Origin: Neophaeotheca triangularis
Lineage: Eukaryota
Assembly: GCA_054600435.1 (NCBI GenBank)
Contig: BAAIJX010000022.1
Coordinates: 310,001 to 374,000, forward strand
Direction of reading: 5' to 3'
Length of the DNA: 64,000 bases
The notes under the pieces are model-generated. The model ran no database searches and was not told the DNA's origin. It was given only the letters and a program-made list of their open reading frames with translations. Below, piece by piece: positions 1 to 64,000 of the stretch. Each line of letters opens with the position of its first letter. Position 1 is the stretch's first letter. The translations under genes and the position numbers were made by a program.

Positions 1-545
1 TGGACCATGGGCCATCCATCCATGGACGAGAAAGTGCGGAAAAGGTGCGAGGCTATCAACGACTTCCCCCCCCGACAGCACCAGCAAAAAAAAGGGATCC
101 TGGACGCGGTACCCGACAGACTGGCACATTTGCACCGAATATCTGCTCGTAACGTGGCCGCCCGGGTTGTAGTTTTTGTCTTAGTCTCCTTGTTCAGATC
201 ATTAATCACAATAGAATTAAGTAAATAATGTCCTGATTCTTCTCTTCCCTCCACTCCGTAAGCGACGGAGCTACTACGCAGGGCGGCGATTGGATACGAA
301 CGTGTAGTAGTACTGTACCTAGCAAAAGAGACTACTACGACGCATGGAAGTATTATTATTCAATTATTACTGTGACGCGGCTCCAAAAACAACCAACGGC
401 CTTCTCCTTCGGCAGTCAAGCAGGCAGCTCAATAATCTTGGAATAACTACTTTGAGACTTTTGGATACGGATACGGCTGTCCTGGACGAATGTCGACTTG
501 GGTGTTTCCGCCCTTTCTCTGCTCGCTCGGTTGCTTGCTTGCCCT

Positions 546-575
546 TTCTCTCTCTCTCTCTCGCTCTCTCTCTCT
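546..575. repeat. (CT)n microsatellite upstream of TBF1-like gene
   Basis: Run tttctctctctctctctcgctctctctctctc. Confidence 0.85.
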
Positions 576-823
576 CGACCATACTCGTCTTTTCTTTTAG
601 GGCACATCGGCTGCTTCTACCGAGACAGGGCACACCTCATCTTATCAATCTCGACCGACATCCATCCATCTGTCTTGTCCCGTCCCGTCCTGTCCTGGAG
701 CGATATCGGCTGGTCACAAGTTTTGGTGAAAACAGCTGGAGGACCTACCAGACGGCGACGGGCTCCGATGATTGATTGAGCTGAGCTGCTCAGCCCTGTT
801 CCGAAGCCAATCGACTATAACTA

Positions 824-1511
824 ATGCCTCGGGGTGAACATCCCGTTGATATAGACCGGCTCGAACGATTAGTGGTGGCGAGCATGAATCAATGGGATTT
901 TCAGCATCAGCACCAGCACCAGCACCAGCACCAGCATCAGCTCCACCAGCTCGACCCCACGTATTTTGGCGGCCAAGGTGCGACTTCGTCCGTCGATGCC
1001 AATGCGCATCCGCATCATGCCAACGCTGCTTCTTTCAATGCGGCTTCGCTTCCGACGCAGCCCTATCAAGCTGATCAGAGACCGGGAGCCATGACAGGTA
1101 CGTCGTCTCACCACAAACTAGGTCCCTACCCTACACCTCTTCACTCTCGCCATGTGTGTCGCGAGTCTTGTAAAACGTGTACATCGCCCTACTCACACTA
1201 CCATGCAGCAACCTTCCATCTCAACCGCGCCGTCTCGGGCACCCCGTCAGCACCCATGCCGGACGATGCGCATATGCTTGGCCGACAACCGAAGAGAAGG
1301 AGAACGGGCGAGAATCTAAGCCAAGAGGCAACATGGCAATATGGTGGCATGCACGAAGCATCGTCGTTTATCGCGCCCGCGTATGGCAATGTTGAACCTA
1401 GGCAGAGCAACTCGCCCATGCCGCATGATGACTACATGACCAACCCGGCCTTGCGATACGCCAATGCTGCCCCATACGGACAACAGCAACATCAACAGCA
1501 ACATCAACAGC

Positions 1512-1554
<43 letters not shown>

Positions 1555-3427
1555 GCCCACACCAGCATATATGCCGCCATCACAGAGCCCGGCGTTTGCA
1601 TCGCATTGGTCGAACTCTCCTTCTGCTGGACAGCAGCAATATGCAGCCCCTACGAGCTATGCGACTAATCAACCCGGCGGAAGCTCCATGCCAACATACC
1701 CCAATCATCCGGGCGACGTTCATTCGGGGATGGGGTTCGAGGTCCCGGGTTTCCAGAACTACCAGGGCATGGGAACGTTGACGTCTAGCTTTGATGGCTT
1801 GGGCAGTGCACAACGGCAGGCTTCTGGGCAGGCTCGTCCCGCTTCGGGGGTTTCTTTTGAGGATGCAAGCATGCATCTGAAGCTGCAAAGTCTGCCGATG
1901 TTGGATAATTTGGTAAGTCTGAGCATATTCCAAGATGGGAGCGGAGACATGTCCCGCAGACTCCATCTTCGGCAAGCATGGTACTCTGTGAAGGCATCTT
2001 CGAGCTAACTAAAGCGACAGGCGACCCAACTAATACAAACCCTTGCAAAGAGTTCTTGGACTCAGCTGCAGGAACTCATGAGCGGCAGCGAGAACGAAAG
2101 CGTTCAGGCCTACAGCACGGTCAAGAATCTCTTCGATCAAACCCGCAAAGTCTATACGCGAGGAACCCCTTTTATTGACGCCAAAGCTATCCAGCTTTTC
2201 CAACCTCAACAGCAAGAGACTATCCGCAAGGCCAACATTGCAACGTTCGTCGCTTCCATTCTTGGGGCTCACGATGTCAGCTTCTTCCACCTCAATCGCT
2301 TCTTTCTCGAGACTTTCGTGCCGCAGGGATTACGGTTGCTGAAGTGGCAAGGGGTCATATTCCTCGAATTGAAAACCCAGGCTTACATTTACTCTCTGAT
2401 CAACTCGGACGTCACCCCTCAAGCCTCGCTGGACGAGCTTTTCCCAGCCGAACTCGAGCAACACCTACTAAGCCGTCATCCCGACGCACCTTCGTTCTCT
2501 CCCAGCGAGCAAGACTTTACAGACCGCGTCAAAGCCCGGAAAAGCTACTTGGCACCATCATCCTCGATCGCACCAGACATGACCCTCTACGAACTCCCCA
2601 AAAAGTATAACTGGAACGACTTTGTCCGGGAATTTGCCTTTTGCATCAACAAGAACCTCGATTCCTTGCTCAATAACCCCATGCGCGCGAATCAGCCCAT
2701 CTTCAACACCTCCGCAAGCCGCATCGCCACCAATAATCAAGTCCAACATACGGCGCGTGAGAGCTCCCTCTCCTTCCACCACGCCAACCCCCCATCACGC
2801 TCGACAACCTCAACCCCCACCGCCATGGACCGTGCCCGCAGCACCCTCTCTAGCATGCCCATCTCCTCCAACCCCTCCACCCCCGGTGCCCTCCCACAAC
2901 CCTCGAACTCCATCCCGCACTCGAAACCCCCAACACCGACCCGACATGCGACTGCCACAACGACCAACCCTCCCACATCTAACAGCAAAAACCACACCCC
3001 AACACCCCCATCCCACACCCCAACAACTACCGCAACGACCGCCAACTCCACCCCCACCTCCACTCCTACAATCCGCCAACCCTGGACCAAACCCGAAGAA
3101 GACGCCCTCCTCTCCGGCCTGGGCCAAGTAAACGGCCCGCACTGGTCGCAAATCCTCGCTCTCTACGGAAGAGGCGGCTCGCAAAGCGAAGTCCTCAAAG
3201 ATCGCAATCAGGTGCAACTCAAAGATAAAGCTAGAAATTTGAAGTTGTGGTACCTCAAGACTGGGAGGGAGGTTCCGGTGTGTTTGCGCGGGGTCACTGG
3301 GGAGTTGAGGAAGCGCGGAGGTGCGAGGGTTAGGGCTGCGTTGGGGTTGGATGGGGATGGGAATGGTGGGAGCGGGGGTAGGAATGCGGGGGATGTGGAG
3401 GTGGCGAGGGGGAAGGGTGAGGGATGA
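824..3427 (+). CDS. TBF1: Telomere repeat-binding factor with C-terminal Myb/telobox domain
   Basis: Exons 824-1912 and 2021-3427. Intron 1913-2020 (GTAAGT..GCTAAC..CAG) gives SLPMLDNL|ATQLIQTLAK. TRF-like core (IRKANIATF, FLELKTQAYI) and Myb motif RQPWTKPEEDALLSGL...WSQIL...LKDRNQVQLKDKARNLK. Start may be 884; possible extra in-frame intron 1098-1208. Confidence 0.85.
902..950 (+). repeat. (CAGCAC)n coding repeat, His-Gln tract
   Basis: cagcatcagcaccagcaccagcac... encodes QHQHQHQH. Confidence 0.85.
1481..1555 (+). repeat. (CAA)n coding microsatellite, polyglutamine tract
   Basis: Long caacaacaa run encoding QQQHQQQHQ followed by polyQ. Confidence 0.95.
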
Positions 3428-3919
3428 GAGAGCCTAGGGGTCTAGTTACTACCTTGGTTATCCCTCGACGCGCAAGAAACCGCGACTGTGCTTCGAGGTC
3501 GTGTATGTAGTCGGCTTCAGATGAAGAACGTTCTTGTGCCATCTTCGCCTCCTTCTACCTTCCATCTTCTGCCTGACCCGACTTCCCACGCAGGTGTTAG
3601 CGAGAGAGGAGGTTTGCATCCTCGTGACTTTGAGGATGAAATATGTACCCAGGTAAGGTAGATGTACATACCGTAAGTTACCTTACCTACCTTAGGTAGT
3701 AATGCATTTGCACGTGAAGCTTCCCCAGACTGCTGGCCCAAAGAGGAAAGGTCGCTGCCGTCATGCCGGAGCTTCGCCAGCTGCACGCGCCACCTTCAGG
3801 GCTGCATTCGCCACCTTCAGGCGCCAGATTCCACATGACTTGATCCTACTCACATTCCATAACAACACGCCTCCACGCTCGGCACCCTACAAAGTAAAGT
3901 TCCCACACGCGATCCGAAG

Positions 3920-4855
3920 ATGAGATACCAGACGTTCAACTCGCCACAGCCCTCCGCAAACATGTCCCAAGCAGACGTGGAAAAGCACCCTCTCCTCGAA
4001 GACGACGAAGCCGCTACCAACACCAACACCGCCACCGCAAACCTCGAACAAGACCCCAACCACCAACCCAGCCTACGCGAACTTCAAAACAACGTCTTCG
4101 CCGCCCAACGCGCCTACATGCGCGCCTGGTCCCGCACAACCTCGGGAAAATGGCACCGCCGCATAATGCTCACCGTCACAGCGCTGCTCGTCGGCTTCCT
4201 CCTCTTCTGCGGCATCCTCATCACCAACGACGCCCTCACCGACGACGACATGCCCGGCTCCTACTACGGACAGCGCGTGCCCCTCGAAGCGCACATTATG
4301 AGCAAATGCCCCGATGCCCGGGACTGCTTGCACGAGCTCATCCTCCCCGCCATGCAGAATGTCAGCCACAAGGTGGATTTCAAACTCAGCTACATCGGCT
4401 CCGTGACCCATGAGGACGATGGCGTGGCTTGCAAGCACGGCCCGGACGAGTGCTTGGGCAATATCCTCGAACTCTGTGCCGCTTACCTGTACCCGGATCC
4501 CATGCTTTATCTTGGTTTCACCATGTGTTTGTCCAACCAGTACCGCGAAGTGCCGTCGGAGGATCTGGTGAGGGAGTGTGCGTTGGAGCACGGTATTAGC
4601 TTTGAGAAGCTCAACCGCTGTGCTGTGGATGAGGATGGCGGGATGAGTGTGGGGATGTTGAGGGAAAGCTTTGAACGGTCGGCTGCTGCGAATGTGACTA
4701 CTTCGTGCACTGTCAGGCTCGCTGAGAGCGAGTGGTGGTGTGTTAGGGACGGCGCTCAGTGGAAGAATTGCAGCCATGGACACACGGCCGCTGATCTTGT
4801 GAAGAGCATTGAGGACGCTTACGGCATGCCCTCGTGGGATGAGTGGAGGGCTTAG
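3920..4855 (+). CDS. GILT (gamma-interferon-inducible lysosomal thiol reductase) family protein with N-terminal transmembrane segment
   Basis: MSKCPDARDC and CKHGPDECLGN motifs; hydrophobic segment IMLTVTALLVGFLLFCGILI; start 3920 or 3962. Confidence 0.85.
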   Translation: MRYQTFNSPQPSANMSQADVEKHPLLEDDEAATNTNTATANLEQDPNHQPSLRELQNNVFAAQRAYMRAWSRTTSGKWHRRIMLTVTALLVGFLLFCGILITNDALTDDDMPGSYYGQRVPLEAHIMSKCPDARDCLHELILPAMQNVSHKVDFKLSYIGSVTHEDDGVACKHGPDECLGNILELCAAYLYPDPMLYLGFTMCLSNQYREVPSEDLVRECALEHGISFEKLNRCAVDEDGGMSVGMLRESFERSAAANVTTSCTVRLAESEWWCVRDGAQWKNCSHGHTAADLVKSIEDAYGMPSWDEWRA

Positions 4856-5006
4856 GTGTTGGCGAGGCATGTTACGAATAACGCATCAGATTGTACAGAT
4901 TCTGCTTTACTATTCCTCGACTTATCCCCCCTTCGAATCTCATTCAATTTCTCGCATTAACCGCAATATAACATCTATCAAACGCGCACTCCACAACCAG
5001 AAACTA

Positions 5007-5978
5007 TCAAGTAAGCGCGGCACTCCCAATACTACCCACCCCCCCACCGCCAGCCGACCTCTTAAAAGCCGCCGCACCAGTACCCAAACTCAACCCCCTC
5101 CGGTGATGACCATGCTGCAGCACAGCCTTGGGAGCCGCAAGCCTCGACTCAATCAACGAAATCGCAGCTTCCGAATACCTGCGCTTCTGCTTCACAACAG
5201 ACACCGCTTCGCACCCACTCGTCACAGCCGGCTCGTCAACCGCGCGTGGCGAAAAACCAGGCAACTCCGGCACCGGATCCCGCTCCGAATCCAACGTAGC
5301 CGCGCTCCGCGCGCGCCGGAAAACAGGCCCGCCAAGCTCGCCCGCTCTCGCAACCGCCCGCGAAGCAGCCGACAGATCATCCGCGACCTCGTGCGCGAAG
5401 ACGTGGTGCTCGCCGGGTTCATCGGCGGCGGGCCAGTGGAAAGGCTGGGCGTACATGGCGGGCTCGCAGAAGCCCGAGTCGGCGGTGGAAGCGGAGAAGG
5501 AGGGGGCGTGGGTGGAGCCGCGGCGCTCGCGCAGCATGCTCAGGTCCCAGTATTGGGGGCGCGGCCACTGGTGCTGGAAGGGCTGGTCGCCGAAGCAGGC
5601 CTGGGCCCAGGGCGTCGGGGGCGTGAGCGGGGTGAATGGGTAGGGGGAAGGGGGGAGGTGGCCGGACCAGGGCGTCGATGGGCAGCTCGGCGTGGCCTGG
5701 GGTTCGAAACTGGCCAGCAGGTTGTTGCATTGGCGGAGGTAGTCGTGGAGGCTTGCTTGCTGGGTTTCGAGGCTTTGGATGTTGGATTTGCCGAGGGAGC
5801 GGGCCCACTGGTGGTGCTTCTTTTCGCGGCGCGAGAGGTCGCGGTCGACGCGCTGGTCGAGACTGCGCTCGGTGCGGGCTAGCTTGCGGTACAGTTTGCT
5901 CAGCTCTTGGTGCGTGCGGGCCAGCTCGGCGGTGTAGTAGCGGCGCTGTTCGCGGAGGAGGGTGTGGATGGGGTCCAT
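5007..5978 (-). CDS. Hypothetical protein with N-terminal coiled coil
   Basis: 323-aa ATG ORF in good context (aaaATGG), C-ending codon bias, heptad-like N-terminus; no family recognised. Confidence 0.7.
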   Translation of the reverse strand: MDPIHTLLREQRRYYTAELARTHQELSKLYRKLARTERSLDQRVDRDLSRREKKHHQWARSLGKSNIQSLETQQASLHDYLRQCNNLLASFEPQATPSCPSTPWSGHLPPSPYPFTPLTPPTPWAQACFGDQPFQHQWPRPQYWDLSMLRERRGSTHAPSFSASTADSGFCEPAMYAQPFHWPAADEPGEHHVFAHEVADDLSAASRAVARAGELGGPVFRRARSAATLDSERDPVPELPGFSPRAVDEPAVTSGCEAVSVVKQKRRYSEAAISLIESRLAAPKAVLQHGHHRRGLSLGTGAAAFKRSAGGGGVGSIGSAALT

Positions 5979-6799
5979 TTTTGCTTGTCTTAGTATTGTT
6001 CGGTTTGGCGGCGATTAAGCGCAAGAGACCAGCTCAGATACTCTGGCTGCACGATATGACCAAGAGTATTGCGTCTTGGGGAAAGGTATGTATTGACTGA
6101 GCTGGACCTTACGATATGGGCGAGGGAGCCGGTACTTGCGCTTTGATCTGAGAAAGAGGGAAGGGGGATGAGACGATCCATTCTAACTCTATCAAGTGAT
6201 GCCGTGGCTGCAAGACACAATGGATGTTCTTTGATGTCCATTTGGGGGAGGAATTGCCATGCCGAGCCACGAGCCGGCTCTGAAAGCGGCCAAAGACCTT
6301 CCTTCGTTCAGGGATATCTTTTCGCTTTTGCAGTTCGGGTAACAGCTCACGAGTCTTCGTTTGGAAGCTCCTTGCCTTATATCAGAAGACTTCACGACAC
6401 TCTATCGCGGCCACTCCGACAAGCAGCGTGAATTAATCGGTTGATCGTCTCTGAGTTGACGGGGGTGCCAGCAGACTCAGACAAAGAGCGACTGTGGCAG
6501 AAAGGGTTCTTCTACTTGCCGCGGCGCCAACTTCAGAAACAAAGAACTTCTTCGCAAGCGTCCGCCCAGGTAGCGCAGTCTCAATGAATTCCGAAGCCCG
6601 GTCCTCGGGCGCATACCTCGAAGCTTCTGAACGCTTGGCACAAATGGCAGCATGGTAGTAGGCAGATCCGCGCCAAACGCCCTTAATCTCTCAGTAGAGT
6701 CCGCGTCAACAGGCAGAATGTAATCGATCGAAAGCTCAGTAAGCGCCAGCAATGTGTCGCAATACGTGCGCATAGACCGCATAGCCCGGAATGTAACAC

Positions 6800-7837
6800 T
6801 CACTCCTCCTCTTCGGCGAGTACCTGATCCCGCTTGACGCCCATTTCTTCTCCAACATTGCGCACGACTTCTCTTAAAGCCTTGCAAGCTGGACTGTCCC
6901 AGAAGTTATCAAAGAAGCTCTCGCCAAAGTCACAGCTCTGGCCAATTCTAGGATCCAGTGGTACAGCGCCCAAGAAGGGCACGCCAGTTTCTTTTGCTAG
7001 CTTTCTGCCTCCGCCAGTGGTAGCACGGAAGATCTCAGATTGATGCGTGCACTTTGGGCACACGAAACCGCTCATGTTCTCCACAAGCCCGAGCACTCTG
7101 ATGCCAGCTTTACGGCAGAAGTCGATCTCTTTCCGCACATCGAGAAGGGAAACTTCTTGTGGAGTCGTGACCACTACCGCTCCGTCGACACCGCTCTCTT
7201 TGAGAAAGCTATTCACACTGAGATGCTCGTCGGATGTCCCAGGCGGCGTATCAACGACCAAATAGTCCATCTCTCCCCATTCCACATCTTTCAAGAACTG
7301 CTTGATCAGCCCGTTCTTCTTAGGACCTCGCCAGATGACAGCATCGTCTCGGTTGGGCAGCATGAATTGTACACTCATGACTCCAAGATTGTCGCTAACC
7401 CAGACCGGCTCCCATCCTGTCGAAGTGACATGTATCGTCTCCGTTTCCACGCCCATCATCTTGGGAATGCTCGGTCCGCAAATGTCGGTATCCATTATAC
7501 CCACCATATTATCCGGGTTGCTAGCGAAAGCGTGAGCGAGCATTGTCGTAAACGTCGACTTGCCGACACCACCTTTACCAGAGAGTACTAGAAGCTTGTG
7601 TTTGATGCCTGCCAGTCGCTCTGTGATTATGGGGATGTCTGGGTCGGGGCCCTTCGGGGCGCTGGCGCAAATGTTCTGGTTTGGGCATCCTGCGCAGGCA
7701 TCGCCTTTGCCTGCTTGTTGGCTCTCGGGGCCTGGACAGTGTTCTGGTTCGGGCGCTACGAGAGCTGGCGCCTTCTTCAAGTTGGAGTCAAGGGCATCGT
7801 CTACGGGTTGGATGGGCTCTTCCAGTGAAGGCGCCAT
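6800..7837 (-). CDS. NBP35: Cytosolic Fe-S cluster assembly factor NBP35 (Mrp/NBP35 P-loop NTPase)
   Basis: N-terminal EHCPGPES...[10 protein letters not shown] cluster, deviant Walker [32 protein letters not shown]. Confidence 0.97.
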
Positions 7838-8201
7838 GATTTAGTCAATCTTCTTGGGTTGTTTGAACGTTTGAACCCTAGTTGCTGGTTTGCAGAGTCC
7901 AGATGGTATCGTAGCAGCACAACCAGTCGTAGATGTTCAAGCTCTTTTCTTCACGGACTACGTATCTGGGAAGGTAGACATGTCGATGAATTATCATCCT
8001 TAAGGTTGTTCTGTTGCTGACATATCGAAACCAGGTGACACGCCCGACGTCGGACCCCGCCTTGCCACTCATTCGCCCCACTTTCAGTAGACTCCACCCC
8101 TCAATTTACCTTCTACCAGCACTCACTACTACTTTCTGCCCGGAGGAAAGTGACTTTCGAGAGACTCCTCGCTTCACAGGAATCGTTGGAGGACAGTAAA
8201 C

Positions 8202-9402
8202 ATGTCTCCCAAGACTTTTCTACCGCGTTTTGGCCGGCTTAATGGCCCCTTACGAACCCCTATCCAACGAAGGACGAAGAGCTTTCTAGCACCGCCGTTC
8301 CTCCTAGACGACTATATACCTCGCTATAACTTATTGACCTCTATCCAAGAATCGCGCAAGCGTTCCGAGGCTTATGCTCACCTTCGCAATTGCAATCTCT
8401 GCCCTCGCCTCTGTGGCGTCAATCGCTTTGAAACAACCGGGACTTGCATGGTTGGCTCAGATGTAGTGGTGAATACCATTGCACCGCACTTTGGTGAGGA
8501 ACCATGCATCCAAGGCCATAATGGGTCGGGTTCAGTTTTCTTCAGCGGGTGAGGCCAGCAGGCATACCGATGCGCTTCTCTTGATATTTGCTTGTTACTA
8601 ACGTGGCCTTAGATGCAATCTCCGCTGCAGTTTTTGTCAGAACCACGACATAGCCCATCAAAAGAATGGTTTCAACGTAACACCCGAGGAACTCGCAGAC
8701 TGGTTCGTCAAATTGCAAGATGTGGGCAACGTGCACAACATCAACCTTGTAACGCCGGAGCACGTAGTACCGCAGGTGGTGCTCGCGATCCTGCACGCCA
8801 AGTCGCTTGGTCTGAAGGTGCCCATCGTTTACAACACCTCATCCTTTGACTCGCTTGCCTCGATCGAACTTCTCGACGGGCTCGTAGACATATATCTGCC
8901 GGATTTCAAGGTCTGGAAAGATTCTACTTCCAAGCGCTTGCTCAAAGCTGACAACTATGCCGAAACGGCGATGGAGTCGATCAAAGCTATGCAAGCGCAG
9001 GTAGGAGATCTCTGCTTCACTGCGGATGGCATTGCTCGAAAGGGCGTGTTGTTAAGGCATCTTGTCATGCCCGGGCACGTCGAAGAGGGTAAGCACATTG
9101 TCAGCTGGCTTGCCGAGAACGTGAGTAAGGACTTGTACGTTCACGTCATGGAGCAGTATTTCCCACGAGCGCATGTGGGTAAAGCAAAGAGGAGGGTTTC
9201 CGGCCGGGCCAGGGACGTGGCCGAAGGTGTCGTGGAGCCTGGCGATCAGCCTGCAGGGAAAGATGCGAAGAAGGCTGTGAGATATGAGGATATCAATCGA
9301 CCGGTTCAGCTAGATGAGGTCGATTGTGTTAAAGACGCCGCGAAGCAGGCTGGGTTGTGGCGGATCTTGGAGCCTGCTGAACACGGTGGCTTTAACATTT
9401 GA
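8202..9402 (+). CDS. Radical SAM protein, PflX-like (putative PFL-activating-enzyme family)
   Basis: Exons 8202-8548 and 8613-9402. Intron 8549-8612 (GTGAGG..ACTAAC..TAG) restores FFSGCNLRCSFCQN (CxxxCxxC). Also CNLCPRLCGVNR, PHFGEEP, NINLVTP, DIYLPDFK, RHLVMP. Confidence 0.9.
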
Positions 9403-9499
9403 GACGCGATCGGACTCGTGATGAATTTAGGTGACTCAGGCCTACATCCACCGTCCGTAGATCCAGCGACGATACAACGGGCCAAACACATACGTACTA

Positions 9500-10210
9500 A
9501 TGGTGGAAGCCGGCCCCAGATGCTCCCTTTCGACACTCAAACTTGTCATTCCTTCCGCAATGTCTGGTGACGAACACCGCCAAGATGAAAGAGATAACCA
9601 ACCCTTGCATTCCCAAAGCTGGAACCCCTCTGCCGCACAACCGCAGGAGCATACAAGATCGCTACGACGCATCCTGAGGGATATATCCCAAGAGCTGAGT
9701 GATAACGACGACGCCGGCATATCCGAGTCCCAGGCCGAGACTCTTGCATCGCTCCGATGCACGTTGAGGGAAGCCATACAGGACTCAACTCAAAATTATA
9801 GCACACCACAGCCCGCAGAGAGCCTTGCTATAATGTTCCTGCTTCAAATTATGTTGATGATGGTTCTCCAAAATTCAGACCAACGGGACAGCGAATTGGA
9901 CAACACAGCCAATGCCGCGCAACAGCCCGAGACCCTCGCATCGTTGCAACTCAAGCTTACAGCCGCTTTCCAAGAGATCGAGGACCTAAGCGGAACGTCC
10001 GACGCCGACTTGTTCGCCGCAGACACAGGAAACTCGCAAGCGCCCATTAATGAGCGTGTGGAGCGTCTCCGTGCAAACCGTAGGCGTGTTAGACTCGGAA
10101 GTCGTCCCGCTCGCTTTAAAACTCGAGCAAATGCTCAAACAATACTGGCTGAGGCTCTTGGACCTCCGGCTGGAAGCAATTCGTGGCAAGGAGCCGATGG
10201 CACGTGCTAG
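9500..10210 (+). CDS. Hypothetical/orphan protein with internal degenerate repeats
   Basis: 236-aa ORF (or from ATG 9560) with repeats QAETLASL / QPAESLA / QPETLASL; no family recognised. Confidence 0.5.
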   Translation: MVEAGPRCSLSTLKLVIPSAMSGDEHRQDERDNQPLHSQSWNPSAAQPQEHTRSLRRILRDISQELSDNDDAGISESQAETLASLRCTLREAIQDSTQNYSTPQPAESLAIMFLLQIMLMMVLQNSDQRDSELDNTANAAQQPETLASLQLKLTAAFQEIEDLSGTSDADLFAADTGNSQAPINERVERLRANRRRVRLGSRPARFKTRANAQTILAEALGPPAGSNSWQGADGTC

Positions 10211-10938
10211 TACCCTGCTCGATAGAATCATCACTGTCAATGACATGATTGTTGCTATGGAGGTTTAGCTCGGGGTCTATCTAGGGTGCAAATGAGCCCT
10301 GGGGTTGGACTCTCGGGAGCAGCACGTGGGATTTAGGTGAGGCAGCGTTTTAACAGTTGGCAGGATAGGTACGATGCTTTTGTGGTTGGAGAATCTTATC
10401 GTTAGAGATACCAGTTCAATCAAATTTACGTCTGGCTGTGACACTTCAGAAGCGCTTACGAGAATGCTAAGGCCTTTTGCGGTAAGCCTGCATTCCAGCA
10501 GAGCGATTGGGGCCTGCTATGAACCCTAGCGTCCTCGTGTAGAGTACACCTCTTGCACATATTCAGGCACAACAAGAGAGGTCGCAAGGCCTCTGGAAAC
10601 TTCACAGAAAGTATACGTTCGGCTTAGAGTGGCCGCGTCTTTCCAATCCCCTTGGCTTCCTCGAAAAGCTCGAGTCCTGGCATCTAGCTCAAAGAGTCTC
10701 TTTGTTGTAACCCACTGCGCCAGCTGCTGTCCGCCTTTGGCTATCGACTTTTAACTAAGCATCTCACAAAGAAATCAATCTTGATGCGGCCACGTCGGCG
10801 CTTTATTGTCCAAGAGGACCACTTTCGAGCGACCAGGCCTTCTGGCCCCCCTGCTCCACATATCCTTGCCCTCAGCCAAGTCTCAACTCTCGATACTACG
10901 CTTTACTCCAGCCAAGGAAGACTTAGCTTTCCAACACG

Positions 10939-11949
10939 ATGATTTTCGACTCACCCCTGGTCGCCGTCCTCGCGGCGACGGCAGCCTTTTTCTCCCTCAC
11001 TTCGGCCAACGAAAACAACACCTTCACCAAACGCGCCAATCTCCCCCCAGTCATGGGGGGGCAAAACTTCCCGGACCCAGCCACAATCCGCGTAGCAGAC
11101 GGCTGGCACTTCTTCAGCACCAACGCCATGGTCGACGGCAAAAGAATCCACGTACAAAAGGCCTTCTCGCCCGACTTCAAGAAATTCACCTTCAAACGCG
11201 GCCAGGACGCCATGCCCAAACTCGCGCCGTGGATCCAAAAGTCCAACCCGCGCATCTGGGCCCCGGACGTCATCAAACTGCCCAATGGCAAGTTCATCCT
11301 CTACTACAGCGCCGCGCTCAAGAGCAAGCCCAAGATCCACTGCCTGGGCGTCGCTCGCGCCGATAGAGTCGACGGCCCTTACGTCGATAACTCGAAGAAC
11401 CCCTGGATCTGTCCGAGCAAAAAGGGCGGCGCCATCGATTCCTCGGGCTACCTCGACCCGACTTCCGGCAAACGCTGGGTCGTCTACAAAATCGACGGCA
11501 ACGCCATCGGCCGCGGAGGCGTCTGCGGTAATACTGTCAAACCCATCGTCGGAACACCCATTCTGCTGCAACAAGTCAACGCCCGCGACGGCGTGACCAA
11601 GATCGGCGCTCCAGTACAGCTCATAACCAACGGCCCGCTTGATGGCCCGGTCGTCGAGGCTCCCACGCTTACCAGGCTCGGTGGCAAGTACGTGCTGTTC
11701 TTCTCATCCAACTGCTTCGCCACGCCCAAATACGACGTCGCCTACGCCACTAGCAACAACGTCGGGGGTCCGTATAAGAAATACGGCCCGCTGTTCGTTA
11801 CCGGTAACCTCGGCATGACCGCACCCGGGGGTCTTGATATCAACGAGAATGGCGACAAGGCTGTCTGGCACGCCAATTGGGGCAAGGGAAGGGCCATGTT
11901 CAAGGCTCGTCTTTCGCAGAGTGGGAATTTGGTTCGTGCTCATATTTGA
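10939..11949 (+). CDS. Secreted glycoside hydrolase family 43 (arabinanase/arabinofuranosidase-like beta-propeller)
   Basis: Signal peptide; motifs NFPDP, IWAPDV, GGAIDS, VVEAP carry the catalytic D/D/E; TAPGG near the C-terminus. Confidence 0.92.
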   Translation: MIFDSPLVAVLAATAAFFSLTSANENNTFTKRANLPPVMGGQNFPDPATIRVADGWHFFSTNAMVDGKRIHVQKAFSPDFKKFTFKRGQDAMPKLAPWIQKSNPRIWAPDVIKLPNGKFILYYSAALKSKPKIHCLGVARADRVDGPYVDNSKNPWICPSKKGGAIDSSGYLDPTSGKRWVVYKIDGNAIGRGGVCGNTVKPIVGTPILLQQVNARDGVTKIGAPVQLITNGPLDGPVVEAPTLTRLGGKYVLFFSSNCFATPKYDVAYATSNNVGGPYKKYGPLFVTGNLGMTAPGGLDINENGDKAVWHANWGKGRAMFKARLSQSGNLVRAHI

Positions 11950-12068
11950 GGTTGAAGTAGTTCTGTGTGCGTGCTTAGGTGGATGTGATGCGTGGTTGAT
12001 TCCCTTTTTTTGGGCATGTAATGAACCTCTTTATTATGTAGGAGCTGTATGGCACTTCGGGCTATGGT

Positions 12069-13420
12069 CTAGAGTCCTTCTTTCGCGAGCATATCTGGGA
12101 CGTGTGAGTGCTTGCAACAATTTGAAATCGTTGAAACCGATGGGGAAAACTCACCAGCAATATCAAGGTACAACGCAATGGCGTTGAAGCTGCAACGAAT
12201 TAGTATTCTGTAACACTAGGTCGAGTATGGGATTATCGTACTTCCGCTTATTGCCCGTAAGCTCCCAGATCATCCACCTCAACCGATTAGTCCAATTGAT
12301 GAGGTCTAGATGCGAAACATCGTCCAGAGTCCCCTTGTAATTCCCCCAACGCGAGCTGTCCACGCTCACCAGACCATCGTTCGGCCCTTCATCCCGCTCC
12401 ACGATATGGTGGGATTGGCGAAACATTGACAGCAAGTGCGGCTGCATCCTGGCTCCATAGGAGTAATAGCTGTACCGCGATCAGCTTCGAAGTCTCTGCG
12501 ATCGCAGATCCGCAACGCATACCGTATACCATCTACGTCCGGCGTCCTCGGGTTAAAACTCTCGGCCATATACTTCCTCGTCAATTGGCTAAAAGCTCCA
12601 GCTTCAAGCCCAAAGAAATTGAGCACTTTGTAAAGCTTCGGAACATTGGCAATACCAATCCAATTGAAAACCTCATCCGCAAAAGCCGAGCCTCTGTGAG
12701 GCGTTGCGATAGTCGTCAAAGAGACAACATCAACATTGGGCGGATGAAGCCGCGATATCATATAGCGAGAATCGAGACCACTAGAGCCGTCAGCACACGC
12801 CCAAGACCCCAAAGCGGTCTGAAAAGCAACACATACCCCTTAACAAAAAGTCAGCCAAATCAACAAAAGGCTGCTCAAACTCCATATGCACTAACCATGC
12901 TATGCCTACAGCCCCCGAATAAGTCAGCAAATCAACCCCTCCAAAACTCCCCAGAAACACCTCAAACTCACGCAATAATGTTAACACTCTTTCCCCCAGC
13001 CCTAGCGGCAATAGTCTCAGCCAGCTTCTCCGCCCTGGCCTCGATACTTCCCGCAGCAGGCACAGCAGCAGTCACAACCTCAACGCCCTTCGCGGCCAAA
13101 GCACTCGTGATGCCGCGCCAGTACTGGATCCCCGGGAGGTTCGGGGCGACGCGCAGCTCGTCGAAACCTAGCAAGCCGTGCGCGAGGATGATGGGGTTGC
13201 GGGGGGTTTGGTAGTTTTCGCGGATTAGGGCGAAGTCGTCTTTGATGATGTGGTCGTTAGGTGATGCTGGTGCTGGGTCGAGGGAGGAGATGCGTGGGTC
13301 GGGTTTGTTGTGTAGGGGGATGCTGGTGTGGTAGGGGGAAGTTTGCCACGGGGTGAAGGGCGAAAGGGAGAGGGGAGTGGTTATACGCCGACGGAGGGCG
13401 GTGCGGTGTATGATCAGCAT
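12069..13420 (-). CDS. Triacylglycerol lipase, TGL2-like alpha/beta hydrolase
   Basis: Exons 13420-12972, 12905-12896, 12838-12837, 12780-12523, 12469-12242, 12189-12155, 12094-12069, all GT-AG. Spliced motifs AHGLLG, YWRGI, AHSMGGLDSRY, TIATPHRGS, NDGLVSV, HLDLINW; ends MLAKEGL*. Confidence 0.9.
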
Positions 13421-13803
13421 CGCGATCGAGTGGCTTTGGTTGTCAGTTGGGTGTTTTATCGTTGTGATGTTGTTTGATGAAGTGGTCGTTGAGTATGCCG
13501 GAGGCAGGAAGTGTGACACAAGCTAGACTGTGATTGGCTGTCTGGGTGTGCGCGCTAACGACGGGCTGGATTCCGTCGCATGCTCATAATCTTCGAGGCC
13601 ACTTGCTTTCGCTATGGCCAGCAGAGCAAGGACGTTCAACATTTCATTTCTATAAACAGTCCCGTGAAACCTAAGAGTTCTAACATGAGCACCAGCCGCG
13701 CAATCGCAACCCGTGCTATCGGAGTATCATATAAACAAAACAAGCAATAAACCTCGCTACTGTCCCATGCTGCCATCTTCAGTCCACGCAAACGTACTTT
13801 TCC

Positions 13804-15420
13804 CTACAAAGCCCACAATCCAGCACCCACGGCCGCCATCAAAGGCATCCCAGTCGCAGCAGCTCTGAAAGCGCCACCAGCCTCAGTAGAAGTGGAGTCA
13901 GAGTCAGAGTCAGAGTCAGAGTCATCGTCCGAATCACTGCCGCTGGAATCACTGCCGCCAGCTCCGCCACCATTGCTGCTCGACTCGGTTGGCTCAGGAT
14001 TTCCTCCACCGCTCTGAGAGGCGGAAGGAGTACCTGTGGGAGCAGCACCAGTTGCCAAACCGCTGTAGTCCGGCGCATCGGCACTGCTGACTCTGCGGAT
14101 AGCCAGGTCGGTGACTATGGCGCCGTCGGTGGCGTAGACAGGGGCTTGCACGCTCGTTTGGGTGATGCTGACGATTTGGCCAGTGCTGATACCCGTGACG
14201 CCAGATGAGATGAGATCTGCGGCACCGGAAGGTTGCTCGGGCAGATCAAAGTTGGTGTTGAAGTTGTCGGTCTCGATCAAGTCGCTCGAGCAGGTTGGCG
14301 GGGACAAGTTGGTGGCGGTGTCGTTGGCTTCCGTGAGGAGATCGTTGTCGATTTGAGCGTACTTTTCGCCTAGGGTAACGTAGTCGGTGAGAAGTTGTAG
14401 GCTGCCGTTGGCATAGGCCTGCGTGAGACCGTAGTCGCCAATTTCATTGGACCATTGGTAGACCAAGCCGCCGCTCATGGTAGTCATCCTGGGGCCGTAG
14501 ATCTCTAGCACCTCGTCAAAGGGTCTTGGGTGGACTGCGTCACAGCCATATTCCGTGAAGAAGACTGGGACGGTGCTTTGTCCAAAGAACTCGATGAGTT
14601 GGTCGAAGGTCGAGCTCTCGAATGTAGCGTCTGCGCCGCACCAGGAGTAGCTGTTGAGGCCAAAGAAGTCGGCGCGGCTGTCGTCATTGCCATCGTTGTC
14701 CGAGTTGTCGCACTGCAAGTACTCCCAAGTGTCAAACAAGACCTCGCGAACGTCCGCAGCGGAGTAGCCGACGGGAATTGGACGGTCGCTGTTCTCACGA
14801 ATGTATTGCTTCAGGTCGCGAACAACGGCGCGAAGGTAGGGCGGGTTGTCAACGACGGTGCCGACACCGTCAATCACCTCGTTGGCAGAGATAAAGGCCG
14901 CGGTGTTCGGGTAATCCTTGAAAGCGTGGACCAGAGAGAAGATGCGCTCGAGATAGCTCAAAGTGTAGGAGCTCTCAGGGTCGCCGCGGTTGATGCTCTC
15001 TCCAGCAAGCGGGCTGTTGACGTCGAGCATCATATAGATACCCACTTCGTTGAAGATGCTCGCGCAATCGTCGTGGTTGAGGGTGGGGTCGATGTTGTAT
15101 GTGCGAATAGTATTCACGCTTAGCTCTTGCATCAAAGCCGCGTCCCGAAGGCATGTCGTGCCATTGGTGAGGGGATCGCCGGCACCGGTGCCATACCCGG
15201 CCTCTCCGCCTGGTTGATAGTCGACTCCGATGACGAAGTAGCGATCGCCCGTTACGCTGTTGATGAACTCTTGTCTCTGGGTTTCGATGGGGTTGACGGC
15301 GCCGGCGGTGAGCGCTAATGCGCTGAGCGAGGTGAGGGTGGTAGTGAACTGGCGAATTGTCAGCGATCTGGAGCAGCGAAAGCTCACTCCGGTAGAGTTG
15401 TTTGAACATACGGTCTTCAT
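13804..15420 (-). CDS. GPI-anchored 1,3-beta-glucanosyltransferase (GH72, Gel/Gas family)
   Basis: GVDYQPGG, ANEV, PVGYSAAD, NSYSWCG, FFTEYGC; Ser/Asp-rich linker and hydrophobic GPI tail. Intron 15411-15349 gives signal peptide MKTFTTTLTSLSALALTAGA. Confidence 0.95.
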   Translation of the reverse strand: MKTVCSNNSTGVSFRCSRSLTIRQFTTTLTSLSALALTAGAVNPIETQRQEFINSVTGDRYFVIGVDYQPGGEAGYGTGAGDPLTNGTTCLRDAALMQELSVNTIRTYNIDPTLNHDDCASIFNEVGIYMMLDVNSPLAGESINRGDPESSYTLSYLERIFSLVHAFKDYPNTAAFISANEVIDGVGTVVDNPPYLRAVVRDLKQYIRENSDRPIPVGYSAADVREVLFDTWEYLQCDNSDNDGNDDSRADFFGLNSYSWCGADATFESSTFDQLIEFFGQSTVPVFFTEYGCDAVHPRPFDEVLEIYGPRMTTMSGGLVYQWSNEIGDYGLTQAYANGSLQLLTDYVTLGEKYAQIDNDLLTEANDTATNLSPPTCSSDLIETDNFNTNFDLPEQPSGAADLISSGVTGISTGQIVSITQTSVQAPVYATDGAIVTDLAIRRVSSADAPDYSGLATGAAPTGTPSASQSGGGNPEPTESSSNGGGAGGSDSSGSDSDDDSDSDSDSDSTSTEAGGAFRAAATGMPLMAAVGAGLWAL

Positions 15421-16496
15421 CGTGACCCTCTTCGGAGGTGGTTTGTGTGTATTTTCTCGTATGAGGCAATGCGCTCTTGTTCAGTGTTTCTGGTAGTCGA
15501 AGTCCACTGCTTGCAATGCTTACAGTGGCACGAAGGTTGTCTTGATTAAGGAGGTAGTTTGTAGATTCGTAAGTAGCGAACGACGGACAGCCAGCTCAGC
15601 TGTCGAAGAATGAACGGCCCAAGATCGATTGAAAAGGTCGAAGGCAAGAACAGTATAAAAGTAGAAATGGGCAAGCAGAGAGATTAGGAAAGTGGCACCG
15701 AGTTGTCGCAGTGGCGGGGGGAGGAAGTAGTAGTGACATCGTACCAAAACACCCAAGAGATTTAGTTGAACGGACCTCCGCGGTGAACCGACCGACTTAC
15801 AGTAACTGTTAATCCCGTTTGCATGGCGACACGGGTTGGGAACCTGGAATACGAGAGAATAATTACGAACAGAACCCACGAGCACGAGTACTCCAAACGT
15901 GTTTGTCGAACGGAGCCTGTCGGCAGAGATGAAGTTGCAATTTATGGCCCCACTGCGCAAACGATGGGCACACGGCATTCGCCCAAAACGTTTGACTTTG
16001 CTGTTTATTATAGAGACAAGCTTAAAATCATGGCTCCCAAGAAATCGCCCAGACCCTGCCGCGACCCGGGCCCGTCTCTGTGGCGACCGACCCCGAATCG
16101 TTCGTTCTCCGTCGTGATGCAGTAGAAACGTTATCTTATCTTGCTTTTCACATTACTGCAGTCCAGGAGTACCACCTTCCCACCTCATACGACCTCCGTG
16201 CGTGTGATTGAGACCATTCCTGAGGTAAGCTCGCACAAAGGTGCAGTATTCATTTAGCGAAATAACCTTCGGCCGCATACGTCAACGAGGGTCTTTATGC
16301 ACCAGCGGGTAGATAGGCTTTATGCCGTGTCCCGAATCGACAGTTTGCCAAGAATCTTTGTGCCAGAAGTCAGAACTACTCGTGAAGACGGGAAGACAGA
16401 AGATGAATAATATAGCAGCATCACACGCTGCCGACCCAGTAAACCCCCAGCGCCAACGCTAAGTATCAAGAGCCGCAAACAAACGCAAAGGGAAAC

Positions 16497-18665
16497 TCAA
16501 TCCACGCTCTCCTTAAATCCCGTCATCAGCGGGCTCTTCCTCACGGGGCTGCCCGCCCGACTCCTGATAGCCAAACGCTCCTTGCTCTCCGTTCTAGACA
16601 TCAAGCCTCCCTTGTCGAAACCCGCAATCCCCAGACCAGCGACGCCTGCAGTTCCACTTGCACCGCCCCCGTCAAGATACCCCTTGGTTTTGGGACTCGC
16701 GCGGCTGAAATCAGGCGAGAGGCCGCGATGCGCCGGCGTCGCCCAGCCAGATGTCCTACCCGTGCGCGCAGAGTCGTGACTGCTCGAAGCCGAGCCGTCG
16801 GAGAGGTGCTCTTCGTCAGCGGCCGTGGTGAGCTCGAAGTCTTCGGCATTCACGCCATCTTCAAGCACGCGTTCGTAAGTCGGGCTGCCTTTGCTGCCTC
16901 CACCGAAGAGTTTGCCGCCAAGAAAACCTGCTTGTCTTTTGCCACGCTTGCTCGAAGGTCTGCGGCCGCAAAGCGTCGAGATCTTGGACTTGAGGCTTGA
17001 GCGGCGCTCGCGGCCGGCGAGGAAGTAGGCAACGAGGCCTAGGATTAGGAGGAAGAGGATGATTCCTGGGATCCTTTGTGAAGAGTCTGAGGAGAAGACG
17101 CGGTCGTGCCAGTCTTCTGTTCTCAGTGAATCGTCTGTGCCAGCGGGAAATTGCTCAAAGGTGCCGCCAGCGAATTGGAAGTCGTCGGGTAGAGCATCGT
17201 CGGGAGTGTTGCTTCCAAACCCAACTGCCATTGCATTTTCGTCGGCCGGCATCTGCGAGGAGGCGTAGAGTACCATCTTCCCCAGAGTCCAGCTGACTTC
17301 GGTGCCGTGAATCTTGTCAACAGCTTGAAAAGGGTCAATGAAGCCCCGGTCTTTGGCATTCTCGATTAACGAGTTGGTCTTGTTGTGATCACCCTGGCCT
17401 GGCTGCTCAGTGCCTTCTATCCCTACCCTTGGCACTCCAATACCATCGTGCAGCATACTAATCAGCCAACTAGCCTTGAAGCAAACCTCTTCAACCGTCT
17501 TCTCATCGACCTTCTCTCCCCATTTGCGACCTGCGACGTCCTGTTCAATGTCCGTCCAGTCTCGCGAACAGAAATCAATAACCTGCTTCTGAAATGTGTG
17601 AAAGTCATACGCCTTGTCCGTGTGCGCTTTTGCGAAGACTTCGTGTGTCGTATGCCAGTACTCGGAGACGCCAACAAAATGATTGACATCGAAGTCGATG
17701 GCTGGAGTATGAACGCCGTCCAGCAGACAGGGCGCATTCACGCAAGCCTTATCCTTCTCGAGCAGAGGATAAGTCTTCTTCAAACACTCCGGAAAATTGC
17801 CAGTACCCAGCAAATACGGTTCATCGCCCTCGGCCTCTGGCGAACCAGCCTCAATCTCCGTCCCGTCCGTCTTCGCCAACAGTCCCACCGGCAAGCAAGG
17901 ATCCGGCAACTCCTTCTGACCAGAATATGCATCCAGTAAACCCTCCACGTACCTCCTCCTAGCCTCATTTGCGCCAAAACCCAACCAAGTCGTAACAAAC
18001 ACCCTATACTCCAACGCCTGGCCATCCACCCTCCTCAACCTCAAAAGCTGCAAATCATCCGCATGCGCCTCCGCCTCGGTCGCATTCGGCGCAAAAGCAA
18101 TCTGCGCGCTCGCACCCCCCATGTCCAGAAACCCATAAGTATCATGGCCCGCACCAATGTCCTGTTTTTCCGGCGCATCAAATCCGCCAAGCAAGTAATT
18201 GGCAGCGACCCAGCCGTAAAGCCCCTCCGTCTCCCCAGGTATGACCTGCACATGCAACCCACAATCGGGAAGCTGAAAGTCGGTATTCTGCCGGAAATAC
18301 GCACACACATTCTCCAGCACCTCGGCCCTTTCGCGCTCGGGCAGCAGGCGCATACCCGCCGTCGCGAGCAGGAAGATGGGCGTCTCCGGGACTTGATGCT
18401 TGGGCACGACATCCAGCGCAAACTCGACCAGCTCTTTTAAATGCTCGGGCCCGACTTGTTCAGGTCTCGAGCCGTAAGTTGAGATCCCCGGCTTCGCCTT
18501 CTTGCGCCATTTGCCGTGTGTCTCGAGTTCGGGGAGTTTACGCCGGGCGGCGGCGTCTTTGTCTGTTTTGGCCGGTGTTCGTGGTGCCGTCTTCCATTTG
18601 TAGATGTAGATGCGGGTTCCTGAGGAGCCGGCGTCGAGTATTACGCCCCAGCGGTGGTTGGCCAT
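16497..18665 (-). CDS. YND1: Golgi apyrase (GDA1/CD39 nucleoside phosphatase) with C-terminal transmembrane segment
   Basis: Apyrase conserved regions DAGSSGTR, ATAGMRLL, GETEGLYGW, DMGGASAQ, SWTLG; one TM followed by a cytosolic tail. Confidence 0.93.
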   Translation of the reverse strand: MANHRWGVILDAGSSGTRIYIYKWKTAPRTPAKTDKDAAARRKLPELETHGKWRKKAKPGISTYGSRPEQVGPEHLKELVEFALDVVPKHQVPETPIFLLATAGMRLLPERERAEVLENVCAYFRQNTDFQLPDCGLHVQVIPGETEGLYGWVAANYLLGGFDAPEKQDIGAGHDTYGFLDMGGASAQIAFAPNATEAEAHADDLQLLRLRRVDGQALEYRVFVTTWLGFGANEARRRYVEGLLDAYSGQKELPDPCLPVGLLAKTDGTEIEAGSPEAEGDEPYLLGTGNFPECLKKTYPLLEKDKACVNAPCLLDGVHTPAIDFDVNHFVGVSEYWHTTHEVFAKAHTDKAYDFHTFQKQVIDFCSRDWTDIEQDVAGRKWGEKVDEKTVEEVCFKASWLISMLHDGIGVPRVGIEGTEQPGQGDHNKTNSLIENAKDRGFIDPFQAVDKIHGTEVSWTLGKMVLYASSQMPADENAMAVGFGSNTPDDALPDDFQFAGGTFEQFPAGTDDSLRTEDWHDRVFSSDSSQRIPGIILFLLILGLVAYFLAGRERRSSLKSKISTLCGRRPSSKRGKRQAGFLGGKLFGGGSKGSPTYERVLEDGVNAEDFELTTAADEEHLSDGSASSSHDSARTGRTSGWATPAHRGLSPDFSRASPKTKGYLDGGGASGTAGVAGLGIAGFDKGGLMSRTESKERLAIRSRAGSPVRKSPLMTGFKESVD

Positions 18666-19724
18666 TGTTGGCACCTAGCTGAGCTGATGGGTGGACTGGT
18701 TAGTTGGCCGAGGTTCGTCGTTGTTACGTTTGCCGTCGAGCGAGCTTCGAAGTCGCAGCGAGTGGAAGACGCATTGACTCCGGAGGGCTTCATGCGACTT
18801 TACTCTCGAGAGAAGTCGGTTGCTGTCTTTCGAGGTCAGAAGTCGTACAAGACAGGTACGAGCGCAACAACAAAGGTGTACCTCCTGCGGCCGCGTACGC
18901 AGGCTTCGCGTTCGGAGCTCGCCCCAGCGATCATTCAGATGTACAAGCCTACAAGGGTCCAGTCCTCGGATGTCCCAAGGTGAGACTGCGCAGACTAACT
19001 ACTGCATCATGCAAGGCGGACCGTTAAGGTAATCTTATCTGTGCTTTACCTGTAGGCTAAGAATATGTAAACAACGAACTTGATTTGACTTGATTTTATT
19101 GGCGTTCACTGCTTAAACCCAGCAATTTGGACAATGGCCAACATAAAAGCCTCGACGACTTTGATCAAAGCAGTATCTCGAGACCGAGAACCGGCTCGAA
19201 AATCAGTCGTACCACACCAAGATCACTTACAATTTGATCGGTCTCAGAGTTCACGAGCCGCTGCTCGTCCATGGCTCGCCATGGGAGTACGCAACTTACG
19301 AAAATGGGAGTAGTGTACATGAGATACAACCCACCCAAGCGCCACAAGCCCGATTAAAACCAGCTTCATTGATTGGCCTTGTATCGTCTCGCGCTAGCCG
19401 CAGGACGATGTTCTGGCAATTCACCTGCAAGGCGCTAGCAGGAGCTAGCGAGGTCGTTCCTTCCCCGTTGGTTCCACGCAGGCCTGAAAGCATAATAAAT
19501 AGCTATCTAGGTATAAAAACACGGCTGGCCGAATGAGACGCCGACACGAGGGTCTGAAGTACACATGTTAAAGGGCAACAGTATGGCACCTGCCTTCAAA
19601 GAGCCTTGAAGCGGCGGTGGAAATGCAAACACCATTTCGATCACTCTATCAGGTCATAGTACATTCTATACTCATATGATAACATCGCAGGTCATGAAAG
19701 TCCGCCTCTCCTCAATTCCACCCC

Positions 19725-20657
19725 TCACTCAAGCACAAATCTAATAAACGCCGCCCCAATAGCCACACCATCGTGATGTTTCCTCACGCGATCCATACCG
19801 TCTTTCCACATAGCATCGTCAAAGACACCAGTCGCATGCCTAGCATCCAACAACTCGCTAACAATATCCCCATTGAACTCCGGATGCCCTTGCACAGTGA
19901 TGAGGCGGTGCTGGATGTAAAAGCCCTGGACATCGCACCGCGGCGAGTGGCCCAATTCCGTGGTGCCTTCGGGGAAAGCGTAGACGATATCGCGGTGCAT
20001 CTGATGTATAGCCTGTGTCCTCACGCATGAGCAAAACCACGGTCCCTCTCACACCAAGCGCACACGCTGGCCCAGTAACTCACCAGCTCCTCGACCCCAA
20101 ACAACTCCTTCCCCTTGGGCGTAAGCTGCACGGGACAAACGCTAACCTCCCACCCCCTATCACTCCTATCGACCTTGACATCCATCGCGCGGCCAATAAT
20201 CTGATGCCCAAAACACACGCCAATGAGCCTGACCCGTCGTTGCGCCAGCACTTTCCTCGTAAACTCGACCAGCTTCAAAATCCAAGGATCATTGTCGAAA
20301 GAATTAAACTCTGCAAAACATCAGCCCATGGCCCCAACAACCAAACCCTGTGCCGCCCACCCCCTCTCACGACTCAGGTAAAAAGAGAAAGATTGCAAAC
20401 CTACTGCTCCCAGTCAAAAGCACAGCATCCAAAGCGTCCAAATCAGGATAAACCTCCTCGTTGACAACATCGTACTTGCGCACATCCAGCTCGGGTTTCC
20501 GCTTGCCGTCCTGTTGGCTATACCGCCCGGCGCCCGCTTCCAGCAACTCCCTGAACAAGTTCCCATAGCCGCCGTATTTTTCCTTGGTGCGGCCGATGGG
20601 GGTGTCGCACTCGAGGACTGCGATGCGCAGGCTGCGGGGTGGGGGTGCTTCGCCCAT
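19725..20657 (-). CDS. Class I glutamine amidotransferase-like protein
   Basis: Exons 20657-20405, 20310-20084, 20012-19725. Motifs LLTGSKFNSFDNDPWI, GVCFGHQ (Cys), QGHPEF (His-Glu). An upstream in-frame ATG exists at 20804. Confidence 0.9.
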
Positions 20658-21341
20658 TGTTGTTGTTTCGGCTGGGAGGGGGACGCGGGGAGAGGGCTTG
20701 GTGGGCGAGAGGTGGTGGCGCAGGGTTAGGTATGCTAAAGTGGTTAGGAGGAGGAGGAGGCTGGCGAGGCGGCGGAAGTTAAGGGAGTGTTGGTGTCGAG
20801 GCATGGCATGCTGATGGCGATGGGGGAAATGCTTATCGCGGCGTTCTTGTCTTATCGGAGGAAGGGGCGATCTCGGGGTCGGGTAGTGGCCCGAAATTCG
20901 GCATTTGTAGTCTTAAGGCACGAAGGCACTTTGACTGATGGAACTCTGGCTTTGCAAGAACGAAAAAGCAAAGTCATTTTTGACATTTGTTTTACATGAC
21001 ACGCTCTTATCAAAGGTCACAAGGGATAGGCCTCTATTCGCCAAAAATTGTACTAAGAGATACATTGGAAAAGCTACTAGCAACGACCGCCTCCTTCCAA
21101 CCAACTAAACCCGCGCCATCTGAGAAGAGCAAACGACAGTAATGGCCGGCCACGACCTTTTCCCTGCCTTGAGCAGTTGCCAGCCGGCACCTTCTTCTAC
21201 AGGAGAGGCCTCGCAAGCCCCCGATCCCCAAAGTGGAAGGGGAATGCCCAAAATCATGCTATTACATGGGCTCATCAAAAAGTTCGTTAAAAGTCGTCCG
21301 CTTCGTAAGGAAAAAAAAAAAAAAAAGCCAAAAGAAAAACA

Positions 21342-23613
21342 TCAATTCTGCCGCGAATACGGCTTATTCATGGCAGCGATCTCGCGCGCAATGTTCGGCC
21401 ACTCGAGTTCACGACGCAGAGGTTTGCCTCGGCGCTGGCACTGGTGTTCTTCCCACTTGAGGAGTTCGTATCTGGGCAGATCGACGAGCGTTAGCAAGAG
21501 GCTTGAGGTAGGTTAGGAGTGGCGAGACTTACGAGAAGCGCAGGTGCGGCTGGATGATTACGTTCAGGCGTCTGGCGCGCACGTAGCAGTAGGCGCGAGG
21601 AAATGATAAGCCCAGCTCGTTCATTATCTCAGCGATGCAGATTGTCGCGGAGCGCGAAACGCCCACTCGGCAGTGCACAAGAGTTGCCGTGCCCTTTTCG
21701 CGGCCGTTGCCTTGTCGCGGGTCAGCTTTGAATTTGTATGGTGGGTGCGAAGATGACTTACTGATAAACTCTAAGCACCTCCCGAAGTCCTCAGTAAGAG
21801 GGTCTACGCCGTTATCCTGGACCTTATCCACGAACATGAGGTTTTCTCCCGGCCATGACTCCTCATCCTTCCTGCTCCAGCTTATCGGCTCGCCGACGCT
21901 CAGAATTTGGCCGATACCAAGCTCACGCAGCAAGTCTGGGTTGTTGGCATGGCCGAGGTTCCCAAGATACATGTACGGAGTGATCCTGCTAGGCAAACTA
22001 CCATCCATCTTCTCGAGCCAACTTGGCGATGGCGGACACAGCTGCTGAATCTCTCCCGTATGTTTTGGGGAAGCTTGCAAAATTCGTGGCTGGATCGCTC
22101 GCAAGAGAGCAACATCCGTGCCGTACGCGAAGAAGTTTCTTCCCTTTTGGCAATGCATCTGAATCCATGCTTCATGCACGGGTACGCACTCGGCGTACAT
22201 ATAGTATGCAAGGGCCAGCAACGATGTCTCAGTGTAGCCGTCTGTGCAATGCATCAAAATCTTCCGACCGGCGGAAGATGCGTTGTAGCCTTCGCCCATG
22301 ATACTGTCGCCATCTCCATCCGAGGACGAAGTTAGCGAAAGTTTGCTATCCCGGCGCTTCTTTTCGTCAACACCATGCGCTTTGCGATAAATCCATTCGC
22401 AAGCTTCCATAAGACCATCCACCTCCGTCGGTGACCAAGTCGGAGGCATAATCGCGCCGGAGCCGGGGAATTCAAGCTGCGGAATCACGTCTTCACCCAA
22501 AGTTTTTGAATCTTGACGTGCCAGCATCTCGTCCAGAAACTTGTAAGCTTTCAATTCGGGAATGTGAGCCAAGTCGCTCGCCTCAATCATCAAGTCGTAC
22601 GCCGTCGACGGAGCACAGGGATCGTCGGAACCCGGATCGAGGCTTGGATCCGGAGTTGGTCCTAGCCAAACGTTATGCGAGATTTCCGTGGCAGCCGACA
22701 TGGTGCACATCTCTAGGCGTTCCCAGTGGAAAAAGTCCATGGTTTTGCCTGTCAGGCAGCCCTGAGAGTCAAGAGCAACCAGATCGGGGTGATCGCACTC
22801 AACAGTTTCGTAATCGTCCGAGAGCACAAAAGTGCCAAAGAGTCGCTCCTCGGGTTCCTGTCCCTCTGCCTTGGTCTGCCACGCCAATTGCGCCTGCGAG
22901 ATGTGACGAGCGAGCTTCAAAACTTCGCTGCGCGGTGTCTGCTGGTCACCATACACCACCACATCGCTAACGGTGGCCAGCTTGCAAGCTTGTATCTGGA
23001 AGTTCCTGACGCCGAATCCATCCTTGGGGTCGGCCTCCAAAAAGCAGCCTTGGTCCGCGCTCTTCCCGCCGGCGTCATACCCTAGCAGCTCTTCGGGTGC
23101 GATGGCGCCTTTGAGTTTACTGTGGGAAAGATCTCCCCCGGCTTTGACAATGGTCAGACCTCTGATGCATCGCGGCGTCTTCCTGAGAGCTTTGCGGCGG
23201 GCGACGAAGAACGCGAGCTGCAGCTGGTTCTCGGCGTGCAGACCGTGTAACCAGGGAAAGACCTGTTTCGCAGAAGGCAAAGGCTGGGTCGCAAGGTGCT
23301 CCACAGCTTCGGATAGCTGGGCTGCGGTGAGAGAGTAGACTGGCTCCAGCTCCGAGAGTCGTTGGTAAGCATGGGGTGGGTGGAGGATGGAGTGAGTGGT
23401 GACGTCCGGGGAAGGTGATGGTGGAGAGGCTGGCGGGGTGTCGGGTTGTTGCTGCCGGTCGTTGGGGTTAGGCCCTGGAGAGCATACGGGTATGTGTTTG
23501 TTCGGTATGGCGGTTGGAGTGCCGCGTTGGGACGTGTTGATGGAGAGTTGTGGAGGTGGAGTCGAGCTGCGGGCCGGTAGGGACGTTGGAGTGCGTGTGC
23601 ACACGGCTGCCAT
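21342..23613 (-). CDS. PPS1: Dual-specificity protein phosphatase PPS1-like
   Basis: FPWLHGL; first motif HCTDGYTET; catalytic HCRVGVSRSA. Introns 21761-21711 and about 21532-21473; last exon YELLKWEE...KPYSRQN*. Confidence 0.9.
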
Positions 23614-25283
23614 TACATTGGCGTCTGGATGAGATAGATCAATTGGGGGTCGATATTACTAGGTATTCTTTTTCGAATGCGACGTCGATGGCGACGAGAG
23701 GCAAGGGGAGGATAATGTAGGTAGTTAAGCACGCCTTTCCCAATGCCTGCCGGTTCTCCCGACGGGTTGTGTGAGGTGATTCGTAAGTGGAGCGCGAGAT
23801 TCGAGGTGGGGTGATTGGAATGTCGGCCCAAGTTTGTCGCGTTTCAGATTGTTATCTCGGATGATTGCTGGGAGCAAAACAAACAGTTACAGGGCAGATG
23901 GAAAGTGCAATTTCAAAGTGTCAAGAGTGGCAGGGTGTGCAATGAAGTCTCTTAAAAGGTGAGGTGGTGGATGTTGGCGAGGTTGAACAGAGACGGAGAG
24001 TAGTGCGACGACAAGAGGTGCAGTGGGCAGGTACAGCACAGTACAGTACATACCGTACCTCTAGTGTCCATGGATGCCATGTACTGTACACCTTTTTTCC
24101 CCACACCTCACTCAGATAAGTGCCTCGACCTCGACCAAGACGGTTAGGAGTGGGACAGAGCTAATGCAAGCCTCTCTTTCCAGGCTTGAGAGACGGGACT
24201 ACTTATGTACTTACTGTATGTACTCTTGTACTCATCTACTCATCTACTCATCTACCTTGGAGCTCCCTGCAGCCTCGCGTGCCTCTCTAGCAAAAAGCTG
24301 GGCTGCGCACGAGGCTCCAACGCTGTAAGTTAACAATAGTTAAATCACTATAGAACTACTAGTAGCAGTAGATTGTGTTGCTAACGACGGTTGATGATTG
24401 ATGATCAGACTAATTATCCCGAGAGACGATCAGTCTGGGGAAGATTGGCAAAAGGTCCACGTACACCTCCACCTCCAACATCCATCATCATCCATTCGGA
24501 CCATTCGGACCCTTCCACCCATTCCTCGGGAATAACCAGACAAGAACAATACCTACAAACCAATGCCTCTCCAAAACCCACGACTCTGTTTCCCGCAACC
24601 GCAACACCCAAGTTTCGCTACCATTGCAACCCCCCTCTCCTCACCAACGAGACCACACGACCAAGCCAATCTACCGTAACTTATTACTACCATCCTGCCC
24701 GCTTCTTATCGCTCGACCACTAAGAGAAAAGAAACCCAATACCTAGCTACTCACGCAGCAAGACCCAAGACCCAAGACCTTTTAGACCTCAGACGGTACC
24801 TATAGATGGTCAGACCCCTCCACACCTCGTGGCATGGCCGCTAGCTAGCCGGACCTCAACCGCTCCCTCCCAAAGCCTAATTAAAACATAAAATAAAAAA
24901 AAGCCCTACTTCTTCAACAACACAACGGGCACACCTTACATAGTATAAAATACCAACAACACGAACATAGAACTCTCACCTAGCAACACCTAACAAAATA
25001 CAACCCAGACCCAGCTCGCCCCCTCCAAACATCCAAACCCGCACAGAGCAGTCCCATAATACCCCCTCGGACAACTGCCCCCATCCCCAGAGCTTGCTCC
25101 CGAACATACATGGAAAGATCCAAGATGCCGTCCCAGCAACTAGAGCAAAGGAAAGCAGAGCAAGTGACAGCGCTCCGGGACTCGCTCGCTATCCGCTACC
25201 CTTGTTCGTCGAAGCTTTCACCCGCGTGGGAGCTCACGGGGCACACGTCTTTGGCTTGAGAGTAATTACATGTGTATCTGTGT

Positions 25284-25341
25284 GTATGTATGTATGTATG
25301 TATGTATGTATGTATGTATGTATGTATGTATGTATGTATGT
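25284..25341. repeat. (TATG)n tetranucleotide microsatellite
   Basis: About 14 perfect tatg units. Confidence 0.95.
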
Positions 25342-25964
25342 GGGGACCTGCTGGGCTGGGCTGGGCTGGCTGGCTGGACGCTCGTGGCTCATGGCTCTTG
25401 TGCTTGATTATGTATTGTTGCCGCGAGCCGAGCTGTGCCGCGATTACATAGGCGCCTACTTTACCTAAGGTGCCTTGTATCGGGCTCGAATCATTGATAT
25501 GTAGGTGAATGGGCATTTTCTGGGGAAGCTCGAGCAAGCTGGGTGCGGGGGAAGGGCGGTCTAGAATTTCCTTCATCTCTGGCCCCGGCGGGTTCTGGGT
25601 TGGAGGTTGGTGGTCAATGTATCCAAGTACCTTTATGTAGATGGTCTGTAGGCTTTCTCAACAAGCGGGTAGAGTTGCTGTTGATGAGAGAGGGCGCTGG
25701 GGGTCCTTGCTCTTGGTGAAATGGCAGCAGTTTGTGTCGCGGATCTATGCGATGGGAGGGAATGGGTGTGTGAGATAGGCGTGATGGATTCTCGCGAAGT
25801 TTGAGAAGATGCATCTTTCGAATACACACTCCTGGTTCAGTAGTAGTGCAGCGGCGACCATTACGCACACCACCTCATCAACCGTCCCCCCAACCCGCCG
25901 TCATAGCCGCGAAAAACCCCAATCCCAGACCCCCCAAAACCACCCCCTTCCCTTCCCCACTCTC

Positions 25965-28900
25965 TCAAACAACCCCCCTCGCCTTCCCCACAAGCTCCAG
26001 CCCCAACCTCTCGAGATAAAACCTCGCGGCCACGCCATCAACCCCATCAAAAGCCTTGCAAATCTTGTCCACATCCTTGCGCCCCTTCTCATAAGCCGCC
26101 AGATCCCTATTGCCATAGACATCCCTGCCGGCCGCATACCCTTGCTCCCAAGAGCGGAAAAAGACATTCACAGCCACGCTCAGGCCTTCGGTCGGGTGCG
26201 CCGTGTGCAGCCATAGCGGTGGGATGAAGAGGACGTCGCCCGGGTTGAGGAGGGCTTCGTGGGGGGTTGTGTGGGCGGTTTGTTCTGTGGGGAGGTCGTT
26301 GGGGGTTTGGGGGGCGAAGAGGTTGAGGGAGGAGCTTGAGGCGCCCGGTTCGAAACCAAGGTGTGCGATGTCGGTGGGGGGGAAGAGGAGGAGGCGTTTG
26401 TGGCCGCGGATTTGGCAGAGGATGTTGGCCATGACGTCGTAGTGGAGCCACATGTTTACTGGGCCTGAGATGCGGAGGGGGGAGCTGTGGGCGTTGTCGG
26501 TGGCGTGGGAGAGTTGGGGTGGGAGTTGGAAGTCTGGGGCTAGGGAGGGGAAGTCGGTGGCGAGATTGGTAGGTTTGCCGCTTGGGGCGTCGTAGGAGAG
26601 GGCGCGGAGGTAGAGTTTTTCGCGATTTGAGACTCGATCGAGAAAGTCGGAGGCTGTGATTGTGCTGTAGGAGAAGTTTTTGTTTTGGAAGTCCATGGTC
26701 TCGTCGTGGGCTTCGTGGACTACTACTTTGCGTTCTGGGCCTATGGCTTCTTTGAGGTAGGGGAGAGACCATTTCTCCTTGCAGGGACCGAGATTGGCAT
26801 TGGTGAAGATGATGGGCTGGCCTGCTTGGACGTAGGCCTCGAACTCGAGATTCCCGGGATCGTTGATATCGAGTCTTGGTATCGATTTTGGGCGTAGCCG
26901 GTTGCTTTCGCAGCCTGGAGTTTCTGCTTCTATCGTTGTGGGTTCATGAGCAGCCTTTGGCGGCGCCTTCGAAATCTTTGGGGTATCATTTGACCTGAAC
27001 TGCCAATCTGAAATGCCCTCAACCTTCCGCCTCCATGTCAAAAAACAGCTATCGTTCCAATAAGTGCCGAACGAAAAGCAAGTCGCGCCCCCGCCTAGCA
27101 CTAAAACGCCATCTTTGGTCGGTACGAGATTGAAGCCCACTAGTAACGGTCTTGGAGTGTCAGGGTCCAACGGGTACGGGTTCTTCTTCTCGAGGTTCAG
27201 AAACTCTTCGTCTCTAGTGAGCATCCGTCCTTGGGCGATGCCTCCAACGAGCTGCAAATCATTGTATGGAAAATGTTGGCCAAACCGAGCGCATTGCGCT
27301 CCGAATCGAGCAACTCGGTAGGTCTCTTTTGAAGGCTGGGGCGGGTCGACAGGCGTCCACTCGATTTCCATCGTTTCTTCGTAGATTTCACAACTCCAAA
27401 CATCTTGATGGATGGTGCCATCATCCGCCATGCCTCCGCACATAATGTACCTGGCAGTTTCACGTTTGTCTTCCTGGTCAGGATTAGAGTACACAACGGC
27501 GCCGAACCGAGGTGCTGGCAGTGTGGAGCCCTTTGGCTTCAGCGGCTGCCACCCACGATCTCGTCGCCAAAGAATTGGCTCGAGAAGGACTTCGCCACTG
27601 CTGGTTTTTCCACCAACGACTAGGACGCTCGCTGTGCCGCAACGAATGGCGCAGTGCCGATATCTACCTTGAGGCAGAGACTCAGTCTTTTGCCACTGGT
27701 CGCCGCTCAAATGCCAGCAATCGGAACTGGCCTTTTCGGGCGAAGTGCGACCGCCTACAAGTAAATGAGTGCTCGGGCCGGACTTAGTGATGGTGTGACA
27801 CATTAACCCTGTTCGCAAAGGCGGCCCTGCGAAGCCGTCGTAGCGATCCTCGCGACTGTAAATGTCGCATGTCGTAAGGCGCTCTTTGGTGCCCTGACCA
27901 GCATGAAGGGCAGCGCTATCATGGCTCCAGCCATCCCTGTCCATGAACAGCGCCGCGAATCGACGATGAGACTTGCGGTTTGGTAGAGGATAGCAAGGCA
28001 AGGTAGGCCGTTGTTGGCACTTTATCGGGGTTTCATTATGCAAGGCCACAGCAGTCAAGCTTGAAGAAGCGGGAGTCATTGTGCCATTGGGAGCCTCATC
28101 TCCACACTCGATGCAGTCCATACCAGGTCTCTTGGTGGCCACCAGCAGGAAGTAGTGTGAGCCAAAGAGTGCAAATTCCTCCCATTCGTCGAAGGGCTCG
28201 ACCTTGTCAAGGCTGCGTCGCTCGTCAGGGGCAAGGAAGCTATTGTCTGACCAGAGAGCCCAAAGACTGCGAATATCGACTCCTTGATCAGGGAAGCCGG
28301 CGTTGATGAATCTCAGCTTCATCTCGTCCATAGTACCAATAGCATGCAGCGGTGTACGCAGCTTTTCGAAATGCTTCAACATCGTTTGGGCAAACGGGTG
28401 ATCTGCCCCATCTGGCAGATGCTGTTCGAGTAAGCAGAATTGAACGTCGTCGTAGCTAGCAGCCCACTCGAAGACAGCATCGGAGGCGTCCTTTTTCATG
28501 TATGCCGTAGAGACTTCGGCAACAAAAAGTATAGCAACTTTGCACTCAGACATCTGGAATTGATCTTCAAGAATTATACGTAGAAGGTCGAGATCGCGCA
28601 AATCGCAGCCGACAGGGACATAGTTCGTGCTCGTTGCGAGGACGCCGTGTTTCTGCTCTGTACGCTTGAAGCCAGGCACAAGGGAAGTCAGTTGCTCAGT
28701 CTGCTCGATCATGGAGACTTTCTTTTGCATGAGCTGCGCATAGTCGACATCAACAAAAACGGCGCCTTCGCACATGGCCGGTCGCTTCCCAAAGAAAAGC
28801 CATGGTAAAGGGTCGCTTTAAACATGTCAGTTTCTCTTCCAGGACAGCGTTAACGATGACCTACACCTACAATCCACATCCGAGATTCACCACAACTTTC

Positions 28901-29145
28901 TTCTTGTCAGTCTCCTGCTGGAGGAATCTCTCGACAGTCGTCTCGACGGCTTTCATGCGTAGCCAGTATCCACGGTTGATGAGTGGCGATCGGCGTTTAA
29001 ACTTATTGACGAAGTAGCGAAAGTACTCAGGCTCGTCGGACCAATAGAGCTTTTCTACAGACCGTTTCGAGACAATGGATGAGTTGTTCGTATCCATGAT
29101 GAAATCGTCCGTGGTCTGGCTCTGGGCTTTGCTCGGGGACATCAT
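25965..29145 (-). CDS. PPM2: tRNA wybutosine-synthesizing protein 4 / leucine carboxyl methyltransferase 2 with Kelch repeats and C-terminal JmjC domain
   Basis: TNNSSIVSKRSVE, RRSPLINRGYWLR, NLGCG|FDPLPW across intron 28870-28816, VEPFDEWEEF, Kelch GG repeats, JmjC WLHYD...PPLWLH. Start uncertain (29142, 29145 or 29211). Confidence 0.92.
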
Positions 29146-29783
29146 CTTGGGCTGCTTGCTGCGCTTCGGAAGCGGGTTTTGGAAAGCCTGGATAGTATCG
29201 TTTTCGAACATTTTGACGAGAAGTGCTGTAGATACTTATGAGGGTCTGCTTGTAAATGTGCAGATGCGCTCTACAGGGCAGTGCGGATAGGCTCCGGGGT
29301 AGACAGCACCCTGAATAGGAATGGCAATGACACCTCGATCTCGCTACGGTCAGTTGATCATGCTAGACAGTGCTCAAGTCTCACAGAAACGAAGAAGTTG
29401 GAGTAGAAGTGACCACGACGAGGCTGATGACCTGAGATTTGAAATCTTCAAGACTCAGCCCGTCGATAATCGATATGTCGCAAGATAAGGTTAAGGTGTG
29501 CTCTGAGCTCAACGGGCCGAGCCTCCGATGTGCCTTATAGTACGTTGGAGCTCTGACATGCACCTCCAAAAGCTTCCACCTAGAAGGTTTACTTTACAAC
29601 ACAAACCTCCTTCACCTGAGCAGCACCTCCACACGCGTACCAAAAAGTCACAGCCGCTCCATAGATATACGGGCAAAGCCTTGTCGTTCTAGAGGGGCGT
29701 TCTATAGCTAAGGCCCGTTAAAGACAAGCTGCTGGCATCATTGGGAGGAGAACGAAGCACCTACAGGCTGCGCGACCACCAAC

Positions 29784-31206
29784 ATGGCCAGTCTGAATTA
29801 CGTCTCGTTCAACCAAGATCACAGCCAACTCTCTGTCGCTACTAGTCGCGGCCTCCGTCTCTACAATGTCGATCCCTGGGACCTCACAACACACACCTAC
29901 GAAGAGGATATCTCCCTTGTCGAGCAGCTCTTTTCCACCTCTCTGGTCGCGATAATCCTCACACCCCGTCTCCTGCGCATCATCAACACCAAACGCCATT
30001 CGACAATATGCGAACTCAGCTTCCACAGCATGGTCGTCGCCATCAAGATGAATCGCAAGCGACTGGTCGTTGTATCCGAGGAGGCAGTCTACATCTACGA
30101 TATTAGCAATATGAAGATGGTCCACACTCAACTCATACCCTCGAACCCATACGGCATCTGCGCCTTGTCAGCGAGCTCTGAGCGCAACTACCTCGCCCTG
30201 CCACATTACCAAAAGTCTGCGCCAAACCCACAAACCCAGACTACACACGTCCCAAAATCAGTCACACGCGAAGCCATCAGCGGAGATGTACTGCTCTACG
30301 ACGTCAACAACCTTGAAGAAGTCACCGTAATACCCGCACACCAAACACCCCTCTCCTGCATAGCCATCAACAGCGAAGGCACACTCCTGGCAACCGCCTC
30401 AGAAAAAGGCACCGTAATCCGCATCTTTTCCCTCCCGGACAGCAAAACGCTGCACCAATTCCGCCGTGGCAGCATGCCCGCACGAATCTACAGCATGTCC
30501 TTCAACGCCACCTCGACCCTCCTCGTAGTCTCCTCAGCAACGGAAACCGTCCACGTCTTCAAACTCACGGGCCCTGGCGCAACGAATTCCACCCAGCAAA
30601 CTCCCCGCCCCTCCTCTCACGACACCGGCGCCTCCTCCCCTTCCTCCCCTCACGGCCGCAGCACTTCCGGCTCCAGCTTCTCCCGCGACCGCAGCACAAG
30701 CCCCTCAACTTCCGATCCAGACCCCTACTCCCCCTCGTCCCCACCCAGCGATCCGGACCCCCCGGTCCCTACAAAAGCGCCCCGCAACCCCGGCCTCATG
30801 TCTATGATGCGCCGCACCTCGCAAAACGTCAGCACTTCGCTAGTATCGCGCGCCGCCGGCTACCTCCCCAGCAGCGTGACGGAAATGTGGGAACCGCAAC
30901 GCGACTTCGCGTGGGTGCGAGTTCCGCGCAGCAACGCCACGGGGCAGCCTGCTCGATGCGTGGTCGCCATGGGGAACAATAGCCCACAAGTCATGGTAGC
31001 GACGAACGAGGGGGATTTCTACGTCTACAGCGTGGATCTGGAGAAAGGTGGCGAGGGAACGCTCGTGCGGCATTATGAGTGAGTTTTTGGCTCCTCCCTA
31101 CTACTTGCAAAAAACCAACGGGGCGGTTTCAGCTAACTAGCGGCCGTGTGTCTACAGCGATATCCACGGCCTCCAACACCGCCGCATGCAGGACGGTGAA
31201 GACTGA
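29784..31206 (+). CDS. ATG18: Autophagy-related protein 18 (WIPI/PROPPIN)
   Basis: SFNQD, EQLFSTSLVA, ATASEKGTVIRIF, FRRG lipid-binding motif; intron 31079-31157. Confidence 0.96.
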
Positions 31207-32054
31207 TACCCCTGCCTCCTCCCAACCAGCCGGCCAGCAGGCTTAGACTCCCGCGACTCTGTGTCCCAGCTGGCTGGATAGACTTGTTCATTCGTCTCCC
31301 TTCTGCCATTTGCCCCCCGCTAACTTGCCTCTCTCGAATCCAAAGACTTAATCGGCGACGACTCGTCTTCAGGCGAAAGCTGGGTCGCCGTTTCCCGCTA
31401 GTGAAGCTGCAGTTTTAGAGCAGACTGGATGGGACATGGGTGGGCTTTTGTTGCTTCGCAGCGTCGAACAAGGAGCACGAGTATGTATATTTTCGTGGGC
31501 GGTTTGTTGGGGTAGGCGGGTCGTGTGTTTGCGGGTTTTAGCGATGGGTGTTTTTGGAGTAAATCGGTCTTTGAGGGGGACTGCTTTGGTCAAGAAGTAA
31601 AATCTGACCATGGATGGATGATGCCGCTGCGAATTTTTGACGGCGAAGGATCCAATGCACTGCTTTGATGCGTTTGCGACGCGACCCTTTTCAATCAAGT
31701 ACCTGGTCAAAAGGGTGGAAAGACACTCGAGAGCTGAGCTGCTCTCTGGCAGATTTCGAATAGAGGACTCAACAAATTCAAAGTTCTCTCGCTTCACTAC
31801 GCTTCGCTAATAAATTTCTACCCCACAAATCTCGAATATCTCCATCGCGCACGCACTTTCGTGCCGGGACAAAGCGGTATAAGAAAAGGTTAAAAAAAAA
31901 AAAAAAAGTCCATCAACTGACAGGGAGAAAGATCATCGAATTGACGAGGTCGAAAGGGGTGAGTAAATAGACGCCCGGCGCCCGCCACATTTTTCGTTCC
32001 TTCTTGGCCAGCTCTCGCTGCCGGAAATGGTTCCAAGTCCGCGAGGCATTCACT

Positions 32055-33006
32055 CTACCATTCCTTCTTGATGTCGAAAGACCATTTGAACTGCAAGTGG
32101 GTTTGATTGTCGTCGTCGACGAATTTGGAAACGGCTTCGTAGTGCCCGCGGCCTACCATGCCTGAGGGGGCGGTTTCGGACTCGACTGCAAGGGGAGAGG
32201 GTCAGTACATAGCTCTTTCTTTTCGGGTCTGCTCGAGGCGGCAGAGGAGTGTGGAACGTACACTTCTTCTCGTACTCGGGTTTGTCGGTGGTATTGGGGG
32301 AGTAGGAGCCCTGAGAACAGTAAATTAGTAACAAAGCCAGGCGATCATGATACGTCAGGAATTCAGGAATCACCCACAATCATCTCCTGCATCTTGTTCT
32401 TCATGCCCATCCTACTAACCACCTGCACGTACTTGAGCCCGCTCAGGATCTGGTGCTGCACCCTGAAGCGCGCTTTCATGCGGAACGTGGCGCCTTCTTT
32501 GATCGTGAAGGGTTTCTTGTTGAGAGTCTCGAGCGAGTCCGGGGCCGTGAGGTCGATGACGATGTCTTCGCGGCCTTCGACTTCGAGACCTAGCGAGAGG
32601 ATGATGACTTTGCGCGAGTCGTTGGGGTCGCCAATCGGGGTCCCTGTGCCTAGGCCTAGGGATTCTTTCCATTTTTTGAGGGACTCGTCTTGGGCGTCTG
32701 TGGAGGCGAGTTAGCTTGTGTGTCGGCTCGGTTGGATGTGGGTGGCGTGGGGAAGTAGTCGAGGTGAGATGAGGCAAATGGTGGGGGTTGAGGCGGTGAA
32801 GGGGGGATGTCGAAGATTTAACGGCAATGGTTCGTAAATGCTTGGTAATTAAGACCAAGGGCGAGGAATGGCTGCCAAAGTCGTGAACAGGACACGGCAT
32901 GTCCATGCATACCTAGTTGTTGGTACTCGTCAATCGTCTTCTTCTCACCGACCTTGAAGCCCTCGGTTTGCTCGGGCTCGAGCTCATCCGCGTTGGGTGC
33001 CGACAT
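32055..33006 (-). CDS. RDI1: Rho GDP-dissociation inhibitor
   Basis: Exons 33006-32913, 32697-32378, 32310-32262, 32185-32055. Motifs DESLKKWKESLGL, FTIKEG, GSYSPN, APSGM, FVDDD, WSFDIKKEW. Confidence 0.96.
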
Positions 33007-34096
33007 GGTTGTTTGAACGACCGACTTCCGTGTCAAGTTCTTTTGGTAAAGTATGTCAGTGTCGAGATGGTGCACAATTCTCACGACGCGTCAAACCAAG
33101 GAAATATGTATGGTGAGGAAAGGTGAAGAAGGCGGCTTGAGGGAGAGTAGTGAGAGAATGAAGTGTTTCAGATGGACATGTACTGACTGGATGTTTGCGC
33201 AGCCATGCCAACGCTTCGACATGCCCCACTAGAATGCTGATCGAGACCCCTCCATCTTCTCTTCTGTCGGGCACCTTCATCAATCAATAATAATACCTAC
33301 CTCTACTATAGTTAGTACCAAGACGCCGACAGTGCCGATTCGTCGAGAAGACACGGGCATCCTTGATTGGAACACTCGAGCGATACGACACGAAATATTT
33401 GGTGGGATAACAGGAGGAATTTAAAGCAGGGAACGCAGCAACAACAACAGCAACAATAACAAACGCCTCGTCTTCCTGCATAGCAAGATGAATTAGTCGG
33501 TGCCTGTGCTCACCGCCATATAGCAGCAGCATGGCTCGATCAAAGAGTGGAGAGTAGAACAGCACTGTCGTGGCTCGTCCATCTCTAGAGGATGCTCACT
33601 GTCTGTCTGTGATGCACAGCTTCTAGGCAATGGCCTGCCATGAGCGACTAGGCATAGCTCCAGTCTATCTTAGTTATTACTTCCACTTGCCTTTCCGACT
33701 TTTGTGATTGACATGACGTGGCCAGCCACCTCCATTTACCTTATCCCGTCATAACGTTCGCATTGGTATATGCCAAGCCCAATCCGCTGGGGATCTCGAA
33801 CTCTGATGCCGGACGCGACCACAGTGCATCCTCTCTCGTCTGCCACCCCACCCACCTCTCCATCTCTGCCATCTTCCGCCCATTATTGCAATACGACATC
33901 TCCCTTGCATCTCAATAGTATTCCTCCGTCCACGCGACCGTATTGCGCTTGCCTGTGATCCACAGCCGTCACTCCAACATCTCGACGTGTGATAGGCGCG
34001 CCACAGCTTCCCATCGAGCAAGCTTTCATCACAAGAGTCGCGTACTCCGAGTCGACACCTTGCCATTGCGCGCATCTTCCTTGGTCTTCTCTCGCC

Positions 34097-35547
34097 ATGT
34101 CTTCCGACCGTGAACTACCAGCAGACAAGAACCCTGTCCTGGAAGAGGACCGCGCTCCGTCTCGTATGCGACATCCCGCTTTGCGCGCGCGCGCGCAAAT
34201 ACACAACAAACATTAGCTGACGCGACACTAGATCCTATCTTGGTGGAGCGGAGATGCCTGGGCCAGACTGAGCTGAAAGTGAAACCTGGTCAAATTGGCA
34301 CCTCCAACGCGACGAAGCCGGACAACCTAGGCACGCTCGACTATGCTCACCTACGCGTCCCGCTTCCTCCGAACTTGAACGGCAGCGGCATCTTCATCAA
34401 AGGCCCTAATCGCAAATACCCAGAGGCGTACTTTTTGATGGTGAGGATTGATAACAACGCTGGCTAACAAAAGAACTCGCCGTTAACATTCACGCGCAGC
34501 GACGATCCAACGATGGCTTTGTGAGCGCTACTGGCATGTTCAAAGCTGCATTTCCTTGGGCATCTGCAGAAGAAGAGGGGGCGGAAAAGGCATACATCAA
34601 AGCTCTACCCACTACTTCTAGCGAAGAAGTCGCCGGCAACGTGTGGATTCACCCGGATCAAGGTAGGCGACCCGACTACAGTTCCTCACTTCGCGACCCA
34701 CCGCAGACCTGCCGGCTGACAACTCAACCCCGCACCAGCACTTGAACTCTCCGAAGAATACGGCATCAAGCTCTGGGTAGCAGCTCTTCTAGACCCCGAA
34801 CCCATCACCCACGGCGGCAACGATCCCAAAAAGTACATTCAATCCCCACCGGCGTACAAGCTCAAAGAACCAGCCAGCAGCCTTGGCCGCTCACCCGAAA
34901 AGAAGATGGACGGCACGCGCTCGACACGTGGAAAGAGAAGTCTGCGCTCCGCCTCGCCGGTGAAGAAGGACGCCTCGCAAACACCTGCGCGCAAAATCGC
35001 GACACCCAGAAAACCACGCAGGGGCACGCGCGCCGCGGAAAAAGCATCAGTCGAGCCCGAAGACGTCAATGGCGACTCTGGCGACAACGTCAAGGTGGAA
35101 GTGGAGAATACGACGCGCCCATCCATTATCAATGAGGAAGAAGACATCGAGCAGACGAACGTGAAGATTGAGATGCCAAAGGGGTTGCCAGATCTGGAAA
35201 TGCCGAATGATAGCGCCGCCATGATGGAACAGGCCAGGAAGATGGTCAGAGAAGCGGAGAGAGTGAACGGGCCCAGTTCGAAGGCGCAAGGAAAACGAAA
35301 GGCCGAGGAAATGGTTGACGAGGACGATGAGGTGGGCTTGGAAGGACCCAGGCAGACGAAGAAGCAGAGGCAGTTGGAGCTGCAAGTGCGGAAGCAGAAG
35401 ATTCAAAAGAGAGCGCTGACTGGGATTGCAGGGAGTTTGTTCCTCGGGTATGTTGTACCCTCTCAAATTGGTGGTAAAAGCTGATCGCTAACGCTTTTAC
35501 GCAGCTCCATCGTGCCCTTGGTCCTCAGCGGATGGCCCTTCGCTTAA
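34097..35547 (+). CDS. KilA-N/APSES-domain inner nuclear membrane protein, Bqt4-like
   Basis: Exons 34097-34163, 34232-34440, 34500-34662, 34739-35447, 35505-35547. [25 protein letters not shown]...AGNVWI; C-terminal hydrophobic anchor. Confidence 0.85.
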
Positions 35548-36565
35548 GCTACTTTCAGACTCGAGCAGGCAACACCTGTCGTTTCCTTCTACATTCGAGA
35601 TATCCAGGTTCTCGGGCTGGCGTGGTTTTTACCTTGGACTTTTTCTTTACTATGGGTGTGACATTGTGACTGCTTGATGGCTGGTGGATAGATGAATGGC
35701 CTGGCAGTGTGAAGCTGCTTTCGAGATTGTCGCTGGGATATGACCGCCACGGAAATTGGGCGACATCGAGTACCTAAATGCTCGAAATGGACGGAGCGTT
35801 GTAAGATGGCAATCGATAGTGCTTCTAATTGGGATCGAGAGTTCGAAATCTTGATGTGGCCGTGAATGTGCAGCATCCGACGGTATTCAGACTCGTCACT
35901 GTACCGACCTCACTACCAACGAAGATATTGGTAGCAGTACCTACGGCAAGCTACGGGTAGGTAGTAGTAGGTATGTACATGTTGTCGTACCTCCTAAAGA
36001 CAGCCTTAAGCCGAGCGTAATAATGACCATCAACCGTGCCGTTACAAGGGAAGGAGACTTTGCTAGCGTAGCGCCATCTCCACACAGCGCGGGGAGCTTA
36101 CAGCCTACAGGGTAACAGCCGAGGGCAAGGAACCTTGGAAGTCTACCTTACCTCCAGCTCCTACGGTACTGTCTGAGAGAATGCCCAGGTGATGAGTGTC
36201 GGCTTGCCCCTCTGGGCAACTTACTTACTGGGCATCCACACGAGCTATCCTAAACACAGCGCTAGTGTGCAGCATGATGAGTAGCAAAGTCGCGTGGTCT
36301 TCTCTCTTCCCTTCTCCTTCTTCTCCTTCTCTCTTCCTTTACCATCTTCCTCGCTTTACCTCTTCGACTGACTGCACGCCTGAGGAATCGTCTTCCAGCT
36401 TAGACATACCTACCTATTAATCTCGCAAACCCGCCACTTTGTCCCTCCCTGTCCTCTGTCTTGCTTGGCGAGGTACGGTGCGATAGAGAACTGTCTGGGA
36501 TCACGAGTACACCGGCAGCTGGCTCGCTAGACTAGCTTTGTCGAAGAGACGCAAACGAAAACAAG

Positions 36566-37878
36566 ATGAGGACGGCGGCAATGGCGGCAGCTTCGCCATT
36601 GAAGCGGGCATTGGGCCAGACGGCGAGCCTTAACGGTGGCAGGACTTTCGCGACTTCGAGTAGACTGGACGCCTCGTATGGCTTCATCGGGCTGGGACAG
36701 ATGGGTAAGAAGGAGCTGAAAGCCGCGTCTTCGGGCTCTGGGCTTTCTTGCTAATTCACACTGCTCGATAGGTTACCCCATGGCGAAGAATTTACGCTCC
36801 AAGATCGGCCAAAACGACTCCCTGCGCGTGCACGATGTCAACCCAGCTGTGACGCAGAGATTCGCCGAAGAGATGGGAAATGTCACCGTTGCGAAGGATG
36901 TTAGGGAGGTTGCTGAGCACTCGGTAAGTAACTCTCACACGTCAGCCCTTCCACCCTCTCCCCTCCTATGATGATTGTTTAAATTTCCATTGTTCTATCT
37001 ATGATCTAAGTTGGCGGCGCAAGCTGTCCTATTGATTACGCAAAACTACAAAAGCCAATCCTCTGATACTACCGCCTACACTGCATCCGTCGCTCAAGCT
37101 TAGCACTAGATCCGCGGGCAAAAACTGACAGCTCGTCCAGGAAACCATCTTTACAGTTCTCCCGGAACCCTCCCACGTTCAAAACGTCTTCCAGCAAATG
37201 CTCCGCCCTCCGACTCTCCTCAGCAAAACCCCCAACACCCAGCACCGCCTCTTCATCGACTGCAGCACCATTGACCCCAAGAGCTCCGCCGAAGTCGCCA
37301 ACGCAACCCACAGCAGCGGCCAGGGCAAATTCATCGATGCACCAATGTCCGGCGGCGTGCTTGGCGCGGAAGCAGGCGAGCTGACGTTCATGATGGGTGC
37401 CGCACCCGAGCTCACCGACCGCGCAAGAGAAGTCCTCAGTCTCATGGGCAAGCGCGTCGTGCATCTGGGCCCGCAGACCAGTGGTCTCAAGGGCAAACTC
37501 GCCAACAACTACCTACTAGCACTCAACAACATCGCGACCGCCGAGGCCATGAACATGGGAATCCGGTGGGGGCTCGACCCAGCCGTGCTCGCGGATATGA
37601 TCAACACGGCGACAGGCAAGTGCTGGCCTTCGGAGAAGAACAACCCGGTCCCGGGCGTGAATCCCAAAGCGCCGGCTAGCAACGGCTATGCTGGTGGGTT
37701 CGGGACGGCGCTGATGCTCAAGGACCTCAAGCTCGCGCTCAAGTCGGCCGCCGAGGCTGATATCGTGCCCCAGCTTGGCGCGTACGCGAAGGAGATTTAC
37801 ACGGCTGTCGAGGGCGACGGAAAATGCAAGGGTAAAGATTTCTCCGTGGTTTACAGATACATTGGTGGTAGAGAGTAA
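36566..37878 (+). CDS. 3-hydroxyisobutyrate dehydrogenase family, mitochondrial
   Basis: Exons 36566-36704, 36772-36923, 37141-37878. GFIGLGQMGYPMAKNL, IDCSTI, DAPMSGG, KLANN, GGFGTALMLKDL; presequence-like N-terminus. Confidence 0.93.
36965..37069 (+). ncRNA. Intronic box C/D snoRNA candidate
   Basis: C box ATGATGA 36968-36974, D' ATGA 37001-37004, GCAA-tetraloop stem GGCGGC/GCTGTC, C'-like TTGATTA, D box CTGA 37063-37066. Two guides complementary to conserved LSU rRNA sequence as I recall it; lies in the 217-nt intron 2. Confidence 0.8.
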
Positions 37879-38621
37879 AATTCGGCATGGTCTTGCTAGA
37901 TGGAGTTGGATTATGTGCGGCGGCAGTGAGCTAGAGTACAGAGGTTTGAGAACTTGGGAGGAACTGTGCATACCCGAGTGCATTATCGATTGAGAAAGAG
38001 TGGATATAGATGCTTGTTATGAACGGGATGGCATGGCATGGAGATGAGAGAACATCGAGCAAAGCATTCAAACGAGCCTCTATCTGTTGGTTAGATAGAT
38101 CGTCGAAGGGCGCCTACCCTTGTGGGCGAATACAAGTCCTCTTCGTTAGTGTTCAGTTCAATGCCCCGACCCGAGCTGGGCCATCTTTTGAACGCACTCT
38201 CGGCCAACGTGATTTCCAGACAAGACTTTGGCTCAGGAGCTATGTGTCAATGTGAGCGGCTTCTCGCATTCGAGTAGTCTGATTGAAGCCCCGAGCACGT
38301 GGTTCAACTTCAATGCTGCCAGAAGACGACGTGATAGTTCGAAGTCCCGGGCCTTTTCGGATGCTTGAGCGCTCCAATCCCCATGCATAATTAATGCACC
38401 CACCACGGTGCACGGTCGAAGCCTCCGCAATCGGCTATCAGATCCCCACCGAAGCTGATGTGGGGAGGGACAGCTCCAGCATTCACTCTCCCGTACCCGT
38501 TCAAAAGCCGCTGCGATCACGGATGTAAACATCTGGGTAATACTGTACAATTTACGAACTTGAGATAGTTTCCTTTCTTTCCCACACCCCCTCGGATCCC
38601 AAACACCCCACCCACCCCTAC

Positions 38622-39732
38622 ATGTCCCTTCAAAAAGCCTCAACAACCCTACGGACACTGCACACTCTAACCCAGCAGACCCTCCGCCGAACGACCCCCA
38701 CCCCTCTCCTTCATCTCCCCCATCCACCCCGTCTCGCCAAAACAATGGCCACAGCCGCAATGTCCAAACGCCTCGAAGGCAAAACCATAGTCATCACGGG
38801 CGCTTCCTCGGGAATCGGCAAGAGCACAGCCCTAGAGTTTGCGCGCACCGCTCCCAAGAATCTCAAACTCGTCGTCACGGCCCGCCGGCTCGAGTCGCTG
38901 CAGCAGCTAGCCGAGGATGTTAAGAAGGAAGTTGGCGAGGGCGTCAAAGTGCTACCAGTCAGACTCGACGTCAGCAACGCGGATGAAGTGCGGAGTTTTG
39001 TGGGAAACTTGCCGCAGGAGTACAGGGAAGTGGATGTGCTTGTGAATAACGCTGGTGCGCTGCTTCCCTCGCTTCCACTATAAAGCTCAGTAATTGGAGA
39101 GGAAAGCAATTCCGCTGACTCTAGCCCGCAGGCCTCGTCAAAGGCGTCGACAAAGCCGGCACCATCGCCGAAGCAGACATCAACACGATGCTGCAAACCA
39201 ACGTCACGGGTCTCATCAACATGACCCAAGCCATTCTGCCGGGCATGCAAGCTCGCGACAAGGGCGACATCATCAACATCGGCAGCATCGCCGGTCGCGA
39301 ACCCTACCCGGGCGGCTCCATCTACTGCGCCACCAAAGCCGCCGTGCGCTCTTTCACCGAAGCCATGCGCAAGGAGCTCATTGCTAGCAGGGTGAGGGTC
39401 ATGTGCGTCGACCCCGGGCAAGTGGAGACGGAGTTTAGCGTTGTGAGGTTTGGAGGCGATAAGGCCAAGGCGGACAAGGTTTACGAGGGCTGCGAGCCGT
39501 TGACGCCGGAGGATATTGCCGAGGTGGTTGTTTTTACCGCTGGGAGGAGGGAGAATGTTGTCGTGGCCGATACGCTTATTTTTCCGAATCACCAGGTCAG
39601 TTGCCCCCTTTTTTCTCCCCGCGTCCCTTTGGCTCTGCTGTTGCGGTGGCGTTTGTGTGGGTTGGAGAGCATAGTGGCTGACGGCGGTGTGTTTTCTAGG
39701 CGGCTGCGACACTCATGCACAAGAAGACTTAG
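38622..39732 (+). CDS. NADP-dependent 3-hydroxy acid dehydrogenase (YdfG/YMR226C-like SDR)
   Basis: TGASSGIG, NNAG, IGSIAG, YCATK, PGQVETEFS; introns 39055-39131 and 39596-39699; start 38622 or 38745. Confidence 0.92.
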
Positions 39733-40420
39733 AGGATTTTCTGACGCTGTACACAGGCGGGTGCTGGTGGTTCGGCCCTGTTTAGGAAGCCCGCTTCGAA
39801 GATGTAGAGATTCGGCGAGATTTACCAGGTACAGTGTACAGAGCTGTTGTCTTCAGGTGACCTTGAAAGTGTGATAAACTGCAACAGGTGAGACAATGAG
39901 CGAGCCTCGGTGGACTCAGTTGGTGGCTTTTGGGAGTTGAGGTCGTTTACCTGGTACCTGCGAGCTATGAGACAGCGACCAAAGCTAGTCTGCACTCGGA
40001 CAGCTTCCCCCGAGCAAACAGCTGGGTACGAACAGTGTTGCAACGTTGTTGCGTACGCAGTGTCGCCGGGAGGATCGGTCAAACTGGGTTGGCAAGGGTA
40101 ATGGCCGTATCTGGCGAGAATCCGTGTTACGGCTCCAGTGCTCCCGGGATGGCTGCAGCGACTCTTAGGCGTTGCATTCGTGCGCTCGTAGCGTAAGTGC
40201 TGCTGCAGACCACGATGCGGCCGGGAGTCTACACGAAGGTAGCATGGGTGAGACTTTTCTGACCCCGGTATTATGAACTTCTGAATTGAGTTGGCTGGCC
40301 CTGTGGCCCTCTCTTTGTGTTCTTTGTGAACTTTTGCAAAATACTCTACTACACGCGGGATACCTCCTTTCTCTCATGCCTAACGCTATTCCATGAAGCT
40401 GCGTCAGCCGAAACCCTTCT

Positions 40421-41536
40421 TTACTTGGAAGGATCGAGCAACAGCTTCCCCGTCGTCTTGCGGCCCTCGATATCATTATGCGCCCTCGCCACCTCACTAA
40501 GCGGATACGTCTCGTGAATGCGCGCATCCATCTTATCCTTCAAAATCAAATCATACAGCTCAGTCGTATACTTCTCATACTCCTCCCTGGTCGCGATGTA
40601 ATTGAAAAGCGTCGTCCGCATCAACCGTGCATTCTTGGCCGTCAGCCGCGCAATCGTAACCGGCGGCACCGCACCCGACGCATTGCCAAAAGACACCATA
40701 CTCCCCTTGCGCGCCAAGCAATCCATGCTCACGTCGAAAGTATCCTTTCCCACGCTGTCGAAGACGGCTATACACCCCTGCCCACCCGTGAGCTCCATGA
40801 CCCGCTCCTTGATATCCTCAGACTTCGAGTTGATAGTATACGCGGCCCCGTACTGCTTCGCCAGCGCCGTCTTGTCGTCCGTGGACGCCGTGCCGATCAT
40901 GTTGGCGCCGACGGCTTTGAGCAGCTGGCACAGCCAGAGCCCCACGCCGCCCGCCGCCGCGTGCACGAGCACCCAGTCCCCCTTTTTCACTTCGTGGGCT
41001 TCGCGGATCAGCGTCAGAGCTGTGAGGCCTTGCAGCTCGCTCGCGACGGCGACCTTCTCCGGCAGGCCTGAGGGGATACGGTGGGTTTTTGCCGCGGGCG
41101 CGGCGGTGTACTCGGCGTACGTGGCTTCGGAAAGGCAGACGACGCGGTCGCCCTCTTTGAGCCCATGCGTCTCACCGCCGCCCAGCGCGACGATTGTGCC
41201 TTCGGACTCCCGTCCGAGAGTGTAGGGGAATTGGGGCGGCGGGTAGAGGCCTGTGCGGAAGTAGGTGTCGATGTAGTTGATGCCGACGTAGGAGTTCTTG
41301 ATCAGGACTTGGCCCGCGCTGGGTTGGGGGAGCGGCAGGTCGGTGCGGTGTTCGAGGACTTCGGTGCCGCCGGTTTTGGCAATGGTCACGCCTTTCATTG
41401 TGCTGGGGAGCGAGGACATGGTGCGGTGTTTGTGGGTTTGGAGCGGGCAGTGGTTGGTTAGGTGGCTTGAGATTGGAGCGGCTCGTTGGCTGGCTATGAG
41501 GCGGGGTGTTGTGCTGAGGACACGGGGAAGTGTCAT
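40421..41536 (-). CDS. ZTA1: NADPH:quinone oxidoreductase (zeta-crystallin/QOR, MDR family)
   Basis: GINYIDTYFRTGLY, HAAAGGVG, FDSVGKDT, SFGNASG, KTTGKLLL; start 41536 or 41419. Confidence 0.9.
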   Translation of the reverse strand: MTLPRVLSTTPRLIASQRAAPISSHLTNHCPLQTHKHRTMSSLPSTMKGVTIAKTGGTEVLEHRTDLPLPQPSAGQVLIKNSYVGINYIDTYFRTGLYPPPQFPYTLGRESEGTIVALGGGETHGLKEGDRVVCLSEATYAEYTAAPAAKTHRIPSGLPEKVAVASELQGLTALTLIREAHEVKKGDWVLVHAAAGGVGLWLCQLLKAVGANMIGTASTDDKTALAKQYGAAYTINSKSEDIKERVMELTGGQGCIAVFDSVGKDTFDVSMDCLARKGSMVSFGNASGAVPPVTIARLTAKNARLMRTTLFNYIATREEYEKYTTELYDLILKDKMDARIHETYPLSEVARAHNDIEGRKTTGKLLLDPSK

Positions 41537-41893
41537 GGAGCTCTGAAAGAAAGATTGAAGTGAGGCGAGATTTACGATTGAGGGAAGGGAGTTTGTTGAG
41601 ACGATTGGTAACGCACGATTGATTGGTACCACTACGCTGTGTTTGTCAGCTACGTTGTAATCGCAGGCCGATTTGACCCAGCCTTTGACCGTAAACAGTA
41701 GGTGACGTTCCAATCGGTGCCCCGCTCACCCCGCTGTCGAATAGCGCAGTCAAAAGCCGATGTCGGTCGGATATCTCGTAGCAGCCAATTGCCGAGAGAT
41801 CCGGCCCCCTATTCTACGCTCACTCGGCAGTATCGCCTTCTTCACGCCCTTCAGCGTCCTTCCATGCCAGGGCTCGAGCTGCTATGACGACTT

Positions 41894-43738
41894 TTAGTCA
41901 AGCTCATCATCATCGTAGTCCTCTTCCTCCTGCTTTTCAGCATTCGCAGCCTCACCACTTTCCTCGGCCTTCTTCTCAATCTGCCTCTTCATCCACTCCT
42001 TGGGGGGACCAGGCTCTTTCCACTCCTTGATGCGCTCGTTGGGTATGTAGACGAAGAATGTAGGGTAAATCCCAAGTATGCTGTCAAGCCACTTGATGCC
42101 ACAATCCAATTCCTTGACAACAGCCCAGAGACCCATACCTGGCACTACCAAGTCCAGCAGTTTATCCTCAATGAAAAACTCAAAGGTTCGCACTTCGAGC
42201 TCCTCCATTGCTTCTGGACTTAAGTCGACCGGGGCGGCAAAGTCAGGCGTCCAACGTTCGCAGATGAGTTTGCCAGTCGGTTCGAGAAAGCACCCTTCGA
42301 GCTCGGGTGCTTGGAAGATGCCGGCCCTCCAACTATCAGCGCGCTCAATGCCACGTACGACCATGTGCACTTCTTCTGAGATGATGAGTGTATTTTCACC
42401 GTTGAGAGATGCGAAGGTCGTCCATTCGTCGGCTTCTGAAACCCAGAGACACGTATGAATGCCCATAACGGCATTCGCATCATGATCACACAAACCCGTA
42501 CTGACGTCTACAGCTTTGGCCCACTCTGCATCCAAGGCGTGAGAGCTGTGCATGCCGGCGTAGTGACCTCCATTGAGAGTGGAGCAAGCGACATTGAACT
42601 GTCCAGGCAAACGGGCTCCCAGCTCAAGGATCTTGGGCAATTCCTCGTCGGCGAGGTCACACACGGCGCGAGCTTCGAGAAGACCTTGTTTGTATTCTGG
42701 ACAAACGTCGTGCAGGTCTAGATACCTGTAGAAAGTACGCATGACGTTGGTGGCGGCAAAAATCTGATCCTTGGTCTCTGCCAGGTGTGGCGGCGATAAG
42801 AGCTGCGAAGAGAGGAATGCTTTGGCCAATCCCGCGAAGTCGACAATCCACGTCGTACGCTCATCGTCGCAATCTTCACCAAGACCTCTGGTCACGCTCC
42901 CGTTGACGCCATACTTGTTGGAGCGATCCGCTATGTCTTCTTTGTCGTACTCGTCATACTCAGCTCGGTTGAAGTCTTGGTTGCCTTGGAATTGCCTTGG
43001 CCCGTTGTCGATGCCTCCAAACTCCATCCAAGCGTCGAACACCCTCTTCGTCTGTTGATGGAGCTTCCGCTTGAGCGTGAAGCGCTGAAGAGCCTTCTCA
43101 ATGCGGTCGCTGAAGGGAATCTCTGGGGCGTACCATTCACGTTCTTTTGCGTAAAGCTTTGGCTCGATGGGGCCCTCGATGTGGTCTTCCTCGAATCCGG
43201 TGGCCTTCAACATGTTCTTGGTCATCCATGGCTGTTCCCTGAGAATTCGATCCTTGGAACTCTCTTGTTTTGGTGAATCGCCGTGGAGTTTGGGCAAAAC
43301 CGTGAGTGGTTTGGTCATCGGCTCGCGGCGTTGAACGTATTCGTTGTCGATGATTTTCACGATTGTGCTCTCCTGGAGTGCAGCTACGACGGCCTGTATT
43401 GGCTTGTATCTTTTCATTTTGTTGAATCCGCATATGGTGCTGACACTGACTGGACCATTACCGTCACCGCCGGTAAGAGCCAAGAGATGTTCATCGCCTT
43501 TGAGGTTATCCTCGCTGAAGTAGTGGTCGACTTGCCTCAGGATATCTACAGCTCTCTTGTGTGGCTTGATGGCGTGGGAAGTGGCATCCGACAGCTCGTT
43601 TTTCGGATCAGTGTTCAAGGTATATGTACCATCCCCGTTACGCGAAAAGAGCGACTTCACAATGTTGATTCCAGGTGAAGACGTGTCGGGCGAAACGGTA
43701 GATGAAGAAAGGCAGTCTTTGGGTGGGATCTCCGCCAT
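41894..43738 (-). CDS. La-motif plus Argonaute siRNA chaperone complex subunit Arb1 domain protein
   Basis: La motif RQVDHYFSEDNL..DEHL...VSVSTICGFNKMK...VQRREP, then Arb1-like TGFEE...P.EP...RIEKALQRF...FGGID.GPRQFQG...VDFAGLAKAFLS...HDVCPEY, and an acidic tail; single ORF. Confidence 0.82.
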   Translation of the reverse strand: MAEIPPKDCLSSSTVSPDTSSPGINIVKSLFSRNGDGTYTLNTDPKNELSDATSHAIKPHKRAVDILRQVDHYFSEDNLKGDEHLLALTGGDGNGPVSVSTICGFNKMKRYKPIQAVVAALQESTIVKIIDNEYVQRREPMTKPLTVLPKLHGDSPKQESSKDRILREQPWMTKNMLKATGFEEDHIEGPIEPKLYAKEREWYAPEIPFSDRIEKALQRFTLKRKLHQQTKRVFDAWMEFGGIDNGPRQFQGNQDFNRAEYDEYDKEDIADRSNKYGVNGSVTRGLGEDCDDERTTWIVDFAGLAKAFLSSQLLSPPHLAETKDQIFAATNVMRTFYRYLDLHDVCPEYKQGLLEARAVCDLADEELPKILELGARLPGQFNVACSTLNGGHYAGMHSSHALDAEWAKAVDVSTGLCDHDANAVMGIHTCLWVSEADEWTTFASLNGENTLIISEEVHMVVRGIERADSWRAGIFQAPELEGCFLEPTGKLICERWTPDFAAPVDLSPEAMEELEVRTFEFFIEDKLLDLVVPGMGLWAVVKELDCGIKWLDSILGIYPTFFVYIPNERIKEWKEPGPPKEWMKRQIEKKAEESGEAANAEKQEEEDYDDDELD

Positions 43739-44455
43739 GTTGGAAGCAGATGTTGGGTGACCGAAGAGAAGTTGTGTCTCAGACGGTATGCTTGGGTGAA
43801 AAGAGCCAGTCTTGTTGGGGCTGGCGTTTGTCAGGGGGAAAAAGTAGAACTCGCCTGTCTGCAGGTAAACGGTGAAGTAGCCTGCCGTGTGAGGATTGTG
43901 TAGAGGAGTTGTGCAACAACGCGTGAACGTCGTGAACGTCCCAGATGGGGACTGGGCTAAGTACCAGGCGTGATGTCTCCTCAAGGCCCAGCAGGTCAAA
44001 GTGAGGTTTAGGATCTGGCAAACAATGTAGGAGTAACCTAAGTGCGTAGCATCGCAGAGTAAGGTAAGGTAAGGTTAGGTAGGTACTACTGTATGTAACT
44101 GAGGTCGGCAGGGGAAAAGGACGACGGAAGGCTTCCCTATGTACCTAAGCTCGTATTGAATGTGCACTGACTATGTGGGAGTACCTTGCATTAGCTCCCG
44201 CGGCCGTCGGGATCCCGTCGGGATTGTGGGCCGTGGACAAACGTCAGCCAAGTGTATACCTTACCTTAGGTACCTGTAATCTCAACCTCCACTCGGGCTG
44301 GGTATCGAACAACCCAAGTACACCTAGCGATTCGGCTTTACCTTTATCGCCAACACTCTCCTCTCAACGTAACCTTCAATTGGCAAAACATAACCCCTCC
44401 AGGACCGCATTGAAGTTCAATCAGCCATACTCTCCCCCACCAGCTTACTCCGATC

Positions 44456-45524
44456 ATGGCAGAAAACAAGCAACTAGACCTCTCCAAGCTAAAGGCCTTT
44501 GAAAACGCCGCTGCTGGCCACGACGGAGTCATGTCCGATCCCACGGGCGAACTCATCATCAAACCATGCACCAAGTCGGAGATTGATTTCTATCAGCACA
44601 CCACGACTGAGCACGCCGACTTTGCCGAATTGATGCCTACTTTCATGGGCACGCTCCAACTCGGTGCTCCAGCCGAGGCGGCGGACGTGACGGCCGCGTC
44701 TGAAGCTCCCGAGATCGCCCAGGCAGCAAAGGATCAACAGCTCAAACATGGCATGAAGTTGGAGACGGAGACTGCCATCGTTCTGGAAAACCTTGAACAT
44801 GGCTTCAAACAACCCAATGTTTTGGACCTCAAACTGGGCGCTAAGCTGTACGATGCCGAATCCACAAAGCCTGAGAAAGCCGAAAGGCTTGACAAAGTGG
44901 CGTCCGAGACGACCAGCGGCTCGTTGAACTTTCGCATTGCAGGAATGAAGGTATGGAATGGCCAAAGCTTCGACATCTACGACAAGTTCTACGGGCGCAA
45001 GTTCAACGACCAGAATGTCAAAGACGGCTTTGCCACGTTCTTTGCGGGTTTGGGACATGGCGTGTCTCCCAGTCTTGCCCAGGAGCTTTTGGAAACTATC
45101 CTGGCTGAGATCACAAAAGCACGTCAGCTTCTGGAGAGGAACGAGTCGCGCATGTTTAGTGCCAGCGTGCTCATCGTTTACGAGGGCGACAACGACGCGC
45201 TCAAGACTTTGATGATTGGTGGAGACGACAAGACCCCAAAGGCAGACGAGTCTGCGCCGAAGCAATCCGAGATTCAAAAGAGTGTTGATGAAGAAGAGGA
45301 CGAGGATGAGGAAGACCCGCCCACTGCCTTTAGGGTCAAGATGATCGACTTTGCGCAGTACGTGATCACAGTACTGCGATTGGGTTTAATCGTCGTGAAA
45401 AAACTTGCTAACAATACCTTTCAGTGCCGCTTGGACACCAGGAAAGGGCCCAGACGAGAACGTTGTCAAAGGTCTCAAGAACATCGAAGCTCAGATGGAC
45501 GACCTGGTTGCTCAATTCGATTGA
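44456..45524 (+). CDS. Inositol polyphosphate multikinase (IPK family, Arg82/Ipk2-like)
   Basis: AAGHDG, PNVLDLKLG (PxxxDxKxG), FRIAGM, SASVLIVYEG; MIDFA|HA across intron 45358-45424. Confidence 0.92.
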
Positions 45525-45588
45525 ACGTCGCAAACAACTACGAAGCCAGGCGTTTACGAGTTGCTTTCAGGGATACCCATGCACTATG

Positions 45589-46980
45589 CTATCGTTCTAT
45601 ACCAAATTCCTCGAAGATGCTCTCGTTGTGCTGGCCCACGCTCGGTATCTCGTCCATTCTGACGTCGTACCCCTGATCGGCACCGGCAGGTCTCAAGGCA
45701 GGTATCATCCCGTTCGGCGTGTTGACACCCGTCCACCTGTTCCTGGCTTTGAGTTGAGGGTGCGTCCAAAGCCCAGCCATATCATTCAACTTTGAATTCG
45801 CAATCCCGTTTTCTTCCAAACGCCTCAAAACCTCGTCAGCCTCCATTTCCGCAAAAACGCTCTCAATGATCTCCTTCAATTCTCTTCTGTTTTTCGATCT
45901 AACCGAAGTACTCTCAAACCGCTCATCCTCCACCAACTCCGGTTTATTTAAAACCGCCCTCGCGAAAACTCCCCATTCTCGCTCATTTTGCATCCCCAAC
46001 ATCACCGTTCCCCCTCCACCCGTCTCAAAAGGCCCATAAGGATAAATACTCGCATGTTCCGCGCCTGCCAGTCTCGGCGGCTCCTGTCCCTCATACGCAT
46101 AATACAACGGAAAACTCATCCACTCGGCCATACTCTCGAGCATACTGACATCCAGCCTAGAGCCCTTCCCCGTCTTACCACGCTGCAAAAGCGCCGCAAG
46201 AATGTTGTTAAAAGCCGTCGTCCCCGCGGCAATATCCGCAATACTGATACCAGCTTTAGCAGGCTGGCCGTCAGGGGTGCCAGTAATGGAGAGAAATCCC
46301 GCCTCAGCCTGTATCAGCAAATCATAAGCTTTCTTATCCTTATAAGGCCCGGTGCTCCCATACCCAGAAATGTCGCAGACAACCAACCCCTCATTCCCCG
46401 CGCGCAAGCTCTGAAACCCCAACCCCATACGCTCCGTAGCACCAGGCGCGAGATTCTGGACCAGGACATCCGCTTTCATGATTATTTGCTTTAGCGCTTC
46501 GAGGTCGTCCGGGTTTTTGAGATCGAGGGCTAGCGATTCTTTGGATCGGTTGGTCCAGACGAAGTGCGAGCATTGGTTTTTGACTCTTTTGTCGTGTAGG
46601 CGGTTGAAGTCGCCGCTGCCGGGTCTTTCGATTTTGATCACGCGGGCGCCTAGGTCGGCGAGCTGGCGGGTGCAGAAGGGGCCGGCGATGGCTTGTTCAA
46701 GGGAGACTACTAGGGTCCCTGAGAGGGGGAGGTCGGAGCGTGGTGGGGATTGAGGTGAGCATTTTTGATGGTTGGGGGTGGTTGTGCTGAAGAGCCTGGC
46801 AGGAGCGCCGGAAGGGTTGATTCTTGACGGGCAGGTTTCGAATGCCGGGGATTTGGTCAGGCTACTTGGAAACTGGCGCACCCGCTGACTTATTGTCGAT
46901 AGCCTGCTTGTTCCGCTGCTTCTTGTCGACGATGAGGCCAGCTTCCGGGCAGGGGGCCCACGTGGCCTTAGAGAAAACAT
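45589..46980 (-). CDS. CoA-transferase family III (CaiB/BaiF), predicted mitochondrial
   Basis: EQAIAGPFCTRQLADLGARVIKIERP, NRSKESLALDLK, ISGYG, YDLLIQAEAG, ADIAAG; long Arg/Ser-rich N-terminus. Confidence 0.93.
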   Translation of the reverse strand: MFSLRPRGPPARKLASSSTRSSGTSRLSTISQRVRQFPSSLTKSPAFETCPSRINPSGAPARLFSTTTPNHQKCSPQSPPRSDLPLSGTLVVSLEQAIAGPFCTRQLADLGARVIKIERPGSGDFNRLHDKRVKNQCSHFVWTNRSKESLALDLKNPDDLEALKQIIMKADVLVQNLAPGATERMGLGFQSLRAGNEGLVVCDISGYGSTGPYKDKKAYDLLIQAEAGFLSITGTPDGQPAKAGISIADIAAGTTAFNNILAALLQRGKTGKGSRLDVSMLESMAEWMSFPLYYAYEGQEPPRLAGAEHASIYPYGPFETGGGGTVMLGMQNEREWGVFARAVLNKPELVEDERFESTSVRSKNRRELKEIIESVFAEMEADEVLRRLEENGIANSKLNDMAGLWTHPQLKARNRWTGVNTPNGMIPALRPAGADQGYDVRMDEIPSVGQHNESIFEEFGIER

Positions 46981-47969
46981 TGTGACCACAGAACCTTTAA
47001 CTCTCTATAGTCTGCAGTATGCTATTGTGTTGAGTTCACTCTCCTGTACTTGCGAAGCGCAATGGTTTCGGGTGTGGAAGGTGAGGTCGAGAAAGACGGT
47101 AAGATGCGCCCGGAAATAGTACCGGAAATAAGGAACCACTGACTTTCTCCGCACCTGGTGGAGACCGCATCCTTCTTCCACCTACAGCTTGTCTTTCGTG
47201 GCGATGGTGCTCAGTTCCTACTCATCGCTACAAGCTCTTTAAGTGAACATGGATGCTTGGTGACCACTACAAGCAGCTGGAGTACCGCTAGAGTTGTCGC
47301 GACGCACTGCTGAGAGGACCAAAGATGATGAAATGAGAAGGGATTCAAAGGTTGGCGGTGCTCCTAGCAGTATGCCTCGACATCAACCTCTTCGAGTAGC
47401 GACAAGTCAACGGGACACGAATCATGGGATCAGCATGCCTGGACAAATCGCTAGGCGTATGTCGGGTTCCGCCCTTTTCCGGAGAGCCCTTCGACAGGCA
47501 AGACGATAGCTGACTAGGCATTGTTGCACCCAGGCGAGGCTCATGAGACTTAAGGGCTTCCTACGACATTCCAGGTTCAGTGGTATGTACCGAAAGGGTT
47601 ACCATCTGCCACCCGAAGAAAACTATCTGCATCACTCTCGTCCCTTTACCGCACTGCGAAGATCAAACCCGCACATGCATGGACCGAATGCGGGGATAGA
47701 CATTTATCCGGCCTGTCAATGTTGCGCAGCTGGAGTCTAGCATGTTGATCAGCCCATGTCTTCGACTACATTGCATCGAGCTGTGGGTCTGTACGTATGA
47801 TTGCGGAGCCTTGCTTCCACGCCGTCCTCGCTGCCTGTACAAGGCCAAGGATGAATGAATCAGTTTTGCGGCTTAGGCAGGGAACCGAAAGAATAAGTAG
47901 AAGGGCTCCCTCTTCGCTGATATCTTCTTCCTTTCACTGCACCAGCTATTCGATGTCAAAATTGTCAAA

Positions 47970-50521
47970 ATGCGTATCTCAAGCACCCTTAGTCTCTTCA
48001 TCTCTTCCACGGCTACCTTCACCTCAGCCTTTCCGGCGCAAGGCGGCGACGACTATGGCAGACCCGATGGCTCGGCACCGTACAAGGACTCTTCCCTCTC
48101 TGTAGAAGAGCGAGTGCAGGACCTCCTCTCCAGGATGACTATCCACGAAAAGACCGCCCAGCTCATGCAAGGGGACATGGAGAATTGGGTCAACACAACC
48201 GATTACGTTTTCAACCGTACCGGGTTGGAGGTCAATTTCGAGCAGAAAGCTGGCCAGTTCTATGTTGGTCACCCAGTTCCTTGGGATGTGCTGGCAGGGA
48301 ACATAAAGATCGGTCAAGACTATGCTGTCAACGAGACCAGACTCGGTATTCCGGCCCTTACGCATGATGAGGGTATCCACGGATTTCGCCAGAACAACGC
48401 TACTATCTTCAACTCTCCTATCGCCCATGCTTGTAGTTGGTAAGTGGAATTTCCCGATAAAAGGGGTCATGCAGAATCGAAGGGCCACTTGTGGCCAGAA
48501 ATCTGTCCCTTGACAACGTGGATGTCAAAATTGCTACGCGTACTGCGGGACCATTATCCGGCTACTCTCCCTTGCTGCATGATGCGCGCTTCTTGCTTAC
48601 TTCTCGTAGGAACCGCACTCAGCTCCACCTGATGGCACAACAAATCGCTCTGGAGACGAAGGCCCTCGGAGTTAATCAGCTCTTCGCGCCAGTGGCAGAT
48701 CTCGCACGTGAGCTCAGATTTGGGAGAGTCGAGGAGACATACGGAGAGGACCCGTATCTTGCTGGCGAGTTTGTCGCCGAGTACGTTCGTGGGGTCCAAA
48801 ACGAAGGTGTCATGGCTACCGTAAAGCACTTCACCGCCTTCAGCCAACCCGAGCAGGGACTGAATCTCGGGCCTGTACACGGCGGCGAGCGTGAATTGAG
48901 GACTATTTGGAACGTCCCCCAGAAGAAGGGAATCGTCGACGCTGGAGCCTGGTCGATTATGAGCTCGTATAACTCTTACGATGGTGTCCCTGTCATTAGC
49001 GATCGCTCCATCATGACCGGCATCCTGCGCGAGGAATGGGACTATGAGTATTATGTCATCTCCGACGCAGGTGGCACTGACCGACTTGCAGAGAACTTTG
49101 GGGTGTGCCCTGAGCCCTTGACAACTTTTGACGAGCCCACCACTGAAGGCAACGAATGCATCACCCTCGAAGCGCTTCCAGCTGGGAACGATGTGGAAAT
49201 GGGCGGGGGCAGCTTCAACTTCCGTACTATCCCCGAGCTCGTCGAGTCCGGTCGTTTGGGTGAGGAAGCTGTTGATAAAGCCGTCAGTCGCCTTCTCGGG
49301 GCGAAATTTGCCATGGGACTGTTCGAAAACCCCTACCCTGCCGCCCCGCAAAGCGAATGGGACAACATCATTAACAACGACTACGCCAAGGGTCTGGCAC
49401 GCGAGCAGGACCGAGACAGTATTGTGGTCTTGAAGAACGATGACGAGATGCTACCGCTTAGCAAGGACCAAAAGGTGGCTGTTATCGGACCCATGGCTGA
49501 CGGCTTTATGAACTACGGGGATTACGTCGCATACGAAAGTCAGTACCGCGGAATTACGCCTCGCGTGGGCATCGAGGCTGCTGTCAATGGAGGTAACGTC
49601 ACCTACGTCCAGGGCTGTGAACGCTGGAGCAACGATCAATCTGGCTTTCCTGAAGCCATCGCTGCCGCTGAAGACGCCGATGTCGCGGTTGTAGTCGTGG
49701 GTACCTGGTCTCGCGACCAGGTCGAACTCTGGATTCCACTAAATGCAACGACTGGCGAGTCCATGGATAACATGGATCTCAGCCTTGTCGGCGCCATGCG
49801 ACCCCTAGTCGAAGCCATTATCAACACCAACACACCTACCGTGGTCGTCTTCCAATCTGGCAAGCCCGTCACGGAGCCCTGGCTCTCCAACACAACCGCA
49901 AGCCTAATCCAGCAATTCTACCCCAGCCAAGAAGGCGGTAACGCGCTTGCCGATATCCTCTTCGGCGACGTCAACCCTTCGGGCCGCCTCTCCGTCTCCT
50001 ATCCCCACGATGTAGGCGCCCTACCAATCTACTACGACTACTTAAAGTCCGGTCGCCCGGTGGAACCGGGTTTCGAAGCCCAGGATGGCGAACTCCACTT
50101 CGGGAACCAGTACACGCTCGGAACGCCGGCGGCTTGGTTCCCCTTCGGCTACGGGCTCAGCTACAGCGACTACGCCTACTCCAACGTCAGCCTCTCGTTC
50201 AGCAACGTAAAGCCTACCGACCACGTCACTGCGTCTGTTAGCGTGACTAACAATGGCACTCGCGATGGTGCTGAGGTCGTTCAGCTCTATGTCACTGATG
50301 TGCTGGCTTCGGTGGATGTGGCGAACAAGCAGCTCAAGGGTTTTGAGAAGGTTTGGATTCCAGCAGGTGAGACTGTTGTGGTGGATATTGAGCTCGACGT
50401 TGCGGATCTAGGGGTTTGGAATCGGGATATGGAGTACGTGGTCGAACCTGGCGAGTTCTGGATTCAGGTTGGCGCGAGTAGTGAGGATATTCGTGGAAGG
50501 GCTAGTTTGTGGGTTCAGTGA
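47970..50521 (+). CDS. Secreted glycoside hydrolase family 3 (beta-glucosidase/xylosidase) with Fn3-like domain
   Basis: Signal peptide; EGIHG, GRVEETYGEDPYL, VKHF, SSYN, VISDAG, FGYGLSY, EVVQLY; intron 48440-48609. Confidence 0.94.
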
Positions 50522-51436
50522 ATGCTCGCTTGATTCGCTGTCTCCCTTTTCTTAGGACGCGAGCAAGCCCTGGTGGATGTTGCTAGAGTGCTACTCCTTT
50601 ACGTCTGCCACCGGTGACAAGGCCCAAACTTTGACCCTCGCGAGAACAGTGGAGGAAATCCCGCCCGTAGTCGAGGACGTGAAGGCCGACTTGGTCTGGT
50701 AAGCGGCAGGTGCTACCTTCTATGACAGCCGAGCAGACATGGAGCACAGCGAGTGCCTATCGCGGAAACACGTAGTGACTATCAAAATGGAGTCCACAAG
50801 CAGCGGTAGTATAAGCTATAGAGCGAGCTAACGTGAAGTGTGAAGTGAGGTGCCACTTCAGTTTAGGTAGAGCAGTGAAGTTAGGCAAGCACATAAAAGT
50901 CAAGATTCTTCTCCATGCTCCTGCAGATTGCAAAAACTATGATGAAAAAAAGAGTAGTTCGCGTCAGCTGGAAGTAGTGCGATACCAGCGACACGGTGAC
51001 GGTGAGCATGCGCAAGCACAGGAGCTCGCCATCGGATGGCAAAAATAAGAATAATCTTGAAGGTCCCGTAGGACCGTTTCAGAGATTAAACTGAAACTAA
51101 AAGAGGAATAGGTCAGTCTCTGCATCGTGGGTCGTTCCTTCCTAAATAGGCAACTTACAGAACAGATACTACACTTGATCTAAGCCAAAAGGCAAAGAGA
51201 GCTGGAGAAGAAAAGAAAGGAAGAGAGAGGGAGTTGGAAGAGCAGCTCAGTTTTGTGTCTGCGCGGTGGGCCCAAGCGCTCTAGCGCCGCTTAGTCACGG
51301 GTTGGGCAAGAGTCCGTGTCAAAAGTCTAGGTCACTGGGTCTGAAGTCGTGATATCAACAACGTAGCTTCGTCTCAAGTTTGGAAGACAACAAATACTCG
51401 AGGTCAAACATACCGAACTTGATCACTGCATCTACC

Positions 51437-52754
51437 ATGCCTCTGCATATAGGCTCACAGGCCTACATGAATGGCTTCGATTCGATACCGTTCTTATGGC
51501 CTACCATCAAGGCTTTACCATGGCTTGGCGTACTGTATCTGCTCAAGGTCTACTTCTCAGGCGCGAGCAATACGAGTGAGAGAAACATGCACAGCAAAGT
51601 TGTCATGGTCACAGTGAGTAGTACTTGTACAACGAGATTTGGTGAAGCCATCTGACCTTTTCCAGGGCGGTACAAGCGGCGTGGGTGAAGCAGTAGTCCG
51701 TGATCTAGCCTCACGGGGAGCACAAATCGTGCTCCTAACCCAACACACCCTCTCCGACCCATTTATTGTGGACTACATAGAAGACCTGCGCGAATACACT
51801 AAGAACGAACTCATCACGGCCGAGCAAGTGGACCTCTCCTCGCTCCACAGCATCCGCCAATTCGCCACCAAATGGATCGACAACGCCCCCGTCCGACGCT
51901 TAGACATGGTGATCCTCTGCGGCAACACCCTGACCCCAGCGGGCAGCAAACTGCAAAGCACGAGCGAAGGCATCGAACTAAACTGGCAAGTCAACTACCT
52001 CGCCAACTTCCACCTCCTGAGCATCCTCTCCCCGGCCCTGCGAGCCCAACCCGCCGACCGCGACGTCCGCATCCTCTTCGGAACCTGCAGCTCCTACATC
52101 GGCGGCGACCTCATCCACATCACCGAGCCGGAAAGCAGCAAAAGCGAAAAGCCAACCACGACTCCCGCCAAATTCTCCCCCTCAAACGCCTACGCCACTT
52201 CCAAGCTCGCTCTCATGTCCTTCGCCATAGCCTTCCAAAAACACCTCAATGCCCACGACCGGCCGGACAAAGCACCCATGAACAGCAAAGTGCTGCTAAT
52301 CGACCCCGGTCTCTGCCGCACACCGGGAACTCGACGCTGGCTAACCCGCGGCTCCCTGCTCGGCCTCCTGGCTTACCTGCTCTTCTACCCGCTGATCTGG
52401 TTCGTGCTCAAATCTCCTGACATGGGGTCGCAGAGCTTTCTGTTCGCGGCCATGGAAGAGCGCTTCGCACGAGGCGATGGCGGGTGGTTTATCAAGGAAG
52501 TAAAGGAGCGGCCGGGGTTTCTGCGCCAAGAGGTGGCGGACGAGGGTGCGCAGGCGAAGTTGTGGGAGTATAGCGAGAAGATGGTTGAGGAGGGGGAGAA
52601 GAGGGGCAAGGAGGCGAGGTCGAAGGCTCAGAAGACGAAGGAAGAGGCTGAGGAGAGGGAGACAGCGGAGAAGGAGGTTAGGGATTATAGGGAGAAGGTT
52701 GGGAAGAAAGATGGCCAGAAAAAGGAGGGTGGTAGGCGGAGCAAGAGGGCGTAG
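51437..52754 (+). CDS. Short-chain dehydrogenase/reductase, retinol-DH/YNL181W(PBR1)-like, membrane associated
   Basis: HSKVVMVT|GGTSGVG across intron 51614-51665; VDLSSLHSIRQFATKW, VNYLANFHLL, YATSK. Confidence 0.88.
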
Positions 52755-53178
52755 GAGAGGTAGTATCACGATGGGACTGTGAGATTTTGGTGCGCACTAT
52801 AGTAGATACAAACCTACCAACCACGCAAATTTCCTTTCTAACCTAGCACTAAAAACCCCAACGCCCGAGAATGCTTCCACAGTTTACTTTGATACGGATG
52901 TGGTCGTCCCAGATGATTTTTCTGATTTTTCTGTTCCATGCCTATTTCACTCAAGCTCTCAGTTCGAGTAACAGCCGCCGCTCCCCGTGCACCTCCATCA
53001 ATATCCCCGCTCCGTTCCTCCGAGGGTTCTGATGAGTCGGTGCTGAAATGGTGAGCAGCGACTGTCCATGTCGTCTTCTCTCTTTGTGTCTTCGGCATTC
53101 GTTCCCGTAGCTGGTGACACAACATCCGTTCCTTCTCCTTTCACAAGTGCGAGCAAAGCCTCAATTGCAAGCAGCGCC

Positions 53179-56100
53179 CTAACGCCCACCCCAAGGAGCG
53201 GCCTCCCCGTAATACTCATACACGATGTCGTCGAGATCGGGCGCAGCGTCGTTGCGCTCAACGCGGGCCTGGTCGTACGCGTTGCGAGCTTGGTCCGGCG
53301 GGACGTCATTGAGGTGGCGGTGAAAGTCTGCTTGAGCGGGATCGAGGTTAGCGGGTAACAGCCTCTCATTAGCTCGGCGGGCGCGTCTTCTGTTGGCTCG
53401 CTCACCCTCAAGAAGGTCCTCTGGGTTCTGGGCACGCGGCTGTTGGTCACGACCATCGTGACGGTGACGGCGGTGGCCTTGATCGTGTCCTCCTCCACCT
53501 CTGGGGGCTTGGCCCTGACGGCCGGGGTGGGGTTGGCCGGCGAGGTTCATGGGGTCGTTCATGGGATTCATCGCGAGCATGGCGTCCCAGGCGGCGTTGA
53601 CAGGGATCTGATCTCTCACAGCGTCGTCGAGTCCGCCTGGAAGGCCAAACTCATCATCGAGACCGCCATCTGGGGCGTTGGCGAAGGCGTCCGCGGCCGC
53701 TCGAGCACCGCGCCTCTGCTCCATGTGCTCACGAGCACCAACTTCTCGTAGCGCTTGCTCGCGGGCCATGTCTTCGATTCCCTCCTGTTGCAAGCCTGCG
53801 AGATGGCGTGCTCGAACTCTCTGAAACATGTTGTCGGCTGCGATATCCCTACGATCACGACCGCCATCACCTTCACGGGCGATGTTGGCACCTCCAGCGT
53901 TGGCGGGATTCTGTTGATGAACGTCGGCAAAGGCTTGCGGGGGCTGTTCGAAACCTTGCACATTCTGAAGAAGTCCGCCAAAGGGTGCAATCATCATAGG
54001 CTGGTACATGCCTAGATAGTCATCGGGTCCGGGGTGGAAATTGGCCGCCTGGGGGTAGCCGTGACGGTATGCTTGCTGGATCTCGGCCACTCGGGCATTG
54101 ATGTCCTCGTTTGGGAGAGCGACAGCGGGGCGAGCAGCTGCAGGACGCTGTAGGTGCGCCTGCATCCGGGCGTATAAGTCGTTGTCGTCGTTGGGAGGAG
54201 CTCCAGCGGGGCGAGCAGCTGCCGGACGCTGTAGTTGCGCCTGCATACGGGCGTATAAGTCGTCGTCGTCGTTGGGAGGAGCTTCAGCGGGGCGAGCAGC
54301 GGCCTGACGTCGGTGGTGCGCCTGAAAACGGGCACGGAGTTGCTCGTTCGGCAGGGGAACAGGAGGACGCCTGGGAGCTGCTCCAGGGGCGGGCATTTGC
54401 CGCCATTGGTATGGAGGAATGAGGCCCAGCGCGCGAGGTGGAGGCTCGTCGACTTCGATTCTGAGGTCCTGGTCTTGTAACTCAGGGTTATTGGCGAGTG
54501 CCTCCTCTCGTGCCTTCTTCTCCGCTTTCTTGACCTCGTTGTGGTGGAAATGATCGACGCTCCCGCCTACGTCGTACATGGCACATTTCTTGTTGCCGTC
54601 CTCCGATCGTGGTGCCGGATGTCGGGAGCGCTGATCGAAGTGAGTGTAATCCCTGATGCTCTCAGAACACACGTAGCATTGGAGGTTACCACACTTGACA
54701 CAAGCCATTTTGTTGCAGCCCTCAGCCTTCAAGAAAGCAGTCTTGCACTTGTTGCAGTTGCGAATGAGTGCGGAAGACATCGCTTCGGCGATTTGGTTCT
54801 GCAAGGAGACTTTGTTATTGTCAGCGACTTCTTTGCAAGTCAACGGTATGTGGCTTTTCTTCTTGCAAATGCGGCAGCTGAGCTCGCCGCAGCGCGGATT
54901 CTCGCACTGAAAGTGATTGTACCCGTCCTCTAGGATCGCCTGGTAGGAACAGAATGGGCACCCTTCGAGGCCAGGGATGTCAGCGTTGCGCAACTCTTCT
55001 TCTTGGAGCAGGTTCTCGAGCCTTTCGACGTCTTTTTGGTTTGGCAGAAGCCTTAGCTGGCTTGTTGCGAGCTTGAGGCCGCACCCGTGTCCTGAGCAAA
55101 ACACCCTAGTTGACTGGTCGCCTACCATGGTCTTGACGTAGATTTCAGCGCAATCGTAACAGATATAGTGCACTTGTTCGCCGTCGCAGTGGATAGATCT
55201 GTTCATGGGTTCTTTTTCGAAGCACGCCTGGCACTCGACGAGCTGATTTTCCTCTCTCGCCCTCGCCTTGTTCTCATCGTCAGCCTTTTGCTTCTGCTGT
55301 TTAGCTATACGCTGCTCTTGAGCCTCCTGGACAGCCTTGACTGCTGCGTTGTACTCCTTCTCGATCTCCGGCCCGGCGGCGCTCGCCAGTTCAGAGGCAT
55401 GCTGCTTGGCTGTTCCAGAATGAGAAGCATGATTGTCCCGCGTACGGTGAATCCCTTTTTTAGCTGATCCCGCCGCAATTTCCGAAAGAGCGACGTAGGT
55501 AGGGAACAGTTGCTTTTGTTTGGCAAAGGTATCCTTGATGCACTGGACGGTAAGCGAGGGGAATGAGGCGGTCAAGATGCTCCGAACAGTATCTTTGGCT
55601 GCGAGTGGCAGGGTACCTCTCATCCTTGACGTGAATTCGCTGAAGTCACTGGCCTCTGGAGAATCCGCACGCTTCCGTTTGCCATTACTCCTGGCAGTCT
55701 CTCGCTTTGGGTAGTCGCCTTCGCGGTCAGCGATCTTGTGTGCGATCCTCTGCGCCCTCTCCTGTGGTGGTAATCCACCCTCGCCAACCTCCCCGCCTCC
55801 GTAATTGTTGTAGAGCTCCTCAACGTACTTTGGCAGGATGTCTGGAAACATCTCCATCACGGTTTGCAGGCACGTGTCAACGGTATAGTTGAGGTGTTTG
55901 TGATCAGCGCGATCCATTTCAGTAGCGACACCGTGGTCGAGAGACTCCTGAAAGTGGGCGTTGGCGTTGTCGGTAAGGTCTTCTTCACCGACTGGCGTAG
56001 TGAGGCCAGCAAGCTGATCTACGTCGAAGATGTCATTCATATTGGGGTCTCCGCCGTTGTTCTCTGCAGGAAGTCTGACCTGGGCCGGCTCGTAAGCGTC

Positions 56101-56322
56101 GACGTCGATGACTTCGTTGTCGCCCATCCGCGCCATCCGAACGACGTCGTCTGGGCCTTGGAGGGGCTGCATGGCCGCGGCGTGATGGCGTGCACGGTGT
56201 TGCAGGGGGTGGGTGTCTATTCCTCGCCTCCTTATTGGTGACGATGAAGGAATGGTGTCGGAGTCGCTGTCGCTGAGTAGGTCAATCAGCACAGGTGTGC
56301 GGTGAAGGATGGCTGGAGGCAT
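53179..56322 (-). CDS. RBR (RING-IBR-RING) E3 ubiquitin ligase, RNF216/TRIAD3-like
   Basis: RING1 CQAC...HYICYDC, IBR CPFC...CRICKKKSH, RING2 CNKC...EGCNKMACVKC...CYVC; start taken at ATG 56322. Confidence 0.9.
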   Translation of the reverse strand: MPPAILHRTPVLIDLLSDSDSDTIPSSSPIRRRGIDTHPLQHRARHHAAAMQPLQGPDDVVRMARMGDNEVIDVDAYEPAQVRLPAENNGGDPNMNDIFDVDQLAGLTTPVGEEDLTDNANAHFQESLDHGVATEMDRADHKHLNYTVDTCLQTVMEMFPDILPKYVEELYNNYGGGEVGEGGLPPQERAQRIAHKIADREGDYPKRETARSNGKRKRADSPEASDFSEFTSRMRGTLPLAAKDTVRSILTASFPSLTVQCIKDTFAKQKQLFPTYVALSEIAAGSAKKGIHRTRDNHASHSGTAKQHASELASAAGPEIEKEYNAAVKAVQEAQEQRIAKQQKQKADDENKARAREENQLVECQACFEKEPMNRSIHCDGEQVHYICYDCAEIYVKTMVGDQSTRVFCSGHGCGLKLATSQLRLLPNQKDVERLENLLQEEELRNADIPGLEGCPFCSYQAILEDGYNHFQCENPRCGELSCRICKKKSHIPLTCKEVADNNKVSLQNQIAEAMSSALIRNCNKCKTAFLKAEGCNKMACVKCGNLQCYVCSESIRDYTHFDQRSRHPAPRSEDGNKKCAMYDVGGSVDHFHHNEVKKAEKKAREEALANNPELQDQDLRIEVDEPPPRALGLIPPYQWRQMPAPGAAPRRPPVPLPNEQLRARFQAHHRRQAAARPAEAPPNDDDDLYARMQAQLQRPAAARPAGAPPNDDNDLYARMQAHLQRPAAARPAVALPNEDINARVAEIQQAYRHGYPQAANFHPGPDDYLGMYQPMMIAPFGGLLQNVQGFEQPPQAFADVHQQNPANAGGANIAREGDGGRDRRDIAADNMFQRVRARHLAGLQQEGIEDMAREQALREVGAREHMEQRRGARAAADAFANAPDGGLDDEFGLPGGLDDAVRDQIPVNAAWDAMLAMNPMNDPMNLAGQPHPGRQGQAPRGGGGHDQGHRRHRHDGRDQQPRAQNPEDLLEGERANRRRARRANERLLPANLDPAQADFHRHLNDVPPDQARNAYDQARVERNDAAPDLDDIVYEYYGEAAPWGGR
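54100..54365 (-). repeat. 81-bp coding tandem repeat in the RBR ligase
   Basis: gcggggcgagcagc recurs at 54125, 54206 and 54287; encodes AAARPAxAPPNDDxDLYARMQAxLQRP. Confidence 0.92.
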
Positions 56323-57145
56323 TTCGATGGCGGTGCGCTCTTGGCAATTATCGGAGTGAGCTGTGTGAGCGGGATGACGCACGGCCTTGACGCTGCTGCC
56401 GAAAAGGGAAAGCACGAAGCTGGTGGCGCCTGAGGCTGCGCTGCGGGACTTCAAGCCGTTTTCGACACTTCAGAGGGCCAAGGAGTGTCCCGGTTGATCT
56501 TACAACACAGATGGAATATTTTTTGGAGACTTCGCAACACGAGGAAGAGGAGGCGTAATCCAAGGCCTAGGCGTGGGCAGGGTTGCAGGAAGAAATGATG
56601 GGTTTCTGTTTTCCAGACGGGGATGAAAGTGTAAGACCCTACAGGCTCGGGAGAGGCGTCGTTGGCGGCAGGCAAGTCTTGGGAAGACAGAAGGAGTTGT
56701 AGTAGCAGCAGAGATGTGACAGTGGGTTGCGCTGTCACTACAACAAGGTAGACGAGGCAGGACCAGGAGCGTTGAGAGGCACTGCTTTGTAGGCAGAGCG
56801 CGGCTAGGCTGTTCAGCCGTGTTGTGTGCCTGGGTGGTGAATGGCCGGGCTTGTTGAAGATTCGGACGAGGCTATCATGTCAAGAGGGCCAGAATTTGCA
56901 AAGCCTTGCGGACGGAGGTGGGTTCACTGGAAGGTGTTCAGCGGAGACGGGGGCACTGGTCCAATTTGGCTCGTACGACTGCCTCGACTCTGATTACTAC
57001 CTTCCCTTACCTACTAACCTTAGGTAGCTTAGCTAGACGCAACGAGGCACGAAGCGACGGGAGACGAAAGGTGAAAGTCGCAAAGCAGCTGGAATGGTTG
57101 CCGTGGGCGTGAAAAGGTCGGGTGTGGTCCAGCTCATACTTGCTA

Positions 57146-57177
<32 letters not shown>

Positions 57178-57179
57178 CC
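57146..57179. repeat. (CCTG)n microsatellite
   Basis: cctgcctgcctg..., about 8 units. Confidence 0.9.
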
Positions 57180-57354
57180 AGCTGCGAAGTTAAGGTAGGT
57201 AACTACTGTAGGAGGTTAGATAAGGTATGTCTCAGCATGAATGTCTTGTACTACCTTACCTGCCTTACCTTACGCCTCGATTCAACTTACCTTTCAGACT
57301 TTGTTGGCACCGTCGGATTTGTCCAGCGTTTACGACAGCTCTTGAATTTTATCA

Positions 57355-57392
57355 TACCTACCTACCTACCTACCTACCTACCTACCTACCTA
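57355..57392. repeat. (TACC)n microsatellite
   Basis: tacctacctacc..., about 9 units. Confidence 0.9.
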
Positions 57393-58142
57393 GAGGCCGG
57401 TTATGCTGTGGCCAAGGGCCACGGTGTCGGGTGCCAGCGTTGCCAGCGTCGCCAACAGAGGAATTGCGAACCTATGGGAAGCTCCGCAGCCGTCATCAGG
57501 CAAGCATATGTACCATAGCTTGCCTTATCCAGTATATGGGTAGACATGAGCTGGCTTCTCCATTCTAGGTATGCCTCCTCTGCTTCATCCGGCTTGATTG
57601 TATGCGAACATGAGGTGTCATCCTACCTTGAGGTGCCTCATCTGTCTACCCGACAGTACCTACTGCCTACCTCCTTACCTAGGTAAGGTATCTACGAGAT
57701 CCATGAACAAGACGATTGCGGGATGGACGCGACGTTAGAAAGCGGCTCCACTTTCCTCATCGCACCAGTCCGACCGAACAACCGTGGGAAACCCCACACT
57801 CGAGCCCCCCCGGGGCCAGGTATATCCGAGCCAAGCGCTTATCGACGGCCTTTAAGAGGTGTACCCAGGTAGCCCAGGGAGGAAGGATACCACGACATGG
57901 AACAATTCATTGGAAGCTTCCATTCCTACCATCACCTGCTCTTGACATATTGTGACCAAAGTCGAACCGGCATCGAATGTCAGCTGCTCCTCCTATTACC
58001 TAAAAAGCGTAATCCATACACCGCCGTTGAACAATATAAGTCCTACAAGAGGTCCTCCTTGCTTCCCACAATTTCCTACATCATCATCATTTCCTTGTAT
58101 TTCCTAGACTCCTACTGTCAATTCAAAAAGAGCTTCGCAACC

Positions 58143-59403
58143 ATGGTTCCCGTGCAACATCTCCCCAAGGCAGACTCTCCGGACCTCCACCTCGTGCTCG
58201 CAACCCCAGCCGAGATCCTCCAGCAACTCCACCACAACAGCGAAGAATGGCGCGGCGCCCTATCCCTCGACGCCTACTTGCGACGGGAAGAGGTGCTGGG
58301 TAGCCAAGAACTGACAAAGAATGGCGGTCTCACTTCCTGGATGCTTGTGCAGGGCGAGGGCGAAGGCCGGCGTGTGCTGTGTGGGTGCGAGAGTATCAGG
58401 AAGAAGGCGCTAGTGGCTGGGCCTGGAGCTCGGAACGGCGTGGAAGAGGTGGCTTGCCATGGCGTCGCGAGTGTCTTCTGTCCGCATGAATATCGGGGGA
58501 GGGGATATGCCGGACGCATGATGCAGGAGTTGGGGCCGAGACTCAAGGAGTGGGATGCCAGGGGCAAGCGAGTGCTGATGAGTGTGCTGTTTTCTGACAT
58601 TGGCAAGGTAGGGCGCTGCAATCCAAGAGACCACAGGAAAGCGAGTGCTATTCGCTGACATACTACAGACCTTCTACACCAGGCGAGGCTGGCATCCTTT
58701 CCCTTCCTCTCATATAACCCTCTCACCAGCCCCAGCCTCGCACTCGCTCCCAGTGAGCAAACCACTCGGCATAGCCGACCTTGCTCCTTTGTGCATAGAG
58801 GACGAAAAGCTGCTACAAAACCGCCTTTCGAAATCGTCCGCATCCTCGAAAGACAAGACCAACATCGCCATCCTCCCCAACATCGAAACTCTCAAATGGC
58901 ACCACGCGCGCGAGGAATTCGTTATGAACGAGCTAAAATCCGAATACCCCAACCAGACCCCGGGCATCAAGGGCGCCATCATCGGTTCCACGCCCGGCGA
59001 CCGCGTCTGGTGCTACTGGACCCGCGTCTGGGCGAACCCCAACGAAAGCAACGGCAACACGCTGCACATCCTACGGCTCGTCATCGACCAAGAGAGCTTC
59101 GACGACTTCGATCCCGCAGTACCCGATGCTGTGGCCAAATACAGCAAGAACGGCGACGACACTCTGACGAGAAAAGTCGCCAGCCTCTTCCAAGCTGCGC
59201 AAGAGCAGGCCAAGGAGTGGAACATGCGCAGCGTGCAGCTCTGGAACCCTTCGAGTTTGGCACTTGCTGCTGCAAGACTTTTGGAGCCCATGGCTGAGGT
59301 CACGGAGAGGCAGGAGGACAGTATTGCCAGTTTGATGTGGTATGGGGAAGGTGATGAGAAGGGGGTTGAGTGGGTTTGTAACGAGAAGTACGGGTGGTGT
59401 TAG
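58143..59403 (+). CDS. GNAT-family acetyltransferase, lysine acetyltransferase LYC1-like
   Basis: VASVFCPHEYRGRGYAGRMM (motif A); LFSDIGK|TFY...GW across intron 58608-58668; C-terminal WVCNEKYGWC. Confidence 0.88.
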
Positions 59404-61291
59404 TATTCTCCTCTCTTGGGGATGGGGAGCCGTGTCGATGGCTACAAGCGAGGGAATTCGATCTGCTGACGATTGATCTTTTAGCTTGAGGATGCGGGTT
59501 TCGACCTGGATTGCCTTGATCGGGGAGGCCGGCGAGCAATTGCGGGCCGGCATGAGCATGCGCGTAACGATCTCATGCATGTTCATGCGGATGATGGTGG
59601 AGTTAGATCTCAGACACAGGGGAGCACCTTGCAGGCAGCTACAGCACGGTAGGATCCTGTCCGTCGATCATAATATTGCATCTTGGAGAATGATGAGAAA
59701 GGCTGGAAGTGCCCGTCGGAGTTGTACGGCTTTGGCTGTTGGGTTACGATAGCTACAGTAAACGGTTTGATAGATGGGTACATCTGGTAGTCTCCTGAAG
59801 CATCTCCAAGCTATTACAGCTATATTCCTTGTCGGATGAGCCGCTGGTTCTGGCTATTGCGTGCATTGGGACGACTTGTTGGGAGAAGATGAGGAGCGAC
59901 CACACGTACTGTAGCATTATTATGGCAGTAACTATTACATGCATTACCACAGCCATACACTATGATGGATGAGACGTTTGATAACTGCTAGGTAGTATGC
60001 GTAGCAAGCGGAATATCGCTGCCCAGCCGCTTCTGAAGATAAGTAACCCCACCAAGGCAAGATGCAAGTGGCAAGGCAAGACCCTGCCACAGGGCTGGCT
60101 GCGTGGAGGCATCCATGAATCTTGATAAATTGATGCAATAATAATCAATACCTTACCGGGTTGACCGTCCTTGACATTATTAATCACTTGACGAGTCCGA
60201 AAAGTAAGAGCAATTAGTCGGTATCATGCTCTTGAGAAATTTCAGCCGTAATCCTCGATACGTCTAGTGCAAACTGGTCTATTAAGGTAATCGAGTTTGT
60301 TGACATTCATTGATAAAGGCCGCGGCATCACCCATGATGGCCCCTCCAAACGCCCAGGGCCCAGCGGGACAGCGGCGTCCCCGGCGACGACGAGCGTTCT
60401 CTGTGACGGACTTGCTCCACTCCACTCCACTCCGCCGTAGAGATTGTTGTCGCTCCACTCCTGGCAGCGCCGCCGTCGTGGACTCGTGGCTTAGCAGATA
60501 AAATCTACCCGAACCAAACCGTCTACCTAACCGTACAAGGCAGGGCATACACCTCAGTACCTCCTAGCCTCGTGAACTTCGTACTTGTACCCGTGACGGC
60601 AACATCATCGCTAACTTTGAGGCGTCAACTCACAAACAAGTGCACCACACCTCGTGTGTTACCTTACCGTAGTAAACATCATCTCACAGTGGAGATTCAG
60701 GTCCCTTCGCCCCTCGTGCCTACCATACCTACCTTACCCAAATACCGTTAAACCTCAGCCTACTGTAACTTGCTGCGGCTTTAGTGGTATACGCCCTCGC
60801 ACCACCTGCACCACTCGTCGGTGACTCTCGCCCCAGCATTACCCGTATCTTCATTCCTACCAACACCACCACCACCCATTAATTCTCATCATTTCTGCCT
60901 GCCTGCTGCCCCGCGCCTTGAGAGCAGTCGCTTGCACAACTGCCCAGTCGACCTTGTTCAAAACGGCACGTGCGGGACAGGATTGCATACGCAAGCACCG
61001 GCAAGCTTACCACAGCAACCCCCAAACTCTACCAGCTTTTTCCCACGCCATCCTACGCGGCCAGTCGCGCCATCTGCTGCTTGTCTTGTCGTTCGGTCTA
61101 ACACGAAAGCACGTGTGTTTGCTCCGCTGTCTTCTGAGAGCGAACAAGAGACACACACCGCAGTCTCCGCGGTTCAAAATACCAGGCAAACCCACCCCAG
61201 CCTCCACCCGAGCGGCCTCACCTCACCTCTGAGTGGTTTCCTCCCGCCCACCCATCGAGACCCCGCCGCGGGCTCGCACACAGTCGCCAAG

Positions 61292-64000
61292 ATGAGCAAC
61301 AACGACGATGCCGCGATGCAAGACGTCTACCGCAAGATCGACCGCGAAAAGGCCATCATCAAAGCCGCCAACCAGATGCGGCAGGCGAGCAACAACGCCA
61401 GCGTCAACTCGCGCGCCGAAACAAACATTCGCGAAGCGCGCCGCAACATCGCCTACTTTGAGCAGTCGCTAAATGACTTGCAAACGAGGAGACTGGGCGA
61501 TGGCATGGGAAACATGTCCTTGCAAGGCAATGGAGGACCGCCCCCGCCCCCGCAACACGGTGGTTCCGGCGCCGCGCAACCGCCGAGGGGTATGAATAAC
61601 CAGCTGGGATATGACAGCGCTCAGGCGGATTACGGTGCACCTGGACCTGGAGGTTACAGTATGGGTGGTGGACATGGCATGATGCCGCCGCGAGCACCCT
61701 ATGTCCCTAGCCCCGAGGATCGCGCTTCGAAGCCGAAAAACCAATACAGCAAGCTTGGTGAGTACATGTACCAGAGGTAGTATCATCGGAGGTTGACGGG
61801 ACTAACATTACCCAGACCTCATCAAGTCGGACAACCAGCATCTCGGCCCTCGCATACAGCTCATGTTGTCTCAGCTCGAGTTCAAACTGTCGGTGGAAAA
61901 GCAGTACAAAGACGGCATCGAGAAAATGGTCAAGTTGTACCAGATGGAGGGTGATCGTAAGAGTAGAGCGGATGCAGAAGGCAGGCGGATCGAGAGCACG
62001 CAGAAGATTCAGCTGCTTAAGCAAGCGCTACGACGATACGCCGATCTACACGTACCCGACAACGCTGTGGACATTCACGACGACGAGAGCTTGGATACGC
62101 CTAGTCAGAGGAAGCCGTTGAGCGGGCATTTGCAGGTCAAGATATCTGCTGTGGCGGATGTGGACCATGCCGCTGGAGGTAGATTCACACGAGGGCCGGA
62201 GACTTTTGTAATCATGAAGGTCGAGGACGCATTCAAGGGCAGGACTAGAGCAACACGCACCGACAGATGGGAGGGCGAGGTGCACGAGTTTGACGTGGAG
62301 AAGGCTAATGAGATTGAGTTTACTGTTTACGACAAGACTGGTGACCGCCCGGTACCTATTGGACTGCTCTGGATCAGGATAGCGGACATGGTGGATGAGA
62401 TTCGTCGGAAGAGGATCGAGACTGAATTTAATCAGGCGGGATGGATCACGGCGGACAAGATGGGCAACGAAAGCTCTGCGCGGCCAGATTTGCAATTCCA
62501 ACCGCCCCCTGGCTCTCAAGGGATGCCGCAGAGCACTGCTTCGGCCGCTGGGGGACAGCCAGGTTCAGGGCTTACACCGCAGACTGGGCCGATCATGATA
62601 GAGAACTGGTTCACGCTGGAGCCCGTTGGCAGGATCCATCTCACGCTGAGCTTCGCTAAGCAAATCAAGGAGAGGCGGCCATTTGACGTTGGTCTTAACC
62701 GCAAGGGCGCCGTGCGCCAAAAGAAGGAAGACATTGTCGAGCAGTACGGCCACAAGTTTGCCGTTCAGACTTTCTACAACATCATGCGTTGCGCGCTTTG
62801 CGGAGACTTCCTCAAATACACGGCAGGCATGCAGTGCGCCGACTGCAAATATACTTGCCACAAGAACTGCTACCAGAAAGTCGTCACCAAGTGTATCAGC
62901 AAATCCAACGCCGATGTCGATCCGGACGAGGAGAAGATCAACCACCGTATTCCCCACCGCTTCGAGGCTTTCTCCAACATGGGCGCGAACTGGTGCTGCC
63001 ACTGCGGTTACATGTTACCAATCGGACGCCGGCAAGCCCGTAAGTGCTCGGAATGCAAGCTCACCTGCCACGCCAATTGCGTACACTTTGTGCCCGACTT
63101 CTGCGGTATGAGCATGGAAACGGCTACGGAGATCATGACGCAGATCAAGAGCAAGAAGCACAAAGTTCCCATGTCTGAGAAATCGCTACGCCCGCCTAGC
63201 AGCAGGCCTACGCCGCCACCGCAGCAGCAAAGCTTTGCCCCGACACCTTCGCACCAGGACCATGCGCAGATTGTTGACCCCACCAAACCGCAAGATAGAC
63301 CGTTTTCCTATGGCAAAGACCGTCTCAGTGATCAGTATGATCCTTCGCAGGTCAATCGACCGCCTTCGTACGGTCCTTCTGGGGTGGATTCTGCTGGTGC
63401 AGCCAGAGCGAGCATGCAAAGTGCTAGCAGCATGCCATCTTCCCCAGAAGGCCACCGTCCGCCCGTACAACCGCGTACGCAGTCTTCGCAGTCTGCCGCT
63501 CAAGCCGCGGCAAAAGCGCTGTACAGCAAGGGCTCGGCACAAGAGCAAAGGCAACCACCCTACGCTCGCGGTTCAACCGATCACATGTCTGGCCACCAAT
63601 CGAGACCATCCCAGCATCAGTATGATGACGGCTATCGCGACTCGAGGAAGCCTCTACCTTCATCTCCACCCCCTCAACAGCCGGCGTACGATCCTTCAGC
63701 GTATGCGGCTGTCAGCGGGTACCCCACGCAGCAGTCCTACCAACAACAGCAGATGCAACAGCAACACCCTCCACCTCCGCCGCAAGCACAGAAGCCATAC
63801 CAGCCTCAGACGCCTCCTGTTCCTCAAGTTACACCCCCTCAACCCCAGCAATCGCCTCCACCCAAATCTCCGCCCGCTACGACTGTCACGGCACCACCTC
63901 ACGAAGAGCGCAGACCAGCGCCACCCGCGAACAGTCAAGGAACAGGCCGTCGTATAGGACTCGACCATTTCAACTTCCTGGCCGTGCTTGGAAAGGGCAA
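61292..64000 (+). CDS. PKC1: Protein kinase C, truncated at the window end
   Basis: Two HR1 domains ([22 protein letters not shown]), intron 61758-61815, C2, pseudosubstrate RKGAVRQKK, two C1 domains, start of kinase domain [14 protein letters not shown]. Exon 2 is absent from the ORF track because it has no stop in the window. Confidence 0.97.

Follow-up and report, generated by a model that had tools for sequence, protein, structure and literature searches.

The La-Arb1 gene and its surroundings

The locus described here lies within a 64-kb window (the whole stretch of DNA that was analysed) and consists of a single-exon gene on the minus strand at 41894..43738. Its complete coding sequence comprises 614 aa and a stop codon (41894-41896) and encodes one protein, referred to below as La-Arb1, in which a La motif is followed by an Arb1 domain. 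The open reading frame runs without interruption from the first in-frame ATG at 43738, sits in a stop-to-stop frame (41894..44074, minus strand) that holds no ATG upstream of this position, and is collinear with 12 relatives, each with both domains (12 of 12 word-indexed relatives). The gene is intact and comes from a Dothideomycete fungus, the closest named relatives of its product being found in the Teratosphaeriaceae (order Mycosphaerellales). The initial annotation had proposed a single uninterrupted ORF with a La motif directly before Arb1 and is borne out on both counts: the 614-aa minus-strand frame at 41894..43738 has no internal stop, and Pfam, structural models and fold matches agree on the architecture.

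The AlphaFold model of the whole protein is confident (pLDDT 84.8). An N-terminal region (residues 1-57; 43568..43738, minus strand) is predicted to be disordered and is poorly conserved, with pLDDT values of 35-63 (means per 10-residue block, residues 1-60) and with a length and sequence that vary in the alignment of relatives. It is followed by the La motif (residues 58-145; 43304..43567, minus strand), by a short linker of about 25 residues without an RRM (residues 146-168; 43235..43303, minus strand), where pLDDT falls as low as 60 (residues 151-160) and conservation is low, and by the Arb1 domain (residues 169-576; 42011..43234, minus strand). The C-terminal tail (residues 577-614; 41897..42010, minus strand) is formed by a helix (residues 581-593) and an acidic, low-confidence end whose pLDDT declines from 66 (591-600) to 50 (601-610) and 43 (611-614); the translation terminates in EEEDYDDDELD.

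A 717-bp intergenic region (43739..44455), likely to be a promoter region, is common to La-Arb1 and a divergently transcribed inositol polyphosphate kinase gene, which starts at 44456 on the plus strand and is recognised by a Pfam IPK match of 146 bits. Among the 26 long ORFs and two neighbours scanned in the 64-kb window, no other RNAi gene (including Argonaute, Dicer and Arb2) was found.

The architecture is visible in databases, as had been guessed from the DNA: UniRef and NCBI carry such proteins as 'HTH La-type RNA-binding domain-containing protein' and 'Argonaute siRNA chaperone complex subunit Arb1-domain-containing protein', and an Atlas cluster of 80 members contains Arb1 in 100% and La in 93%. 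The accompanying guess, that the combination has no functional description, agrees with the openly available literature, in which no paper describing the fusion was found (subscription journals could still hold one). Publications pairing Arb1 with LARP deal, by their titles and abstracts, with ribosome quality control and mitochondrial import and not with RNAi; among the matches listed for Dothideomycete RNAi, titles and abstracts name no La-Arb1 protein, and the word 'Arb1' occurs in just one of them; and a 2020 survey of La and LARPs contains 0 occurrences of 'argonaute' (PMC7928011). La-Arb1 is a solid architecture, unstudied in the literature found, and any mechanism proposed for it is putative.

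A stand-alone La motif and its 3'-end pocket

The La motif has a winged-helix fold according to Pfam, the model and fold matches. Pfam La (PF05383) matches residues 66-123 (nt 43370-43543) over the entire profile (1-59 of 59) with 58.7 bits (cut-off 37.1; E 5.1e-16), and the corresponding part of the model (residues 61-150) has a pLDDT of 96-98. This part was matched by VIA to LARP7 (4wkr_B; Z 12.6, rmsd 2.4, 84 aligned), La (9nfa_B; Z 12.0) and LARP1 (7soo_A; Z 12.0, rmsd 2.6, 87 aligned), and by Foldseek to 1s29 (TM 0.79). Its sequence matches to PDB chains comprise LARP1, La, LARP7 and LARP6, the best single-sequence match being LARP1 (E 1.2e-07). Profile scores against PDB chains (Dictyostelium La 59.6, LARP7 59.6, LARP6 50.5 and LARP1 48.4 bits) do not discriminate among donor lineages of the motif, and an Atlas search with residues 55-150 from which Arb1 clusters were excluded returned generic La clusters only (0.79-0.81, under the lead threshold).

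The La motif of La-Arb1 is stand-alone, without an RRM, in a LARP1-type arrangement. Only about 25 linker residues separate it from Arb1, no RRM family is reported after it by Pfam at E<=1, and the model contains no RRM-like secondary structure there; DM15 is likewise absent, La and Arb1 being the only Pfam families reported at E<=1. Several particulars of the initial annotation are confirmed by these results, namely the position given for the La motif (about 43550-43320) with the strings QVDHYFSEDNL and ICGFNKMK, both of which occur in the translation, and the lack of an adjacent RRM; the Pfam check that it had named places both La (58.7 bits) and Arb1 (355.3 bits) above their cut-offs.

Six residues form the 3'-end pocket of La motifs, namely Q20, Y23, Y24, D33, F35 and F55 in human La numbering (PMC6439165). 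Four of them are identical in the protein of this window (Q69, Y73, D82 and F105) and the remaining two positions are occupied by His (H72 at Y23 and H84 at F35), so the earlier impression that the typical pocket residues are retained is right in part. Across 49 La-Arb1 sequences D33 is kept in 49, Y24 in 48, Q20 in 47 and F55 in 45. The Y23 position is variable (28 Tyr, 11 Phe, 8 His, 2 Trp), and that of F35 is His in 39 sequences, Tyr in 6, Phe in 3 and Trp in 1. Judged from this alignment, the residues that in other La motifs hold the ribose 2'/3'-OH groups and the penultimate base are strongly conserved in the La-Arb1 family.

LARP1, the sole well-studied stand-alone La motif, is reported to prefer poly(A) 3' ends, its isolated La motif being sufficient for binding (PMC9458460). 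According to the same source, Asp346 binds the OH groups of the 3'-terminal ribose and the two final bases are held by stacking against pocket residues. The most critical residues are reported to be Q333, Y336 and F348, the equivalents of Q20, Y23 and F35. Since two of these three are His in the protein described here (H72 and H84), it may bind RNA ends weakly or with a changed affinity. The His typical of the family at the F35 position suggests, further, that the end or base preference of the La-Arb1 La motif differs from that of both genuine La (UUU-OH) and LARP1 (poly(A)).

These features bear on two other interpretations of the motif. It may no longer read 3' ends, serving instead as a protein-interaction or structural module or binding RNA in a non-canonical manner like LARP4A, with the activity residing in Arb1. 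The His residues at the Y23 and F35 positions are compatible with such a loss, as are the reports that LARP4A has two of the six pocket residues replaced (PMC6439165) and recognises RNA largely via disordered regions and a PAM2w motif (PMC6486636), and that the solo La motifs of yeast are insufficient for RNA binding (PMC7928011). However, Asp, Tyr24, Gln and Phe55 are maintained at the frequencies given above over the whole Dothideomycete-Arthoniomycete span, a pattern that is difficult to account for unless the canonical pocket is under selection, and His can stack on a base, as reported for His368 in LARP1 (PMC9458460); loss of 3'-end reading is considered improbable.

The initial annotation had raised a second interpretation, in which the motif reads UUU-OH or uridylated 3' ends and feeds Pol III-derived or uridylated RNAs into RNAi. 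The La fold, the four to five of six pocket residues in common with genuine La and the fact that the LARP1 La motif has also been crystallised with U6 (7sow) speak for it. Against it, La-Arb1 lacks the La-RRM module that U-specificity in genuine La requires; the two domains are reported to act together on UUU-OH, with most RNA contacts made by the La motif (PMC6439165). Also against it are the replacement of F35 by His in most family members and the profile scores, which do not set the motif with genuine La rather than with LARP7, LARP6 or LARP1. This specificity is regarded as very unlikely.

The Arb1 domain and the distribution of the fusion

The Arb1 family (PF09692) is defined by the Argonaute-binding protein of Schizosaccharomyces pombe (PMC13136243). 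In La-Arb1 the family profile is matched over positions 4-403 of 403 by residues 173-576 (nt 42011-43222) with 355.3 bits (cut-off 25; E 6.5e-106), and the domain, recognised by Pfam, the model and its relatives, opens with a conserved block, KPWxTKxMLKxTGFE. A model of Arb1 alone reached a pLDDT of 88.7 and a pTM of 0.86. Arb1-domain proteins are widespread in Ascomycota, with 595 representative clusters at E<=0.001, and G181 and R212 are invariant across 69 sequences.

No solved structure is a convincing relative of the Arb1 part of the predicted model, and its fold provides no mechanistic clue. Sequence searches of the PDB, run with the protein alone and with a profile of 13 sequences, gave no match to Arb1, and neither the whole model nor that of Arb1 alone had a Foldseek match at E<=0.001. 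In the wide VIA search with the Arb1 model the top match was 3nrw_A (Z 6.5, rmsd 2.8, 90 aligned); the helical bundle repeatedly matched tyrosine-recombinase core-binding domains weakly (Z 5.2-6.0, and 6.5 for 3nrw_A). A beta-rich C-terminal sub-domain (residues 451-560; 42059..42388, minus strand), with predicted strands at 451-465, 488-495, 518-524, 536-544 and 549-558, showed weak, sub-threshold likeness to OB-type barrels (Z 4.2-5.3; PriB 4fdb, SSB 3tqy, RPA 3e0e and LEF-3 7yny). As these values are below the level common for unmatched models, they are kept as a lead only.

A La motif was recognised by Pfam in 41 of the 72 closest Arb1 representative clusters (39 above the cut-off) and by a family-specific profile in 49 of the best 150 Arb1 relatives. 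The named members of the La-Arb1 group are Dothideomycetes and one Arthoniomycete. The motif is absent from the Leotiomycete, Eurotiomycete and Lecanoromycete Arb1 proteins looked up, a set that held no Sordariomycete. The N-terminal extensions of Arb1 proteins without La (45-234 residues) were also considered as possible degenerate La motifs. A La profile derived from 49 La-Arb1 sequences (filters off, E<=10) found no match in them, and at that sensitivity the idea is rejected.

The history of the fusion was followed on a tree of 120 rows based on Arb1 columns only, from which 38 of 158 rows covering <85% of the Arb1 profile had been left out. All 54 La-positive rows fall inside one clade of 60 (SH-aLRT 96), and the La state changes 7 times on this tree versus a mean of 39.6 after shuffling, with none of 500 shuffles as low. 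The survey across fungi for which the initial annotation had called finds the fusion clade-wide. The fusion, as read from this tree, has one origin and has since been retained across the Dothideomycetes and in one or more Arthoniomycetes. The La-Arb1 of this window groups inside the Arb1 tree and is, on sequence grounds, an orthologue of the clade-wide La-Arb1 protein.

The remaining six rows of the La-positive clade, which are Arb1-only gene models, could be taken as a sign that La and Arb1 are expressed separately, from an internal start or as two genes, and that the fusion is apparent only. Yet each of them starts at Arb1 residues 1-32, as truncated predictions would, and they look like truncated gene models. 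Moreover, the two parts share one frame without a stop and only a short linker precedes the conserved Arb1 block, while the same collinear order recurs in 54 representative proteins whose assemblies and annotations are independent. An artefact of this kind is exceedingly improbable.

A possible role in Argonaute loading and comparison with known systems

The preferred reading, held tentatively and at somewhat short of an even chance, is that the La motif holds an RNA 3'-OH end while Arb1 associates with Argonaute, thereby aiding loading. On this view the Arb1 domain would partner an Argonaute, in the manner of S. pombe Arb1 within ARC, and the La motif would grip a free 3'-OH end. The most plausible candidates for this end are a 3' overhang in the siRNA duplex and the 3' terminus of a transcript, whether precursor or target; the RNA may in this way be stabilised or positioned as Argonaute is loaded. 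ARC (Ago1-Arb1-Arb2) is reported in a review to carry duplex siRNA, and Arb1 to inhibit slicing in vitro (PMC13136243). A La-motif domain is reported to aid binding of the non-target end of the small-RNA duplex in HEN1 (PMC4357707). On the other side stand the two His residues in the pocket of this protein, the lack of other RNAi genes among the ORFs scanned in the window, and the description of the fungal solo La motifs of Slf1 and Sro9 as necessary, not sufficient, for RNA binding (PMC7928011).

Alternatively, La-Arb1 may bind RNA by its La motif and act outside Argonaute silencing, as a general RNA-end-binding or chaperone protein or as a factor of sexual development, in which case the name 'Arb1' would stem from one member alone, that of S. 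pombe, and the wider family would have a different ancestral role. The breadth of the family in Ascomycota and the absence of RNAi neighbours from the 64-kb window are in line with this view. The sole functional datum found for an Arb1 homologue of a filamentous fungus, Neurospora crassa NCU06316, is an arrest of perithecia, a developmental phenotype that does not bear on RNAi (PMC4203796). The weak likenesses of Arb1 to OB folds (Z 4.2-5.3) and to the core-binding domains of recombinases (Z 5.2-6.5), types that contact nucleic acids, point the same way but fall under the noise level of the tool itself, and the one Arb1 member studied biochemically is reported to be an Argonaute partner (PMC13136243). 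A role outside RNAi is considered rather unlikely.

A broader version of the loading proposal holds that La-Arb1 represents a further, fungus-specific La-related class, which would have originated once in a Dothideomycete/Arthoniomycete ancestor and whose His-modified pocket would present the 3'-OH of an siRNA duplex or precursor to Argonaute via Arb1; so extended, the proposal is speculative and, taken as a whole, unlikely. If true, it would mean that these fungi possess a built-in 3'-end reader for Argonaute loading, where other lineages use separate proteins, and that 3'-end recognition and small-RNA loading are physically linked across a large fungal class rich in plant-associated and rock-inhabiting species. 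The La-related protein superfamily would also gain a class that the 2020 survey does not mention (PMC7928011). With a single origin, long retention and an Arb1 without La in sister classes, the contribution of the La motif is separable, which provides a clean natural experiment.

Among known systems, genuine La (Lupus La, Lhp1 and Sla1) and LARP7 resemble La-Arb1 in the fold and sequence of the La motif (59.6 bits; Z 12.0 and 12.6). Lacking RRM1, La-Arb1 has no La module and is by architecture neither a genuine La nor a LARP7. LARP1 (7soo) shares a La motif with no RRM behind it and the pocket Asp, Gln and Tyr. It differs in that no DM15 or other LARP1 region is found in La-Arb1, whose La motif forms the N-terminal side of a fusion with Arb1, and in that the equivalents of F348 and Y336 are both His in the protein of this window, for which a poly(A) preference cannot be assumed.

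Arabidopsis HEN1 is a functional precedent, as it carries a La-type domain in a protein of a small-RNA pathway (PMC4357707). Its fold match to the La part is weak (VIA, 3htx_D; Z 5.7), and its La domain has dsRBDs as neighbours and a methyltransferase, instead of Arb1, as its fusion partner; the two proteins are only distantly similar, with no sign that the fusion is of common descent. S. pombe Arb1, the ARC subunit, is not known to carry a La motif. La-Arb1 resembles this protein by its full-length match to the PF09692 profile (4-403 of 403, 355 bits) and differs by its N-terminal La motif, which is missing in the Arb1 proteins looked up outside dothideomyceta.

Gene and domain organization of the La-Arb1 protein

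The La-Arb1 protein is a conserved fusion of single origin: a stand-alone La motif, its 3'-OH pocket under constraint, is joined to a complete Arb1 domain. It is encoded at 41894–43738 on the minus strand by a single unbroken open reading frame (614 codons plus stop), which starts at the first in-frame ATG (43738) of a frame open upstream as far as 44074; its translation confirmed the coordinates and peptide strings quoted in the initial annotation. At E ≤ 1 exactly two Pfam families match the protein, La (PF05383; residues 66–123, E 5.1e-16, 58.7 bits against a cut-off of 37.1) and Arb1 (PF09692; residues 173–576, E 6.5e-106, 355.3 bits against a cut-off of 25, profile positions 4–403 of 403), and the conserved Arb1 opening block KPWxTKxMLKxTGFE begins at residue 169. 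Neither alignment nor model contains an RRM after the La motif; the linker from the La fold to the opening block is short (about 25 residues) and probably flexible.

An AlphaFold2 model built from a 69-sequence alignment (mean pLDDT 84.8, pTM 0.73) comprises a low-confidence N-terminus (residues 1–57), a La fold (residues 61–150, pLDDT 96–98) and a stretch where confidence falls to 60 (residues 151–160). The remainder starts with a confidently predicted helical region, continues as a beta-rich sub-domain whose strands lie between 451 and 558, and ends in a C-terminal helix and acidic tail. In structure comparisons the La part matches LARP7 (4wkr_B; Z 12.6, rmsd 2.4, 84 aligned), La (9nfa_B; Z 12.0, rmsd 1.8, 81 aligned) and LARP1 (7soo_A; Z 12.0, rmsd 2.6, 87 aligned), and Foldseek related the model to 1s29 (TM 0.79). 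The Arb1 domain modelled alone (pLDDT 88.7, pTM 0.86) has no sequence relatives in the PDB and no Foldseek matches at E ≤ 0.001, and its top Z in a Foldseek-independent structure search (6.5) lies below the noise level stated for the tool. Recurrent among these sub-threshold matches were tyrosine-recombinase core-binding (SAM-like) domains for the helical part (Z 5.2–6.5) and OB-type barrels for the beta part (Z 4.2–5.3); both predicted sub-domains may resemble folds that contact nucleic acid, a likeness treated as a mere lead because of those low Z values.

The gene is separated by 717 bp from a divergent inositol polyphosphate kinase gene (44456–45676, plus strand; Pfam IPK, 146 bits), in which the family match stops near residue 304 of a frame that continues to 406 aa, suggesting an intron or frame change near the 3' end. 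Its downstream neighbor encodes a zinc-type alcohol/quinone dehydrogenase. Elsewhere in the window, a 950-aa open frame (25968–28817, minus strand) contains a leucine carboxyl methyltransferase (LCM) match together with Kelch repeats and a Cupin_8/JmjC domain, an arrangement resembling fused TYW4 and TYW5, two wybutosine enzymes; the longest unannotated frame (53182–56469, minus strand; 1096 aa) matches no Pfam family at E ≤ 1e-5, and an ordinary gene at 2009–3424 (plus strand) encodes a protein with a telomere-repeat-binding-factor (TRF) homology domain (164.5 bits).

Distribution and origin of the fusion

Both domains occur in 12 of 12 relatives retrieved by a word-indexed search, the closest of which is just 60% identical; those named are all Dothideomycetes (Oleoguttula, Meristemomyces, Acrodontium, Acidomyces, Patellaria), and the source fungus probably belongs to the Mycosphaerellales. 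An artefact made of two separate products is hardly credible. The Arb1 part alone, chosen as query so as not to favor La, matched 595 clusters at E ≤ 0.001 among 1.84 billion representatives. La was recognized by Pfam at E ≤ 0.001 in 41 of the best 72 of these clusters (39 above the cut-off), and by a family-derived La profile in 49 of the best 150. On the basis of the clusters bearing names, La-bearing proteins range over Dothideomycetes (Plenodomus, Phyllosticta, Pseudovirgaria, Eremomyces, Piedraia, Teratosphaeria, Bogoriella, Elsinoe, Rhizodiscina, Aulographum and a Dothideales species) and Arthoniomycetes (Coniocarpon). Arb1 proteins devoid of La are found in Leotiomycetes (Lachnellula, Golovinomyces, Pseudogymnoascus, Blumeria, Botryotinia) and in Ophidiomyces, Cirrosporium, Xanthoria, Rusavskia and Thelocarpon; their N-terminal extensions (45–234 residues ahead of Arb1) show no La similarity at E ≤ 10 with filters off.

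A tree was inferred from Arb1-domain residues only (IQ-TREE quick, LG+G4), with 120 rows covering at least 85% of the 416-position Arb1 profile and 38 of 158 proteins left out as partial. All 54 La-bearing rows fall within one 60-row clade (SH-aLRT 96), and the La label requires 7 changes against a shuffle mean of 39.6 (0 of 500 shuffles as low). The six La-less rows of this clade (P0014, P0028, P0051, P0078, P0103, P0148) all begin at Arb1 residues 1–32, which suggests truncated gene models instead of loss. Since the 60 rows outside the clade all lack La, with no remnant in their extensions, the simpler reading is that La was gained once, in the dothideomyceta lineage, although on this unrooted tree gain here and loss everywhere else are formally indistinguishable. 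One protein of the La-bearing clade (P0149) comes from a 2.24-Mb contig recorded as belonging to the plant Carpinus fangiana, probably fungal DNA within a plant assembly.

The architecture is already present in automated resources, including an Atlas cluster of 80 members (Arb1 in 100%, La in 93%), under inconsistent names: 'HTH La-type RNA-binding domain-containing protein' in UniRef and 'Argonaute siRNA chaperone complex subunit Arb1-domain-containing protein' at NCBI. Two Elsinoe australis proteins of one 90%-identity cluster (P0037, P0193) are called 'putative argonaute siRNA chaperone (ARC) complex subunit Arb1' and 'La', respectively. No publication describing it was found in a literature collection with few subscription-journal papers, nor any combining Arb1 and Argonaute with La domain, or Arb1 with La motif or HTH La-type; Arb1 with LARP gave nothing on RNAi in titles and abstracts, and a 2020 survey of La and LARPs in 135 species does not mention Argonaute (PMC7928011). 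The copy in the window is an ordinary La-Arb1 orthologue.

The 3'-end pocket of the La motif

Human La recognizes 3' ends through six residues, Q20, Y23, Y24, D33, F35 and F55 (PMC6439165). In LARP1 the terminal ribose is bound through its 2' and 3' hydroxyls by the Asp, the equivalent of F35 makes a stacking contact with the last base, and those of Y23 and Q20 hold the penultimate one; there the La motif suffices without an RRM to bind poly(A) 3' ends at submicromolar affinity (PMC9458460). Over 49 La-Arb1 sequences, Gln is kept at Q20 in 47 (Q69 in the protein of the window), Tyr at Y24 in 48 (Y73), Asp at D33 in 49 (D82) and Phe at F55 in 45 (F105); position Y23 varies (28 Y, 11 F, 8 H, 2 W; H72), and F35 is occupied by a family-specific His (39 H, 6 Y, 3 F, 1 W; H84). 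These counts point to a strongly constrained ribose-gripping core across Dothideomycetes and Arthoniomycetes; the proposal that the pocket is retained is thus correct in part. That the motif has ceased to read 3' ends is unlikely beside an invariant Asp, even with the His at F35. A narrower suggestion, recognition of UUU-OH ends or Pol III RNAs, is very improbable because the RRM is missing and His replaces F35.

Possible association with Argonaute and comparison with known systems

In S. pombe most siRNA in the ARC complex (Ago1-Arb1-Arb2) is duplex, and Arb1 in purified form inhibits slicing by Ago1, according to a review (PMC13136243). We tentatively propose that the Arb1 domain of La-Arb1 would dock on an Argonaute while its La motif would grip a free RNA 3'-OH end, the favored candidate being the 3' overhang of an siRNA duplex or a precursor end. 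Somewhat less probable is that the protein binds RNA and acts outside Argonaute pathways; the sole phenotype found for an Arb1 homologue of a filamentous fungus is perithecial arrest (Neurospora crassa NCU06316; PMC4203796). For the proposed role of the La motif a precedent is provided by HEN1, whose La-motif domain aids binding of the non-target end of small-RNA duplexes (PMC4357707).
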